Of a stretch of 64,000 nucleotides of DNA, positions 1-64,000 are shown in pieces. Each line of letters opens with the position of its first letter. The first letter of the stretch is position 1. The position numbers and the translations under genes are program-made. The stretch comes from an uncultured Pseudothermotoga sp. (GTDB lineage: Bacteria > Thermotogota > Thermotogae > Thermotogales > DSM-5069): NCBI GenBank assembly GCA_937995655.1, contig CALKJI010000003.1, positions 41,337 to 105,336 of the forward strand, in the 5' to 3' direction. Below the pieces are notes generated by a model. It searched no databases, was not told the origin of the DNA, and saw only the letters and a list, made by a program, of their open reading frames with translations.

Positions 1-657
1 ATCGATCTGGTTGTAGAAAAAGATGAAGTTATAGCCATTCTTGGCCCTTCTGGGTGCGGAAAAACCACAGTTTTGAAAGCTATTCTCGGCCTAGTACCCT
101 ACATGGGAAAAGTTCAGATCTTTTGCGAAGATCTTGGCTATATTCCACAGACTGACTCACTTTTTGATTGGTTGAACTGTTTGGACAATGTTGCACTACC
201 ACTGCTTTTGAAGGGTTTTTCAAAAAAAGTCGCAAGGCAAAGGGCTGGGAATTATTTGGAAAAAGTTGGACTTGAAGAATGGGCTCACCGGCCTGTTTAC
301 CAACTTTCCGGTGGTATGAGACAGAGGCTTTCGTTAGCCAGGGCACTGGTGAGTGGATCAAAGTTCTTGCTCGCTGACGAACCCTTCATATCGCTGGATG
401 CCCAGAACAGACGAAAACTGCAGATTTATTTCTCTGAGTTCTTGGAAAAAGAAAAAATCACCACAATCTTTGTGACTCACAGTGTGGAAGAGGCCGTATT
501 TCTAGCTGACAGAGTCGTCTTACTTTCAAGTAGGCCTGCAAAATTGGTGCAAATTCTCCCCGTTCAACTTCCTAAACCAAGGAGGGTGGAACATTTGTCC
601 GACCCCAAGTACCAAACCTTAGTCGCAACGATATACGAAAGGATCTTTCAAAGATGA
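1..657 (+). CDS. ABC transporter ATP-binding protein, nitrate/sulfonate/taurine (SsuB/TauB-like); 5'-truncated by window
   Basis: Frame is open from base 1. Walker A GPSGCGKT lies upstream of the track's TTG start; signature LSGGMRQR, Walker B LLADEPF, H-loop FVTH. Confidence 0.9.
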   Translation: MDLVVEKDEVIAILGPSGCGKTTVLKAILGLVPYMGKVQIFCEDLGYIPQTDSLFDWLNCLDNVALPLLLKGFSKKVARQRAGNYLEKVGLEEWAHRPVYQLSGGMRQRLSLARALVSGSKFLLADEPFISLDAQNRRKLQIYFSEFLEKEKITTIFVTHSVEEAVFLADRVVLLSSRPAKLVQILPVQLPKPRRVEHLSDPKYQTLVATIYERIFQR

Positions 658-738
658 GGTTTTCTCATATGAAAGAAAGCTTCTGCCCTTGTACTTTGTT
701 TCTAGACCAAACCGCGTAACTGCTTAGCTTTGAAGGTG

Positions 739-773
739 AAAAAATAGAGGATGGCCGGTAGGCCATCCTCTAT
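739..773 (-). terminator. Intrinsic terminator for the GHL10 gene
   Basis: 13-bp perfect stem ATAGAGGATGGCC-ggta-GGCCATCCTCTAT (744-773), followed by a T run on the minus strand. Confidence 0.8.
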
Positions 774-825
774 CAAAGACCCCTAGCCGGAGGCTTTTAC
801 GCAAGATACAGTAATTTTTCCCGTC

Positions 826-3800
826 TCATTTGACAGTAATAGTTATATATGTGGGAAGACTTTCTTGATGGGTTCTGTTCACGGCCGTAACCGCGTAGGT
901 ATAGGTCTTGCCTTTTGAAATGTCATAGTCCACATAGGACTGCCAAGCCGTTTCAGTTCTTCTTACAACGGTGACAATGTTTCTTGCATCATTAATGTCT
1001 GGCCTTTGTTCTCCTTCAGCTCGGTAGATAACATAATAAGAAGTATTCTTAGGTGTCTCGTCTTGCCAGAGAAGTTCTACACCTTGGGCCATTGATTTCA
1101 CTGTCAAATCGACCGGTTCAGTAGGTAAATGGCTATCCAACCAATCCATCTGTGGCACAAGGGCCGGATACTTGAAAAGTTCTTTCAGTCGGTCTGTAAC
1201 CCCCAACGGATTCTTCAATAGATGATTGGCTGAGAAGAAAACGCTGCCTTCCACGTCTTCAAAGTTTCTATTGTAAAGAACTTGGTTTGGAATTTGGTCC
1301 GGATCGAGCCAGTTAGGATCGTTGGTCCCCACGCGATATACACCATGACCGACGTACAGATGCACGTTCTTATCCACCACTTGCTTAAGCCACCAATCCA
1401 GCAGCTTTTCGTAAGCCGCGGGGGAATAATTAAAGTACCAATAAATCTGTGGTACTACGTAATCAATCCATTCGTTCAAGACCCATTTCCTCGTGTCGGC
1501 GTAAAGAGAATCGTAGCTCTGAAATCCATTCGTTTCCGATCCGTTTGGATCGCTTGATTTGTTGCGCCAAATTCCGAAAGGACTTATTCCAAACTTGACG
1601 TAAGGCTTTATTTCCTTTATCCTTTTGGAAAGTTCCTGGATCAATGTGTCAACGTTGTTCCTTCTCCAAGCGGCTTTGTTTTCAAACCCAGCACCGTACT
1701 TTTGATACAACTCTTCGTCTGGAAAATCTAAACCAGCCACCGGATAAGGATAGAAATAATCGTCGAAATGGATGGCATCGATGTTGTAGTTTTCGACAAC
1801 CTCGAGTATGGCTTTTACAATGTATTGTTGAACCTCTGGATGACCCGGATTGAACCAGAGTTTTCCACCATAGGACACAACCCAGTCGGGATTTAATTTT
1901 GCCGGATGATTGTCGATTAGACTGTCGAGTTTGGTATCCATACTTACACGGTATGGATTGATCCAGGCGTGGAACTCCATATTTCTCTTGTGAACCTCTT
2001 CAACCATAAAAGCCAGAGGATCGTAGCCGGGATCTTTGCCTTGTACTCCCGTAAGCCAATGTGACCACGGGAAGTACCTGGAAGGATAGAAAGAATCGGC
2101 AGTTGGTCTTATCTGAACTATAACAGCGTTGATTCCAATTTCTTTGAGCTGATCCAATATTTCAACAAAGTGTTCTTTTTGTTGTTCGGGATCGTAGACA
2201 TCTTTCTTGGGCCAGTCGATGTTCTCTACCGTGGCGATCCAAGCTGCTCTTAACTCTCTCTTAGGTGCTCCTGTTTCTCTATTGACGACAAGCACTTGAT
2301 TGGCTGTTTTACCAGAGTATGTTGCCCATATCACAGTGACACCGACAGATTTTGCCGTTACGACACCATTTTGGTCGATCTGTGCAACGTTTGGGTTGCT
2401 GCTTCTGAAAGTCGTTCCCTCTTTCAGCTCAATTCTTTGGTCCTCTTCACCCAATGTTTTGTAAACACCTATCACTTTCATCTGAAACTCCGTTCCCACC
2501 TTTGTTGTTTTCGACCCAGTTAATTCAATTTGCGACAACACTGGTATAGGTTTTATGACTAAGACTGTGCAGACGGCTTCAGCGCCCTTGTATTTTGCGA
2601 TTATCTTTGTTTCCCCTTCAGCCATAGTTTGAATGATGCCATCTTGATTGACTCTAAGGACTGTTGGGTCTTGAACGAGGAATTCTACCTCTCCTGTCAC
2701 TTCAATCCTCTGATCTTGTCCCTTGAACTTTGCGAAGACCTGCAAATTCCCCGTCGCACCTCTTTCAATCTTATCGGGGCAGTATATCTCAAGTGTCTCA
2801 ACCACTGGATCACCCTCCACTACCATGAGTTCAAAGGAGCCGGGTTCTGCATTAGGATAGAGTGCCACTATCGTTGTTCTACCAGGGTGCAAAGCGGTGA
2901 CGTTTCCATCACTATCAACAGAGGCAACACATGGGTTACTGCTCAGGTATGTGACTTTATCGCTGACAATTTCAGGAAACGCAGAGTTTTTTCGAGTGAC
3001 GGCGACCTTTGCTTTCTTTGTTTCTCCGACCCTCATTGGGGTCAATCCAAGGATATCCACACCGAAGACATCGGTATCGACATAGAACACGCTCAGGCGG
3101 TCGTAATAAACAAAACCACTATCTTTGTTCGTATCTTTTGTTTCGACGATGTATATATCCATTATCTTGAATGGCCCATTTTGTTCTTTTGGAATATCTG
3201 CTAGGACGTACCTCCAACCAGTCCAGTTGAAGTTGGTCGTTGTCGTTAAATCTACCGGGAACATTTTTCCCTCGTTGTTTCTCAACCTTATCCTGAGCCA
3301 ATGGTTATTCTGATTTCCATACACCCAAAGGCCGATCTTTTTTGGTTTGCCTGCTATTGACCTATCCAGGTTACCAGTCAGGATATCCCTAAGACTAAGG
3401 TATGTCGCGGTGGTCCCTGTAGTTCCTGCCATATCGTAGGTGAATTTAGCAGAATGTTCTCCATATAGCACTGGTTCAGGCCGTTTCACCAGTTGAATAG
3501 ATGCGGTTGCAGGGGAACTATTCGGCTGAGTAATCGTTCCAGTACTGAGTATAGCCTTCCCGCCGAGCTCTAAGGTTTCGAAATCCTCGATTACCTCAGA
3601 AATTCTGTTCCCCACAACGGCCAATGCCTTGGCAAAAACGCCGTTGTACTCCACCTCTATGTAACCGTACTTTAGCCCCTCTGTTGAGTGAGGTACTGTT
3701 AGCAAGCCATCTTGGGAAATCGTACCGATAACTTCTTCCGCGCGCCAAACCGCCTGCGCTGAGGGAATCTCTAAAAGGTTACCCTTTTCGTCATACACCC

Positions 3801-3984
3801 TCAAAGAAAACCGCATCTGTTCGCCCGGTAAAAGTCTTACGTAATTAGGCACAATTTCAAGAGCAAAACAAGGTGTCTTTGAGGCATTGGAAGAAGCCTG
3901 CAAAGATCCTGACCAAAGTAACACGACCACAATGAGAAAGAGACTCCGAAAAACCCAGAATTTCTTAGAACCCGACTTTGCCAT
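826..3984 (-). CDS. Secreted multidomain glycoside hydrolase-like family 10 (GHL10/DUF187, YddW/DigH-like) protein with CBM-like, Ig-like (Big_2) and C-terminal FN3 domains
   Basis: Signal peptide; ELRAAWIATVENIDWP, EFHAWINPYR, AIHFDDYFYPY and WIDYVVPQIYW motifs; repeated SSNP.VA.VD..G.VTA Ig units; FN3-like end (YTYAVTAVN). Confidence 0.85.
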   Translation of the reverse strand: MAKSGSKKFWVFRSLFLIVVVLLWSGSLQASSNASKTPCFALEIVPNYVRLLPGEQMRFSLRVYDEKGNLLEIPSAQAVWRAEEVIGTISQDGLLTVPHSTEGLKYGYIEVEYNGVFAKALAVVGNRISEVIEDFETLELGGKAILSTGTITQPNSSPATASIQLVKRPEPVLYGEHSAKFTYDMAGTTGTTATYLSLRDILTGNLDRSIAGKPKKIGLWVYGNQNNHWLRIRLRNNEGKMFPVDLTTTTNFNWTGWRYVLADIPKEQNGPFKIMDIYIVETKDTNKDSGFVYYDRLSVFYVDTDVFGVDILGLTPMRVGETKKAKVAVTRKNSAFPEIVSDKVTYLSSNPCVASVDSDGNVTALHPGRTTIVALYPNAEPGSFELMVVEGDPVVETLEIYCPDKIERGATGNLQVFAKFKGQDQRIEVTGEVEFLVQDPTVLRVNQDGIIQTMAEGETKIIAKYKGAEAVCTVLVIKPIPVLSQIELTGSKTTKVGTEFQMKVIGVYKTLGEEDQRIELKEGTTFRSSNPNVAQIDQNGVVTAKSVGVTVIWATYSGKTANQVLVVNRETGAPKRELRAAWIATVENIDWPKKDVYDPEQQKEHFVEILDQLKEIGINAVIVQIRPTADSFYPSRYFPWSHWLTGVQGKDPGYDPLAFMVEEVHKRNMEFHAWINPYRVSMDTKLDSLIDNHPAKLNPDWVVSYGGKLWFNPGHPEVQQYIVKAILEVVENYNIDAIHFDDYFYPYPVAGLDFPDEELYQKYGAGFENKAAWRRNNVDTLIQELSKRIKEIKPYVKFGISPFGIWRNKSSDPNGSETNGFQSYDSLYADTRKWVLNEWIDYVVPQIYWYFNYSPAAYEKLLDWWLKQVVDKNVHLYVGHGVYRVGTNDPNWLDPDQIPNQVLYNRNFEDVEGSVFFSANHLLKNPLGVTDRLKELFKYPALVPQMDWLDSHLPTEPVDLTVKSMAQGVELLWQDETPKNTSYYVIYRAEGEQRPDINDARNIVTVVRRTETAWQSYVDYDISKGKTYTYAVTAVNRTHQESLPTYITITVK

Positions 3985-4232
3985 GGTACCTTTTCCTCCC
4001 TTCGAAAACAGTGGTGAGATTTGATCAAAAAATCCTTGCAGACCTTAGAATCGTTACTCCACAAGATCCATGAGCACCCCTCCCACTCTTCTTTCGTTCG
4101 GCCGTTCATAAGATAGAACAAGATCTGATAAGCTCGAAACTTAGCTCCTTCAGTTGATATCTAACGTTTCTATCCATTTCTCTATGGATTTATATGTATG
4201 TGATATCAATATTTATATACATTTTGCATTTT

Positions 4233-4263
4233 GTATTATACTATATACATTTGCTCAGACAAA
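4233..4263 (-). promoter_or_regulatory. Putative sigma70 promoter of the GHL10 gene, overlapped by TGTATATA-type boxes
   Basis: Minus strand TTGTCT-16 nt-TATAAT; near-palindromic ATGTATATA(C)AT-like boxes at 4211-4222 and 4239-4250. Confidence 0.45.
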
Positions 4264-5193
4264 AACCGATCACAAAACGTGCCAATGGCCTTTGACGGAT
4301 TCGAAGTACTCAACTTGTTTTTTTGAATTTCGTACTGGGAAAATATGTTGTCCCCTGTAGAAAGGTCACAACCCACGACACAGGATGAGTAACGTACCAA
4401 ACAAAACGCCAAGTGAACTCCCAGTCGCATTTTAGAAAATACTTACAGCGCACTTTCTAAAGGGGCCGTCAGCCGAAAGCAAAAGTTACAAATTCAAGCC
4501 TACTGCGCGACCAACCTTACTGCCATGAATTAACATGAAAATGCAAGGGACATCAACCAAAAAGAAACAAGTGTAAGTAGACCGTCGAAGTCAACTACAA
4601 ATGAAAATATAGTAAACGGCTCTTTCTCAACCTTAAAGGAAAAAGAAAAATGACACCAAAGAACCATAAATGCCACTCATGCCATCGATCTCTCCTCTTA
4701 CTATTTTGAAAAAATCTCAATAGCTTTTGAAACGCTGAAATAGGAAGTTCTCTACTTTACCGTTCAGAAAACCCACCCCTCCTCTCCCTATCCCCAATTC
4801 CATCGTGATATCATCGCCTTTCATTATCACCAAATGCGGCAAAACCAATTGGTGTTATTTCCAAGAAAGAATCATTACAAATTACTGTCAAGAAAATCTA
4901 ACTGCAGCTTGATTTTGTGTAAATCTTCATCACTTGTTTCACCTAATGTCCCATTGATTCTGTCGCGACACTCAATGTCGCAAACTAGATTTTGAATTTT
5001 CCGAGCAAAATATAATGTCACTAAAGATACAGACGAACTTATCGGAAAACTTGCTCCTGTGGCCGTGTTAGCATATTACAGCCACAAAACACCAAAGCGT
5101 GAAGCAAAGATTTTGGACAAAGAAAAGATCATGGTTAGATAACTGTGTATTTCTCTAAGAACCAAGAATTTCCAATGCAATGGCACTGAAACT

Positions 5194-6372
5194 TTAGACC
5201 TTAACAGAGGAATAATTTCTTTTCATCCAAATAAGCGCCGGCATCGAAACAACAAGACTACTCATTGCTAAGATAGCAGATATGACAAACACCCAACGGT
5301 ATCCGATTCTTGTTGCAACGTAAGCAGAAACCACTGGAATAAAGATTCTACTGAATATATTCAAGCCTTGAAAAAATCCTTCCCAACGTCCAAGTTCCCT
5401 TGGCGCTATGTGTACTTTAATAGTCTCTCTAGCTGGCAACCAAAGTATAAAACCGACTCCCATAATCACGTGTGAAATAAAGAATATGTAGATATTGGGG
5501 ATCAGCCACAGAAGAAAAGTTGAAGCAATCAACATGATACCTATGGCAAAATTCACAGATGGATGGTTCTTAATGAACTTCTTCCAAAAAATTGATGATG
5601 CAACCGATCCAGAAAAGATCAGCTCAAAAAGGAAAGGCGACGAACCACCAAGTTTGAAATAATCGATCAGATAATAAGAAATCACAAGAAAGCTCGTAAA
5701 GTTGAAAGCAGTGTTAGATAGATACTGATGAAACATGATAGAAAGAAAGGTGCGAAGATTGGTGCTCGCCACAACGTGACCTTCGGCTACCTGCATTCCA
5801 TTATCTATCCTTGGCAGTATCTTTAAGTAAGAGAATGCGTAAAAGACATTCACACAAAAAACCATGAAAAATACAGCCCTGAGAAATCCTTGCCCACTCA
5901 TGAAAGGAGCAAGCAAGAAAACAAAGACAAAATAGGATAGAGTTTTTAGAAATTCGGTCATGAAGAATTCATAGGAGTATATGCTTTCTCTGTATTTGGG
6001 AGTGAAAATAGCCCGTTCGTACATGACTTGGCACGGATAAAAAATGTCAGTAAAACTCAAAAACATCTGTGCTATGGCAAAGGTCCACAGACCTTTTGAA
6101 AGGGCAAAGATTAAAGATCCAATCGCAAATGAAGTCCTTGCAAAGAACAGTCCATAGTTGACCGATATACCTTCAAATCTCTTGCCAAACGTGTAAGCCA
6201 AGATCGCCTGCACGATATAGGAAATACTGAACAACCACCCCAGGCTCTCCATGGAAATATTCGTCAGTTTTCCAAGGGTTGGAGCAGCAATGATTGAAGA
6301 AAAAGAAAAACCAGATATACCTATGAACAGAAGATATTTTCTGATATTCTTGTCCAGATCTTCCCAGCGCAT
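5194..6372 (-). CDS. MFS transporter
   Basis: 392 aa with about 12 hydrophobic segments in two halves; MFS-like loops (GKRFEG, RELGRWEG). Confidence 0.8.
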   Translation of the reverse strand: MRWEDLDKNIRKYLLFIGISGFSFSSIIAAPTLGKLTNISMESLGWLFSISYIVQAILAYTFGKRFEGISVNYGLFFARTSFAIGSLIFALSKGLWTFAIAQMFLSFTDIFYPCQVMYERAIFTPKYRESIYSYEFFMTEFLKTLSYFVFVFLLAPFMSGQGFLRAVFFMVFCVNVFYAFSYLKILPRIDNGMQVAEGHVVASTNLRTFLSIMFHQYLSNTAFNFTSFLVISYYLIDYFKLGGSSPFLFELIFSGSVASSIFWKKFIKNHPSVNFAIGIMLIASTFLLWLIPNIYIFFISHVIMGVGFILWLPARETIKVHIAPRELGRWEGFFQGLNIFSRIFIPVVSAYVATRIGYRWVFVISAILAMSSLVVSMPALIWMKRNYSSVKV

Positions 6373-6487
6373 TCTATCACCATAAAAAGTTTATATTACT
6401 AACTTTACTATTTCACTAGAGTCTCTTCAGTTCACCAACCTGTAATTTTTGATTAATCAGGCTTTCTTTCTCTTCGAAGAATTTTCA

Positions 6488-6537
6488 TTGACTAAAGAAG
6501 AATAAACATGGTAAGATAATTGTGAAATAAATAACGA
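6488..6537 (+). promoter_or_regulatory. Promoter of the hydrogenase operon with a Rex-box-like operator
   Basis: TTGACT(6488)-18 nt-TAAGAT(6512) with extended TG. TTGTGAA-ATAA-ATAACGA (6520-6537) matches 11/14 of TTGTGAANNNNTTCACAA, and rex lies in this operon. Confidence 0.55.
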
Positions 6538-6563
6538 TAAAAATATCACGATTGGGTGATCGC

Positions 6564-6806
6564 ATGTTAGTGAGAGTCTGTATGGGAAGCTCTTGCCATC
6601 TGAAAAATTCATACAGAGTAGTTCAGAAGCTTGAAGAACTCAGAAAAACCTTTCCAGATATCTCCATATACGGGTCGCTGTGTTTTGGACATTGTTCAGA
6701 AGGGGTTTGTGTCCAGATAGACGGAAAGATTCACAAAGGTGTCACCGAGAAAAACATTGAAAAAATAATCCTGGAGGCGAAAAATGAGTCTAATTATCTC
6801 CAATGA
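6564..6806 (+). CDS. Thioredoxin-like [2Fe-2S] ferredoxin (HfsA/NuoE-like)
   Basis: VCMGSSC...GSLCFGHC four-Cys pattern; ATG at 6564 preferred over the TTG at 6552. Confidence 0.85.
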   Translation: MLVRVCMGSSCHLKNSYRVVQKLEELRKTFPDISIYGSLCFGHCSEGVCVQIDGKIHKGVTEKNIEKIILEAKNESNYLQ

Positions 6807-8391
6807 AGCAAGTTGTATGTACTGCTATAAATGCTTGAGAAACTGTCCTGTCAAAGCACTCAGCTTCAACGATGGCAAAACAAAGATCATAGAAGAAGAG
6901 TGCATAGAGTGCGGGACCTGTATCTTGGTCTGTCCGCAAAAGGCCAAGAGTTATACAAAAAACCTTCCGAACTTTGAACAACTCCTTGGAAAACCTTTCC
7001 TTGTATCGATTGCTCCATCGTTTTTTGCACACTACGATCAACCCTACAAGATCATATCTTTACTAAAAAGGCTGGGTGCAATGATTGTCCAAGAGACCTC
7101 ACTTGGAGCAGAACTGGTTTCCCGAGAATATACCAAAGATTTTTCCAAAGGTAAAACTGTCATCACAACGGCATGCCCTGTGGTCGTCAACTTGGCCCAA
7201 AAGTACTATCCCAACGTATTGGATCACCTTGCACCGCACCTATCTCCAATGGCTGCTCATTCGATATTTATGAAAAACCGCTATGGTGATTTTCCCATCG
7301 TCTTCATAGGGCCCTGTATAGCAAAGAAAGGCGAAGAATCAAAGGTAGATCTCGTATTGACCTTCGAAGAATTAGATGAGTTTATACAAGAAAATAAACT
7401 CAAAGTCGAGGAATTAGATGACCAATTGCCAACCAATCCCTATCCAGATAGAGCAAGGATGTATCCAACGTCAGGTGGAATAAATCATACTGTCAACGGT
7501 GAATGGAAAAATCATATTTTGGTGGAAGGTTTGGAAAATATTTCCAGGATATTTTCACAGATAGAAGACATGAACTATGATTTTTTCATCGAAGCTTCTG
7601 CCTGCGTAGGTAGCTGTATCAATGGCCCAGCTATCAGAAAGGATATCAGTGTACTGGAAAAAAGAAAAAGAATCATGGACCACATGGAAAAGATGAAGAC
7701 AATACAGAGAGCAACTGATATGGGAAGCTTATACCCCACACTGAATCTTTCACGAACCTTTCATAACAAGCATATATCGATCATGGCCAATCAAGAACAG
7801 ATCCAAGAGGTTTTGAAGTCCCTTGGAAAAGACGACCCAAAAAAACAACTCAACTGCAGTGCCTGTGGTTACGAAACCTGCAAGGATAAAGCCGCCGCCG
7901 TCGTACTCAAAAGAGCCGAAAAAGAAATGTGCGTGACTTACCTTGTAGATAAATTGAAAGCGGCTACAAACAGGGTTGTGGAAGAATCACCCAATGCAAT
8001 AATCATTTATAAAAATGGTTCTATCTTGTACAAAAACAAAGCCGCCGAACAAATTCTCTGGAATGTACCACAACAACAGATTGCCGATTTTCTAAAACAG
8101 ATAGCATCACACCCCAATCAGATCTATGAAATTCAAAACAAAGGTTCTTTTTTCATAAAAACCTTCAGATTGCCCCAGGATGCAAGTGAAGTTCTACTCA
8201 TGGTTGATATGACAAAAGAAAGGCAGCAGGAAGAGAGATTGAAAATCATCAAACAAGAGACACTAAACAAAATCGAACAGATGCTTTCAAAGCAGATGAG
8301 AATCGCTCAGGAGATCGCAAGCCTTTTGGGCGAATCCATCGCCGAGACAAAGAGTCATTTTGTAGAACTTAGAAAGTTTATGGAGGAATGA
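6784..8391 (+). CDS. hydS: Sensory [FeFe]-hydrogenase with C-terminal FeS and PAS domains (group C, HydS/HfsB)
   Basis: N-terminal 2x[4Fe-4S]; altered H-cluster motifs TTACPVV, GPCIAKKGE, EASACVGSCING; LNCSACGYETC FeS motif; PAS-like segment (ESPNAIII) and helical tail. Confidence 0.9.
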   Translation: MSLIISNEASCMYCYKCLRNCPVKALSFNDGKTKIIEEECIECGTCILVCPQKAKSYTKNLPNFEQLLGKPFLVSIAPSFFAHYDQPYKIISLLKRLGAMIVQETSLGAELVSREYTKDFSKGKTVITTACPVVVNLAQKYYPNVLDHLAPHLSPMAAHSIFMKNRYGDFPIVFIGPCIAKKGEESKVDLVLTFEELDEFIQENKLKVEELDDQLPTNPYPDRARMYPTSGGINHTVNGEWKNHILVEGLENISRIFSQIEDMNYDFFIEASACVGSCINGPAIRKDISVLEKRKRIMDHMEKMKTIQRATDMGSLYPTLNLSRTFHNKHISIMANQEQIQEVLKSLGKDDPKKQLNCSACGYETCKDKAAAVVLKRAEKEMCVTYLVDKLKAATNRVVEESPNAIIIYKNGSILYKNKAAEQILWNVPQQQIADFLKQIASHPNQIYEIQNKGSFFIKTFRLPQDASEVLLMVDMTKERQQEERLKIIKQETLNKIEQMLSKQMRIAQEIASLLGESIAETKSHFVELRKFMEE

Positions 8392-8392
8392 G

Positions 8393-9532
8393 ATGCTCAC
8401 CTGTCAAATAGATTTTGCAAAGAAGAACAAGCAGGGAGAAGAAATCTGTGGCGATTCCATACAGGTCAAGAGAGACGAAAAAAGATTTGTCGCGAGTATT
8501 TCCGATGGCCTTGGAAGCGGTGTGAAGGCAAGTATTCTTTCAACTCTCACTACTTCAATGGCAACTACAATGCTTTTCAACGGCGTACCAATCAACGAGG
8601 TATTCTCTTCAATACTTGCCACTCTGCCGATCTGCAAGGTGAGAGGTATAAGTTATGCAAATCTGTGTTCTGTGATATTCAACGCCGATGAAAATACTTG
8701 TTCAATAGTTGAATATGAATTTCCCGTTACGCTCTATTTCAGAAACAAAGAACTTTTCAATCTTGAAAAGAGAATAACTGTTGTCGAATCTAAAGAGATT
8801 TCAGTAAGCGAGATAACTCCCCGCGAAGGTGATTTGATTTTCATCATGACCGATGGTGTATCACAAGCTGGAATGGGAACAGAATACTTCCCACTGGGCT
8901 TTGGTGTGAAAAACATCATTCGGGAGATAACAGTACTTTTGCAGAGAAACATAAGCCCAAGGAGCATCGTAGAGCACTTGATCAAATTAGCGAGACGACT
9001 TGACAGAGAAACCCGTGGCGATGACGCCCTTGTCAGTGTAGTTCAATTCAAAACTTTGCAGCTGATAAATCTTTTTGTGGGTCCACCACAGGACAGATCG
9101 AAGGATGAAGAATTGGTCAGAATTTTCATGAATCAAGAAGGTAAAAAGGTTATATGCGGTGGCACCACCGCTCAGATCTTTGAAAGAATTCTCAAGAAGA
9201 AAGTCGAACTCGATCTTCGTTCCTTTTCCGAGGACCTTCCACCTGTTGGAAAGATGGATGGAATAGATCTGGTCACAGAGGGTATAGTTACTCTAACGCA
9301 TCTCTTTAGATACCTGAATAACCAGCAACAACATCTACCATATGGTGCAAGCCTGTTAGCAGATATGTTACTCGAAGCAGACCAAGTGAACTTTTTCGTT
9401 GGAAGGGCTATCAATCCTGCACATCAAAATCCACTCTTCAGTCATGACATCTCACTAAAATTCAGATTAATCCACGATATAGCTCAAATTCTCAGGCAGG
9501 GCGGAAAGATCGTGAATTTGGAATATTGCTGA
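8393..9532 (+). CDS. SpoIIE/PP2C-family Ser/Thr protein phosphatase (HfsC-like)
   Basis: CGD, SDGLGSGVKA, MTDGV and GDDA metal-binding motifs; C-terminal VICGGTTA domain typical of hydrogenase-linked phosphatases. Confidence 0.88.
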   Translation: MLTCQIDFAKKNKQGEEICGDSIQVKRDEKRFVASISDGLGSGVKASILSTLTTSMATTMLFNGVPINEVFSSILATLPICKVRGISYANLCSVIFNADENTCSIVEYEFPVTLYFRNKELFNLEKRITVVESKEISVSEITPREGDLIFIMTDGVSQAGMGTEYFPLGFGVKNIIREITVLLQRNISPRSIVEHLIKLARRLDRETRGDDALVSVVQFKTLQLINLFVGPPQDRSKDEELVRIFMNQEGKKVICGGTTAQIFERILKKKVELDLRSFSEDLPPVGKMDGIDLVTEGIVTLTHLFRYLNNQQQHLPYGASLLADMLLEADQVNFFVGRAINPAHQNPLFSHDISLKFRLIHDIAQILRQGGKIVNLEYC

Positions 9533-14523
<4,991 letters not shown>

Positions 14524-14529
14524 CCAAAA

Positions 14530-14898
14530 ATGAAAATCTCCGAACTGAACTCGGCAATTACAGCTTTGTACTCGATGCGTAAAGACAAACGTGTGCCAAG
14601 AAAGGCAAAAATATTGATTAGCATTGCAGTTGGATACATATTGAGTCCAGTAGATTTGATACCAGATTTTATACCATTCTTGGGACAGTTAGATGATATA
14701 TTGATAGTGCCTACCTTGGTAAGTATGGCGCTCAAATCTATACCAAAGGAACTTTTCGAGGAATATAAAAAGCAGGTTCAGCAAAAACAACTGAATAAGC
14801 GATTTGGAAAGATGACCTTTTTCATCATAGCAGTCTGGGCTTTAGTAATATTCTGGTTGATTCGTACCATCACGAAGGTTGTGCATACTGCAATTTAA
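14530..14898 (+). CDS. YkvA/DUF1232 family membrane protein
   Basis: YILSPVDLIPDFIPFLGQLDD signature. Confidence 0.85.
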   Translation: MKISELNSAITALYSMRKDKRVPRKAKILISIAVGYILSPVDLIPDFIPFLGQLDDILIVPTLVSMALKSIPKELFEEYKKQVQQKQLNKRFGKMTFFIIAVWALVIFWLIRTITKVVHTAI

Positions 14899-14921
14899 TA
14901 TCTTATTCACCTTTTAGACAC

Positions 14922-14949
14922 TTGAAAAGTATAATAGCTTTGATAAAAT
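14922..14949 (+). promoter_or_regulatory. Promoter of tRNA-Asn
   Basis: TTGAAA-16 nt-TAAAAT with extended TG, ending 17 nt before the tRNA. Confidence 0.6.
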
Positions 14950-14965
14950 GATCTTTAGAAACTGT

Positions 14966-15041
14966 TCCGGCGTAGCTCAACCGGTAGAGCGGGTGGCTGT
15001 TAACCACTAGGTTGGGGGTTCGAGTCCCTCCGCCGGAGCCA
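14966..15041 (+). tRNA. tRNA-Asn (GTT)
   Basis: 76-nt cloverleaf; acceptor TCCGGCG/CGCCGGA; anticodon arm GTGG-CT-GTT-AA-CCAC; TTCGAGT T-loop; encoded CCA. Confidence 0.97.
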
Positions 15042-15480
15042 GTTTAGACAATAATACCATGCTGCGGTGATGGGTAATTTTTGTTTTGCAATCTCTCACA
15101 CATACGAGTAATTCATCAGTTGATATCATATTTATAAACCAACCGGACGATCCCTTTTAAAATCTTGCATCCTGTATAATGACTTTCTTCAGACTCTACC
15201 GTTCAATTTACGAAACATCAAACTTTCTCTTGCCTTGAACTGTTTCTATCATCCTTGTCTCTGGCTCTGTCAATATAATTCGTGGACTAACTGCTCAGTT
15301 TTGCTCAACCTTTAGGTATAAAAAGTTGTCAAGGAAAATTTTAATAAAAACTGCGCCTGTATAATTGGCAAAAGAACGTTACCACAGCGAAAGTATGGCA
15401 GGATGTCAAGAGAGATGTAAGGGACTGTTTTTCGTCAATTTATTAACGCAAGCCTTTAGAAGGTACAGTCACTTTGAACT

Positions 15481-16623
15481 TCACCCTGCACGAGTGAACT
15501 CCCTATGGACCTTTTTGAGGAGTGATGGGATCTCTAATTTCTGAGGGCATTTGCTCAGACACTGACCGCATTCTACACAAAGGGATGCCGAGATCTTTTG
15601 ATTTTCAAACCATCGGTATATTCCCTTTCCTTCTTCCATATTCTCGAACATGACCGCTTCGTTGTATATCCTGAAATTCCCAGGAATATCCACACCACTT
15701 GGACAGGGCAGACAGTAGCCACACCCGGTACAATTTATCACTGCAAAGGACTGTAAAGTTTTCCTAACCTTCCCGATCACTTGAAGATCATCCACGCTCA
15801 AGGTATTTTCTACCAAATGGTCTGCGATCTTGAGATTTTCTCTCAGCTGCTCTAAGCTACTCATGCCACTCAAAACGACCGATACCTGTGGAAGGTTGCC
15901 AAGCCATCTTAAACTCCATTCCACAGCAGACCAACTCTTTTCACTTTCTTTGAAAATATCCATGACCTTCTTTGGAAGTTTTGCAAGTTTACCTCCCTTG
16001 AGAGGTTCCATTATTACAACAGCCAAGCCTTTTGAAGAGGCATAGTTCAAACCTTTCAGACCTGCTTGATAGTCAATATCCATGTAATTTAGTTGAATCT
16101 GACAGAAATCCCAAAGACTGTATTCGTCAACGATTTGTTTAAAGACATGGTATCTATCGTGAAAAGAAAAACCAGCAAATCTTATCTTCCCTTCCGCTTT
16201 TGCCTTTGCGAAGAACTTCGAAAATTCCAAAGCCTTTATCTTTTCCCATCTTTGTTTATTGAGTGCGTGCATGAGGTACATATCAATATGATCGACCTGA
16301 AGTTTTTCCAACTGTTCATCCAAAAATCTTTCAAAATCTTCATATCTTTCTACCTGCCACACAGGCGATTTGGTAGCAAGAAAGATCTTCTCTCTGTAGC
16401 CATCTTTCAAAGCCTTCCCAACTACTACTTCACTCTTTCCTCTATGATAAGGATATGCCGTATCGACGTAGTTCACACCGTGATCAATGGCGTATCTGAT
16501 CATCTCAATTGCTTTTTCTTCATCAATTTGTGATTCATCGTTGTTCAAGGTAGGGAATCTCATGGCACCAAATCCCAACACAGAACAGCTCACACCTGTC
16601 TTTCCAAAGTTCCTATACTGCAT
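15481..16623 (-). CDS. Aldo/keto reductase with C-terminal 4Fe-4S dicluster
   Basis: LGFGAMRFP, YVDTAYPY, LATK and GFSFH AKR motifs; CTGCGYCLPCP and CVECGQCLSKCP. Confidence 0.9.
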   Translation of the reverse strand: MQYRNFGKTGVSCSVLGFGAMRFPTLNNDESQIDEEKAIEMIRYAIDHGVNYVDTAYPYHRGKSEVVVGKALKDGYREKIFLATKSPVWQVERYEDFERFLDEQLEKLQVDHIDMYLMHALNKQRWEKIKALEFSKFFAKAKAEGKIRFAGFSFHDRYHVFKQIVDEYSLWDFCQIQLNYMDIDYQAGLKGLNYASSKGLAVVIMEPLKGGKLAKLPKKVMDIFKESEKSWSAVEWSLRWLGNLPQVSVVLSGMSSLEQLRENLKIADHLVENTLSVDDLQVIGKVRKTLQSFAVINCTGCGYCLPCPSGVDIPGNFRIYNEAVMFENMEEGKGIYRWFENQKISASLCVECGQCLSKCPQKLEIPSLLKKVHREFTRAG

Positions 16624-16762
16624 CGATCTACCTCCTTGTGACTGTTGATTTTATTTCATATGATACCATACTGAAGTGACTGAAACATTGTCTGAAAAAC
16701 AAAATCGGATATTACAAAGACTTTGAACCTGAAGTTTCAAGGTTGAACTCAGAAGAATTGTT

Positions 16763-18508
16763 CTATTGAGAGTAGAAGTTATCCCTTGAGGATATATCCC
16801 CAAAGCCTTTATGAAAGGAATCAAATCCCCTTTTCTTTTCAAACTTCGCTTTGTACATTTGTAAATCTGCCTCCCTCAAGGCATCTTCAATACTCACTGT
16901 GCTATCTGTCGTCCACTGTGAAAAACCATAGCTCAAGGAAATGTTCAGACTTGGAAAATCCTTGAATTTGACCTGTTCAAGAAAACTCTGAATTCTTTGA
17001 ACAACTTGCTCTGCTTCTTGTATTTTTAGATCAAAGAACAAGATAACAAACTCGTCTCCCCCGATTCTGAATGATAGGTCCTTTTTCCTTATCTCCCCCT
17101 GTAACTTTACAGATAAAGTCTTTAAAACTATATCACCCACATCATGACCGTATGAATCATTGACTCGTTTGAAAGAATCTATATCCAAAAAACATATTGA
17201 AAGATTACCTCCTCTTTTTTGTATATCTTCAAGGCATTTTATCAAAAATCTTCTGTTGAAAAGACCAGTAAGGGGATCAAGAAAGATATCGAATTTGTAT
17301 TTTTCAAGATCCTCCTTCAGGCGTTCATTTGTTAGATTTTGTGCTATTATTCGGTCTCTCATCTGTTCCTTCATTTGCTGAAAAGATTGTCTCAGGTCTG
17401 ATATTTCCCTAATGTAAGAATCGACAGAGCGGCTTTCATCATTTACATCAAGTGGTGATCTTTGAAAACGGTTGATATCGTTCAGTAAACCTACGATGGA
17501 ATTTGAAATATTCTTGAAGACACCAAGGCTTGCCAAGAATACAAACAAGACCGCCACTGCCATGGTAGAATTAAGAACCAAAATCACTGAGTTTTTCATC
17601 TGTTCCATTTTCGAGAAATCCAAAGTTGTCAAAGCCCTAATCGTGAAAAAGGCGCTCTTTCCACTCCAATCGATACTCTGACCTGCTATGGGAATCCAGT
17701 TTTTGTACAACTTGAAGAGCGAAGAACCTACGTTCTGGACAACAAAATTATTTTCCGCTTCTTGCTTGTTGAAAAAATCCTTCTCTTGTGCTATAACTGG
17801 CTCGTACTCACCAAATGGTATGAAAGATAGGCTATAAAGGCGAATCTCTCTTATATACTTATTGGCTTTCATAATTCTTTGTAGACCTTCCCATAGATCT
17901 GTTACGATCACTGGATCAAGAGCCAAACCAATCTCTATTATCCAGCCGTCTTGCAACTTCTTATAACCAAAGATTCTTGGGAGATTTGTCCTATACTCAA
18001 AACTCAGACTTTCCATCAGATATTCTCCAGGGTTCAATGGTTCCAATCTTCCTGTCCAGTACCTTGGAACGGCTTTTGCAATATCAAGCCCAAGATCTTT
18101 CGTATAATCTGTCCTTTCGATGACCCCACCAGGACTTATCAAGTACCAGTTCACACCGCTGACATACTGTAATAAGTATCTGCTCACCTCATCATTCAAA
18201 GTTTGGGTCAATTGTCGATCTGAAACAATGCTTTTGCTTCCATATTGCTGAGCCAATTCGTCTATCAAAGTTTTCAAAACTGGTTTATAAGAAAGATCGA
18301 AAGTCTTAACCGTTCTTTGCCACTGATCTATGTATGAAGACACCGAGTTCACTGTATTCTCAAAGGTTGGCTCGAAAACATACTTATGATAAAAGTGATT
18401 GAAAACAGCTGTCAAGGTTAAAGTCGTCGCAATTATAGTCAAGACAGATGGCAAGATGAATTTCTTGAAAATCAGACCCATTAAAGCATTTTTTGAGATT
18501 TTTCTCAA
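16763..18508 (-). CDS. Membrane diguanylate cyclase with extracytoplasmic sensor domain
   Basis: Two TM segments flank a ~270-aa domain; DPLTGLFNRR, DIDSFKRVND, RKKD I-site, GGDEF. Confidence 0.9.
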   Translation of the reverse strand: MRKISKNALMGLIFKKFILPSVLTIIATTLTLTAVFNHFYHKYVFEPTFENTVNSVSSYIDQWQRTVKTFDLSYKPVLKTLIDELAQQYGSKSIVSDRQLTQTLNDEVSRYLLQYVSGVNWYLISPGGVIERTDYTKDLGLDIAKAVPRYWTGRLEPLNPGEYLMESLSFEYRTNLPRIFGYKKLQDGWIIEIGLALDPVIVTDLWEGLQRIMKANKYIREIRLYSLSFIPFGEYEPVIAQEKDFFNKQEAENNFVVQNVGSSLFKLYKNWIPIAGQSIDWSGKSAFFTIRALTTLDFSKMEQMKNSVILVLNSTMAVAVLFVFLASLGVFKNISNSIVGLLNDINRFQRSPLDVNDESRSVDSYIREISDLRQSFQQMKEQMRDRIIAQNLTNERLKEDLEKYKFDIFLDPLTGLFNRRFLIKCLEDIQKRGGNLSICFLDIDSFKRVNDSYGHDVGDIVLKTLSVKLQGEIRKKDLSFRIGGDEFVILFFDLKIQEAEQVVQRIQSFLEQVKFKDFPSLNISLSYGFSQWTTDSTVSIEDALREADLQMYKAKFEKKRGFDSFHKGFGDISSRDNFYSQ

Positions 18509-18623
18509 TTTTTTCGCCCCGAACGTTGAATTTTCAACAATTTCTCACTTTATACAGACACCGACCCTGTCAAAGCACAACCTGACCTTTTTGAAAAAAA
18601 TAACTGAAAAATCCGGGCTAAAC

Positions 18624-19901
18624 TCATACACCAGGACCTTGCAACTTGCTGTTTCCGAAGAAACCCAACTTTTTTAATCTTCCGAAAGATACACCTGTTA
18701 TGAGCCGATCACTGTTGAAAATCTTAGTTATAAGAATTATTAAAGTGATTCCAAGGATGACATTGTAAATACATCCATAGACTACAAATGAGCTCTTGCC
18801 AAAGAGCAGATTTCTTATTGAAAGCATTGGGTGTGTGAAGGGTATGGCAAAGATAACTACTTTGAGTGGGAGGGAAAGCGAAGAGAAATCTTTGAACATG
18901 GTTATGAGCATACTGAAAATAGCAAGAGCTGTTAATGGAAAAGTCATCGTCTGGGCGCTTTTGAAGTCCTTGGAGATGACACCTAAGAACATGGACATAC
19001 CTATTCCACACAAAAGCGCTGAAAACAAAGAGACACCAACAAGTATATAATCCAAAGTTCCAAGGGATATACCCAGCGAAGCAGCCGACGAAAAGGTGAA
19101 AGATTTCATGTAAAAATTGAATCCAACCATGTATATCCCTGCCATTACCAGTCCTGAGATTGTTGCTGCGAGAATCTTTGAGAAAACGATGTAACTTCTT
19201 TTGACCGGCATCGTCATAAGAGTTTCCAGTGTTTTGTTCTCCTTCTCTAGTCCCATTGAAGCGATCACCGTACTACCAGCCATGATTATGAGCATCATCA
19301 TCACAACCGATGTCATAGTATTCTGGGAACTTGTAATGTTCAAAAGTTGTGAAGGTGAAAGTCCCTCAAATGTTCTCTGATTGAAGAAGGTTGCGTCAAC
19401 TTTTTCAATAGGATCAAGTACAAAGTGTGGATCCTCGATACCATGTTGGTTCATCAAAACCATTCGTATTTGATTCTCAACATTCTCAAACAACTTTTCA
19501 AAAACACTCGATGAAATAGTGTCAGCTAAGCCAAGTCCTTTCAAAAGCCAGAATACCTTTATCTTCCCTTTTTCGTTGGACTTGATGCTGTTAGTGAAGT
19601 CCTGGTCTATAAGAAGAAGTGCCGTTCCACCATTTTGCTGTAAATTCTTTAAGCCTTCTTGTAGATTCTGCCCCGAGTAAATGATCTGTACAAAATTAGC
19701 TATACTTTGTTCAAAAATTGTTCCCAGGTTTTCTTTATCAAAGTTAACAACGGCTACCATTGGTTTTTTCAATACCTCTGTTTCAATGTTGCCCACGGTC
19801 TTACCGATAAGGGCGTAGACAAAAGATATCACTATTACAACGATAAAACTGGACACGGTTAAAACTTCTCTGAGCTCTTTTTTCAGCAAGTTCCAGAACA
19901 T
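18624..19901 (-). CDS. ABC-2 type permease (NatB-like)
   Basis: KKELRE N-terminus, large extracytoplasmic loop, EKENKTLETLMTMP, GKILA-like SKILA, six C-terminal TMs. Confidence 0.85.
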   Translation of the reverse strand: MFWNLLKKELREVLTVSSFIVVIVISFVYALIGKTVGNIETEVLKKPMVAVVNFDKENLGTIFEQSIANFVQIIYSGQNLQEGLKNLQQNGGTALLLIDQDFTNSIKSNEKGKIKVFWLLKGLGLADTISSSVFEKLFENVENQIRMVLMNQHGIEDPHFVLDPIEKVDATFFNQRTFEGLSPSQLLNITSSQNTMTSVVMMMLIIMAGSTVIASMGLEKENKTLETLMTMPVKRSYIVFSKILAATISGLVMAGIYMVGFNFYMKSFTFSSAASLGISLGTLDYILVGVSLFSALLCGIGMSMFLGVISKDFKSAQTMTFPLTALAIFSMLITMFKDFSSLSLPLKVVIFAIPFTHPMLSIRNLLFGKSSFVVYGCIYNVILGITLIILITKIFNSDRLITGVSFGRLKKLGFFGNSKLQGPGV

Positions 19902-20617
19902 CGTATCACCTCTGTGAAGACTTCCTCAACATTTGACACACCAAACTCCTCTTTCAAACTAGTTGGTGTGCCACTTTTTACAATCTCCCCGTTATTTATG
20001 AGGGCTACTCGATCACAGAGAAACTCAACTTCAAGCATATTATGCGACGAAAGAAGTACAGTTCCACCATTTTTGACAAACTCCTTTATTTTATTTCTCA
20101 CCTCACGAGCACTCAACACATCCAGACCTGATGTGGGTTCGTCCAGGACAGCCAACTTGGGACTAATCATCAATGCCCTTGCTATTAAAAGTCGCCTGGT
20201 CATACCTTTACTGTATGTGCTTACCTTTGTTTTCAGGCGATCAGACAAATCGGACAGTTGTACTCCCTTTTCAACTATCTGCTGGAAATCTTTCTCGTCC
20301 CTTGCAAAGAACTTGGCAATGAATTTTAGATATTCCAAACCAGTGAGTTCTTTATAAGCACCCGCGTCCTCTGGAAGATAACTTATAACCTTTCTAATTT
20401 CCTGAGGTTCCTTCAAAAGATCGTATCCGAAAACCTTCACAGTTCCCGCATCAGGCTTTAATAAAGTACAAATGATCCTCAAAGTGGTAGTCTTGCCAGC
20501 GCCGTTTGGACCTATAAGGCCAAAGATTTCACCTTTCTGGATCTCAAAAGTAATCCCCTTTAGAGCCTTAAAATTACCATAGCTTTTTCTAAGATCATTA
20601 ACCTCCACTACCTTCAC
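19883..20617 (-). CDS. ABC transporter ATP-binding protein (NatA-like)
   Basis: GPNGAGKTT, YSKGM, VLDEPTSGLD, SSH; the true start is likely GTG at 20617 after GGGGA. Confidence 0.9.
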   Translation of the reverse strand: MKVVEVNDLRKSYGNFKALKGITFEIQKGEIFGLIGPNGAGKTTTLRIICTLLKPDAGTVKVFGYDLLKEPQEIRKVISYLPEDAGAYKELTGLEYLKFIAKFFARDEKDFQQIVEKGVQLSDLSDRLKTKVSTYSKGMTRRLLIARALMISPKLAVLDEPTSGLDVLSAREVRNKIKEFVKNGGTVLLSSHNMLEVEFLCDRVALINNGEIVKSGTPTSLKEEFGVSNVEEVFTEVIRCSGTC

Positions 20618-20809
20618 TGTATCATCCCCCCAGGAAAATATACAGGTAGATAGAAATACACATATGAAGATCAAAGAAAGTTCATTGACTGGTATATAAT
20701 AATTAATAATTGTTTCACATTGATCATAATCATGCGAGAAAAGCTTAGTCGCCGATTTTTTGACTAAACCTGTGCCTGGTGTGTTAAAATCAGCTCGAGG
20801 TGTCTTGTT

Positions 20810-21430
20810 TTGGTAATAATCGACTATCTCAAGCATATCATAGAGATTGTGATAACAGGCTTCATAGCAGTGATTTTAACAGTTGTACCACGTGAGTATC
20901 TCAAGGCACAAGTTGCCATCTTCTTTGGCGATCAGACACCAGCCAAGGTGGGGCGTGTTTCACTCAATCCATTTGTCCACCTTGATCCCATAGGCACTAT
21001 AACATTTATATTTCTTGATTTTGGTTGGTCACGGCCTGTCCCTATAAGGCCTTGGAATCTCAAAGGACGGAAGAAAACCTTTCTGCTTGTTTCATTTGTG
21101 GGGCCAACAGTTGGTGCCTTATGTTTTTTGATATATGGATTGTTTGCACGATCATTACAGAACAAGGATAGCTATGTTTTCGAAACACTCTTCAAAGCCG
21201 CAAAGTTCAGTCTCACGTACGTCATCTTTTCATTGTTTCCCATACCGCCACTCGACGGTTCAAGGATACTGGGCGCCCTTCTTCCAGAAGACTACACGGA
21301 GTGGTACCTAAAATATGAAGTGTACGGCGTATTATTTTTGTTAGCCTTGGTTGTTCTTTGGATCATTCCGCTTGTGATGAGTCCATTTATGAACTTCATC
21401 GACAAGCTGACACTGTTTGTAACAGGATGA
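20810..21430 (+). CDS. Site-2 protease (M50, short YwhC-like) homologue lacking HExxH
   Basis: GDxTP..GRVSLNPFVHLDPIG, GWSRPVP, GP and PIPPLDG motifs, but REYLK occupies the HExxH position. Confidence 0.8.
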   Translation: MVIIDYLKHIIEIVITGFIAVILTVVPREYLKAQVAIFFGDQTPAKVGRVSLNPFVHLDPIGTITFIFLDFGWSRPVPIRPWNLKGRKKTFLLVSFVGPTVGALCFLIYGLFARSLQNKDSYVFETLFKAAKFSLTYVIFSLFPIPPLDGSRILGALLPEDYTEWYLKYEVYGVLFLLALVVLWIIPLVMSPFMNFIDKLTLFVTG

Positions 21431-21444
21431 GGGGAGCTGTAAAG

Positions 21445-21933
21445 ATGCTGGTGATGCGATATCCACTGTCTTTGAATGTCATCAGGAGATTGAAAGCCTC
21501 AGATCTTGTGAAATATACAGGCAGGATCATCGTACTTAGCAAAACAGCCTTTGAAAGAATCGTCACCTACGAAAAGGCTGAGGGATTAATACCAGAGTAT
21601 ATAAACGGTGAACTGATATGCTTTGGTTCGGTCCATAATAATTCTGTTCAACTTTTAGAAGCGAAAGAATATGAAGATTTCCTTGAAAAGTCCTTCCTGT
21701 TTGGTGCTGTCTCTATCTTGTCAGAAAACTCGAAAGTCAGCAATTTTTATTTTAAGAGATATGCGAGAGTTATGTTTGTTCCTACTTGTGATGTAACAGT
21801 GAAATCTTTCAGAATCCTGGCGTACGCAGATTTGAAGAATGAGGCGGTTATGGAAATTGAGACTGAAGATCTTTTGATGCGTGTTGCTATAGATTCAAAG
21901 GGATTTACAAAGGCTGTGGAGGTAGATCAATGA
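21445..21933 (+). CDS. Degenerate Fe-S hydro-lyase (class I fumarase/tartrate dehydratase) beta-subunit homologue
   Basis: LKASDLVKYTGRIIV and ILAYADLKNEAVMEIETEDLLMRVAIDSKG follow the family pattern; RD, GPTTS and GKG motifs are absent. ATG 21445 follows GAGGGG. Confidence 0.7.
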   Translation: MLVMRYPLSLNVIRRLKASDLVKYTGRIIVLSKTAFERIVTYEKAEGLIPEYINGELICFGSVHNNSVQLLEAKEYEDFLEKSFLFGAVSILSENSKVSNFYFKRYARVMFVPTCDVTVKSFRILAYADLKNEAVMEIETEDLLMRVAIDSKGFTKAVEVDQ

Positions 21934-23009
21934 AATCCTGTTTTATTTTTGGCACTAGACCAGAGGTCATAAAAATCGCCCCAGTGATCCTGTATTTCAA
22001 AGGCCGCAACGAAGAAACCCTTACGATTGCAACGGCACAACACAGAGAAATGATGGACATGATGGTAGAAGTTTTTAATATAAAACCTGACTACGATCTG
22101 AATATCATGACTCAAAACCAGTCCTTGAACATGATAGTCTCGCGAGTAATGGAAAGACTTGAGCCAGTTCTAGTAAAGGAAAAGCCCGATATAGTCTTCG
22201 TACAGGGTGATACAACTACTGCTTTCACGGCTAGTTTATGTGCCTTTCATCTTTCTATCCCCGTGGCGCACATCGAAGCTGGACTGAGGAGCAACAATCT
22301 TTACGATCCATTCCCCGAAGAATTGAACAGAAGGTTGATCGATGTATCATGCAAATACTTATTTGCGCCCACCAAGAGAGCAAAGGAAAATCTTTTGCGA
22401 GAAGGTGTAGAGGAAAACAGAATCTTTGTGGTCGGTAATACTGTCATAGATGCATTACAGCTCATAAGAGAAAGGGTCGATATGGTCTCTCTGAGAAAAG
22501 AACTCATCGATTCAGATGGGTATATCTTGATGACGCTCCATCGCAGAGAGAACATTGGCGAAAAGATGAAATCTATTCTCGCTGCAACGATAAAATTTGT
22601 AAGTGAAAACGGTCTCAAAGTAGTCTTCCCAGTTCACAAGAATCCAAAGGTCAGAGAGATCGTCAAACAAGTGATTGATGACAATCCGGACTTTGTCCTC
22701 ACCGAACCTGTCGATTATTTACACTTTCTTTCGCTCTTAGATGGTGCAAAGTTCGTCTTGACAGATTCGGGAGGTATTCAGGAAGAAGCACCATCCTTCA
22801 AAAAATTCGTTGTGGTCACAAGACAAACGACTGAAAGACCCGAATTGATCGAAGCGGGGCTTGGTATACTTGCCGGCACGTCTTTTGACACGGTCTATGA
22901 AGCTTTGAAGGATGCCTATAAGAAAAAAGTGGATTTTGTTGAAAACCCTTTTGGTGACGGAAGAACCTCAGAACGAATATACAAGATCATAAGAGGTGAT
23001 ACTACTTGA
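21930..23009 (+). CDS. wecB: UDP-N-acetylglucosamine 2-epimerase (non-hydrolysing)
   Basis: FGTRPEVIK, VQGDTTT, HIEAGLRS, TLHRREN, TDSGGIQEEAP, TERPE, NPFGDG. Confidence 0.95.
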   Translation: MKSCFIFGTRPEVIKIAPVILYFKGRNEETLTIATAQHREMMDMMVEVFNIKPDYDLNIMTQNQSLNMIVSRVMERLEPVLVKEKPDIVFVQGDTTTAFTASLCAFHLSIPVAHIEAGLRSNNLYDPFPEELNRRLIDVSCKYLFAPTKRAKENLLREGVEENRIFVVGNTVIDALQLIRERVDMVSLRKELIDSDGYILMTLHRRENIGEKMKSILAATIKFVSENGLKVVFPVHKNPKVREIVKQVIDDNPDFVLTEPVDYLHFLSLLDGAKFVLTDSGGIQEEAPSFKKFVVVTRQTTERPELIEAGLGILAGTSFDTVYEALKDAYKKKVDFVENPFGDGRTSERIYKIIRGDTT

Positions 23010-24082
23010 CACTCAGAATGGCTCTGATTGGGTGTGGGAGAATTTCTCCAAAACACGTTGAGGCCGTAATTGAAAATAGTGAACTTCTGAAATTGGTAGC
23101 TGTCTGTGATTTGATCCCTGAAAAGGCCGAGAAAACCGCCGAAAAAATTTACAGCACTCTTGGGTATAAACCAAAGATATACAAAGATTATAAAGAATTG
23201 TTAAAGACATCCGATATAGATTTTGTGTCGATCGCGACACCCAGTGGGTCACACTATCAAATAACAATGGATTGCCTACAGAGCAATAGACACGTACTCG
23301 TTGAAAAGCCAATGGCCTTGAGCACATCCCACATGAGTGAAATGATAAAGTTATCTAGGGATAAGAACCTAAGACTGGGCGTTTGTTTTCAAAACAGATT
23401 TAACCCACCCATACAGGAACTGAGGAAAAAGATAGAAAATGGAGCCCTTGGCAAGATATTCTACGGGACTATAAGCGTCAGATGGAATAGAAACAAGGAT
23501 TATTATGAGCAGGCTCCATGGCGTGGGACATGGGACCAAGACGGTGGGGTTTTGATGAATCAAAGCATTCACGGTATAGATTTGCTCCAATGGATGCTTG
23601 GTGGCAAACCAAAGAGAGTCTTTGGCATGATAAAAAACTTGAACCATCCATACATAGAATCAGAAGACCTTGGCATCGGAGTGGTGGAATTCGAGTCTGG
23701 TGCCGTAGGAATAATAGAAGGTACTTCAAATGTGTACGATAAAAACTTAGAAGAAGTCCTATCTATCTTTGGTGAAAAAGGAACGGTTAAAATTGGGGGA
23801 GTAGCGGTTAATCGCATCCTTGTGTGGAGATTTCCAAACGAAAATGATCATCCCTACATGAATCTTCCAGATCCAGATACCGTCTACGGAAAAGGACATG
23901 TTGCGTTGTACAAAGATTTCTGTAGAGCAGTGACAAAAGGTGAGGAGCCATATATCAACGGTGAAGAAGCGCAAAAGGCTGTACAGATAATCTTGGGAAT
24001 ATACAGATCGGCTATCGAAAATAAATGGGTGGACTTGCCGATGGATTTTTCTACCGAGCAGATGAAAAGGTGGTCTTTCTGA
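23006..24082 (+). CDS. Gfo/Idh/MocA oxidoreductase, WlbA/WbpB-like UDP-HexNAcA 3-dehydrogenase
   Basis: IGCGRIS, VEKPMA, CFQNRFNP, WRGTWDQDGGVLMNQSIHGID, VYGKGH. Confidence 0.85.
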   Translation: MTLRMALIGCGRISPKHVEAVIENSELLKLVAVCDLIPEKAEKTAEKIYSTLGYKPKIYKDYKELLKTSDIDFVSIATPSGSHYQITMDCLQSNRHVLVEKPMALSTSHMSEMIKLSRDKNLRLGVCFQNRFNPPIQELRKKIENGALGKIFYGTISVRWNRNKDYYEQAPWRGTWDQDGGVLMNQSIHGIDLLQWMLGGKPKRVFGMIKNLNHPYIESEDLGIGVVEFESGAVGIIEGTSNVYDKNLEEVLSIFGEKGTVKIGGVAVNRILVWRFPNENDHPYMNLPDPDTVYGKGHVALYKDFCRAVTKGEEPYINGEEAQKAVQIILGIYRSAIENKWVDLPMDFSTEQMKRWSF

Positions 24083-25707
24083 AAAAAATCGGTTGGATAT
24101 TGTCAATAACCATAAGCTTGTTTGTTGGATTCTATTACAAGCCAGTGCCACCTGGCGCGATAGATGTACTTTTTACACTTTATGCGGTGCTCGTTGCCTC
24201 TCTCTTGGCCAGTAACTTGAACTTCATGATGATCCTTTTCACAGCATTACCATATATTCTTTATACCCAAGGTACCTTTTCTCCGTTCCTGGTAGCTCTT
24301 GGCGTGCTACTACAGATTGGAAGGATAGGTTTAGGAAAAAGGATATACCAAGCACTCATATTTTTTGCAACAATTGCTATTTCTAACATCTTGGCATCGA
24401 TTTTCAGCGACCTGTATCTCCAATTGCTGGCATTTTCATTATCGGCAATCCTTTTAAACCTGATCTTGACTTACCTTTCAGGTGAAGGAATCTTTATTGG
24501 CTTTGACGATACTATCTACGCTTTGTTTATTATCTTACTGACAACAATCTTTGCAACTTTGAGGTCTTCCTTTGTTCCCATCTTTGTATTATTGATATAT
24601 CCTGTAGGACTACTGATGTATTTGAAGGTTCTTTCTAACAAGCGCACTTTGAAACTCTATGAGTCAGAGTACAAAAGGTTTCAACAGTTCAGAGAAAAAC
24701 TTGCTACCTTAATAGATATGACAAATACTGTTGCACAAAAGAGTACTGTTCATGAAAGTCTTTCAATGGTTGCCAAAAACGTGAGTGAGATCACCGGATA
24801 TCAATATGTGTTGATAAACATACTGGACAGGGAAAACAATAGAATATTTAGAGCAGCCCATCATGGACTGAGTCAGAGTGAATTTGAAAGACTCAGATCT
24901 AACCCTCCACCCGTTGAATACATTTCTAAATTCATGCAGGAGCGTTTTAGGATAAGCAACTCTTACTTTGTCCCTGAAGGTGCGCTAGAATTACCCGCCG
25001 AGTATGTAGCAACGCTTTTGAAATCTCCTTCAAATCTCACTGAATCCGATGCATGGAAACCTGATGATATGCTCATAATTCCTGTTTACAATCCCAGTCA
25101 AGATTTGGTTGGATATATCTCTGTCGATGCACCTATTCATGGAAAGAGACCTTCTATTGAAGATGTTCAAATAATGGAGTTGATCGCAAGTCAGGTTTAC
25201 AAGTTGCTGGAACGCTCTGAAGTTTATCAGAGCATGGTACTTCGCCAACCTTACGACCGACACACGCTGCTTCTCACCCACTCTGCCTTTCTAGGAGCCC
25301 TTGAATCGGAATGCCAAAAGGGTCAACCCTTCGCGGTAGCAATAATAGACATAGATGATCTATCAAAGATAAACTTGCAATATGGTCACGAGGTTGGAGA
25401 TAGAATTATAGAAAAAATAGCAGAGATCCTCAGAAACAGAACAAGAAAATCAGATATTGCTTCACGGTATGGTGGTGAAGAGTTCGCAATCATACTGAGA
25501 AATGTTTCCAAGTCTAAGGCAATCGAAATCACCGACAGAATTTTAGATGAAATTAGAAAAATTGAAGAAACTGTGAAGGTCACCGCAAGCGCCGGTATCG
25601 GTGTCTTCCCAGACCATGGAAGTGATTACAGAGAAATCATAAAATCCGCGCTCAAAGCACTCGAGATAGCAAAGAAATCTGGTAAAGACAGGCTCATGGT
25701 ACTTTGA
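24070..25707 (+). CDS. Membrane GAF-GGDEF diguanylate cyclase
   Basis: About six N-terminal TMs; GAF (LIIPVYNP...VGYISVD); RKSD I-site and GGEEF. Confidence 0.88.
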   Translation: MVFLKKIGWILSITISLFVGFYYKPVPPGAIDVLFTLYAVLVASLLASNLNFMMILFTALPYILYTQGTFSPFLVALGVLLQIGRIGLGKRIYQALIFFATIAISNILASIFSDLYLQLLAFSLSAILLNLILTYLSGEGIFIGFDDTIYALFIILLTTIFATLRSSFVPIFVLLIYPVGLLMYLKVLSNKRTLKLYESEYKRFQQFREKLATLIDMTNTVAQKSTVHESLSMVAKNVSEITGYQYVLINILDRENNRIFRAAHHGLSQSEFERLRSNPPPVEYISKFMQERFRISNSYFVPEGALELPAEYVATLLKSPSNLTESDAWKPDDMLIIPVYNPSQDLVGYISVDAPIHGKRPSIEDVQIMELIASQVYKLLERSEVYQSMVLRQPYDRHTLLLTHSAFLGALESECQKGQPFAVAIIDIDDLSKINLQYGHEVGDRIIEKIAEILRNRTRKSDIASRYGGEEFAIILRNVSKSKAIEITDRILDEIRKIEETVKVTASAGIGVFPDHGSDYREIIKSALKALEIAKKSGKDRLMVL

Positions 25708-28219
25708 GCGCATCGAGCATCAAGATTGGTTCAATCCCCAGGACCTTCAATAGCTTCCGGTCACTTGTGAAAATGATAACTTGCCTTTGTTTTGACTCGT
25801 CTTTGAGCAACTGTGCAGCCTTCTCCAGGCGAGTTTCATCAAATCTTATCAGAAAATTATCTATGATCAATGGTATAGAATCTTCAGGCTGCAATGTATT
25901 ATAAAGTGCTATCTTATAGCAAAGCAACAATTGGTCTAGTGTGGCGCGGCTGAGCGCATCGGTTATGTCTGCAAATTGATTTCTTACAAAAAATCTCACA
26001 GAAAGATCCTTTTCGACAAAGATACTCTGAGATAGATCAGTGAATCTACCAAATAGATCTTTCAAAAGCATCGAGAATTTCTCTGTGTAAGCCCCCGTTA
26101 GACGATCTAATTCGTCCTCCAAAAACTCTTTCACCTGCTTTGCCTGATCTCTGAGTTTTGAGTATGCCTCTTTTTCCAACTTCTTCAAAGAGAGCTGATG
26201 TATCTGAGCTGCAATATTCAGTGAAAGATCGATTTTAGAGATCTGCTCGTCGATTTTTCTAATTTTCTCGTCCAGATCTTCTTGCTTCCTCGATAGATCG
26301 ACCAAGGACTTCTCAACTTTCTTCTTTTGGTCTAAAAGTTGTGCCAGTTCTTGATAATCCTGTGCTAAAGCGATGAGATCTCTACCTTTGAATTTTTCCT
26401 GAATCCTGAGCACCTGGTTTATTCTGTACTGAATCTGTTCTATCTTTGAGTTTCTCTCAAAGGCCTGTTGAAGTTCTTGCAAATCCTTTATCCCAAGGGA
26501 ATTAATCTGTGAAAGATATAACGTTGACAGATGTGACCGATCCTCTTTCGCCTTTTCAAGATCACCTTTGGCCTGTTCAACAGATTGTTGAAGTAAGAAA
26601 TACTCCAGCTGTTTTCTCTCAAGATTCTCAACAAGCTCATTCAGCCTGAGTATAACACTGGGAAGGTCCCTAAGATCTCTGACTCCAAATTGTTGAAGTT
26701 CACTCAGCAACGCTGCTTCCTCTAAAGCAACCTTTTCTTTGAGTCTTTCCATTTCTTGATCTTCGCTCAACCACTTACTGTATTCCTCGTATGACTTTTT
26801 CAACTCTTCCAAACTGTTGACACCGAAAGTACTCAGAACGCGTTGAAGAGCAGACTGCTTTTTCTTTTCAATGGAACGAAATTCAAGTTGCAGTTTTATC
26901 TTCTGTTCATCTTCTTCTTCAAGCTTCTTCATAGTTCTACTGAACAGGAAAAAGAAGATACCCGAGGTCACGCCAGCGGTTGCAGAGATGTAGAACCATA
27001 CAGGATCAATCATTAATCCCAATGAAAGTGCAGCTGCAGAGAAAATCAGAGTCACAAAACTCAGAAGACGTTCCCATTTTGCACGACTCCTGTGTCTTGA
27101 GATTTCACCCTCGATGAATTGCAATTTGTTGTTTATTTGTCTCATTTCCAGTTCTATAGAAGTAGGTATCTCAGTCTCAAGGGAGCGTAGAATTCTGTCT
27201 CCCTCACGTCTGAAAATCTCCCAATTTGAGCGATATCTTTCTTTGTGTTTTTCAAGTTGCTCTAACTTGTTTTCAAGAACCCTGTAGCTCAGTTCAAAAT
27301 TCTTTATTCTCAGCTTCACCTTTTCTATATCCTCACGCCAGAAAAGCTTTTCTTGCAAGTCCTTTATCTGGTTTTCAACTTGTGAACGCTTATTGAGAAG
27401 TGTCTGAATCTTGCTCTCAAGTTCCTTACAGTTTTGTTCGGCATTCTCAATTTTCTGCCTCAATTGGACAATTTCTGTATATTTTTTCACATCGATGGTG
27501 GGCAGATGCCTTTCTACACTCAACATCTCTTGGAGTTCCTCTAATTGTTCCTTCAGTTGCTCATCGATCTCTTCTAACTCCTGTGTGATCTTGAGATTAA
27601 TATTTTCCATTTCACCAAGCAGTTCTTGTTTTCCTTTGAGAAGATCGCTCAATTCTTTCTCTACGTTAGATTTTTGTCTAACGTATTCAAAGAACCACTG
27701 TCTACGTTCCCGAAAATCTTGAACCTCTTTTTCCAAAAGCTCTATCTGCTGATCCAGACTCTTTTCAACCTCTAACAATCTCTGCTCAAACTCTGGTTGC
27801 CTCTTCAAAAGCATCGAGATCCTTTCAGCTTCTTCAAGTTGTGCCATCCTTTTCTTCAATCTTGCTATGATGGTTTCATCCGTTGGCAGCAATTCCATGA
27901 TGTCCTCTTCGTCAGAGAGCAAGGCTACTGACTCAACGTACCTTCGATCCAGTAAAGGTTGCTGAATCATGACTTCCTGGTCCTTCTCGCTCTCAACAAT
28001 CAAAGAGCCCCCGAAATCGTTGAAATCCCAGGGTTTGTAACGATGGAGTTCATCTTCTGTAAGTCCGCCAATTCCTGCCAATATAAATCTATAGAGCGTA
28101 GTTTTGCCAGACTCATTTGGGCCAAAAACGATGTTGATTCCATCTTTGAATGTTACTCTGTAGTTATGGAATTTTCCAAAACCTGCTATCTTCAAATCCT
28201 TTATTTTCAGAGTACTCAC
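25694..28219 (-). CDS. YhaN/SbcE-like (Rad50/SMC-type) ATPase with long coiled coil and central transmembrane hairpin
   Basis: IAGFGKF, Walker A GPNESGKTT, YKPW; ~650 aa coiled coil interrupted by two hydrophobic helices; C-terminal LSRATLDQ, PLIIDN...RFD..R, QVIIFTSD. Confidence 0.85.
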   Translation of the reverse strand: MSTLKIKDLKIAGFGKFHNYRVTFKDGINIVFGPNESGKTTLYRFILAGIGGLTEDELHRYKPWDFNDFGGSLIVESEKDQEVMIQQPLLDRRYVESVALLSDEEDIMELLPTDETIIARLKKRMAQLEEAERISMLLKRQPEFEQRLLEVEKSLDQQIELLEKEVQDFRERRQWFFEYVRQKSNVEKELSDLLKGKQELLGEMENINLKITQELEEIDEQLKEQLEELQEMLSVERHLPTIDVKKYTEIVQLRQKIENAEQNCKELESKIQTLLNKRSQVENQIKDLQEKLFWREDIEKVKLRIKNFELSYRVLENKLEQLEKHKERYRSNWEIFRREGDRILRSLETEIPTSIELEMRQINNKLQFIEGEISRHRSRAKWERLLSFVTLIFSAAALSLGLMIDPVWFYISATAGVTSGIFFFLFSRTMKKLEEEDEQKIKLQLEFRSIEKKKQSALQRVLSTFGVNSLEELKKSYEEYSKWLSEDQEMERLKEKVALEEAALLSELQQFGVRDLRDLPSVILRLNELVENLERKQLEYFLLQQSVEQAKGDLEKAKEDRSHLSTLYLSQINSLGIKDLQELQQAFERNSKIEQIQYRINQVLRIQEKFKGRDLIALAQDYQELAQLLDQKKKVEKSLVDLSRKQEDLDEKIRKIDEQISKIDLSLNIAAQIHQLSLKKLEKEAYSKLRDQAKQVKEFLEDELDRLTGAYTEKFSMLLKDLFGRFTDLSQSIFVEKDLSVRFFVRNQFADITDALSRATLDQLLLCYKIALYNTLQPEDSIPLIIDNFLIRFDETRLEKAAQLLKDESKQRQVIIFTSDRKLLKVLGIEPILMLDALKVP

Positions 28220-28827
28220 CCCTCACAGAAATCTGACAGATGAATTAGAAAACACAGGGCGCCCTGGGGCATTTTTTCACTCATTCTTCTTTCAAATGTA
28301 TCTTTCGGATTTCTACAGACAAAGGGAATCTTGTTACCAAACAACTTTGCCCTTTCTGCCTCAGAGGAGGTCACAAAGTTGGACAGGTAACCAATCATGC
28401 CTTCTGGAAGATTCTGTGGACTTTCCAATGACCTTGGAACCAGACCTTTGACAGAACTTTCCACTACGCGCTGCATACCATCTTCCAACAAAAGAAAAAC
28501 TGGTCTGTCTGTCAGAACCGGGTTTGAAGATAGATCTGTGTCCAATTTTTCTTTTACTGGTTGGATATTTGGTAATCTCATATCTTCCAAAAGACCATCG
28601 CTCTGGTAGATCTTCAAAGTTTTTGGAACCAATGAAAGAATCGGAACAATTTGATCTAAAAGAGCAAGATCACCAAAAAGATCTAAAGCTATATGTTCAT
28701 GGGCATCAAACCTAAGAAACTCTAGAAAGATCTGCTTTTTCACACTGGTCACATGCTCATATTCTAAAGGAAATTCAGAATCTTTCGAATCATAGAGCCT
28801 TAGACTGAGTAAATAAATCTTCTTCAT
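28216..28827 (-). CDS. Hypothetical protein, possibly a degenerate YhaO/SbcD/Mre11-like metallophosphoesterase
   Basis: Coupled to both neighbours by 4-nt overlaps. Occupies the nuclease position upstream of the YhaN-like gene and retains FGDL, but has no DxH, GNH or GHxH. Confidence 0.55.
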   Translation of the reverse strand: MKKIYLLSLRLYDSKDSEFPLEYEHVTSVKKQIFLEFLRFDAHEHIALDLFGDLALLDQIVPILSLVPKTLKIYQSDGLLEDMRLPNIQPVKEKLDTDLSSNPVLTDRPVFLLLEDGMQRVVESSVKGLVPRSLESPQNLPEGMIGYLSNFVTSSEAERAKLFGNKIPFVCRNPKDTFERRMSEKMPQGALCFLIHLSDFCEG

Positions 28828-30842
28828 GCACCCACCACCCGATTGAAATCAATCTTATATAGAGAAAAACCATAACCCTTCAGCTTACAACTCAAAGTTT
28901 TTTTTGACTCCTCCTGTCGCCAAGTTGATCCATTCCAAGACCTCACACTTTGGACATCTAAGACCACACCACAGGTCTTTTCAAGTTCAATACCTATCTC
29001 TCTTTCCTTTTCATCAAGATTGGCAACTATGATGATCGCCTCGGAATCTTTCCAATAAGAGATATTAGCTGTCTTTCCATCTTGCCACGTCAAGTATACT
29101 GGTTTGTATAGACCGTCGATGATGAACGGGGAAAATTGGCTTCTGAGGCGAACGATATCAGACAAATAGGCTATCATATCTGAATCCTTCCAATGCATGG
29201 CATAATGATCAAAGAAGGCTAACTTCCCTTGAAATTCGTTCTCACAGCTCAATGTGAACCTTCCACATGCATCGTTGTCAAGGCCAAGGTTCATGGGTTG
29301 AGTCTCCTCGATTTCTTGGCCTGAATTGATCATCAGGACTCCGTTGGGCAAGAAAGCACAAAGAAATGGTATCAGATACCTGAATCTACCCTTTTCCCTG
29401 TAAGCAATTCTTGGCGTATCTGGTGTTTCTGCGCAAGCCATGTAAGGAAGTTCCACATTTATTGACACCGACTGGACAAAGTCGTAGGTTTTTTCGTGAA
29501 CTCTTGGAAGCATCCACCAACTGTTTCCTATTATGACATCATAACCGGCCTCTTTTGCTTCTTTCGCTCTGTGCATTTCAAGTTCTTCAGCCACAAAAAC
29601 AAAAGAAGGATCATAGTCTCTTGCACTCTTGATGATCATCTGCTCAAGTTCATCTGGCAAGGCATGGCCCATATCAAGCCTTATGCCATCTATACCAAAT
29701 CTCTTTTGAAAGTATGGGATCACCGAGGCAATGTACGTCCAAAGTTCTTTATTTTGCACCTTACCTGGGAAGCGACTCGCCTTTATGACATCAAACAAAA
29801 CGTAAGGAGCTTGATCTTTTTTGATCTTTCCTTCGCTGGTTGCCGGGTGATCAAGGTACAACCTCAAGAAAGTCACATCGTCCCAGGTGGGTTGAGGATC
29901 GTTTATCCAATCTGAAAAACCAGGCGCCGTAACTAAACCAAAATGCTTTGCAATATTGTACATAAAGTTGTCCTCGTTTGACTCTTTCTTTATCTTCTCC
30001 CACTTTTCAGCATCTATAGTTTTAGGATCAAAAGTGAATTTTTGTAGATGATTCACCACCTGTTCCCGATCGTAGATCTTGCTCATATTTTCAAAGTTCG
30101 GTTGACAAAAACCAAGATCGGGAATCCTAGGTGGCTTATAATCTGCCAGCTCATCAACCTTGACCCAGTAGAACCAATCTGGATGTTCAAGAATAAGATT
30201 GCAATCTCTCGCAGCTGTCCTTGGAATAAAATCGAGTATCACCCTGATACCCAATACATGGCATGCTTCAACAAAGGCAGAAAATTCATCATCAACATCC
30301 CAACCTTCGAGTAGTGGATCATGATAAGTTGGATCTATCTTCAGAAAGTCTTTCACAGAGTATGGAGACCCGATCTCCCCCTTTTTGAAAATCTGGCTAC
30401 TCTTAGTAACTGGCAGAAGGTAAAGCACGTTGATACCAAGTTTCACAAGGTGCGGTAAAAGAGCGATCATTTTCAAGAATGTACCAGATTCACGATACCC
30501 AAGAATGTCGTCCTGTTCAAATCTTCCAAAACCCTTGTGATTGTAAGCAGTTGTGGTTCTGACCAACGAGGAGTAAATGATGGCTCCCTTGATCCAATTT
30601 CGATCTGTTATACCATTTTGCAAGCTCAAAGACTTTCGATAATCTTTCTTGCCCTGTCTTTGTTCACAGATCCAGCTGATTATGGACTCAAAGTATGAAG
30701 CTGGTTCTACGAAGACCCTTTCACCATCCACCTTTACTTCTCCATTGTATCTTTCAAAGAGCCATGCCTTTGGTATACAATAGTCGGCTTTTTTTCTTGG
30801 TTTTATCGATATGCTCTCGATCACTCTTTCATCCCCTTTCAA
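28824..30842 (-). CDS. mmtA: GH13 maltosyltransferase (Thermotoga type)
   Basis: YLLPV, SPYSVK, YHDPLLE, ILDFIPRTAARD, INDPQPTWDDVTFLRLYLDHP, DGIRLDMGHALP, AEEL, ETPDTPRI and GKLAFFDHY match my recollection of T. maritima maltosyltransferase. Confidence 0.9.
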   Translation of the reverse strand: MKGDERVIESISIKPRKKADYCIPKAWLFERYNGEVKVDGERVFVEPASYFESIISWICEQRQGKKDYRKSLSLQNGITDRNWIKGAIIYSSLVRTTTAYNHKGFGRFEQDDILGYRESGTFLKMIALLPHLVKLGINVLYLLPVTKSSQIFKKGEIGSPYSVKDFLKIDPTYHDPLLEGWDVDDEFSAFVEACHVLGIRVILDFIPRTAARDCNLILEHPDWFYWVKVDELADYKPPRIPDLGFCQPNFENMSKIYDREQVVNHLQKFTFDPKTIDAEKWEKIKKESNEDNFMYNIAKHFGLVTAPGFSDWINDPQPTWDDVTFLRLYLDHPATSEGKIKKDQAPYVLFDVIKASRFPGKVQNKELWTYIASVIPYFQKRFGIDGIRLDMGHALPDELEQMIIKSARDYDPSFVFVAEELEMHRAKEAKEAGYDVIIGNSWWMLPRVHEKTYDFVQSVSINVELPYMACAETPDTPRIAYREKGRFRYLIPFLCAFLPNGVLMINSGQEIEETQPMNLGLDNDACGRFTLSCENEFQGKLAFFDHYAMHWKDSDMIAYLSDIVRLRSQFSPFIIDGLYKPVYLTWQDGKTANISYWKDSEAIIIVANLDEKEREIGIELEKTCGVVLDVQSVRSWNGSTWRQEESKKTLSCKLKGYGFSLYKIDFNRVVGA

Positions 30843-32044
30843 AAGCTCTCAAGGTATTTTTTCTGCTCAACCGATAGTTCATCGATCTTTACATTCATGG
30901 CATTCAGTTTCATCTGAGCAACCTTTTCATCTATCTGTGTTGGGACAGAATAAACCCTCGGTTCCAGTGTCTTGGTCGATAGATAGATCAGGGACATCGC
31001 TTGAAGAGCAAAGGAAAGGTCCATTATCTCCACTGGATGGCCATCTGCAGCCGCCAAATTCACAAGCCTTCCTTCACCAATCAAAAAGAGTGTTCTTCCA
31101 TTGGGCATAACATACCCAACAACATTTGGACGGGCTTCGAACTTTTCAATGCACAAATGTTCAAGGGCTTTGACGTCTATCTCCACGTTGAAATGTCCTG
31201 CATTGGCAAGAACCGCACCGTCTTTCATCTGTAGGAATTCTTCAACAGATATAACAGATGTATTGCCAGTGACGGTAACAAAGAAGTCCCCCACCTTGGC
31301 TGCTTCCTTCATTTGCATCACTTCGAAACCTTCCATGATTGCCTCCAATGCCTTTATGGGATCGACTTCTGTTATGATGACTCTTGCACCAAGGCCTCTT
31401 GCTCTTATCGCCACACCTTTACCACACCAACCATACCCAGCCACAACAACGACCTTTCCGGCGATGGTAAGGTTGGTATTCCTCATTATACTATCCCAGG
31501 TCGACTGACCTGTACCGTAACGATTGTCAAAAAGATGCTTTGTGAAGGCATCATTTACGGCTATGACGGGTACCTTTAACTTCCCTTGGTTCTGTAATGC
31601 ACGAAGTCGCCTCAGACCTGTTGTCGTCTCTTCGGTAGCTCCTCTGAGATTTACAAGCACTTGAGGCATTTCAACGTGCGCAGTAACGGTAAGATCGGCA
31701 CCATCGTCTAATATCAGATTTGGCTTTGCTTCAAGAACACTATAGATACCTCTCATATAGAGAGTCTCATCGCTTGTACGTTTTGCAAAAACATTCAAAC
31801 CATGTTCTTTGAGTGCCTCGGCAACATCGTCCTGTGTGCTGAGTGGGTTGCTCCCAGTTATGAAAACCTCTGCACCAAGCTTTTTTAATAACAAAGCCAG
31901 GTAAGCAGTCTTCGCCTCCAGATGAATCGACATACCTACCTTCATTCCATTCAATGGCTTTTTTGTGACATATTCATTCTCAACAGAATTCAAAAGTGGC
32001 ATGAACCTACCCACCCAATCAATTTTTTTCTGACCAAGGTTCAT
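30839..32044 (-). CDS. ahcY: Adenosylhomocysteinase (SAH hydrolase)
   Basis: HLEAKTA, GSNPLSTQDD, LDDGAD, EETTTG, FDNRYGTGQS, AGYGWCGKG, NAGHF, EGRLVNLA, GHP.EIMDLSF. Confidence 0.97.
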   Translation of the reverse strand: MNLGQKKIDWVGRFMPLLNSVENEYVTKKPLNGMKVGMSIHLEAKTAYLALLLKKLGAEVFITGSNPLSTQDDVAEALKEHGLNVFAKRTSDETLYMRGIYSVLEAKPNLILDDGADLTVTAHVEMPQVLVNLRGATEETTTGLRRLRALQNQGKLKVPVIAVNDAFTKHLFDNRYGTGQSTWDSIMRNTNLTIAGKVVVVAGYGWCGKGVAIRARGLGARVIITEVDPIKALEAIMEGFEVMQMKEAAKVGDFFVTVTGNTSVISVEEFLQMKDGAVLANAGHFNVEIDVKALEHLCIEKFEARPNVVGYVMPNGRTLFLIGEGRLVNLAAADGHPVEIMDLSFALQAMSLIYLSTKTLEPRVYSVPTQIDEKVAQMKLNAMNVKIDELSVEQKKYLESF

Positions 32045-32053
32045 AGGATCACC

Positions 32054-33094
32054 TCATAAAAATTTTCTGACCAAATCTATGGCGTTTTTCGGACAAACTT
32101 CATGACAAACATAACATCTTATACACTTATTGTAATCGATAAAATACTTTGAAACTTGAACTGCTTGCGCGGGACATCTTTCCTCACATATTCTACATCG
32201 GATACACCTTCTTTTGGAAATCTTCGGAACTCTGACGATACTCCTTACAAATCTCTTCAGAAAATCTGGTACAGGCAATGCTTGGGCCGTGATGGGTAGT
32301 TCTATAGTTGAATTCCAATCACCATCTATTTCGTAGGAAGGTATCAAATGCCTTTTTTGTGCATCTTTTAAAACATAGATCATCTGAGGGTCAATAGATA
32401 ATCTTTTGCAAATCGCGTGATCTATGGCAAAGGCGTTTTCACTCACGGCAATTACTCCGAAATCTTTCAATTTACCGTTTGCTGGACCATTGCCCTCCAT
32501 TCCCACAATCCCATCTAAAACTGTGAGAACGGGATTCACAAGAAGATGGACGTCTACAAGCAAAGCGGCAAAGTTTTCATTTGTACCACACCTTATGTGC
32601 CATCCAGATTTTTCGATACCAGGTACACACCCAAAGGTATTCTTGATCCCAAGTGTTAAGATCATCTGCGAATGAGTTTTGAGTTTTGGAATGTTCACAA
32701 CCTTATTTGCCTTTAGAACCTGGGAACTTATTTTTATTTTCTTATAGACTTGACCGTCTACCTCAACAGGGTCATTGAGTTCAACTATAGGAACAGAATA
32801 TTTCTCGCAAACCTGCGCGATACCAGATTCATAGGCTGCTTTTTGGATACTCGCCGAGGCGGGACTGTCAGCAACAATGGGCTGCACTCCAAGAGATATC
32901 AGGAATTTCAAAACACCTTCTACAACGGCGGGATGTGTTGTAACTCCTTCTTGTGGTTTCCTAGCAGAAAGGATATTGGGTTTCACCAAAACCGTCTCTT
33001 GTGGTTTGAAAAGCCTTGAATAATTCTTCAGAACCGGTAGTAAGATATCTTCAACTTGATCGTATGAATTGCACTTTCTTAAAAAGACCTTCAA
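32054..33094 (-). CDS. DUF362 domain protein with C-terminal 2x[4Fe-4S]
   Basis: VLVKPN, TTHP, PKLKTH, KNTFGCVPG, LDGIVGMEGNGP; CIRCRICEERCP and CIRCYVCHEVCP. Confidence 0.9.
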   Translation of the reverse strand: MKVFLRKCNSYDQVEDILLPVLKNYSRLFKPQETVLVKPNILSARKPQEGVTTHPAVVEGVLKFLISLGVQPIVADSPASASIQKAAYESGIAQVCEKYSVPIVELNDPVEVDGQVYKKIKISSQVLKANKVVNIPKLKTHSQMILTLGIKNTFGCVPGIEKSGWHIRCGTNENFAALLVDVHLLVNPVLTVLDGIVGMEGNGPANGKLKDFGVIAVSENAFAIDHAICKRLSIDPQMIYVLKDAQKRHLIPSYEIDGDWNSTIELPITAQALPVPDFLKRFVRSIVRVPKISKRRCIRCRICEERCPAQAVQVSKYFIDYNKCIRCYVCHEVCPKNAIDLVRKFL

Positions 33095-33191
33095 AAAACC
33101 TCCTCCTCTCTTTGAATATTCTACTTGAATTTGGTTAACATTCGTGTTTCAACCCTCACAGAAAGGTATGATTATACCAGAGGGTGATTTG

Positions 33192-34100
33192 TTGAGAGAG
33201 ACGATTGTCAATCAGGTTTTAATGATCTTCTTTCTGATCGGTTTTGGATACTTCTTAAGAAAAATAAAGATAATGAACGACGGATTCACCAAAGGTGCAA
33301 CCGATCTAATAGTGTACGTGACACTGCCTGCAATGGTGCTCGCTTCAATGGATAGGGATTTTTCAAAGGAGTTAGCCTCAAACGGCATGATGATCTTTCT
33401 CTTTGGTGCCTTGATGTATTCAGTTCTAGCTGCTTTAGCCTTCATCTTTGTAAAGCTCAGGAAAATAAATTCACAAGATAAGGGCGTGTATCTGTACATG
33501 GTGATCTTTGGAAATGTTGGCTATCTTGGATATCCCATTGCAAAGATCGCTTTTGAGGATCTTGGAGTCTTTTATGCGGCCTTTTTCAACATATGGTTTC
33601 AAATTCTCACATGGACTTTGGGTGTGAAATTGATGTCCAAAAACAAGATAAGAATCAGTAGGTTGATCCTAAATCCTGGTCTTTCTGCAACATTACTTGG
33701 TGTGATGATCTTCTTTTTTTCTTGGGATATACCCGTTGTCTTGAAAGGAACCTTGGAGACTGTGGGAAGTATGACCGTGCCTTTGGCAATGTTCATCGTT
33801 GGAGCATTTTTGGCAGATGCGAAGCTTTCAGATTTTCTAACCAGGGTCGACCTGTACCTTGCCTCGATACTCAAGTTGGTCCTGGGCCCTGTGGTAGTTG
33901 CACTGATACTTTACAAGATCGATTTACCACTGATCATCAAATCGATTCCCATAATAATGAGTGGTATGCCTTCGGGTGTCAACACAGCTATCTTTGCCAA
34001 GATGTTCGACAGGGATTACAAATTGGCCTCTCAGGGAGTGGTACTTTCAACGGCGCTCTCCTTGATAACCCTCCCAATCTTAATGACCTTGGTACTGTGA
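33192..34100 (+). CDS. AEC (auxin efflux carrier/malate permease) family transporter
   Basis: Ten TMs; YVTLPA, FGNVGYLGYP, NPGL, MPSGVNTAIFA. Start is uncertain (33144, 33168 or 33192). Confidence 0.88.
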   Translation: MRETIVNQVLMIFFLIGFGYFLRKIKIMNDGFTKGATDLIVYVTLPAMVLASMDRDFSKELASNGMMIFLFGALMYSVLAALAFIFVKLRKINSQDKGVYLYMVIFGNVGYLGYPIAKIAFEDLGVFYAAFFNIWFQILTWTLGVKLMSKNKIRISRLILNPGLSATLLGVMIFFFSWDIPVVLKGTLETVGSMTVPLAMFIVGAFLADAKLSDFLTRVDLYLASILKLVLGPVVVALILYKIDLPLIIKSIPIIMSGMPSGVNTAIFAKMFDRDYKLASQGVVLSTALSLITLPILMTLVL

Positions 34101-34198
34101 CGTCCTCCTCTCAATAAATTGAGGGGGATTACTGCCCCCTCGCACTCCCCATTTCTCTAAAGGTCTTTTCCCATATAATATTGCTAAGGGGGGTTGCT

Positions 34199-35388
34199 GT
34201 GAGGGTGATATACCTTCACCTGCTTTTTGTTTTGCTCGTCATCTTTCTCATATCTTCGTGCGTCACGATAGTTGAAAAAGACCCTATAGAGCAAGCTGCC
34301 AAGAGTATAACAACTCAACTTGGCCTACCTGAAACGAGTCAATCACTAGACGACAGATCCATAATCTTTTTCGCAGCACAGCTCGAAAGCGGTGACATAG
34401 TGTCTGAAGGCAGTCCGTCCAAAGGCTCATTTAAATCTCTGCCAGAAGGAGCAAAATGGCTCTTTGTGCTGGACAAAAATCCTCTTGCCAAATTTGCTCA
34501 TGAAGTAGTTTATATTTATATGGACCAAAACTTCGAAATCTTAGAAACGCAAAATGCTCAATGGATGCCAGCTGTGAACGACCAGCCTATATTCTTAGGA
34601 GATATATATAACGCTGCCTACTCTAAGATCAAATGGAAAAACTTTGAACTGACCGTGTCAGAATCTGTTCCTGTAGGAGAACTGGTTGTCAGTGTGCCCG
34701 ACAACTGTGCCATTATAGTCAACGGTAACGATCCTGAACGTTACCCTGATGTTGGAATTTCAAAAGACAAGGAGCACATGGAACAGTTCTACAAAAGCTT
34801 TTATGGTGAGAATTCACTGAGAGCCCTTGAATATCCAAACAATACCAGACAGGACTTTGAAAATTCAATCAACGCACTCGCACAAGGTGGAGCAAAGTTC
34901 ATAACAATTTACATTTCCTCACACGGATCGAGAAATTCTTTGGTCATGGGCAATACTAGGATGACACCCGATGATTTGAGGATGATGATCTTTAACCATC
35001 CTCAAAACAGTTTTTTGTGATCATCGATGCTTGTCATTCAGGAAGCTTCATAGATGATCTTTGTTATGATGGTCTTAACAATTTATTGGCAATCATGACG
35101 GCAACCGATGAGATTCATCTTTCCTATGGTGACTGTGACGGGAAAAACGATCCCAATCGATCAGACACTGGTGGTGAATGGACAAGTGGCTTTTACGAAA
35201 CCTTGGTCGCTTGTACATCCTTTCGAATCTTTTGGGACTTGATAGAATACATTGCATCAATTCACCATGTCCAGGTAGAACAAGTTCTTTACAAAATGGC
35301 TTACGAAGAGGCTTATAGACTTGATTGTACTCGTATTTCGGAACTTTCCTTTCCACAGTACTGTGGCTGGAGCCCAAATAGCAGATAA
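34199..35388 (+). pseudogene. Clan CD (caspase/legumain-like) cysteine peptidase lipoprotein split by a 1-nt frameshift (ORFs 34199-35020 and 35017-35388)
   Basis: Lipobox ISSC; IYISSHG (His codon 34922) in ORF1; VIIDACHSGSF (Cys codon 35032) in ORF2; junction at T6, 35011-35016. Confidence 0.8.
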
Positions 35389-35407
35389 TCCAAGAAAAAT
35401 GAACCTC

Positions 35408-35436
35408 TTGTCATGAGAAAAGATATGTGCTAAAAT
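35408..35436 (+). promoter_or_regulatory. Promoter of tRNA-Leu(CAA)
   Basis: TTGTCA-17 nt-TAAAAT with extended TG, 10 nt before the tRNA. Confidence 0.7.
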
Positions 35437-35446
35437 CATTTTCAGT

Positions 35447-35534
35447 GCCGAGGTGGCGGAACAGGCAGACGCGACTGACTCAAAATCAGTTGAGGGATGA
35501 CCTCGTGCGGGTTCAACTCCCGCCCTCGGCACCA
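35447..35534 (+). tRNA. tRNA-Leu (CAA)
   Basis: 88-nt class II cloverleaf; GCCGAGG/CCTCGGC acceptor; ACTGA-CT-CAA-AA-TCAGT anticodon arm; long variable arm; CCA. Confidence 0.97.
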
Positions 35535-35626
35535 GTGAAGCACCACCTTGTTGAATCACCTTGTCAAAACCCTACGCTTACTGGTACAATTTCAACTGAT
35601 ATCACTCTTTGGAGTGGAGGATAAAA

Positions 35627-37105
35627 ATGGCTAAAAGGTATTTCACCAAACCTTTAATTTTCGTAATTTTGGTGGGTTTCTGCATAGCTACACTCGTTCT
35701 GTATGTCATATGGAATGTGTTTTCTGAAACAAGCGATATCATCAAGCAGAATATGTTACAGGAAGCCAATGACAAATTGAACTTGGCCCTCATTTTGGTC
35801 AACCAATATTACGAGAAGTACGCTTCAGGCTCTCTCGATCTAACTACGGCACAGGAAAAGGCAAAAGAACATATACAAAGCCTCTTCTACGGTCCAGAAA
35901 ATCGCGATTACTTTTGGATACTAAGCAAGGACGGACTTTTGGTAGCACACCCGTATTTAAAGGATTACATCGATAAACACTACACAGAGGTAGACGACCC
36001 AATATTTCGAAAAGCTGTTGCAATAATACTACAGGCTGCAAAAGAGAACAAACCTTATGTAAAATATGAATTTTACAAATATCAGAGCAAAGAGCTAGAA
36101 GAAAAAGTGAGTGCAATAAAGGTCTTTGAACCTTGGGGTTGGATCGTAGGAACTGGTTATTACAAAACCACCCTTTTGACAAAAATCAGGTCTATCCAAG
36201 GTAATTTCATGACGGCCACAGCCATATTCTTCGGCTTGGTCATGACGCTTTATCTTGCTTTTCTGATTCAATACAGATTGGCTAGCCGTCAGTTATCAGA
36301 GCTGTTCCAACAGAAAGGGGAAGAAGCAGATCGTCTTAGGACACTCATAGAGACAATGCCACAACCAGTTGCCCTTTTTGATAATGAATGTAAACTCTCA
36401 TATTTTAACAAGGCCTATTCAGAGATTCAAAACTCTGAGCAATCTAACCCACAGATTGTGTGTTGTTCTGAACCTGAAACCTTCGAGTTAAAGTTAAGAA
36501 CTTCAAGTGGCCTAAGGTATTACTCTGTTCGTTGCATACCGGTATTAAACCACCGTAACGAAAAGGTAGGTTCGATTCGTTTGTACAACGACATAACTAC
36601 TGAGAAACTACAAATCATCTTTTGGCAAGACATGGCTCGGCAAGATCCATTGACCAAAGTTGCCAACAGGCACACATTGGAAGAACTGATGGACAGTTTT
36701 TCACAACTTGGTCATGAGTTTTCGGTTATAATGATGGACATAGATGGATTCAAAATGATAAACGATACCTACGGTCATCTTGTAGGTGATCGAGTACTCA
36801 GTTATTTTGCCGAGGTGATCAAGAACTCTATCAGAAAAGATGTGTTTTTCATAAGATACGGAGGCGACGAGTTTCTTTTGATCATGCCAAATGCACCAGC
36901 AGAAATTGCACAGAATTTGATTGAAAGAATCAGACAATCTTTCGAAAAACCACTTGAAATTGACGAAACCGAAATAAAAATAAACTTTTGCGCGGGTATA
37001 GCAACCTTCCCAAAAGATGGCAAAAATCTGAGAGAGCTTATCGACAGAGCCGACAAGGCCCTCTATATGGCTAAATTTTCTGGGAAAAATTCTACTGGTT
37101 ATTGA
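35627..37105 (+). CDS. Cache-PAS-GGDEF diguanylate cyclase
   Basis: TM-single Cache domain (YFWI...LVAHP, FEPWGWIVGTG)-TM; PAS-like segment; DPLTKVANR, DIDGFKMIND, GGDEF. ATG 35627 follows GGAGG. Confidence 0.92.
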   Translation: MAKRYFTKPLIFVILVGFCIATLVLYVIWNVFSETSDIIKQNMLQEANDKLNLALILVNQYYEKYASGSLDLTTAQEKAKEHIQSLFYGPENRDYFWILSKDGLLVAHPYLKDYIDKHYTEVDDPIFRKAVAIILQAAKENKPYVKYEFYKYQSKELEEKVSAIKVFEPWGWIVGTGYYKTTLLTKIRSIQGNFMTATAIFFGLVMTLYLAFLIQYRLASRQLSELFQQKGEEADRLRTLIETMPQPVALFDNECKLSYFNKAYSEIQNSEQSNPQIVCCSEPETFELKLRTSSGLRYYSVRCIPVLNHRNEKVGSIRLYNDITTEKLQIIFWQDMARQDPLTKVANRHTLEELMDSFSQLGHEFSVIMMDIDGFKMINDTYGHLVGDRVLSYFAEVIKNSIRKDVFFIRYGGDEFLLIMPNAPAEIAQNLIERIRQSFEKPLEIDETEIKINFCAGIATFPKDGKNLRELIDRADKALYMAKFSGKNSTGY

Positions 37106-37142
37106 TCAAATATCAAATCTTCTTTTGAAAGTGGGTGAAATT

Positions 37143-37979
37143 ATGAAGGTCGTTGTTGTTTTCGACAGCACCATAGACATACCATTGGGATACAAATTTG
37201 CCTTGCCTTACCAGATCTTGCCACTTAAGGTTTACGTTGACGACAAGGAATTCAAAGACAAGATTGATATCACAGATGAACAATTCTATGTACAAGCACT
37301 TTCTGGAAAGAAGGTCGGTACTGCCTTACCAAATCCATCAGAAACTGCACAATTATTAAAAAAACTTTCAAAAGAATACGATCACATCTATATAGTTACT
37401 ATCTCAAGCAGACTGAGCGGTACATGGAATATGATAAGGTTGACACTGGAACAGCTGGATATTAGAAATGCCACATTAATAGATTCAAAAAGTGGTAGCG
37501 TCAAAAGTTTTTACGTAGTTCACAGACTGATAAAGGACATATTGGATGGTAAATCCATAACAGAACAAAAGGCACAGGAATATGTTACGGACTCTCTTCT
37601 AATGTTTACCGTTACAACCCTTGATTATCTTCAAAAGGGTGGACGAATAGGGAAGGCAAAGGCTCTCCTTGGAAAGATTTTGGGGATAAAACCTATTTTA
37701 TCAACGGGCAACGACGATGGACAAGTTCTGAGCCTGGGTTCTGCGAGATCGATAAGACAATTGATCGAGCAAATGGTGAAAAAGGCAAAAGAGTTCCTTA
37801 AAACTCAAGAGTATTTGGTCATTGGCGGCTATGGTGTCCAGCATATGAGACAATACCTTGATGAACTTTTATCCCATTTTCCAAAGGACAAGATTCTTGG
37901 AATTTCAAGGATTGGTCCTGGTGTTAGCGCACACGTCGGGCCCGAGGTATTCGGTTTTGCAATAGGTAAGACCTCGTGA
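37143..37979 (+). CDS. DegV family fatty-acid-binding protein
   Basis: DSTID, PLKV, TALP, ISSRLSGT, IDSK, LDYLQKGGRIG, IKPIL, AHVGP. Confidence 0.9.
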   Translation: MKVVVVFDSTIDIPLGYKFALPYQILPLKVYVDDKEFKDKIDITDEQFYVQALSGKKVGTALPNPSETAQLLKKLSKEYDHIYIVTISSRLSGTWNMIRLTLEQLDIRNATLIDSKSGSVKSFYVVHRLIKDILDGKSITEQKAQEYVTDSLLMFTVTTLDYLQKGGRIGKAKALLGKILGIKPILSTGNDDGQVLSLGSARSIRQLIEQMVKKAKEFLKTQEYLVIGGYGVQHMRQYLDELLSHFPKDKILGISRIGPGVSAHVGPEVFGFAIGKTS

Positions 37980-37982
37980 TCG

Positions 37983-38012
37983 TTGACAAAATTTTGTACT
38001 GCATGGTAAAAT
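37983..38012 (+). promoter_or_regulatory. Promoter of tRNA-Leu(GAG)
   Basis: TTGACA-18 nt-TAAAAT with extended TG. Confidence 0.7.
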
Positions 38013-38023
38013 CTTTAATGCCT

Positions 38024-38110
38024 GCCGAGGTGGTGGAACTGGCAGACACGCATGGTTGAGGGCCATGTGGGTATGAGCCCGTGCGGGTTCAAGTCCCGCC
38101 CTCGGCACCA
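38024..38110 (+). tRNA. tRNA-Leu (GAG)
   Basis: 87-nt class II cloverleaf; CATGG-TT-GAG-GG-CCATG anticodon arm; CCA. Confidence 0.97.
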
Positions 38111-38136
38111 AAGGGAGCTTTAAGCTCCCTTTTTTG
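38111..38136 (+). terminator. Intrinsic terminator after tRNA-Leu(GAG)
   Basis: AAGGGAGCT-tta-AGCTCCCTT followed by T4. Confidence 0.85.
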
Positions 38137-38147
38137 TTATACTCTTT

Positions 38148-38990
38148 TTGGTGATGTCTGTGATAAAGCTAATCTGCATAGATTTAGATGGCACGCTTTT
38201 GAACGATGAAAAGAAGGTATCTGAAAAGGACAGATGCACGATTCAACAGGCAAGAACAAAGGGAATTAATGTTACAATCTTTACAGGAAGAAATTATCAC
38301 GCTGCTCTACCGTATGTGCAAGAACTCGGTATAGAGATTCCAGTTGCCTTTCAAAACGGAGCTCTCATAGCCACACCTTCTGTGAATAAAATCTTTCGGA
38401 TGATAACTTTAGATTCAAAGATTGCCATGGAAACAATCAGATTATCCAAAAAATATGGATTGTTTCCTGTCGTGTACGAGTCTTTTTTTAGTAGGCAAGA
38501 TATGCTTTTAGAAAATGACTATTATGGTGTGTTTGAAAGTTATTTCAAGTTTAACCATTCTAGAATAAAAAAGATCGACCGTTTGGAGAGCTTTTTACTC
38601 ACAACCGAAAGTATCGCAGAGGTTGCAATAGTTGGGAAGGATATCTTGATAGAGAAGTTCACAAAGGATCTTTTGAAAAACTCGGATGGTTTCACGCTGG
38701 TAAAGAACCAGCAGATAGATAGTGAAGTCTTCATGGAGGTCTTTGGAAAGGACGTGGGAAAAGAAATTGCACTAGACTTTTTGCTGCAACTTTTCAATAT
38801 AGATCTATCAGAGGTTGCATACATAGGCGATAACTATAATGATTTGAAAATCATGCAAAAAGTGGGATTTCCAATTGCAATGCAGAATGCACCACAAGAT
38901 GTTAAAGATGTGGCAAGATTTGTTACCCTTTCTAACAACGAGTCGGGCGTCTCTTTAGCCATAGAAAGAGTAATGGAGGCGATGGAATGA
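38148..38990 (+). CDS. Cof-type HAD-IIB hydrolase
   Basis: DLDGTLL, FTGR, QNGA, K, IGDNYND motifs. Confidence 0.92.
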   Translation: MVMSVIKLICIDLDGTLLNDEKKVSEKDRCTIQQARTKGINVTIFTGRNYHAALPYVQELGIEIPVAFQNGALIATPSVNKIFRMITLDSKIAMETIRLSKKYGLFPVVYESFFSRQDMLLENDYYGVFESYFKFNHSRIKKIDRLESFLLTTESIAEVAIVGKDILIEKFTKDLLKNSDGFTLVKNQQIDSEVFMEVFGKDVGKEIALDFLLQLFNIDLSEVAYIGDNYNDLKIMQKVGFPIAMQNAPQDVKDVARFVTLSNNESGVSLAIERVMEAME

Positions 38991-40147
38991 TTACACTATC
39001 AAAACCGTACATAACGCAAAAAGAAATAGACACAGTGATTGATGCTTTAAAGAGTGATAGACTGAGCATGGGAAAGTACACAGAGCTATTTGAAAAAGAG
39101 ATCTCAAAGATAGCCGGAACAAAACATGCAGTCGCTGTTAACAGTGGTACATCAGCCCTTCATTTGATTATCAAAGCCCTTGGAATAGAGCAAGAAGACT
39201 ATATGATCGTCCCATCCTTTACCTTCGTTGCATCAGCTAACGTTGCACTCTTTGAAAAAGCCATACCAATCTTTGTAGATATAGATCCAAAAACATACAA
39301 TGTGGACCCCGAGGCGCTCGAAGAACTATTAAAGAGAATAGAACAGGGTCGAATATATATAAATGGTCAGCGCGTTAAGATAGACAAAGTTCGTTTTTTC
39401 ATGCCAGTCGATGTATTTGGACAACCTGTGGATTACGACGCACTACAACCTATCGTTGATCGATGGAAACTAACCGTGATTGAAGACTCCTGTGAGGCGC
39501 TTGGTTCTGAGTACAAGCAAAAACCTTGTGGTAGCTTTGGTAAAGCCGGTGCTTTTGCCTTCTATCCTAACAAACAGATAACCACCGGTGAAGGTGGAAT
39601 AATCGTCACCAACGAAGAAGGTATAGCTCAAATGTGTAAGAGTATGAGAAACCAAGGTCGAGGCGAAGACGAAGCTTGGCTTAACCATGTACGCCTTGGT
39701 TACAACTACAGAATAGATGAGTTGTCTGCTGCCCTTGGTTATGCACAACTCACACACCTAGAAGAAATTCTTTTTAAGAGAGATGAAGCCGCCAAGCGTT
39801 ATTCAAAAATGTTGAGTAAATACGACTGGGTTGAACCACCCTATGTAGCTGACTATGCCACAAAGATCGGCTGGTTTGTTTACGTAGTGAAACTCGATGA
39901 AAAAATAAACCGCGAAAGAGTTATTGAATACATGTCTTCACATGGTGTTCAGGTGAGAAACTATTTTGCTCCTGTTCATCTTCAACCTTTCTACAGAGAA
40001 GCTTTTGGTTACACAGAAGGTGTGCTACCTGTCACAGAAAAAATCTCAAAAAATACACTTGCAATACCTTTTTATACAACTATAACGGTTCAAGAACAAC
40101 AAATCGTTGTAGATACTCTGAAAGAAGCCGTGGAGAGGGTGGGATGA
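38987..40147 (+). CDS. DegT/DnrJ/EryC1/StrS PLP aminotransferase (nucleotide-sugar aminotransferase)
   Basis: NSGTSALH, SFTFVASAN, VDVFGQ, IEDSCEALG, FYPNKQITTGEGG, GYNYR. Confidence 0.92.
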   Translation: MITLSKPYITQKEIDTVIDALKSDRLSMGKYTELFEKEISKIAGTKHAVAVNSGTSALHLIIKALGIEQEDYMIVPSFTFVASANVALFEKAIPIFVDIDPKTYNVDPEALEELLKRIEQGRIYINGQRVKIDKVRFFMPVDVFGQPVDYDALQPIVDRWKLTVIEDSCEALGSEYKQKPCGSFGKAGAFAFYPNKQITTGEGGIIVTNEEGIAQMCKSMRNQGRGEDEAWLNHVRLGYNYRIDELSAALGYAQLTHLEEILFKRDEAAKRYSKMLSKYDWVEPPYVADYATKIGWFVYVVKLDEKINRERVIEYMSSHGVQVRNYFAPVHLQPFYREAFGYTEGVLPVTEKISKNTLAIPFYTTITVQEQQIVVDTLKEAVERVG

Positions 40148-41641
40148 GTGTTTCTACTTATTCTTTCATCTGTACTGACAGCTCTTTCGATGCCGGGTTT
40201 TGTGGCTGGTTTTATCGTTTGGTTTGCCCTTATACCATTTTTCAAATCACTTGAAGGGAAAGGACCCTTCTGGGGAGCTCTATATGGCTTTTTGTACTTC
40301 TATATCTTTTCAGCTATAAACCTTTTCTGGGTATTGCCCGTTTTGACCGAGAACTTGCCGAAGGTCTTTGGCAAGTTTCCAAGTTGGCTTGGTTTCTTTG
40401 TCTTTCTGTTGATGCTTCTGATAGAGGCCTTACCCTTTGCGGCCTTTGGTTTTCTCTATGGATTCATGGAGCAAATTGTGAAAAAGAATCAGTTCAAAGA
40501 AATACTTTTCACAACCTCTTTGTATACACTCTTGGATTTTGTCAGAAGCATTGGCCAAATGGGTTTCACTGGTGGAACGCTCTCTGATGCTCTTTACAAA
40601 GATACAGGTATACTGCAACTGGTTTCTATGATAGGACCATATGGCCTTACCTTCATAATCGTTGCTGTGAACAGCTGGTTTTACATAATACTCAGAAAAA
40701 GCACAAGACCAATGGAAAAAATCATCTTCAATACGCTGGTGATAATTTTTCTTTCCTATATGGTTTCTCTTTATCTGCCATTGGCGAAAAGTGTTGATAA
40801 AACTATCGCTGCCATTCAGACAAATCTTTCCCAAGAAACAAAGTATAAAGAAGATCCTTTGCACCTTTTTGGGCAATTCGAACCATTCTTGGTGCAAACT
40901 AAGGATTCGGTGATTGTTCTGCCAGAAGATGTTTTTTCCTTTGACCCAAGAAGCAGTGTTGTAGCAACTGAGCTTATAGACTTGTGCAAAGAGAATGATC
41001 TGGATATTTTGATAGGTGCTGTATCTTACAACTCAAAAACCTACAATTCTGTCTTTCTTGTCAATAAAAACGGTTTTGTAGATAGATATTCAAAGGTGAA
41101 ACTATTCCCCTTCGTCGAGACATTGCCATATGAAAAAATCTTTGGAGTTTTCTCCTTCCTTCGTGGTCTTTCTTATTTTGAACCTGGTGAGGAATACAGA
41201 CCACTTTCCCTTAGAGATTACCCTCCTTTGGGTGTCCAGATATGTTTTGAATCATATTTTTCAGAGCCATCGAGAAAATTGGTAAAAAATGGTGCACAGG
41301 TACTCATAGTTTGCACAAACGATGGTTGGTTCGTCTACGATGTGGCTCTCAAACAGCACTTTGCAAAATCTGTCATAAGGGCAGTGGAAACAAGAAGACA
41401 AGTCATACAAGTTGCGAACGCCGGTATAACGGGCATGATAGATCCTTACGGAAGGATTCTTAAGACAGCCACTCCAAGGAAGTTCGAAAGGATTGTCTTT
41501 GAACTGATGCCAAGAACGGATATTACAATCTACTGCAAAACTGGAGACATCATTGTATGGCTTTCACTTGCAGTTGTGATTTTCCTCTTGATCTTTCCTG
41601 GGCAAAAGACCATCAGCGCAAAAAGGAGGATTTGGCAGTGA
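40148..41641 (+). CDS. lnt: Apolipoprotein N-acyltransferase
   Basis: N-terminal TMs; IQTN, LPED, KVKLFPFVE, QICFES nitrilase triad, TNDGWF, QH, RAVE, VANAGIT. Confidence 0.93.
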   Translation: MFLLILSSVLTALSMPGFVAGFIVWFALIPFFKSLEGKGPFWGALYGFLYFYIFSAINLFWVLPVLTENLPKVFGKFPSWLGFFVFLLMLLIEALPFAAFGFLYGFMEQIVKKNQFKEILFTTSLYTLLDFVRSIGQMGFTGGTLSDALYKDTGILQLVSMIGPYGLTFIIVAVNSWFYIILRKSTRPMEKIIFNTLVIIFLSYMVSLYLPLAKSVDKTIAAIQTNLSQETKYKEDPLHLFGQFEPFLVQTKDSVIVLPEDVFSFDPRSSVVATELIDLCKENDLDILIGAVSYNSKTYNSVFLVNKNGFVDRYSKVKLFPFVETLPYEKIFGVFSFLRGLSYFEPGEEYRPLSLRDYPPLGVQICFESYFSEPSRKLVKNGAQVLIVCTNDGWFVYDVALKQHFAKSVIRAVETRRQVIQVANAGITGMIDPYGRILKTATPRKFERIVFELMPRTDITIYCKTGDIIVWLSLAVVIFLLIFPGQKTISAKRRIWQ

Positions 41642-42807
41642 GAATAATAGCCATCGTACTGGATAGCGTTGGCATAGGTGAGATGCCAGACGCGTACCAA
41701 TACAACGATGAAGGTAGCAATACACTTGTGAATACTGCAAAAGCAGTTGGAGGCTTGAATCTACCCAATTTGGCAAAGATGGGACTTGGGAATTTAGATG
41801 ACATACCTGGCGTTCCAAGAACCAAAGCCATGGGGGCATACGGTGTCATGCTGGAAAAAAGTCCTGGTAAAGACTCAACAACTGGACACTGGGAGCTCGC
41901 TGGAATCGTCTTGAAAAAGCCCTTTGATCTTTTCCCAAATGGTTTTCCAAGAAAGATTATAGAGGAATTCGAAAAAAGAACAAATAGAAGAGTCATAGGG
42001 AATAAACCAGCATCGGGGACGGAAATTATAAAAGAACTTGGACCTGAGCATGAAAAAACAGGTGCGCTCATAGTTTACACATCGGCAGACAGTGTCTTTC
42101 AAATAGCCGCTAAGGAAGAGATAATTCCCATCGAAGAACTCTACAGATACTGTCAAATCGCCAGAGAACTGCTCGATGAGATGGGCTACAAAGTGGGAAG
42201 GGTCATCGCAAGACCTTTTACTGGTCAGTATCCAAACTATGTGAGAACACCAAGAAGACATGATTATTCACTCGAACCAGAGGATGAAATGTTACTGGAT
42301 GTACTCACACAGAGTAATATTCCTGTATACGGTGTGGGAAAGATCTACGATCTTTATGCTGGCAGAGGTATAACTGAAACCTTTAAAACAGAGGACAACA
42401 CGGAGGGAGTTGAAAAAATCATAGCAGCCATGGAACAAAAAGATCATCCCTGTATGATCTATGCAAACCTCGTTGACTATGACATGAAATATGGCCATAG
42501 GAACGATCCGCAAGGTTATGCGAAGGCACTTGAAGATTTTGACCAGAGATTACCCCAGATTTGGAGAAAGATGAAAGACAACGATATACTCTTTATAACA
42601 GCAGATCATGGATGTGACCCCACAACACCTTCCACAGACCATTCCAGAGAGAAGGTACCCATCTTGGCATGTGGTAATAAAGTATGTAAAGATGTCAATC
42701 TTGGCATCAGAGAAAGTTTTGCAGACTTTGGCCAAACAATAGCTGACATCTTTGGCGTGAAAAAGCTCAAGAACGGAAGATCATTCAAAGACAATATCAT
42801 GTGCTGA
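41638..42807 (+). CDS. deoB: Phosphopentomutase
   Basis: VLDSVGIG, GKDSTTGHWE, YTSADSVFQI, RVIARPF, NLVDYDMKYGHRND, TADHGCDP. GTG 41638 follows GGAGG. Confidence 0.96.
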   Translation: MRIIAIVLDSVGIGEMPDAYQYNDEGSNTLVNTAKAVGGLNLPNLAKMGLGNLDDIPGVPRTKAMGAYGVMLEKSPGKDSTTGHWELAGIVLKKPFDLFPNGFPRKIIEEFEKRTNRRVIGNKPASGTEIIKELGPEHEKTGALIVYTSADSVFQIAAKEEIIPIEELYRYCQIARELLDEMGYKVGRVIARPFTGQYPNYVRTPRRHDYSLEPEDEMLLDVLTQSNIPVYGVGKIYDLYAGRGITETFKTEDNTEGVEKIIAAMEQKDHPCMIYANLVDYDMKYGHRNDPQGYAKALEDFDQRLPQIWRKMKDNDILFITADHGCDPTTPSTDHSREKVPILACGNKVCKDVNLGIRESFADFGQTIADIFGVKKLKNGRSFKDNIMC

Positions 42808-42822
42808 AAGGAGTATCAGATA

Positions 42823-43665
42823 ATGACAGAGTATCTTATACTCTCGGCTGATGATATTTCAAAATTTGAACCAGACAAAACAATTATTGTATCGGTATTG
42901 TCACCGATCGAGACACATGGGAAACATCTCCCAGTTGGGACAGATATCTTCATAGCTCGCAGAGTACTGGAACAAACGTGTCGTATCTTGTCTGAAAGAT
43001 TTAAAATACTTCGCTTACCAGACCTTTGCATTGGAAGCGATGCACAACCAGTCTTTGGATCGATTTCGTTAGGCTATGGAACTTTGAAAAATATGATCAT
43101 AGAAATCGGGAAGAGTCTTGCCAAGATGGGATTTGAATACTGGATCATCTTCGATAACCACGGTGGTCCAAGACACCAACTTGCTTTAGTCGATGCAATC
43201 AAATCTTTAAGGAAATACGGGCTCACATTGGTCGTCCCGTTCTTGCATATCTTTCAAGAGATGCTCAAAGATTCGCAACAAATAGAAATACCGGCCGGTA
43301 TGAATGGCGATATCAGGGATCTGCACGCAGGTACCAATGAGACATCGCTCATGTTGCATGCCTACCCTGAAATGGTCAGAAGTCATAACTTTGAAAGATA
43401 CTTCCCCACAAGGGAAACTCGCCTTGGAAGATTCATTAGATTCTTGAGATCAGAAGAACTAGCGGTCATAGTTGACTGGATCAACGACCAAAAGAACCCT
43501 CACTACCTTGGAGATCCTTCAAAGGCTGATGCACAGCAAGGTAAAAAGATGATAGAATATCACGTCAAAAGATCTGTAGAGTTGTTTGAAGAAGCCTTGA
43601 AATCAAATTACAAGCCCCCGAAACTTTACAATCCCATCATAAGATTGCTTTTGAGAGCACTTTGA
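42823..43665 (+). CDS. Creatininase/amidohydrolase family protein
   Basis: PIETHGKHLPVGTD, DNHGG, DLHAGTNETS, YLGDPSKA...GKK. Confidence 0.88.
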   Translation: MTEYLILSADDISKFEPDKTIIVSVLSPIETHGKHLPVGTDIFIARRVLEQTCRILSERFKILRLPDLCIGSDAQPVFGSISLGYGTLKNMIIEIGKSLAKMGFEYWIIFDNHGGPRHQLALVDAIKSLRKYGLTLVVPFLHIFQEMLKDSQQIEIPAGMNGDIRDLHAGTNETSLMLHAYPEMVRSHNFERYFPTRETRLGRFIRFLRSEELAVIVDWINDQKNPHYLGDPSKADAQQGKKMIEYHVKRSVELFEEALKSNYKPPKLYNPIIRLLLRAL

Positions 43666-43810
43666 CATACCTTTTCAACAAATCATAGCCACTACCTATT
43701 GGTGAACCCTGGTATCAACTTCACTTACTGTATCTTGCGAAGGCTTTTCTGACACTCAATAATAATTTGGGTGTATAATGGTGTTTACACACATCCAAGG
43801 GGGAGTCGAT

Positions 43811-46291
43811 ATGAAACGATTGTTAATCGTCTCATTATTTTCGTGCCTGACTGTTCTGTTAGCCTACCAGGTCGAGCTAACGGGGAGGGATCTTTGGTGG
43901 CCCGGTGAACTGTGGAATGCCTTGTGGTGCTCTGTGACCGTCAAAGACAGTGGGGGGAACTTCATAAGAAACCTCAAAGTTGAAGATTTCACTCTCAAGG
44001 AAAGAGCTTACGGAAAGAACAATGAACTTCTTTCACAAGAGATCAAAACCTTTAAAGAACAATCAAACTACAAGTTCAACGGAACAGGTTTTTGGGAAAA
44101 ATCCATCAACTCTGACAGGTTGGACATAGCTTTTTTCATCGATGGAACTGGTTCCATGGGCAAACACATAGACTCAATAAAGCAGCAACTTCACAGATTC
44201 ATGGACAGGCTGCTTGAGACGGGTACTGATTTTAGAATCTTCATAAGCATGTACGAAACTGAGGATGCGCCAGAATGGACTATTTCTTCTTACACAACCA
44301 GGTTCTTTGGCCCTACGATGATCGAGGAAATAAGAAAAGCCATAGGAGAAATCGATACTGCCGGTGAATGGTGGAATTTGACTTGGGGTTACGACGCCTT
44401 CCTTTGGTCTTTGAACTTGGACTGGCGAGAGGATGCAAGGAAGATTGTGGTCATTATCACCGATGTTTACACAGATTCAGTTTACGGTCCGAATTGGTAT
44501 TTTTCATCAGGTTGTGTGACCTCAATGAGCGCGGTGGACTTGGCAATAAGAGAGAGGGGGATACAGCTTTATTATTGCCAACCCGATGAAGATCAGATGG
44601 CAAAAACCGAGCTTTCCGAAAGCTATTCGCCCAAGGTGAACATCAAAGTTAAGCAAAGCAATTTTGACCAGCTTGCCCAGAAAAATTCAATGGTGAAAAA
44701 ACTTTCATGGCCCTTTGATCAATCAGAAATTGAGCTGAAAAACCTCCCAGTTATCGATTCCAAATACTACTTCGCATGGGTAAGTGATTGGAGCAAACAA
44801 AGGTTTGTGGAGAGGGTTGAAGTTGAGATATCTCTCAACAAAACAGGTGATTCTGTCAGTTTTAGCTTCTATCCATTGCAAAATCCTGATGGCACTAGAC
44901 CCTACGAAATGGTAAGAGACGTGAAACTCATTTTAAAAGACGAATCTGGCCTTTCGATGCTCAGTGAAAGAAATGTGTCGGTCTATTTCTACAAAGTAAT
45001 GGGCGATCTGGACAGAATCACCATAGTGAGGGCGATGTACCAAATAGGGGACAAAAATGGGCTACTCCCACTGGGAACTGTTATACCTGGATGGTACTAT
45101 TACATCTTATACACCCACGGCAACGTAGATTACAGCTACGAACAACTTGGGTACACCGGGACTGGCTGGGTACAAATCACAAAAGATGGTGTGAAACCTG
45201 GTCAAATAACGGCATACACGCTAGCAAAGGACATAGAGATCTACAGAATGCTTGGACTGTTGCAAGAACTGGAGAATCTAGACATATCAACCGATAGAAT
45301 GAAAATCTTTGTAAACCAGTCTCGCGATTGGCTCAATCAAATAAAAAAAGATGGTGTGACCCTTGTTGAAATCGAGGCAATAAAAGGCTTTAATGTTGGA
45401 CTTGGTGCGATTATAAACTGTGCCGGTTATGCAGAGGTTGTACAAAATCGTTCCACAGAGGATCTTGTACAAGTCGTTCAGAAAATGACAAACATGCTCA
45501 GAGAAGCATTCAAGGTCGCGGAAAAACTTGAATCTGCTATGCAAATCTTTCTTAAAATAACAAACCTCTTCATCGATATAATCACAGGTAATTGGAGTGG
45601 TGTCACTGCGAATCTTACAATCCAAGAAGTTGTTGATAGATTCGTGAATTACATCAAAAATGAATTGGTGAACGATATCATCAATACCGTTGAGGAAAAA
45701 TTGTTGAGTGTGCTTAACAGCCCAGAGAAGGTATTGGGCTACTTCCATTCCCATGTAGAAGATTGGGTGAAACAACTTTTTAGTCCTGAGCAGATTAGAA
45801 AACAAGTTTTTGACTTTGTGAGCAAAGAACTTGTGTACGATAATTTTACAGTCGATCTTGAAAGGCAGCTAGCAGATCTTCTCTTAAAGTCACAAATATT
45901 GGTCCAAGAGAATGCTGAAAAATACTGGGACTACTACAAAAGATCGAGTCTAATCAGACAAGATTTCCACAATATGAGAAAACTCCTGATGGGTGACCTA
46001 TTCAGCAAGTCCTATACAGCCTTGGAAGATCAACGCACCATAGACGACTGGGAAAGTGTGCTCGTGGTCTTTCGTGAGACAATTCCCTTGATCGTTGAAT
46101 TCATAAAACTCTTTGAAATGAGATATCCTGAACTTAGTGATGTTAAGAAAGCTCTTCAAACGCTCTATTCAGTACTTGACGCCATAGGAACTATGACGAA
46201 AACTTACGAGATGGCTTTAAAGATCAACCACCTCGAAGACCTTCAAAACCGTGTAAAACACATAGTGAGTGCTGTGTACATGCACAAATGA
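43811..46291 (+). CDS. Secreted VWA-domain protein with long alpha-helical C-terminal region
   Basis: Signal peptide; SVTVKDSGGNFIRNLKVEDF pre-VWA segment; MIDAS DIAFFIDGTGSMG; WREDARKIVVIITD; helical C-terminal ~350 aa. Confidence 0.8.
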   Translation: MKRLLIVSLFSCLTVLLAYQVELTGRDLWWPGELWNALWCSVTVKDSGGNFIRNLKVEDFTLKERAYGKNNELLSQEIKTFKEQSNYKFNGTGFWEKSINSDRLDIAFFIDGTGSMGKHIDSIKQQLHRFMDRLLETGTDFRIFISMYETEDAPEWTISSYTTRFFGPTMIEEIRKAIGEIDTAGEWWNLTWGYDAFLWSLNLDWREDARKIVVIITDVYTDSVYGPNWYFSSGCVTSMSAVDLAIRERGIQLYYCQPDEDQMAKTELSESYSPKVNIKVKQSNFDQLAQKNSMVKKLSWPFDQSEIELKNLPVIDSKYYFAWVSDWSKQRFVERVEVEISLNKTGDSVSFSFYPLQNPDGTRPYEMVRDVKLILKDESGLSMLSERNVSVYFYKVMGDLDRITIVRAMYQIGDKNGLLPLGTVIPGWYYYILYTHGNVDYSYEQLGYTGTGWVQITKDGVKPGQITAYTLAKDIEIYRMLGLLQELENLDISTDRMKIFVNQSRDWLNQIKKDGVTLVEIEAIKGFNVGLGAIINCAGYAEVVQNRSTEDLVQVVQKMTNMLREAFKVAEKLESAMQIFLKITNLFIDIITGNWSGVTANLTIQEVVDRFVNYIKNELVNDIINTVEEKLLSVLNSPEKVLGYFHSHVEDWVKQLFSPEQIRKQVFDFVSKELVYDNFTVDLERQLADLLLKSQILVQENAEKYWDYYKRSSLIRQDFHNMRKLLMGDLFSKSYTALEDQRTIDDWESVLVVFRETIPLIVEFIKLFEMRYPELSDVKKALQTLYSVLDAIGTMTKTYEMALKINHLEDLQNRVKHIVSAVYMHK

Positions 46292-46418
46292 GAAAGCACA
46301 AAGTTTTCTTATAACTCCTTAAGTTGAGAAATATTGTATTTGATTTAACAATTCTTTGGTTCCCCTAAAGAATCAAAGATTACCTTACTCATGAGCGCTT
46401 AAAAGTGGAGGTGGTTTA

Positions 46419-47786
46419 ATGAAATTTAAAGTTCTGCTAATACTTTCCTTCTTCATCCTGTCAGTAGCACTCGCTAACGGGAAAATAGTTGGATCTATCA
46501 TCGATGAAACGGGTTCACCGCTCACGGCACGAATCAGAATCATGTCTGTGCAAAGAGCTTTCTTGATCACATTGTATACCGACTGGAATGGGGACTTTGA
46601 GATCGACTTGGCCCAAGGGCAGTACGAATTTGAAATAACAAAAGGCCCTGAGTATGAAAGGAAGATAATCCGAGTCGATGTAGTTGATAACAAAGAAACA
46701 GAAATGAAAATCACACTCAACAGACTTTACGATCTTGCCCAGGTGGGATGGTTCGGTGGAGATACACACATGCACTCAACCTATAGCGACGGGAGACAAA
46801 ATGTTGAACAAGTTGCCTTGGCATGTTCAGCTGCAGGATTATCTTGGGCTGTGCTGAGTGACCATAACACGATCGCTGGAAATGATGAATGGCTATCTTT
46901 CTCTGGCAAGGGAATTACAACCATAATGGGTGAGGAAATAACAACACAAATTGGGCACATCAATGCACTTGGTGTAAATCAATTAGTAGCGTGGAAACCC
47001 TCAGCAACAGATGAAGACATCAAGAGAATATTTACAGATATAGCCTCGCAGAAGGCAGTATCTCAAATAAATCATCCCTTTGATCTTAGAAACCCTTTTG
47101 AACGAATACACGTTGAAGGTTTTGACCTCATCGAAATTTGGAACGGAGCAGCACCTCCTATAGCTGAAGGCCTTGGGAACAGAGAGAGCCAAGAATACTG
47201 GTATGGACTACTCAATCAAGGTAAAAAAATAGCTGCAGTCGCTGGCAGTGATTGTCATGATGTATACAGTTCTTACTCCTTGCTTGGATTTCTGCCATTG
47301 CAAACGGTGATATTAATTTTGCAAAGGGAACTTCCAGGCTCTGAATTCATAGAGTACGCAAAAAATAACGAACAGATTTTGAGAAGCTGGGTAAAGCATG
47401 GCCTATTTCCTGGTACACCTCGAACTTACGTAAAGGTTCCAGAACTGACCCAAGAAAATGTACTCAATGCCCTAAAGAGTGGTAAAAGTTTCCTGACAAA
47501 TGGGCCTCTCTTACTCGTCGATATCAACGGTGCCGAGCCAGGAGAAACCGTTTTGATCTCAGAGAAGATGATGCTAAATATACATATGATGTCAAACACA
47601 CCCATCGAAGAACTTCGTATAATACAATCAGGCCAAAGGGTTTATACCATTTCGCTAAGAGGCAAAACTCTTTTCCAATGTTCGATACAGATCGATCCCA
47701 AGGATGGTGATTGGATTCTTGTTGAAGCCTTTGGGGACTATCCACTCTATGCTTTGACAAACCCTATATACTTTAAGAACAGATAG
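46419..47786 (+). CDS. Secreted PHP-domain (CehA/McbA-like) metallohydrolase with N-terminal carboxypeptidase-regulatory-like domain
   Basis: Signal peptide; GDTHMHSTYSDG, SDHN, GEEITT..GHIN, INHP, IEIWNG, GSDCH. Confidence 0.85.
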   Translation: MKFKVLLILSFFILSVALANGKIVGSIIDETGSPLTARIRIMSVQRAFLITLYTDWNGDFEIDLAQGQYEFEITKGPEYERKIIRVDVVDNKETEMKITLNRLYDLAQVGWFGGDTHMHSTYSDGRQNVEQVALACSAAGLSWAVLSDHNTIAGNDEWLSFSGKGITTIMGEEITTQIGHINALGVNQLVAWKPSATDEDIKRIFTDIASQKAVSQINHPFDLRNPFERIHVEGFDLIEIWNGAAPPIAEGLGNRESQEYWYGLLNQGKKIAAVAGSDCHDVYSSYSLLGFLPLQTVILILQRELPGSEFIEYAKNNEQILRSWVKHGLFPGTPRTYVKVPELTQENVLNALKSGKSFLTNGPLLLVDINGAEPGETVLISEKMMLNIHMMSNTPIEELRIIQSGQRVYTISLRGKTLFQCSIQIDPKDGDWILVEAFGDYPLYALTNPIYFKNR

Positions 47787-47810
47787 AGCGTGAACTAATC
47801 AGGACAAAAC

Positions 47811-47837
47811 AAAAGCCCCGCAGAAGCGGGGCTTTTT
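47811..47837. terminator. Bidirectional intrinsic terminator
   Basis: AAAAGCCCCGC-agaa-GCGGGGCTTTT between convergent genes. Confidence 0.9.
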
Positions 47838-47847
47838 ACCTTCCTTC

Positions 47848-48111
47848 TCAATTTCTTGGAAAGACTATGAACTTCAAAGCTGTTCTTGTTTCCTTGTCAA
47901 TCTCGACATCGGTGAAGGCAGGAATGCTAACAAGGTCGATTCCACTTGGTGCCAGATAACCCCTGGCTATAGCGATTGCCTTGACCGCTTGATTGACAGC
48001 ACCAGCACCAATTGCCTGAAGTTCTGCCTTACCACTCTCTCTGATCATACCTGCAAGGGCACCTGCAACTTTGTTGGGATTAGAGTTAGAGGCTACCTTT
48101 AGTACTTCCAT
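47848..48111 (-). CDS. spoVS: Stage V sporulation protein S family
   Basis: MEVLKV..SNPNKVAGALAG...AIGAGAVNQAVKAIAIARGYLAPSG. Confidence 0.96.
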   Translation of the reverse strand: MEVLKVASNSNPNKVAGALAGMIRESGKAELQAIGAGAVNQAVKAIAIARGYLAPSGIDLVSIPAFTDVEIDKETRTALKFIVFPRN

Positions 48112-48169
48112 CCCTTCTACCTCCTTTGGAAAAGCAGTTTCTATTCCTCAGCTACGTTCACCAGGGGAT

Positions 48170-48245
48170 TGGCGCGCCTGGCAGGACTTGAACCCGCAAC
48201 CATCGGATCCGAAGTCCGACGCTCTATCCATTGAGCTACAGGCGC
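48170..48245 (-). tRNA. tRNA-Arg (TCG)
   Basis: 76 nt; TCGGA-CT-TCG-GA-TCCGA anticodon arm; CCA. Confidence 0.96.
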
Positions 48246-48251
48246 ACATCC

Positions 48252-48328
48252 TGGGGTGACCAGCGGGCTTCGAACCCGCGGCCGCCTGATCCACAGTCAG
48301 GCGCTCTACCAGCTGAGCTATGGTCACC
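48252..48328 (-). tRNA. tRNA-His (GTG)
   Basis: CCTGA-CT-GTG-GA-TCAGG anticodon arm; encoded G-1 pairing with C73; CCA. Confidence 0.96.
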
Positions 48329-48332
48329 ACGT

Positions 48333-48409
48333 TGGTGCGCCCGGCGGGAATCGAACCCACAACCCTCGGATTAGAAGTCCGATGCTCTATCCTATTGAGC
48401 TACGGGCGC
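48333..48409 (-). tRNA. tRNA-Arg (TCT)
   Basis: TCGGA-CT-TCT-AA-TCCGA anticodon arm; CCA. Confidence 0.96.
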
Positions 48410-48484
48410 TGGAGCGGGCGACGGGATTCGAACCCGCAGCCCTCGGCTTGGAAGGCCGATGCTCTACCATTGAGCTACACCCGC
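48410..48484 (-). tRNA. tRNA-Gly (TCC)
   Basis: TCGGC-CT-TCC-AA-GCCGA anticodon arm; T discriminator; CCA. Confidence 0.96.
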
Positions 48485-48743
48485 TTGCGTCAATAAGTAT
48501 TTTACTACACCGGCCGGAAAAATCAAGAGTGACGATTTGATTTTTTACTTAGCACGTAACCGACCGTCTTGAGGTGGAACTCTCTTTTTGACGGTTTAAC
48601 TCTTCGTTCCGATTCTTTTAAAATCTGTCGGTATTCACCACTAGTCGATTCACAAGGCGATTGGCGCTAAGGTTCAATGCCTTCCTTTTCTAATGACTTT
48701 TTAATAAAGATGTATTTATCTTTTTCTAGAGGGGGGGATCTTC

Positions 48744-49217
48744 ATGAAAAGTTTAAGGTCGATAGTTTTGATTGGTTTGTGTCTGAGCCTCATGGTCGTT
48801 GCAGAGAGTCAGCAACTTCCAGAACCATTGGGAAGACCAAGTTTGGTAGTAGAACCACAGATTCTTGTCTTTTCACCCAAGGAGTTAAGAGAAAAGTCAA
48901 TCTTTGTGTACAACACGAATCTTAAGTCGGAAGCAAAGTGGTCTTCAGTAAGCTCGAAGTTTATTCGCGTGAGCAGTGATTTACCAAATCCTATTCCACC
49001 ACTCTCGGGAGGATACTTGAAGGTATCGGTGAACTGGAATCAAGTTGAAACAGAGATGATCAAAGTAGAAAACCCTGAGCTTTTACACAAACTGTTGTCT
49101 CAGATTCTTGGAACTGAACTTCCATCAAAACCGATAGGATTTGGATTGATCAGCATCAAAGAAGAGGTTGGAAGAGCAGTTTACATCCATATCGTAAAAG
49201 TCGTCTTGCTAAAATAA
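48744..49217 (+). CDS. Hypothetical exported protein (beta-rich)
   Basis: 157 aa with signal peptide, G-rich SD and own terminator; no catalytic motif recognised. Confidence 0.7.
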   Translation: MKSLRSIVLIGLCLSLMVVAESQQLPEPLGRPSLVVEPQILVFSPKELREKSIFVYNTNLKSEAKWSSVSSKFIRVSSDLPNPIPPLSGGYLKVSVNWNQVETEMIKVENPELLHKLLSQILGTELPSKPIGFGLISIKEEVGRAVYIHIVKVVLLK

Positions 49218-49218
49218 T

Positions 49219-49243
49219 CAAAAAGGGGCTTCCGTGCCCCTTT
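49219..49243. terminator. Terminator between convergent hypothetical gene and arcC
   Basis: AAAGGGGC-ttccgt-GCCCCTTT. Confidence 0.75.
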
Positions 49244-49269
49244 GGACTGTAACAAATCTGGCAACCTCA

Positions 49270-50202
49270 TCATTTTATTCGTGTACCTGTTTTGCCATCA
49301 AGTGCCAATTTCAGCTTTGCCATGTCTGTTATAATGCATTCTCTCCCTGTTGCCTTCACAAAATCGATCGCTGATTCGATCTTTGGTCCCATACTTCCAG
49401 AGGGAAACTGACCTTCTTTGAGATACTTTTCTGCTTCATCGATGGTGAGTTCATCGAGATCTTTTTGATTGGGTTTTCCATAGTTTAGTGCAACCTTTTC
49501 CACACCCGTCAGTATGACAAACAAATCAGCGTCTATTTCAATGGCAAGGAGCGCACTGGCTCTGTCTTTATCTATAACTGCCTCAACACCCTTTAGAGTG
49601 CCGTTCTCTTTTATTACAGGTATACCTCCACCACCAGCGGCAATAACTATCACATCGTTCTTCAAGAGCATTTTAATTACCTCTTTCTCAACAATATCAA
49701 GGGGTTTTGGTGATGGAACGACCCTTCTATAACCTCTCCCTGCATCTTCTTTCATGATCCATCCTTTTTCCCTTGCCAATCTCTCAGCCTGTTCCTTTGT
49801 GTAGAATGGGCCAACGGGCTTTGTAGGATTCTCGAAGGCCTTGTCATTTTTGTCAACGATGATTTGAGTTATAATACCAGCGATCTCACGAACTTGATTT
49901 TTCATACTCAAACTGTTTCTCAAAGCCTGAGCTATCATATAACCAAGACTCCCTTGAGTCTGGGCGTCGTTCACGTCTATTGGAAATGGTGGAATGACGT
50001 CCTTCGCCATCTCCTGTTGAATCAAAATATTTCCAACCTGAGGACCGTTCCCATGTGTAATGACTAAATCATATTCTTCAAGCATGTCTATCAGATAAGC
50101 CATTGCCTCTGTCAGAGCTTGAAACATATTCTCTGCCGTTGGCTTTTCGCCAGGTCTGTTCACAGCATTGCCACCTATCGCAACAACAGCAAGTTTTTTC
50201 AT
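49270..50202 (-). CDS. arcC: Carbamate kinase
   Basis: AIGGNA, THGNGPQVG, TQGSLGY, PTKPVGPFY, GYRRVVPSP, GGGGIPV, EAVIDKD, GSMGPK. Confidence 0.96.
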   Translation of the reverse strand: MKKLAVVAIGGNAVNRPGEKPTAENMFQALTEAMAYLIDMLEEYDLVITHGNGPQVGNILIQQEMAKDVIPPFPIDVNDAQTQGSLGYMIAQALRNSLSMKNQVREIAGIITQIIVDKNDKAFENPTKPVGPFYTKEQAERLAREKGWIMKEDAGRGYRRVVPSPKPLDIVEKEVIKMLLKNDVIVIAAGGGGIPVIKENGTLKGVEAVIDKDRASALLAIEIDADLFVILTGVEKVALNYGKPNQKDLDELTIDEAEKYLKEGQFPSGSMGPKIESAIDFVKATGRECIITDMAKLKLALDGKTGTRIK

Positions 50203-50226
50203 TCACTTAACCTCCCTTAAAGAGAC

Positions 50227-50250
50227 AAAAGAGGGACATAAGTCCCTCTT
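50227..50250 (-). terminator. Terminator of the rpsF-ssb-rpsR operon
   Basis: AAGAGGGAC-ataa-GTCCCTCTT hairpin with T run on the minus strand. Confidence 0.8.
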
Positions 50251-50267
50251 GATTCAGCATGAAAAAA

Positions 50268-50510
50268 TCACAGCTTTATGAACGGCAACAAAGCCATATG
50301 TCTTGCACGCTTTATAGCCACTTTGATCATTCTCTGGTGTTTTGCGCAGTTTCCTGTAACTCTCTTTGGTACAATCTTTCCCTTGTCTGTGATATATTCA
50401 CTGAGCAGTCGAATATCTTTGTAATCTACATACTGAACCTTCATCTCACAGAGCTTACATTTCTTGATCTTTCTCTTTCTTCTTTTTTTCTGTTGCTGTT
50501 GTTGTGCCAT
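50268..50510 (-). CDS. rpsR: 30S ribosomal protein S18 (zinc-binding form)
   Basis: CKLC...[26 protein letters not shown]....AIKRAR..ALLP. Confidence 0.97.
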
Positions 50511-50524
50511 CAATTCACACCTCC

Positions 50525-50977
50525 TCAGAATGGTGGTTTATCCAGATCTTCTTCATCGATCTCTTGTTCCCCAGGTTCAACGATTTCTTCTTCTTTTGGA
50601 TAGAACGATTCTTTTGGCAAAAACTCTGGTTCCTCAAAGACTTTCTTTTCCATGAATCTTATGTCCCTTGCCCAAATTTCGGCAGTAGTTCTGTTTGTAC
50701 CATCCTTAGCCTGCCACTTTTGAAGTCTCAGTTCACCCTCTACCAAGATCAACTGGCCCTTCTTCAAGTAGGTTTTTGCAAAATCGGCAAGCTTGTTGAA
50801 GGCTACGATTCTTATAAAATCCGTAGTCTGTTGGTCCTCTGAAACGTCCTGCCGAGTCGGTCTGTTCACAGCAAGGTTGAAATTTGCCACACTTCTGCCG
50901 GAGGTAGTGAATCTGATCTCTGGATCTCTTGTTATCCTTCCAACAAGGATCACTCTGTTAAAATATGACATAGTCAT
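50525..50977 (-). CDS. ssb: Single-stranded DNA-binding protein
   Basis: [25 protein letters not shown], acidic tail ending in PF. Confidence 0.96.
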
Positions 50978-51318
50978 TCCTTCTTTTCTTCAGGCTGGAG
51001 TTGCTCCTTCTTTTCTTTTTTCTCAAGATCTTCTCTTCTAAAGGTCTGCCAGCGAAGAATCTGAGGTGTTACCCTGTAGAATTCCTCAAGTCTGTTCAAA
51101 TCTGTTGGAGGCGCCTTGAATAAAACAACTGTGTAATCCCCTTCTGTTTGGTGACCAATTGGATAGGCTAATTTCCTGATACCCCAACGGTTCACCGTTT
51201 CCACAGTTCCCTTGACTCGCCCTGTAATGATTGTCTTGACTTTTTCTACAAGGGCTTCTCTTTCCTCGTTTTTCAAACGAGTATCGATGATGAACATCGT
51301 TTCATAGATCCTTTCCAT
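50974..51318 (-). CDS. rpsF: 30S ribosomal protein S6
   Basis: RIYETMFII, WGIRKLAYPI, GDY, ILR; first gene of rpsF-ssb-rpsR. Confidence 0.96.
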   Translation of the reverse strand: MERIYETMFIIDTRLKNEEREALVEKVKTIITGRVKGTVETVNRWGIRKLAYPIGHQTEGDYTVVLFKAPPTDLNRLEEFYRVTPQILRWQTFRREDLEKKEKKEQLQPEEKKE

Positions 51319-51324
51319 CACTTA

Positions 51325-51375
51325 CCTCCTCCCTCGGTCTAACGGCCTTGCCTACCTCCGGCAAAGCGGGAGCAC
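51325..51375 (-). ncRNA. S6:S18 autoregulatory leader RNA
   Basis: Minus strand CTCCC..TTTGCC-ggaggta-GGCAAG..CCG-A-GGGAG: basal stem pairs with the SD region, conserved CCG lies in the internal loop, directly upstream of rpsF. Confidence 0.75.
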
Positions 51376-51438
51376 AGAAGATTATACACAAGCCGACGAC
51401 AAAATTTGTTACAAAACTGTGAAGGGCAGCGAGAGCTC

Positions 51439-52377
51439 TCACTGGCCAAAGGCCTTTATGAGGCATTCGAGAAACTCATCGGGACATTCTTCCTGAGGTA
51501 CATGTCCACAGTTGTCTATGACACAAAGGGTAGCATCTTTCAGTCTTTTTGCCAGCTCTTCGCTACTTTTAAGTGGAATTGCTCTGTCTTGCTTGCCATG
51601 TATTATCAAAACTGGGCAATCGATTTTATCTAGATCCTTTGTTATATCTTTGTAGTTTGCTGATTTTGTGAACTCCCAGAGCGCCTTTTTCCAACCCAGA
51701 ACCTTTGTTGGTCTTGTATAAGCTTCCCTATCCTGATCTGTGATTTTGGATGGGTCAAAGTAAGCCCCACTCAGTGCTTCCTCAAAAGATCTTACTATCA
51801 ATCTTCCAACGATATCTGGTCCCACATGATTCACCTGCGGTATGTTCATTAAAAACCTTACAAAACCATTTGTCCAATCGCTGTTAAAGACAGCGGCATC
51901 TACCAAGACAAGTGCTTCAACTCTCTGGGGGTACGTTAATGCAAAATTCAAGGCAACAAAACCTCCTGCCGAATTACCTACAAGAATGGCTTTGGGTATA
52001 TTGAAATGATCCATCATCTTTTTGAGAAGCTCAACCTGATACTCGTTTGTATAAGGGTTGAACTTCAGATCGAAACGCCTTTCCGTAAGACCAAAGGCCG
52101 GTCGATCATAGGAGATCACAGTGTAGTACTCTGAAAGCTTTCCGGCCACCTTTTCCCACGTGTGGGTATTAGAGCCAAAACCATGGAGAAGGATCATGTA
52201 TCGTTCTCTGTTTCCAAAGATCTTGTAATGAATATCAAGCCCGTCTATCTTCACAAACTGGCTATCAGGGTATGCGAGCTCCCTGTGACTGAGTTGACCA
52301 TCTTCATAAAAATAGAAAAATGGAGCAAAGAAGACAACTACGAATATGGAAAACCACACTATTTTCACGATCCTCAC
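51439..52377 (-). CDS. Alpha/beta-fold hydrolase (esterase/lipase) with N-terminal anchor
   Basis: LLHGFGS, DRPAFG, nucleophile GNSAGG, HGKQD, CGHVPQEE. Confidence 0.9.
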   Translation of the reverse strand: MRIVKIVWFSIFVVVFFAPFFYFYEDGQLSHRELAYPDSQFVKIDGLDIHYKIFGNRERYMILLHGFGSNTHTWEKVAGKLSEYYTVISYDRPAFGLTERRFDLKFNPYTNEYQVELLKKMMDHFNIPKAILVGNSAGGFVALNFALTYPQRVEALVLVDAAVFNSDWTNGFVRFLMNIPQVNHVGPDIVGRLIVRSFEEALSGAYFDPSKITDQDREAYTRPTKVLGWKKALWEFTKSANYKDITKDLDKIDCPVLIIHGKQDRAIPLKSSEELAKRLKDATLCVIDNCGHVPQEECPDEFLECLIKAFGQ

Positions 52378-52463
52378 CTCCTGAAAAATCTTTCTTTCAA
52401 ACCTCCAAATCTTTAAGGAGTTATAGAACTGTACGATAAAATATATTGACAGAGGTGTCTGAA

Positions 52464-53966
52464 TTGAAAAAATACTTCATTTTGCTTGTGACAGTATCTA
52501 TTTTAATAGTATCATGTCAACAAAAACAGAGTAAGAGTATAAGTGTATCTTTGTCTGTGGACCCTTCTGCGCCAACACCCAGTAGTACTGTAACAGTGCA
52601 ATTGTTGGCATCCTTTGATGTAGGCATTACCCTTGCAAAGATCAGCATAGATGGGCAGACCGTAAAGAATGGCGATTCACTTCCCTTGCAATACCTTTGG
52701 ACCCCCACAAAGGCAAAGACCTATATCCTGGAAGGTTATGTTGAAAACATATTCGGTCAAAAGGCATCCGACCAAAGAATAATAAAGATTAGCGACCAAA
52801 CCCCCCCTGAAATAAAAAAGATCTCTGTTCTACCCTCTTTCCCAGAGGAAAATTCTGATTTCTATCTTTCCGTTGAAGCTCAAGATTCTGAGAGCGATGT
52901 CATCAAAGTCTCGGCAAAGGTGGCAGATCGGTCGGTTGAAGTACAGACTATCGATAGGCCAATAATTCTTAAACTATCTGATCTCGCTCAAGGTGAATAC
53001 CCTTTGAACATAGTTGTTTCAACCAGCGATATTGCAAAAACATCTACCTCAACGGTTTTGCATATTCATCCATTAGATACGAGCACACCAACCGTCGAGT
53101 TGAGCTTTCAAAAGGACTTTTTCTCTAAAGAAGAAAATGTAATTTTGAATCTGAGAATAGAAGATGACACTCAAGTCGCTTCTGTTCAAATAGAGTGTGA
53201 TGGCGTCCAAGTCTATACCAAAAACTTTGAGAAGACAACTTCAACCAGCCTATCTGTGAATCTGGGTAAGTATGATCAGGGCTATCATTCTGTGAATGTA
53301 ATGGCAAAAGATATACGCGGTAAATCGGTTGTCAAAAGTGGAGTTTTTCCAGTTGGCATGGGACGGGCCACAGCAAAACTTATCATAGATAACCAAAACC
53401 CAAGCCCCGCAGATCTAGTGAAGTTAAGCGTTCAGACAGACGAAACGAATGTAAAAAGAATTACTTTCTATGTAGACGACCTGAAAATTTCAGAAGGTAC
53501 GGCATTTGACTGCTTTTGGAAAGCAGTTTCTGGAAGACACCTTCTTTCTGTTTTTTTGGAAACATTGGACGGTAGAGTTGGTACAGACGCTATCCAAATC
53601 GATGTGCAGGACAACAGGCCTCCAAGGATCGAATCCTTCACAATCGGCTCAGCTGAATTGAAAACCGATCGATTCACCAGCATCTTTGCAGGCTATTATG
53701 GGATAAGGTTGACGATAAGGGACGACACAGCCGTGAAACAAGGAGGAACGATTACAATAATCCTATCATCACAGCCATTCCCAAGGCTAAATCCTGTTGG
53801 AACGATAATTCTTGTTCAAGAAAGTCTTTCAGATGATCTCAAGAGTGCCAGTTACGTTGGTGCCACATCTTTCACACAAGGTAGGTTCTACCTTATACCT
53901 AATGGTGTAACCGACATCTATGAAAATCAACTAAACAACCTTTCCTTCCCGGTTGAGGTGAGATGA
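52464..53966 (+). CDS. Lipoprotein with about 5 bacterial Ig-like repeats
   Basis: Lipobox IVSC; repeated D..PP.I / A.D..S / D..G units; TTG 52464 follows GAGGTG. Confidence 0.8.
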   Translation: MKKYFILLVTVSILIVSCQQKQSKSISVSLSVDPSAPTPSSTVTVQLLASFDVGITLAKISIDGQTVKNGDSLPLQYLWTPTKAKTYILEGYVENIFGQKASDQRIIKISDQTPPEIKKISVLPSFPEENSDFYLSVEAQDSESDVIKVSAKVADRSVEVQTIDRPIILKLSDLAQGEYPLNIVVSTSDIAKTSTSTVLHIHPLDTSTPTVELSFQKDFFSKEENVILNLRIEDDTQVASVQIECDGVQVYTKNFEKTTSTSLSVNLGKYDQGYHSVNVMAKDIRGKSVVKSGVFPVGMGRATAKLIIDNQNPSPADLVKLSVQTDETNVKRITFYVDDLKISEGTAFDCFWKAVSGRHLLSVFLETLDGRVGTDAIQIDVQDNRPPRIESFTIGSAELKTDRFTSIFAGYYGIRLTIRDDTAVKQGGTITIILSSQPFPRLNPVGTIILVQESLSDDLKSASYVGATSFTQGRFYLIPNGVTDIYENQLNNLSFPVEVR

Positions 53967-56900
53967 TGAAAAAACTAGTTCTGGCTCTGCCAGTACTTTT
54001 TCTTATAATATCCTGTGCCATGTTGGACAGAGTTCCTCCCCTTCTTGATGTATCGCTATCTGAAATGAGTGAAATTGCCGGTGAAAATTTCGTCTTGAAC
54101 ATTTCTGTTTCAGATCAGAGTGGCATAGACAGGATAGAAATCTATGCGAACGACAGACTCATATTCAAGACAATCCAAAGTGGGCAGATCCCCATTCCTG
54201 CCCCCTATGGATCCTTCACATTGAAAGTTGTTGCCTACGATAGAGCAGGAAATTCTGCATCAAAAGTCATAGGTTCTTTCAAAACCAAAGACCTCAAAAA
54301 ACCTGAGGTATCTGTAGATTACACTCCAAAGGGTCCTAGACCGTCTGAGACGGTCACTGTGACAGTTTCGGCTCAAGACAATGAAAGCGGTATCAGAACA
54401 GTGGGACTGAGAGTAAATAAGAAAGAAGTACAACTCACCAACAACAGATACACCTTCCAAGTTCAGGCAGGCGTTTACGAGTTTGAAGCCTATGCGATCG
54501 ATAATGAAGGAAACGACAATCTTGCAAAGACCACGCTGAATGTTTCTGTAGCTGGCGACAGTTCAGGACCAGAGATAGAGTTTGTAAACCTTATCAAAAA
54601 ATCAAAACCAGGAGCGGTTGTGAACATAACGATCCTTGCCACAGATGAGAGTGGTGTTTCAAAGATTGTTTTCAACGATGGTAAAGAATCGATTTACGTA
54701 CCTACCATGCCTGCAACACAACTGATTTGGAATGTAACCAGAAATGTGGGAACGACTAACCCCTACAGTTTTTCGGTCACGGCATACGATTCAAGAAACA
54801 ACTACACAACCAAGACAGGTTCAATCGAAATAGGTACAAACCTGCCTCCTTCTGTGTCGATTGAAGTTGACAAACCCGCACCAAAAGAAGGGGAAAAAGT
54901 TTTGATAACAATAAACGCAAGCGACGATTCTATGGTAAAACAAGTTGTTTTGTACATAGACAATGTCCCTGTAAGGACCTTCAACCAACAGCCCTATAGA
55001 CACGAATGGACAGCGATCAAGGGAATTCACAAAATAAAGGCCGTCGCGACAGATGACTCGAATGAATCCACCGAAGCCTTCTATACGATAAACGTTGGAG
55101 TCTTAGACACCGAAGCTCCTGTTATCTACTTTACATCTCCCTACGGGGTCGTCGTAAACGAGGCCTACACCTTCTATGTTTTTGTAACAGACAATGTTCA
55201 AGTGAGTGAGGTAACCTTTAGCTTTAAAGGTCCTGTACAAAAAGGCCCCATCCTTGCCTCGACGATAGGTGGGGGTGTTTTCACAATCACTGAGACTTTC
55301 ACAGAAAAAGGAAACTATGAAGTGATAGTTGTGGCAAAAGATAGCTCTAATAACAGTTCTTCTCAAAAAGGCCAGTTTCCCGTAGATGAAGCCTATATAG
55401 TGAAAGCACCAAAGATAAAGGAATTTTCCTATGCACCTTCGGTATTGAATCAAGGAGAGAGAGTTCATCTTAAGGTCATAGCAGAGGATGATATAAGCTT
55501 GAACAGATGTGACTTTTATGTGAACGGTGTTAAGAGGATCTCTGTGCAACCATCGGTCAATGTCTTTGAGTGGGATTGGACCTTTACAACGCTTGGAGTT
55601 CATGATATAAAGGTCGTCGTCATAGATACCGAGGGGTTCACAGCAGAAGCAACCGGTACAGTTACAGTAGTCACCTCAAGACCCATTGTGAGAATTTTAC
55701 AACCAGAAGATGGCTTCAGAACACCTTTTGCCGATAATCTAAGCCTTTCATTGAATGCACAGGTTGTAGATACGAACAATCCTTCCGTTGCCTATTTCGA
55801 CATCAAAGGACCAATAGATGAAAGAATACCCGTTACTGCTTTGGGTGAAGGACCAGTCTATACCTTCAGTGCAAGATGGGAAGTTAAGAAATATGGAGAG
55901 TATCAAATTGATTTTTACTACAAGAACAACATCAATCTGTCCGATGCCACCTCTGTTTCTGTGAACATATTAGACCTTGGCGTGGTCTTTGAAACACCAT
56001 TACCTGGGCAACAACATCAATGTGGATACAACCTTACGGTGAGAGCAAAGGTTAGTGTATATCTAACAGAGAATGAGAAGTTCGAAATTTCTTACGCTTC
56101 CAGAAAATTAGAACTATCGGTGCCCAATCCTATCGTCACAACTTCCACGCACAACATCTATGAAACAACGATACCGTCAACCTTCTTTACCGAACCAGGT
56201 TCCTACACGATAATCTTTTCTGGAAAGACTACGGCAAACGAGGAAGGAAGAGGTACCACATATGTGACTGTCATTGATACAGAACCACCTGTCATAACTC
56301 AAGCAAGGATCGATTCAAGTGACATCGTGGAAAATGGCGTGTATAACGTCGCCAAGTCGGCTAGACCCGTCATAAGTGTCACAGCAACAGACAACAGACA
56401 AATCAAGAGCATAGAACTTCAAAAGAGAGTTTCTGGTGTCTATACAAATATTCATTCAACAACAACGAATTCTCTTAACTATACGATACAGACTTTAGAT
56501 TCCTTCGAAAACTATTTCAGAATCCTTGTAAAAGACCTGGAAAACAATCAAACACTTCGTAACTTTGTGATCTACGCCTATGAACAGAACACTCCAAATG
56601 TAGAAGGCTTCAGATCGATGCAGCTTTACCCTTCGGCTCCGGTCTACGATATGAATGCGCAACTTCTTGTACAGATCAGGGGCAACTTGAACAACAATAC
56701 ACAGTTCAAGATAACGGATGACACCGGTATCAAGGAAGTCAGAGTCAGAGTTATAGATGCACAGACCTATGGTAACAATTACAGTGAAACGGTTAAGAAA
56801 CTTTACGAATACACCACAGGGAACCTTTTAAGGGAGATCTTCATAAACAATCAAGATGTCCCAATGTTTACCCCGGCATTAGTTGGAACCTTTAAAGTGG

Positions 56901-58771
56901 TGCTAGAGGCGATCGATGTCTTTGGCAACGCAAAACGTATATCGGAACAGAACCTTGTCGTTGAAGATCTAACCCCACCGATAGTGAACATAGACATACC
57001 TGCCGGTAAGTTCTATGGAACAAACAGCGAAGGTAGAAAGATCTTAAGAACGTTGACAGATGTGAAGGTCAGTTTCTTGGACAACACGGAGCCCATATAC
57101 AAAGTGGAACTTTGGATCGCTGATGCCGCTGGAAGTACACAGAAGGTTGGTGAAAAATCAGACCTTGCTACAAACAGTTGGACCTTCGAAAACATACCGC
57201 TTTCGAGCTATGTTGATGGAATTGCCAAATTTAGGGCAATAGCAACCACAACAAGTGGTGCAGCAGGTGAAGGTGAGCTTATAGTAGTCATAGACAACAA
57301 AACATCTCCAGTAGTTACTATACAACTTCCACCAGCTTCAACCTTTGGTTCAAGGCAGGTTTACAGAGGCACCATCATCGTCACAGCACAGATAACCAAT
57401 ATAGATGTACCTTACGATGTACACAAGGTGGAACTTTACATGGACGATATAAAAAGGATTGAAGTCAAATCACCTGTCTTAGAAGATGGTGAAGTGAAAT
57501 TCAAATTGTCATTGGACACTACATTATACAACGATGGAAATCACAAAATTGCCCTGAAGGTCTATGATTTTGCCAACAACAGCTCTCAACTCACAGATTC
57601 AAGATCTTTTGCAGAGGTGATCTTCGACAACAGTGCACCGGTTCTGCTCAGTGACAGTGGAAGGATCTATACTAATCAGACCACAGTGACACTGCAGATC
57701 GATGAAAGCTATGGCTTAATAGAAGCTATTTTGAGATTGCCAGACAGATCGATCGATCCGATACCAGGTACCCTCACCTTTGTACATGGTCTATCTCAAA
57801 ATACTTTAAGCACCTTCTCTCTGTACATGAAAGACACAGCCGGAAACGTTGCAAACTACTCTGGAACCTTGTACTATGATACACAAAGGCCGAATATAAC
57901 AATACAAGGAGTTCAACCTACAAATCTGGCATCTGAAACTGGCGCAAGATTCACATTGAGTTTCTCAGACAATTTGACCAGCCTCTCGACCTTGAGGGTC
58001 TATGAGAATGCTACGTTTAAAGAATCACTTGCTCTATCATGGGGTCAGACGAGTACGACGTGGGTATACAATCCGCCGAGCAACTATGAGGGGCAAAGAA
58101 CCCTTGCCTTTGAGGTCTCTGATAGAGCGGGCAACTTGAGCACCCAGGAACAATACATTATGGATGTGGACACCTTCCCACCGAGGATAAATTCCTTTAG
58201 CTGTGATATTACCACTTTAGTAGATAACATTTATTACACAAATAGTGGCTCATCAAATGTTACATGGTCCGTCAATGACAACTATTTTGACAAGGTCACC
58301 CTTGAGAACAATTCAGTACGGGTCCTAGATGATGGACCGAGCAGTGGATCTAACAACGTTGGGCTCAATCTTGGTCTGAACGTAATAAAACTCACTGCAT
58401 ATGATCTTGCTAATCACAGTACGGTACAAACGATCAGAATTATTCGTGATAATCAAGAACCACAGATCAGCAACGTGAAACTGGCTTCTCAAAATGTGAC
58501 AGAGAACGCCACAACAACGATCACAACAACTGGAAACAAGCCCTTGGAATTTTCAGTGATGGAACTTTACATCATGTGGTATCAATCTTCTGTCTATGTG
58601 AACAACATCAAAGTCACCTCCGGAGACGATTGGCTAATAACTGGGACGAATCCAAACTATGCGGTGTCAACGATGGTCAACATCTCTGGGAATTCGAAGA
58701 TCGAGATCATCTTGAAAGACTATGCAGGCAACGAAAGAAGATTCACCTTCTACGTTGAAGTTAGCCAGTGA
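53963..58771 (+). CDS. Giant lipoprotein (1602 aa) with about 16 bacterial Ig-like repeats
   Basis: Lipobox IISC; ~100-aa beta units bounded by D..(P)P.(V/I) and A.D.AGN; no catalytic or anchoring C-terminal domain recognised. Confidence 0.85.
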   Translation: MMKKLVLALPVLFLIISCAMLDRVPPLLDVSLSEMSEIAGENFVLNISVSDQSGIDRIEIYANDRLIFKTIQSGQIPIPAPYGSFTLKVVAYDRAGNSASKVIGSFKTKDLKKPEVSVDYTPKGPRPSETVTVTVSAQDNESGIRTVGLRVNKKEVQLTNNRYTFQVQAGVYEFEAYAIDNEGNDNLAKTTLNVSVAGDSSGPEIEFVNLIKKSKPGAVVNITILATDESGVSKIVFNDGKESIYVPTMPATQLIWNVTRNVGTTNPYSFSVTAYDSRNNYTTKTGSIEIGTNLPPSVSIEVDKPAPKEGEKVLITINASDDSMVKQVVLYIDNVPVRTFNQQPYRHEWTAIKGIHKIKAVATDDSNESTEAFYTINVGVLDTEAPVIYFTSPYGVVVNEAYTFYVFVTDNVQVSEVTFSFKGPVQKGPILASTIGGGVFTITETFTEKGNYEVIVVAKDSSNNSSSQKGQFPVDEAYIVKAPKIKEFSYAPSVLNQGERVHLKVIAEDDISLNRCDFYVNGVKRISVQPSVNVFEWDWTFTTLGVHDIKVVVIDTEGFTAEATGTVTVVTSRPIVRILQPEDGFRTPFADNLSLSLNAQVVDTNNPSVAYFDIKGPIDERIPVTALGEGPVYTFSARWEVKKYGEYQIDFYYKNNINLSDATSVSVNILDLGVVFETPLPGQQHQCGYNLTVRAKVSVYLTENEKFEISYASRKLELSVPNPIVTTSTHNIYETTIPSTFFTEPGSYTIIFSGKTTANEEGRGTTYVTVIDTEPPVITQARIDSSDIVENGVYNVAKSARPVISVTATDNRQIKSIELQKRVSGVYTNIHSTTTNSLNYTIQTLDSFENYFRILVKDLENNQTLRNFVIYAYEQNTPNVEGFRSMQLYPSAPVYDMNAQLLVQIRGNLNNNTQFKITDDTGIKEVRVRVIDAQTYGNNYSETVKKLYEYTTGNLLREIFINNQDVPMFTPALVGTFKVVLEAIDVFGNAKRISEQNLVVEDLTPPIVNIDIPAGKFYGTNSEGRKILRTLTDVKVSFLDNTEPIYKVELWIADAAGSTQKVGEKSDLATNSWTFENIPLSSYVDGIAKFRAIATTTSGAAGEGELIVVIDNKTSPVVTIQLPPASTFGSRQVYRGTIIVTAQITNIDVPYDVHKVELYMDDIKRIEVKSPVLEDGEVKFKLSLDTTLYNDGNHKIALKVYDFANNSSQLTDSRSFAEVIFDNSAPVLLSDSGRIYTNQTTVTLQIDESYGLIEAILRLPDRSIDPIPGTLTFVHGLSQNTLSTFSLYMKDTAGNVANYSGTLYYDTQRPNITIQGVQPTNLASETGARFTLSFSDNLTSLSTLRVYENATFKESLALSWGQTSTTWVYNPPSNYEGQRTLAFEVSDRAGNLSTQEQYIMDVDTFPPRINSFSCDITTLVDNIYYTNSGSSNVTWSVNDNYFDKVTLENNSVRVLDDGPSSGSNNVGLNLGLNVIKLTAYDLANHSTVQTIRIIRDNQEPQISNVKLASQNVTENATTTITTTGNKPLEFSVMELYIMWYQSSVYVNNIKVTSGDDWLITGTNPNYAVSTMVNISGNSKIEIILKDYAGNERRFTFYVEVSQ

Positions 58772-58790
58772 AGGGAATCGAGCACTGTGG

Positions 58791-58815
58791 AAGGGGCAGG
58801 TCTCTGTCCCTTTTT
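58791..58815 (+). terminator. Terminator after the Ig-repeat operon
   Basis: AAGGGGCAG-gtct-CTGTCCCTT followed by TTT. Confidence 0.8.
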
Positions 58816-58885
58816 GTTAACAAAAAATCAACTGAACAGAACATTATTGAAATGATCTTTGAGACAATAAAGAGTCATAATCGAT

Positions 58886-59908
58886 TTGACAAAAACCATG
58901 GAGGTGGTTTTTACGAAGGTGGGGTTAGCCTATAATCTACCAAAGGGAACTAGGCCAGATGTGGAAGACTGGGAAGCAGAGTACGACAGTATGGAAGTCG
59001 TTATGGACATAAAAAGATCTATTGAGGCTGGAGGACACGAAGTTATCTTGATGGAAGCCGTGCCCGAAAAATTTATTCCCATCCTCACCTCTGAAAAGAT
59101 CGACATTGTCTACAACTTTGCAGAAGGCACATTTAGTAGAGCAAGAGAAGCTCAGGTTCCGGCGATACTCTCTTTCTACAATATTCCCCATACATGCTCA
59201 GACGCCACGACATTAGCAGTGTGCCTTGACAAGGCACTGACAAAACAGATACTTTTAACAAAAGATATTAAGACCCCACGATTTCAAGTGATTCGTTCAC
59301 CGGAGGAAAAACTCAGGAAAAACATGAGATTTCCTTTGATCTTGAAACTCAATGCCGAAGGTTCTTCAAAAGGTATCTCTGAAACAGGGCTTGTACACGA
59401 TTACGAGGAGTACAAAAAAGAAATCGACAGATTATTTTCAATCTACAACGAGCCAGTTCTTGTGGAAGAGTTCATAAGAGGTAGAGAATTCACCATAGGT
59501 GTTCTGCAAGAAGGTAACAACTATCGTGTTCTTCCCATAATGGAGATCCATTTCAAGCACGGTAAAGAATTCTACAGCTACAAGGTTAAAAAGAACTCAG
59601 ATTATTATGTAGATTACACCTGTCCCGCAAAGATCGACCAAAAACTTGAAAGGAAATTGAAAAATATGGCCGTCAGAATTTGTAAAACCTTAGAGATCAA
59701 GGATGTAGCAAGAATGGATCTGAGGGTTTCCCAAGAAGATGGTAACCCCTATTTTCTGGAGATCAACCCACTTCCGGGAATGGCGAAGGGATTTTCGGAT
59801 CTACCAAGGATAGCCGAGATAGCCGGTTTGGCCTATGAAGACCTGGTACTCCATATTCTTGACAGCGCACTTCAAAGAAATGGTTTAGTGAAGCCTATGT
59901 ATGTATAA
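58886..59908 (+). CDS. ATP-grasp ligase of the D-Ala-D-Ala ligase superfamily, non-canonical
   Basis: LDKALTK, LKLNAEGSSKGI, VEEFIRGREF, ARMDLR, FLEINPLPG; lacks the HG..GEDG motif of true Ddl. Start is uncertain. Confidence 0.85.
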   Translation: MTKTMEVVFTKVGLAYNLPKGTRPDVEDWEAEYDSMEVVMDIKRSIEAGGHEVILMEAVPEKFIPILTSEKIDIVYNFAEGTFSRAREAQVPAILSFYNIPHTCSDATTLAVCLDKALTKQILLTKDIKTPRFQVIRSPEEKLRKNMRFPLILKLNAEGSSKGISETGLVHDYEEYKKEIDRLFSIYNEPVLVEEFIRGREFTIGVLQEGNNYRVLPIMEIHFKHGKEFYSYKVKKNSDYYVDYTCPAKIDQKLERKLKNMAVRICKTLEIKDVARMDLRVSQEDGNPYFLEINPLPGMAKGFSDLPRIAEIAGLAYEDLVLHILDSALQRNGLVKPMYV

Positions 59909-59921
59909 ATGGGGGTGATAG

Positions 59922-60296
59922 ATGGTGAACCCCAGAGATTTTAAAAAAATAGCGATCATCGGCGCAAGTGAAAATGATAAGAAATACGGCAACAAAATTG
60001 TGAAGGATTTGCACAGCAAAGGCTTTGAAGTCTTTCCTGTGAATCCTAAAGGTGTTATGATCGGAAGTATCAGGTGTTTTAGAAGTATCGAGGAATTGCC
60101 AAGGGACGTTGAACTCTTGGTTTTCGTGATTCCCCCTGAAAAGGGTTTGGAAGAGGTACAAAAAGCAGTAACTATCGGTTACAAAAGGTTTTGGTTTCAG
60201 CCAGGTGCCGGTTCAAAGGAAATTGAAAACTTCTTGAAAAACAAAGATGCTGAATACTCAATAGGAAGGTGCATAATGGTAGAAACAAGTTTTTAA
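59922..60296 (+). CDS. CoA-binding protein (YccU-like)
   Basis: IAIIGAS...KYG, VFPVNP, WFQPGA, CIMV. Confidence 0.9.
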   Translation: MVNPRDFKKIAIIGASENDKKYGNKIVKDLHSKGFEVFPVNPKGVMIGSIRCFRSIEELPRDVELLVFVIPPEKGLEEVQKAVTIGYKRFWFQPGAGSKEIENFLKNKDAEYSIGRCIMVETSF

Positions 60297-60322
60297 CCCC
60301 GCTAAAGCGGGGTTAAATTTTC
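60293..60322 (+). terminator. Intrinsic terminator
   Basis: TTAACCCCGC-taaa-GCGGGGTTAA followed by ATTTTC. Confidence 0.8.
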
Positions 60323-60514
60323 TTAGATTGAAAAAAGTTGCTACAGCGAATAACAACAAAAAACAGAGAGATAAAAGTAGAAAAACAGTCTTGTAAAGTT
60401 CTCCTTTTTCTTAAAAGGTTAGATTTGTTTTGCAATCGTTTGTTTTACCGATTGTCGTTCCTAATTCATCGGAGTAAACTATTGTTGTATCCATACCTAA
60501 GGAGGGTGATCTTT

Positions 60515-61462
60515 GTGAAGAAAGCAGTTCTAATGATGTGCTTGGCAATTTTTGTATTTTCAACACTCCTTGGAGCAAATTTTCCCACAAAGCCTATCAC
60601 TTACGTGATCTGTTTTGATCCAGGTGGAGAGTCAGATATTACAGCAAGGATTCAGCAACCATACCTCGAAAAGATCCTTGGGGTTCCCATCGTGATAACC
60701 TACAAGCCGGGTGGAGGAGGAGCCACTGGTTGGTCTGAATTGGTGAACCGTGCAGTGCCCGACGGGTACTCTATATATGGAACTAACCTACCTCACATAA
60801 TATTGCAGCCAATCCAAGGTGGTGTTCCCTACAAGACCGAACAAATCGAAAATATCTACTTTTTCCAAACGACACCCTGTACATTAGTAGTACCGATCGA
60901 CAGCCCCATCAAAACATTTGAAGACTTTGTGAAATTTGCCAGCGGCAAGAAATCTGTCTTGGTAGGTGGCAGCGGACAACCCACTGCAAACAGCTTTGCA
61001 ACACTCAGATTGGCAAAGGTGGCAAAACTCAATCTCACCTACGTTCCATTCACCGGTACTGGCACGGCTATACCAGGTCTATTGGGTGGTAACGTCGATG
61101 CTCTGATGACCTACACAACCGTTTCTATTCAATACAAGGATAAACTTCGAACGCTCGCAGTTGCTACAGAACAAAGAGTTCCATTCCTGCCCGATGTGCC
61201 AACCTTCAGAGAATTAGGTTATGATGTGGTGGAGAAAGCCTTCCGCGGCGTCGCAGTACCCCCCGGAACACCTGCAGAGATCAAAAGAATACTTGAAGCG
61301 GCATTCGCGGAGGTCAACAAGAACCCAGAGGTCAGGACAAAGATGGAAGAGCTGGGTTTTGTTTTAGAGGACTACAACGAAGCGGAAGCAAAAGAGCTCG
61401 TAGCCAGATTGATCCCATACTACAAAGAACTTTGGGTTGAAACACAAAAAATGGGTAAATGA
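60515..61462 (+). CDS. tctC: Tripartite tricarboxylate transporter substrate-binding protein
   Basis: FPTKPIT, PGGESD, KPGGGG, PDGY, VPFTG, LLGGNVD, LPDVPTFRELGYD, PPGTP. GTG 60515 follows AGGAGG. Confidence 0.93.
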   Translation: MKKAVLMMCLAIFVFSTLLGANFPTKPITYVICFDPGGESDITARIQQPYLEKILGVPIVITYKPGGGGATGWSELVNRAVPDGYSIYGTNLPHIILQPIQGGVPYKTEQIENIYFFQTTPCTLVVPIDSPIKTFEDFVKFASGKKSVLVGGSGQPTANSFATLRLAKVAKLNLTYVPFTGTGTAIPGLLGGNVDALMTYTTVSIQYKDKLRTLAVATEQRVPFLPDVPTFRELGYDVVEKAFRGVAVPPGTPAEIKRILEAAFAEVNKNPEVRTKMEELGFVLEDYNEAEAKELVARLIPYYKELWVETQKMGK

Positions 61463-61515
61463 CTCTTGTCCGCACCAGCTGGTGCGGGCCTTTTGAAAGG
61501 GAGGGGACCAATCAA

Positions 61516-63033
61516 ATGGCCAGTCTTCAGTACCTACTAAAGGCCATCCCACAGATTCTATCAGCAAAGATCTTCTTTCTAATGATCGGCGGCGTTGGTG
61601 TAGGTTTGGTGATAGGTGCACTTCCAGGTATGAGTGCCACGATGGGGGTTGCCTTGTTTTTACCTCTGACCTACTGGATGACACCCGCCGAAAGCTTGGT
61701 CTTTCTGGGTTCACTCTATATGGCTGCCATATTTGGCGGAAGTTTCTCGGCTATATTACTGAGAACCCCTGGCACACCTTCAAACATTGGAACTACCTTT
61801 GATGGCTATCCCATGGCAAAACAAGGAAAAGGTTGGGAAGCAATCTTGATAGCTACTTACTCATCCTTGTACGGAGGACTATTTGGTATGATTTGTTTTT
61901 TGATCTTTGCTCCCATGCTTGCACGAATAGCTCTGAGATTCGGCCCACCTGAATATTTTTGGCTTGGTATCTTTGGACTGACGGTCATATCCTCACTGTC
62001 TCGGGGGAATACCTTAAAGGGTTTTATCGGTGGCTTCATCGGTATGATGATCAGCTTTGTTGGTGTAGCTCCCATAGGAGGAAACGTTAGGTTCACCTTT
62101 GGTTCTGCTCATCTAATATCGGGCTTTGGTCTGATACCTGCACTTGTAGGGCTTTTTTGTATACCTGAAGTGATCAACATGATAGTTCAAAGGGGGCAAA
62201 AACAACTCTTCTTGGAAGCGAAGGTAGAAAAGGGGACTATGCTGAGAACCTTCGTCGAAGTTATGAAGAGGCAAATCGATTTACTGAGGGCATCGGTCAT
62301 CGGTTTTATAATAGGTGTTTTGCCAGGTGCTGGAGGAAACATCGCCAATTTAGTCTCTTACAGTGAAGCAATGAGGGCATCAAAGCATCCTGAAAAATTC
62401 GGTACTGGTATACCGGAAGGTGTGATAGCTACGGAAGCTTCAAACAATGCGACGGTGGGCGGAGGATTCGTACCTCTGATGACCCTTGGGGTTCCTGGAA
62501 CGCCTGTCGATGCAATCTTGTACGGTGCTCTATTGATACAAGGCCTCAGACCTGGTGCGGAACTTTTCACAACACGCGCCGATGTCGTCTATACCTTCAT
62601 AGTAGGTGTTATAGCCGCAACCCTGGTCATGGTACCGCTTGGACTCCTCTTTGGTAGGGGAATGACAAAGATCGTTTACAAGATACCGATACACGTACTG
62701 GTTCCCGTGATATTGCTTCTGACCATGATAGGTTCTTATTGTGTGCAGAACAACATCAGTGATGTCTACACGATGCTCATTCTAGGTGTACTCGGCTATG
62801 TTTTGAGAAGATTTGGTTTTGAAGCAGGGCCCATAACACTTGGGTTGATATTAGGCCCAATCGCTGAAACTGGTTTCACCCAAGCTTTGTTAATGGGAAG
62901 AAGACTGGACTATCCCTGGGCGATATTCTTCATAAGACCGATTTCATGGGTACTGATTGCTTTGTCTGTGCTATTCCTGCTATGGCCCCTCATCAGAAGA
63001 CAAAGCCCATCGGTGGGAGTTGATAGAAAATGA
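61516..63033 (+). CDS. tctA: Tripartite tricarboxylate transporter large permease
   Basis: GALPGMSATM, LRTPGTP, FDGYPMA, FGPPEYF, LPGAGG, EASNNA, LMTLGVPG, GLILGP. Confidence 0.95.
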   Translation: MASLQYLLKAIPQILSAKIFFLMIGGVGVGLVIGALPGMSATMGVALFLPLTYWMTPAESLVFLGSLYMAAIFGGSFSAILLRTPGTPSNIGTTFDGYPMAKQGKGWEAILIATYSSLYGGLFGMICFLIFAPMLARIALRFGPPEYFWLGIFGLTVISSLSRGNTLKGFIGGFIGMMISFVGVAPIGGNVRFTFGSAHLISGFGLIPALVGLFCIPEVINMIVQRGQKQLFLEAKVEKGTMLRTFVEVMKRQIDLLRASVIGFIIGVLPGAGGNIANLVSYSEAMRASKHPEKFGTGIPEGVIATEASNNATVGGGFVPLMTLGVPGTPVDAILYGALLIQGLRPGAELFTTRADVVYTFIVGVIAATLVMVPLGLLFGRGMTKIVYKIPIHVLVPVILLLTMIGSYCVQNNISDVYTMLILGVLGYVLRRFGFEAGPITLGLILGPIAETGFTQALLMGRRLDYPWAIFFIRPISWVLIALSVLFLLWPLIRRQSPSVGVDRK

Positions 63034-63476
63034 TATCGAACACGATAGTGAACACCATCTTCATCTTACTGGCTTCAGTATTTCTTTATCAAACCAAAGA
63101 CTTAAACTATCTATCGGCGATCTTTCCCCAAATAATTTCGGTGGTGGTCATTTCTCTTTGTACCATATCGATTGTGACGTCAGCCAGGAAAAAGGAAGAA
63201 CAATCTGCAGTAAAGATAAAAAGAGAGGATCTCTTGTACATAATCATCATTATAGTCCTATCATTCCTCTGGGTCTATCTGATGGATTGGGTCTTTGGTT
63301 TCGCTGTGGGAAGTATAATCTTCATGACGATCATATCTTTGATCGTCGGTGGAAAAAACTTGAAATTCAAGCAACTGGTGGGCAATATAATAACTTTTTC
63401 CATCATAACAATTGCCTTTTGGTACCTACTTGCAAAACTTTTAATCGTTCCACTTCCAAGAGGCTTACTCTTCTAA
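63030..63476 (+). CDS. tctB: Tripartite tricarboxylate transporter small permease
   Basis: Four TMs; FP motif; C-terminal VPLPRG. Confidence 0.85.
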   Translation: MISNTIVNTIFILLASVFLYQTKDLNYLSAIFPQIISVVVISLCTISIVTSARKKEEQSAVKIKREDLLYIIIIIVLSFLWVYLMDWVFGFAVGSIIFMTIISLIVGGKNLKFKQLVGNIITFSIITIAFWYLLAKLLIVPLPRGLLF

Positions 63477-63498
63477 CTTCACATAGGAGGTATGGCGA

Positions 63499-64000
63499 AT
63501 GCAAGGAAGGGACATCGATAGTTTGTTAAAGAAAGCTCAAAAGCCTTCGGAGGATGCGATGATACTACATCCCTTTTACAAAGGAAAGATCCAGACGGCG
63601 CCAAAGGTACCAGTTCGAAGCTTTGACGACTTTGCTATCTGGTACACACCGGGTGTGGCAAAGGTCTGTCAAGAGATAGCCAAAGACAGAGAAAAGGTTT
63701 ACGAGTACACAAACAAAGAAAACACTATAGCCATCATAAGTGATGGGACAAGAATCCTTGGCCTTGGAGATATTGGTCCAGAGGCAGGGTTACCTGTCAT
63801 GGAAGGGAAGGCTTTACTCTTCAAGTACCTTGGCGGTGTAGATGCAATACCTTTGTGTATTGGAACAACAGAGATAGAAGAAACGGTACAATTTTGTAAA
63901 TGGCTTTCACCTTCGATCGCTGGAATCAACTTGGAAGATGTTGAAAAACCAAAATGTTTCGCACTTTTGAAAAGACTTCAAGAAGAGTTATCCATACCCG
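63499..64000 (+). CDS. NAD(P)-dependent malic enzyme, 3'-truncated by window
   Basis: Read manually, open to the window end: YKGKI, WYTPGVA, SDGTRILGLGDIG, PVMEGKALLFK, GINLEDV; GGAGG SD. Confidence 0.93.
   Translation, partial: MQGRDIDSLLKKAQKPSEDAMILHPFYKGKIQTAPKVPVRSFDDFAIWYTPGVAKVCQEIAKDREKVYEYTNKENTIAIISDGTRILGLGDIGPEAGLPVMEGKALLFKYLGGVDAIPLCIGTTEIEETVQFCKWLSPSIAGINLEDVEKPKCFALLKRLQEELSIP

Follow-up and report, generated by a model that had tools for sequence, protein, structure and literature searches.

Thermotogae are defined by the toga, an envelope that is still poorly understood and whose known long-range connectors comprise Omp-alpha coiled coils together with pilus or secretin tubes. 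Conservation of Omp-alpha extends over the whole phylum, which is not true of the gene pair described here, A-B. Outside the phylum, the length of Lpp sets envelope spacing in E. coli, and the Lig proteins of Leptospira, a genus that possesses the Lol pathway, carry 12-13 Ig-like domains of the Big_2 type. Cryo-ET of Thermotoga maritima has shown a lateral periplasm 70 +/- 10 nm wide, in which Omp-alpha spans about 50 nm from the peptidoglycan to the toga (PMC10160955); these periplasm widths come from a species whose genus has neither A nor B. [quoted passage not shown]

The window, a stretch of 64,000 nucleotides from an uncultured Pseudothermotoga sp., carries both genes on its forward strand: gene A (52464..53966) specifies a 500-aa lipoprotein precursor with five Ig-like beta-sandwich domains, and gene B (53963..58771) a 1602-aa lipoprotein precursor with sixteen beta-sandwich domains. 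Both are considered real genes rather than chance open reading frames because at least ten orthologues (of B) occur at 61-87% identity, with 34 gapped columns in an alignment of 1616; the orthologues of B are fixed in domain number and in length (1595-1606 aa), and those of A number 15 at 43-87% identity. A Shine-Dalgarno-like AGAGGTG (52451..52457), read from the sequence, lies 6 nt ahead of the TTG start codon of gene A, and an ATGA overlap (53963..53966) combines the start codon of gene B with the stop codon of gene A. All nine orthologous loci that were read retain this junction, a predicted translational coupling of A to B. A promoter-like match at 52446-52473, returned by a consensus scan, was rejected as the promoter of gene A because it overlaps the start codon of that gene. 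Downstream of gene B, a terminator-like hairpin (approximately 58789-58810, with a GGGGCAG-GTCT-CTGTCCC core) and a T-run (TTTTTGTT) together occupy 58789..58818 on the forward strand, in keeping with the single terminator noted in the sequence-only reading; the hairpin (-16.7 kcal/mol) attains a z-score of only -1.4 in the fold calculation and is not listed by the consensus scan. No DNA repeat longer than 30 nt, tandem or dispersed, is present within the locus, and the domains of A and B are 22-30% identical to one another, in agreement with the earlier view that the repeats differ at DNA level and hence are old.

A lipobox is recognised by a basic n-region, a hydrophobic h-region and the pattern [LIVMFWSTAG]2-[LIVMFYSTAGCQ]-[AGS]-C, with the cysteine at position 15-35. 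This PROSITE-type rule, applied as a regular expression, is satisfied by the signal peptide of A (52464..52517; MKKYFILLVTVSILIVS-C18, ending in LIVS-C18, i.e. IVSC) and by that of B (53963..54016; MMKKLVLALPVLFLIIS-C18, ending in LIIS-C18, i.e. IISC), both on the forward strand and both kept in orthologues. The exceptions are three A-family entries with N-terminal extensions that stem from the gene call; otherwise the lipobox is retained in the listed A orthologues, C18 being nearly invariant in the order-wide A-family alignment, and S17 and C18 of B are invariant in 11 orthologues. The initial description of two lipobox proteins overlapping by ATGA is therefore upheld, with correct coordinates, two fitting N-termini and a junction common to the loci read. 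The genome encodes Lgt (PF01790, 242 bits) and LspA (PF01252, 111 bits), and a search of it for LolA found none. A and B are thus predicted, and probably are, lipoproteins with a putative diacylglycerol on Cys18.

The domains of A were delimited at residues ~25-109, 110-204, 205-299, 300-381 and 382-500 on the basis of Pfam and AlphaFold, while those of B begin at residues 22, 110, 199, 291, 382, 477, 571 and 665 (first eight) and 772, 874, 1001, 1112, 1222, 1306, 1403 and 1496 (last eight) as judged from DxxxP motifs, Pfam and AlphaFold. Four approaches, namely DxxxP boundary motifs, Pfam, comparison of profile with profile and the secondary structure in the AlphaFold models, reproduced counts of 5 and 16, which match the approximate numbers first given from the sequence alone. 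Pfam Big_7 (PF17957; gathering cut-off 24.1) was recorded in two stretches of A (42.6 bits) and in six of B (110.8 bits), the latter also matching Big_13, Big_3_2, PKD and Y_Y_Y, and hhalign grouped A1-A4, B1-B6, B14 and B15 into one related domain set. AlphaFold modelled A (pLDDT 88.3, pTM 0.72) with strands alone after the signal helix, and with such a pTM the protein may have a definite shape, either bent or compact. The model of B covers residues 566-1602, B 1-565 (B1-B6) being assigned by Pfam profiles and homology to A; it is all-beta (pLDDT 79) without a helix of four or more residues, and its pTM of 0.37 is as expected of an extended chain. The predicted linkers of B are mostly 3-7 residues long, with two longer, low-confidence junctions (residues 657-672 and 877-921), the third low-confidence stretch of the model being residues 568-592. 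The best Foldseek matches of B 566-1602 were titin (thick filament), DSCAM, titin I65-I70, GhpA, mastigoneme and RTX-adhesin repeats. Every modelled or profiled part of A and B is accordingly a predicted beta-sandwich of 7-9 strands. Pfam and NCBIfam profiles and motif searches returned no enzyme, TM, SLH, RTX, LPxTG or CxEQ feature in either protein, and the modelled parts have no helical insert, which bears out the absence of an enzyme or sorting domain claimed at the outset. A hidden-fold search of the fifth domain of A found no cohesin, its matches being weak ones to PKD/cadherin-like domains and DUF7034. Asp or Asn fills ten of the 17 columns that are invariant in the order-wide A alignment, and these ten lie at linkers and loops (P about 1e-6).

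When set against described systems, the Leptospira proteins LigA/LigB and OmpL47 share with A and B an N-terminal lipobox, a long run of divergent Ig-like domains and the lack of an enzyme domain. They differ in that neither A nor B has a Big_2 (PF02368) match at E up to 1, in that LolA was not found in this genome whereas Leptospira has the Lol pathway, and in that two paralogous, translationally coupled chains are predicted here; the OmpL47 models NF047441 (equivalog) and NF047446 (domain) of NCBIfam were matched weakly, both remaining below cut-off, at 38.7 versus 250 bits and 36.8 versus 40 bits, respectively. The extender regions of RTX/T1SS adhesins (Salmonella SiiE, Marinomonas MpIBP and an Aeromonas protein, 6xi1, the last matched by B in Foldseek) are, like A and B, rods of many Ig domains with short linkers and conserved acidic junction residues, yet A and B lack RTX repeats (GGxGxD), a C-terminal T1SS signal and adjacent T1SS genes, and their domains are old and all different behind an N-terminal lipid anchor where those adhesins have near-identical repeats. 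Omp-alpha (OmpA1) of T. maritima belongs to the same phylum and likewise forms a rod of periplasm-like length (~50 nm versus an estimated 55-70 nm for B; PMC10160955), but it combines an SLH domain with a coiled coil in place of a lipobox and helix-free beta-sandwiches. The five-Ig toga protein R4P1L1 has the same domain count as A (10.1101/2022.09.22.508938), but no sequence relationship between them was detected with the A profile in three genomes of the Thermotoga-like genus g5. Among solved structures, single A/B domains are closest in sequence to X1/Fn3-like modules in CbhA of Clostridium thermocellum (3pdd, 3pe9) and to Ig-like modules in a chitodextrinase (9x9r), with PDB sequence matches at B 215-376 (E 1.8e-9 to 6e-5) and A 310-385; in those enzymes one or two modules act as spacers, whereas A and B consist wholly of them. 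By these comparisons, the A-B family is new and its predicted architecture of a familiar kind.

The two proteins are themselves related. Residues 1-389 of B (53963..55129, forward strand), comprising its lipobox and four domains, are collinear with residues 1-390 of A (hhalign probability 98.6%, E 1.2e-15, 368 aligned columns), and the A profile matches B N-termini in other genomes with E values down to 5e-28. As a new observation from profile comparison, the lipobox and first four domains of B are collinear paralogues of A, and the distal twelve domains of B (residues 382-1602; 55106..58768, forward strand) have no counterpart in A. Conservation declines towards the predicted membrane-distal tip, where B14-B16 (residues 1306-1602; 57878..58768, forward strand) are the most variable part of B, with a mean column identity of 0.64-0.69 as opposed to 0.79-0.86 in B1-B8.

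Among the genomes searched, B is confined to the Pseudothermotoga family and one further genus and always lies alongside A; A occurs without B in about 30 genomes, and B without A in none. A, which is spread over several Thermotogales families, is older and more widespread than B. The restricted distribution of B, its constant pairing with A and its fixed length are, on the genomes compared, new findings, as are the wider spread of A and its different neighbours there. A narrow alignment used in a related-locus search recovered four Pseudothermotoga loci, and a renewed homologue search with the order-wide A profile added no more distant family members. Both genes are absent from the eight g5 genomes among those searched, the A profile giving no match even at E 0.05 in three complete g5 genomes, and the pair has been lost in close relatives (one whole genus and part of another) and is therefore dispensable. 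A pair that close relatives have lost and Thermotoga lacks is not a universal toga tether, and the link to a general tether in the sequence-only reading is weakened accordingly; by its distribution A-B is an accessory, lineage-specific system. Neither the Fervidobacterium multi-omics papers nor the P. elfii pressure paper mentions the A or B proteins.

We propose, with a probability of about 0.4, that A and B are paired, rigid, lipid-anchored, non-enzymatic tandem-Ig rods which are anchored by default in the cytoplasmic membrane and span the periplasm as a spacer or tether. The two proteins would be produced from one message, and A would lie alongside the part of B homologous to it, so that their common base would carry two lipid anchors. 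The conserved Asp clusters at linkers and in the B-C and F-G loops would bind Ca2+ and stiffen the chain, an activity inferred by analogy to cadherins and RTX-adhesin extenders. At 3.5-4.5 nm per domain, the estimated reach is about 55-70 nm for B and about 18-22 nm for A. Because LolA is not encoded and no dedicated exporter adjoins the genes, the default anchor would be the cytoplasmic membrane, on its outer face; from there B would extend through a wide periplasm of the toga type as far as the toga, and could serve as a spacer or tether or keep some component at a defined distance. The reach of about 60 nm proposed earlier for the long protein is compatible with the 70 +/- 10 nm periplasm of T. 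maritima (PMC10160955), the length of B being an estimate. The idea that the short protein serves as an adaptor gains indirect support, since A is older and more widespread, B never occurs without it and its four N-terminal domains are paralogous to the base of B. If such a periplasm-spanning Ig fibre with a lipid anchor exists, it would add a second type of connector to the picture of the toga envelope.

In a more specific version of this proposal, which we regard as rather unlikely, A-B would be an Ig envelope ruler on the cytoplasmic membrane that sets spacing beside Omp-alpha, with the A family providing a conserved, membrane-proximal socket for lineage-specific distal modules. With an estimated length of about 64 nm, B would extend across the entire periplasm to the toga, and A (about 20 nm) would reach the peptidoglycan, which in T. 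maritima stands ~20 nm above the membrane, this being what is left of 70 nm after the 50-nm span of Omp-alpha; the fixed domain number would then set the envelope spacing in Pseudothermotoga. Were this true, A-B would offer a simple test of whether rod length fixes envelope spacing, as Lpp does in E. coli.

The location of the pair is not fixed by the absence of LolA, given that AmyA of T. maritima, a putative lipoprotein, is reported on the toga, facing outwards, and an outward-facing adhesin is almost as likely as the periplasmic fibre. The pair would in that case sit on the toga, for example in lipid patches, with B extending ~60 nm outwards, its tip binding substrates, minerals or cells and A as base or adaptor. 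The rapid evolution of the B14-B16 tip domains and the patchy, accessory distribution of the pair are as anticipated for such a role. Judging from 13,047 profile hits, most Big_7-type modules belong to giant multi-repeat proteins 1000-7000 aa long, and by sequence the closest PDB entries are PKD domains and extracellular spacer modules of glycoside hydrolases. The reported presence of AmyA and the five-Ig protein in the toga, and the pairing of A in sister lineages with a secreted beta-propeller bearing a dockerin-like module, which would be a surface-display feature, point the same way. Against this, the genome lacks LolA, neither the genes nor their surroundings show a transporter, usher, T1SS, T5SS or T9SS signal, a strictly fixed domain number is unusual among adhesins that vary by repeat number, and a 175-kDa lipoprotein would have to traverse a mostly proteinaceous toga. 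The tip of a strut that docks to the toga would be expected to be conserved, yet the tip of B is its most variable part. If the pair is an ordinary surface adhesin, the main interest of the pair would lie in correcting labels such as 'hypothetical' or 'Ig-like domain-containing protein'.

Other functions appear less probable. Capture of glycans or other substrates, in which Ig/X-module-like domains would keep polysaccharide or another polymer close to the cell for use by hydrolases and ABC importers, much as SusE/F-type surface lipoproteins do, is improbable: weak matches to Glucodextran_B, and to CBM_6 in one orthologue, together with the relationship to CbhA and chitodextrinase modules and an A-like gene next to a GH57 enzyme in Thermosipho ferrireducens, hint at it, but all matches are to linker-type Ig modules, none is to a binding site and none reaches a CBM family cut-off. 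Moreover, in Pseudothermotoga the pair has genes for an alpha/beta hydrolase, an ATP-grasp protein and a TctC-like binding protein as neighbours, and neither a glycoside hydrolase nor a sugar transporter is linked to it. Lateral assembly of A and B into an S-layer-like sheet at the toga or membrane is very improbable, even though S-layer proteins built of Ig domains exist, the T. maritima toga is rich in a five-Ig array protein (10.1101/2022.09.22.508938) and the pTM of A suggests a defined multi-domain shape, since homology to proteins of the genus Thermotoga was not detected, no SLH or other wall-binding module is present and the 1:1 coupling of 5- and 16-domain chains is atypical of a lattice design. 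Foldseek, which listed complement and A2M MG-domain arrays among its matches, also raised the reading of B as an alpha-2-macroglobulin-like protease trap guarding the periplasm, and size and lipobox do match the ~1600-aa MG-domain lipoproteins of this class (E. coli YfhM/ECAM, Salmonella A2M). This reading is effectively refuted, as TM-scores of 0.1-0.2 denote single-domain likeness, no A2M, MG, bait-region or thioester-domain Pfam match and no CxEQ motif was found in A or B, and B 566-1602, where a helical thioester domain would sit, has no helix of four or more residues.

In sister lineages among the Thermotogales the neighbours of A are not B but a small lipoprotein and a secreted beta-propeller whose tail resembles a dockerin, the propeller being found in Fervidobacterium and Thermosipho; in T. 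ferrireducens, the GH57 enzyme beside the A-like gene carries an SLH-like module. Under the ruler proposal, the A socket would carry an Ig rod here and the dockerin-bearing beta-propeller in those two genera. Being a conserved five-domain lipoprotein whose large secreted partners vary between lineages, the A family may point to a module for display or tethering that has so far gone undescribed in the phylum. Cohesin matches were absent from A, including its fifth domain, and from the small lipoproteins of the sister cassettes, B contains no dockerin-like motif, and a search of the window's own genome found no homologues of the beta-propeller and small lipoprotein partners. Dockerin_1 gives sub-threshold matches in two of the four propeller partners (14.3-14.7 bits versus 22.9), and two propeller partners bear the UniRef label 'Dockerin domain-containing'.

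Genes A (52464-53966, forward strand) and B (53963-58771, forward strand) are open frames of 500 and 1602 aa. A starts at a TTG codon located six bases 3' of GAGGTG, and its stop overlaps the B start codon as ATGA. This junction, together with a similar B signal peptide, was kept in all nine orthologous loci with readable DNA. Both N-termini conform to the lipobox rule with Cys18 as the predicted lipidation position (IVS-C in A, IIS-C in B), a motif retained across the A and B families, and the paired frames, overlap and lipoboxes described in the sequence-only reading were thereby confirmed. B is followed, after 20 nt, by a G+C-rich hairpin and then TTTTTGTT; since the folding of this hairpin is thermodynamically unremarkable (z = -1.4) and it was not reported by a consensus terminator scan, we refer to it as terminator-like only. 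The gap between A and a divergent hydrolase gene measures 86 nt, and the best sigma-70-like match (TTGACA-16-AAAAAT with an upstream TG, 52446-52473) cannot serve the annotated start of A because it overlaps the start codon.

Pfam analysis of both proteins returned bacterial Ig-like families only, with A scoring 42.6 bits for Big_7 and B scoring 110.8 bits for the same family in six stretches, in addition to Big_13, Big_3_2, PKD and Y_Y_Y. The boundary motif D-x-x-x-P-x-[IVL] divides A into five and B into sixteen units of 84-127 residues, among which profile-profile comparison of the 21 units mutually linked A1-A4, B1-B6, B14 and B15. As no such link was obtained for A5, B7-B13 and B16, these were covered by structure prediction. 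The predicted structure of A (pLDDT 88.3, pTM 0.72; 16-sequence order-wide alignment) consists, after the signal helix, of strands only, arranged in five sandwiches of 7-8 strands, while that of B 566-1602 (pLDDT 79.2, pTM 0.37; 11 orthologues) contains ten sandwiches and no helix of four or more residues; B 1-565 was assigned by profiles and by homology to the folded A. No hidden catalytic domain was found by Pfam, motif searches, predicted folds or, for B 1-565, these profiles and homology, and neither protein carries CxEQ, RTX, LPxTG or dockerin-like motifs or a hydrophobic stretch besides its signal peptide. The proposal that the repeats are old is borne out, since no DNA repeat above 30 nt was detected across the 6.4 kb of A and B (Tandem Repeats Finder and repeat search) and identity between domains is only 22-30%.

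In the predicted structures, successive domains are mostly joined, from last to first strand, by linkers of 3-7 residues, and the longer, low-confidence junctions at B 657-672 and B 877-921 are highly conserved in sequence. Three near-invariant stretches of low confidence were noted in B (residues 568-592, 657-688 and 877-921; window positions 55664-55738, 55931-56026 and 56591-56725), among them PLPGQxHQCG and RGxLNNNTQFKxTDDTG, and all three may function as hinges or as binding sites. Besides that of its lipobox, B has three cysteines (516, 687 and 1414), each of them invariant.

Residues 1-390 of A are collinear with B 2-389, comprising the lipobox and four domains (hhalign probability 98.6%, E 1.2e-15), and the N-termini of B orthologues are matched by an order-wide A profile with E-values down to 5e-28; B is therefore described as an A-like base plus twelve further domains. 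Asp or Asn occupies 10 of the 17 invariant columns of the order-wide A alignment, against an expectation of about two (P about 1e-6). These Asp and Asn residues of A fall in inter-domain linkers (D111, D205 and D383) and, within the domain that comes next, in its B-C and F-G turns (D234/D235 and D283; D420 and D484/N488). Most B domains repeat a three-part pattern, DxxxP, then xDxSG, then DxxGN, whose elements converge at the N-terminal end of the Ig fold, beside the preceding domain. Calcium sites stiffen the chain in cadherins and in the extender domains of RTX adhesins, and from this precedent we infer that the conserved Asp/Asn clusters may be Ca2+ sites with the same effect.

Orthologues of B are limited to the family of the window (Pseudothermotoga and the 'Thermotoga' caldifontis group, names being those attached to the matches) and a single genus from a neighbouring family; that genus has B in a shorter form and in two frames. 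Within the family they measure 1595-1606 aa at 61-87% identity, and their alignment has 34 gapped columns out of 1616 and 538 invariant positions, conservation peaking in B1-B8 and B11 (0.79-0.86) and falling to its minimum in the distal B14-B16 (0.64-0.69). Full-length A relatives with a lipobox (500-620 aa, 20-31% identity) occur in 51 of the 151 genomes of the phylum, spanning three families of the order and one of another order, and form some 20 clusters at 50% identity in a library of 1.8 billion representatives; A is older than B. No relative was found in a Thermotoga-like genus (eight genomes searched, three complete ones rechecked at E 0.05). The suggestion that the pair forms an envelope strut or adhesin filament with the short protein as adaptor is partly supported, namely as regards the Ig-only lipoprotein architecture and the adaptor idea, A being paralogous to the base of B and B never occurring without A, while one close relative has A alone.

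There are signs of decay or rearrangement of the pair in four relatives, with assembly errors as the alternative: B is lost and A kept in G008 (locus L021, 7675-9210), A is in two frames in G004 (C1:511547-513042), B is broken by a TAA near its N-terminus in the MAG G007 (L023, 3716-9749), and in G034 of the neighbouring family B consists of two overlapping frames of 719 and 639 aa (L015, 1705-5780).

We propose that A and B would form a non-enzymatic pair of rigid, lipid-anchored Ig fibres in which A sits at the base of B. The genome encodes Lgt and LspA, LolA was not found in it, and no transporter for large proteins is present among the neighbours of the pair, for which reasons the default location is the outer leaflet of the cytoplasmic membrane. 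Ig-like domains are 3.5-4.5 nm long, from which B would extend 55-70 nm and A 18-22 nm. These lengths suggestively match the lateral periplasm of T. maritima, 70 +/- 10 nm by cryo-ET, in which Omp-alpha covers the roughly 50 nm between the peptidoglycan and the toga (PMC10160955), and the fixed domain number fits a ruler.

A membrane-anchored fibre crossing the periplasm is accordingly given a probability of about 0.4, and is favoured only slightly over an outward-facing adhesin, itself a possible if somewhat doubtful reading, because several points count against it. [quoted passage not shown] A lattice-forming role for A and B is improbable. Glycan capture is unlikely, if rather less so. The solved structures closest in sequence are those of X1/Fn3-like spacer modules from CbhA, a chitodextrinase Ig-like module and PKD domains. 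Foldseek comparison with the PDB retrieved arrays of Ig, FN3 and MG domains for both proteins, those of A including the MG rings of complement and alpha-2-macroglobulin, a mastigoneme and GhpA, and those of B titin in the thick filament, DSCAM, titin I65-I70, GhpA and RTX-adhesin repeats, a likeness at single-domain level given TM-scores of 0.1-0.2. An alpha-2-macroglobulin-like trap is very improbable indeed.

The pair is proposed to work in the manner of Ig-repeat lipoproteins of the Lig or OmpL47 type and of giant-adhesin extender rods, yet it belongs to none of these: Big_2, which marks the Lig type, is absent, the NCBIfam models for Leptospira OmpL47-type domains matched below cut-off only, and the RTX and T1SS features of giant adhesins are lacking. 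It is also unrelated to Omp-alpha, having neither an SLH domain nor a coiled coil. Public records name the proteins only 'hypothetical protein' or 'Ig-like domain-containing protein' and our literature search found no publication on the pair, which is a new family within a known kind of protein; two points are new and modestly interesting here, namely that the short partner is a paralogue and that A changes partners across the order.

The A-like gene of Fervidobacterium, Thermosipho and others is followed not by an Ig-rod gene but by one for an 840-935 aa protein, in which an ordinary signal peptide is combined with a PQQ-like beta-propeller and the C-terminus bears a twin-loop module of dockerin-like appearance, with Pfam Dockerin_1 matching below threshold only; two such partners are named as dockerin-containing by UniRef. 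A lipoprotein of approximately 200 aa follows. Since the partner differs by lineage, the A family resembles a conserved component adjoining different large secreted partners. This cassette of A-like lipoprotein, propeller partner with its twin Ca-loop module and small lipoprotein is conserved in Fervidobacterium, Thermosipho and other Thermotogae (loci L013, 7172-12129; L016, 7020-12118; L019, 8197-13203; L026, 6463-11182; and L014, L018, L029 and L032) and may serve for display from a lipid anchor. A cohesin was looked for in it without success, and neither the propeller partner nor the small lipoprotein was found in the genome of the window. In Thermosipho ferrireducens (L013, 3439-7020), a gene 5' of the A-like gene encodes a 1193-aa GH57 enzyme, probably an amylopullulanase bound to the wall or the toga, that carries CBM48-type modules and, C-terminally, an SLH-like Glucodextran_C module.

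Genes for an alpha/beta hydrolase, an ATP-grasp protein and a TctC-type binding protein neighbour the pair and are conserved across the genus. From sequence reading, the genes 3' of B (58886-61462), which the genus likewise conserves, would encode an ATP-grasp protein of 340 aa (D-Ala-D-Ala-ligase-like), a small protein of CoA-binding type and the TctC-like binding protein. The neighbours differ in the sister genus, where a secreted protein of approximately 395 aa (L020, 14128-15315; L021, 9654-10844), with W-Q-x-x-F-G-G-x-x-x-D-Y-A-R-D-V in its N-terminal part and possibly a beta-propeller repeat protein, is encoded divergently beside A and is kept even where B has been lost.
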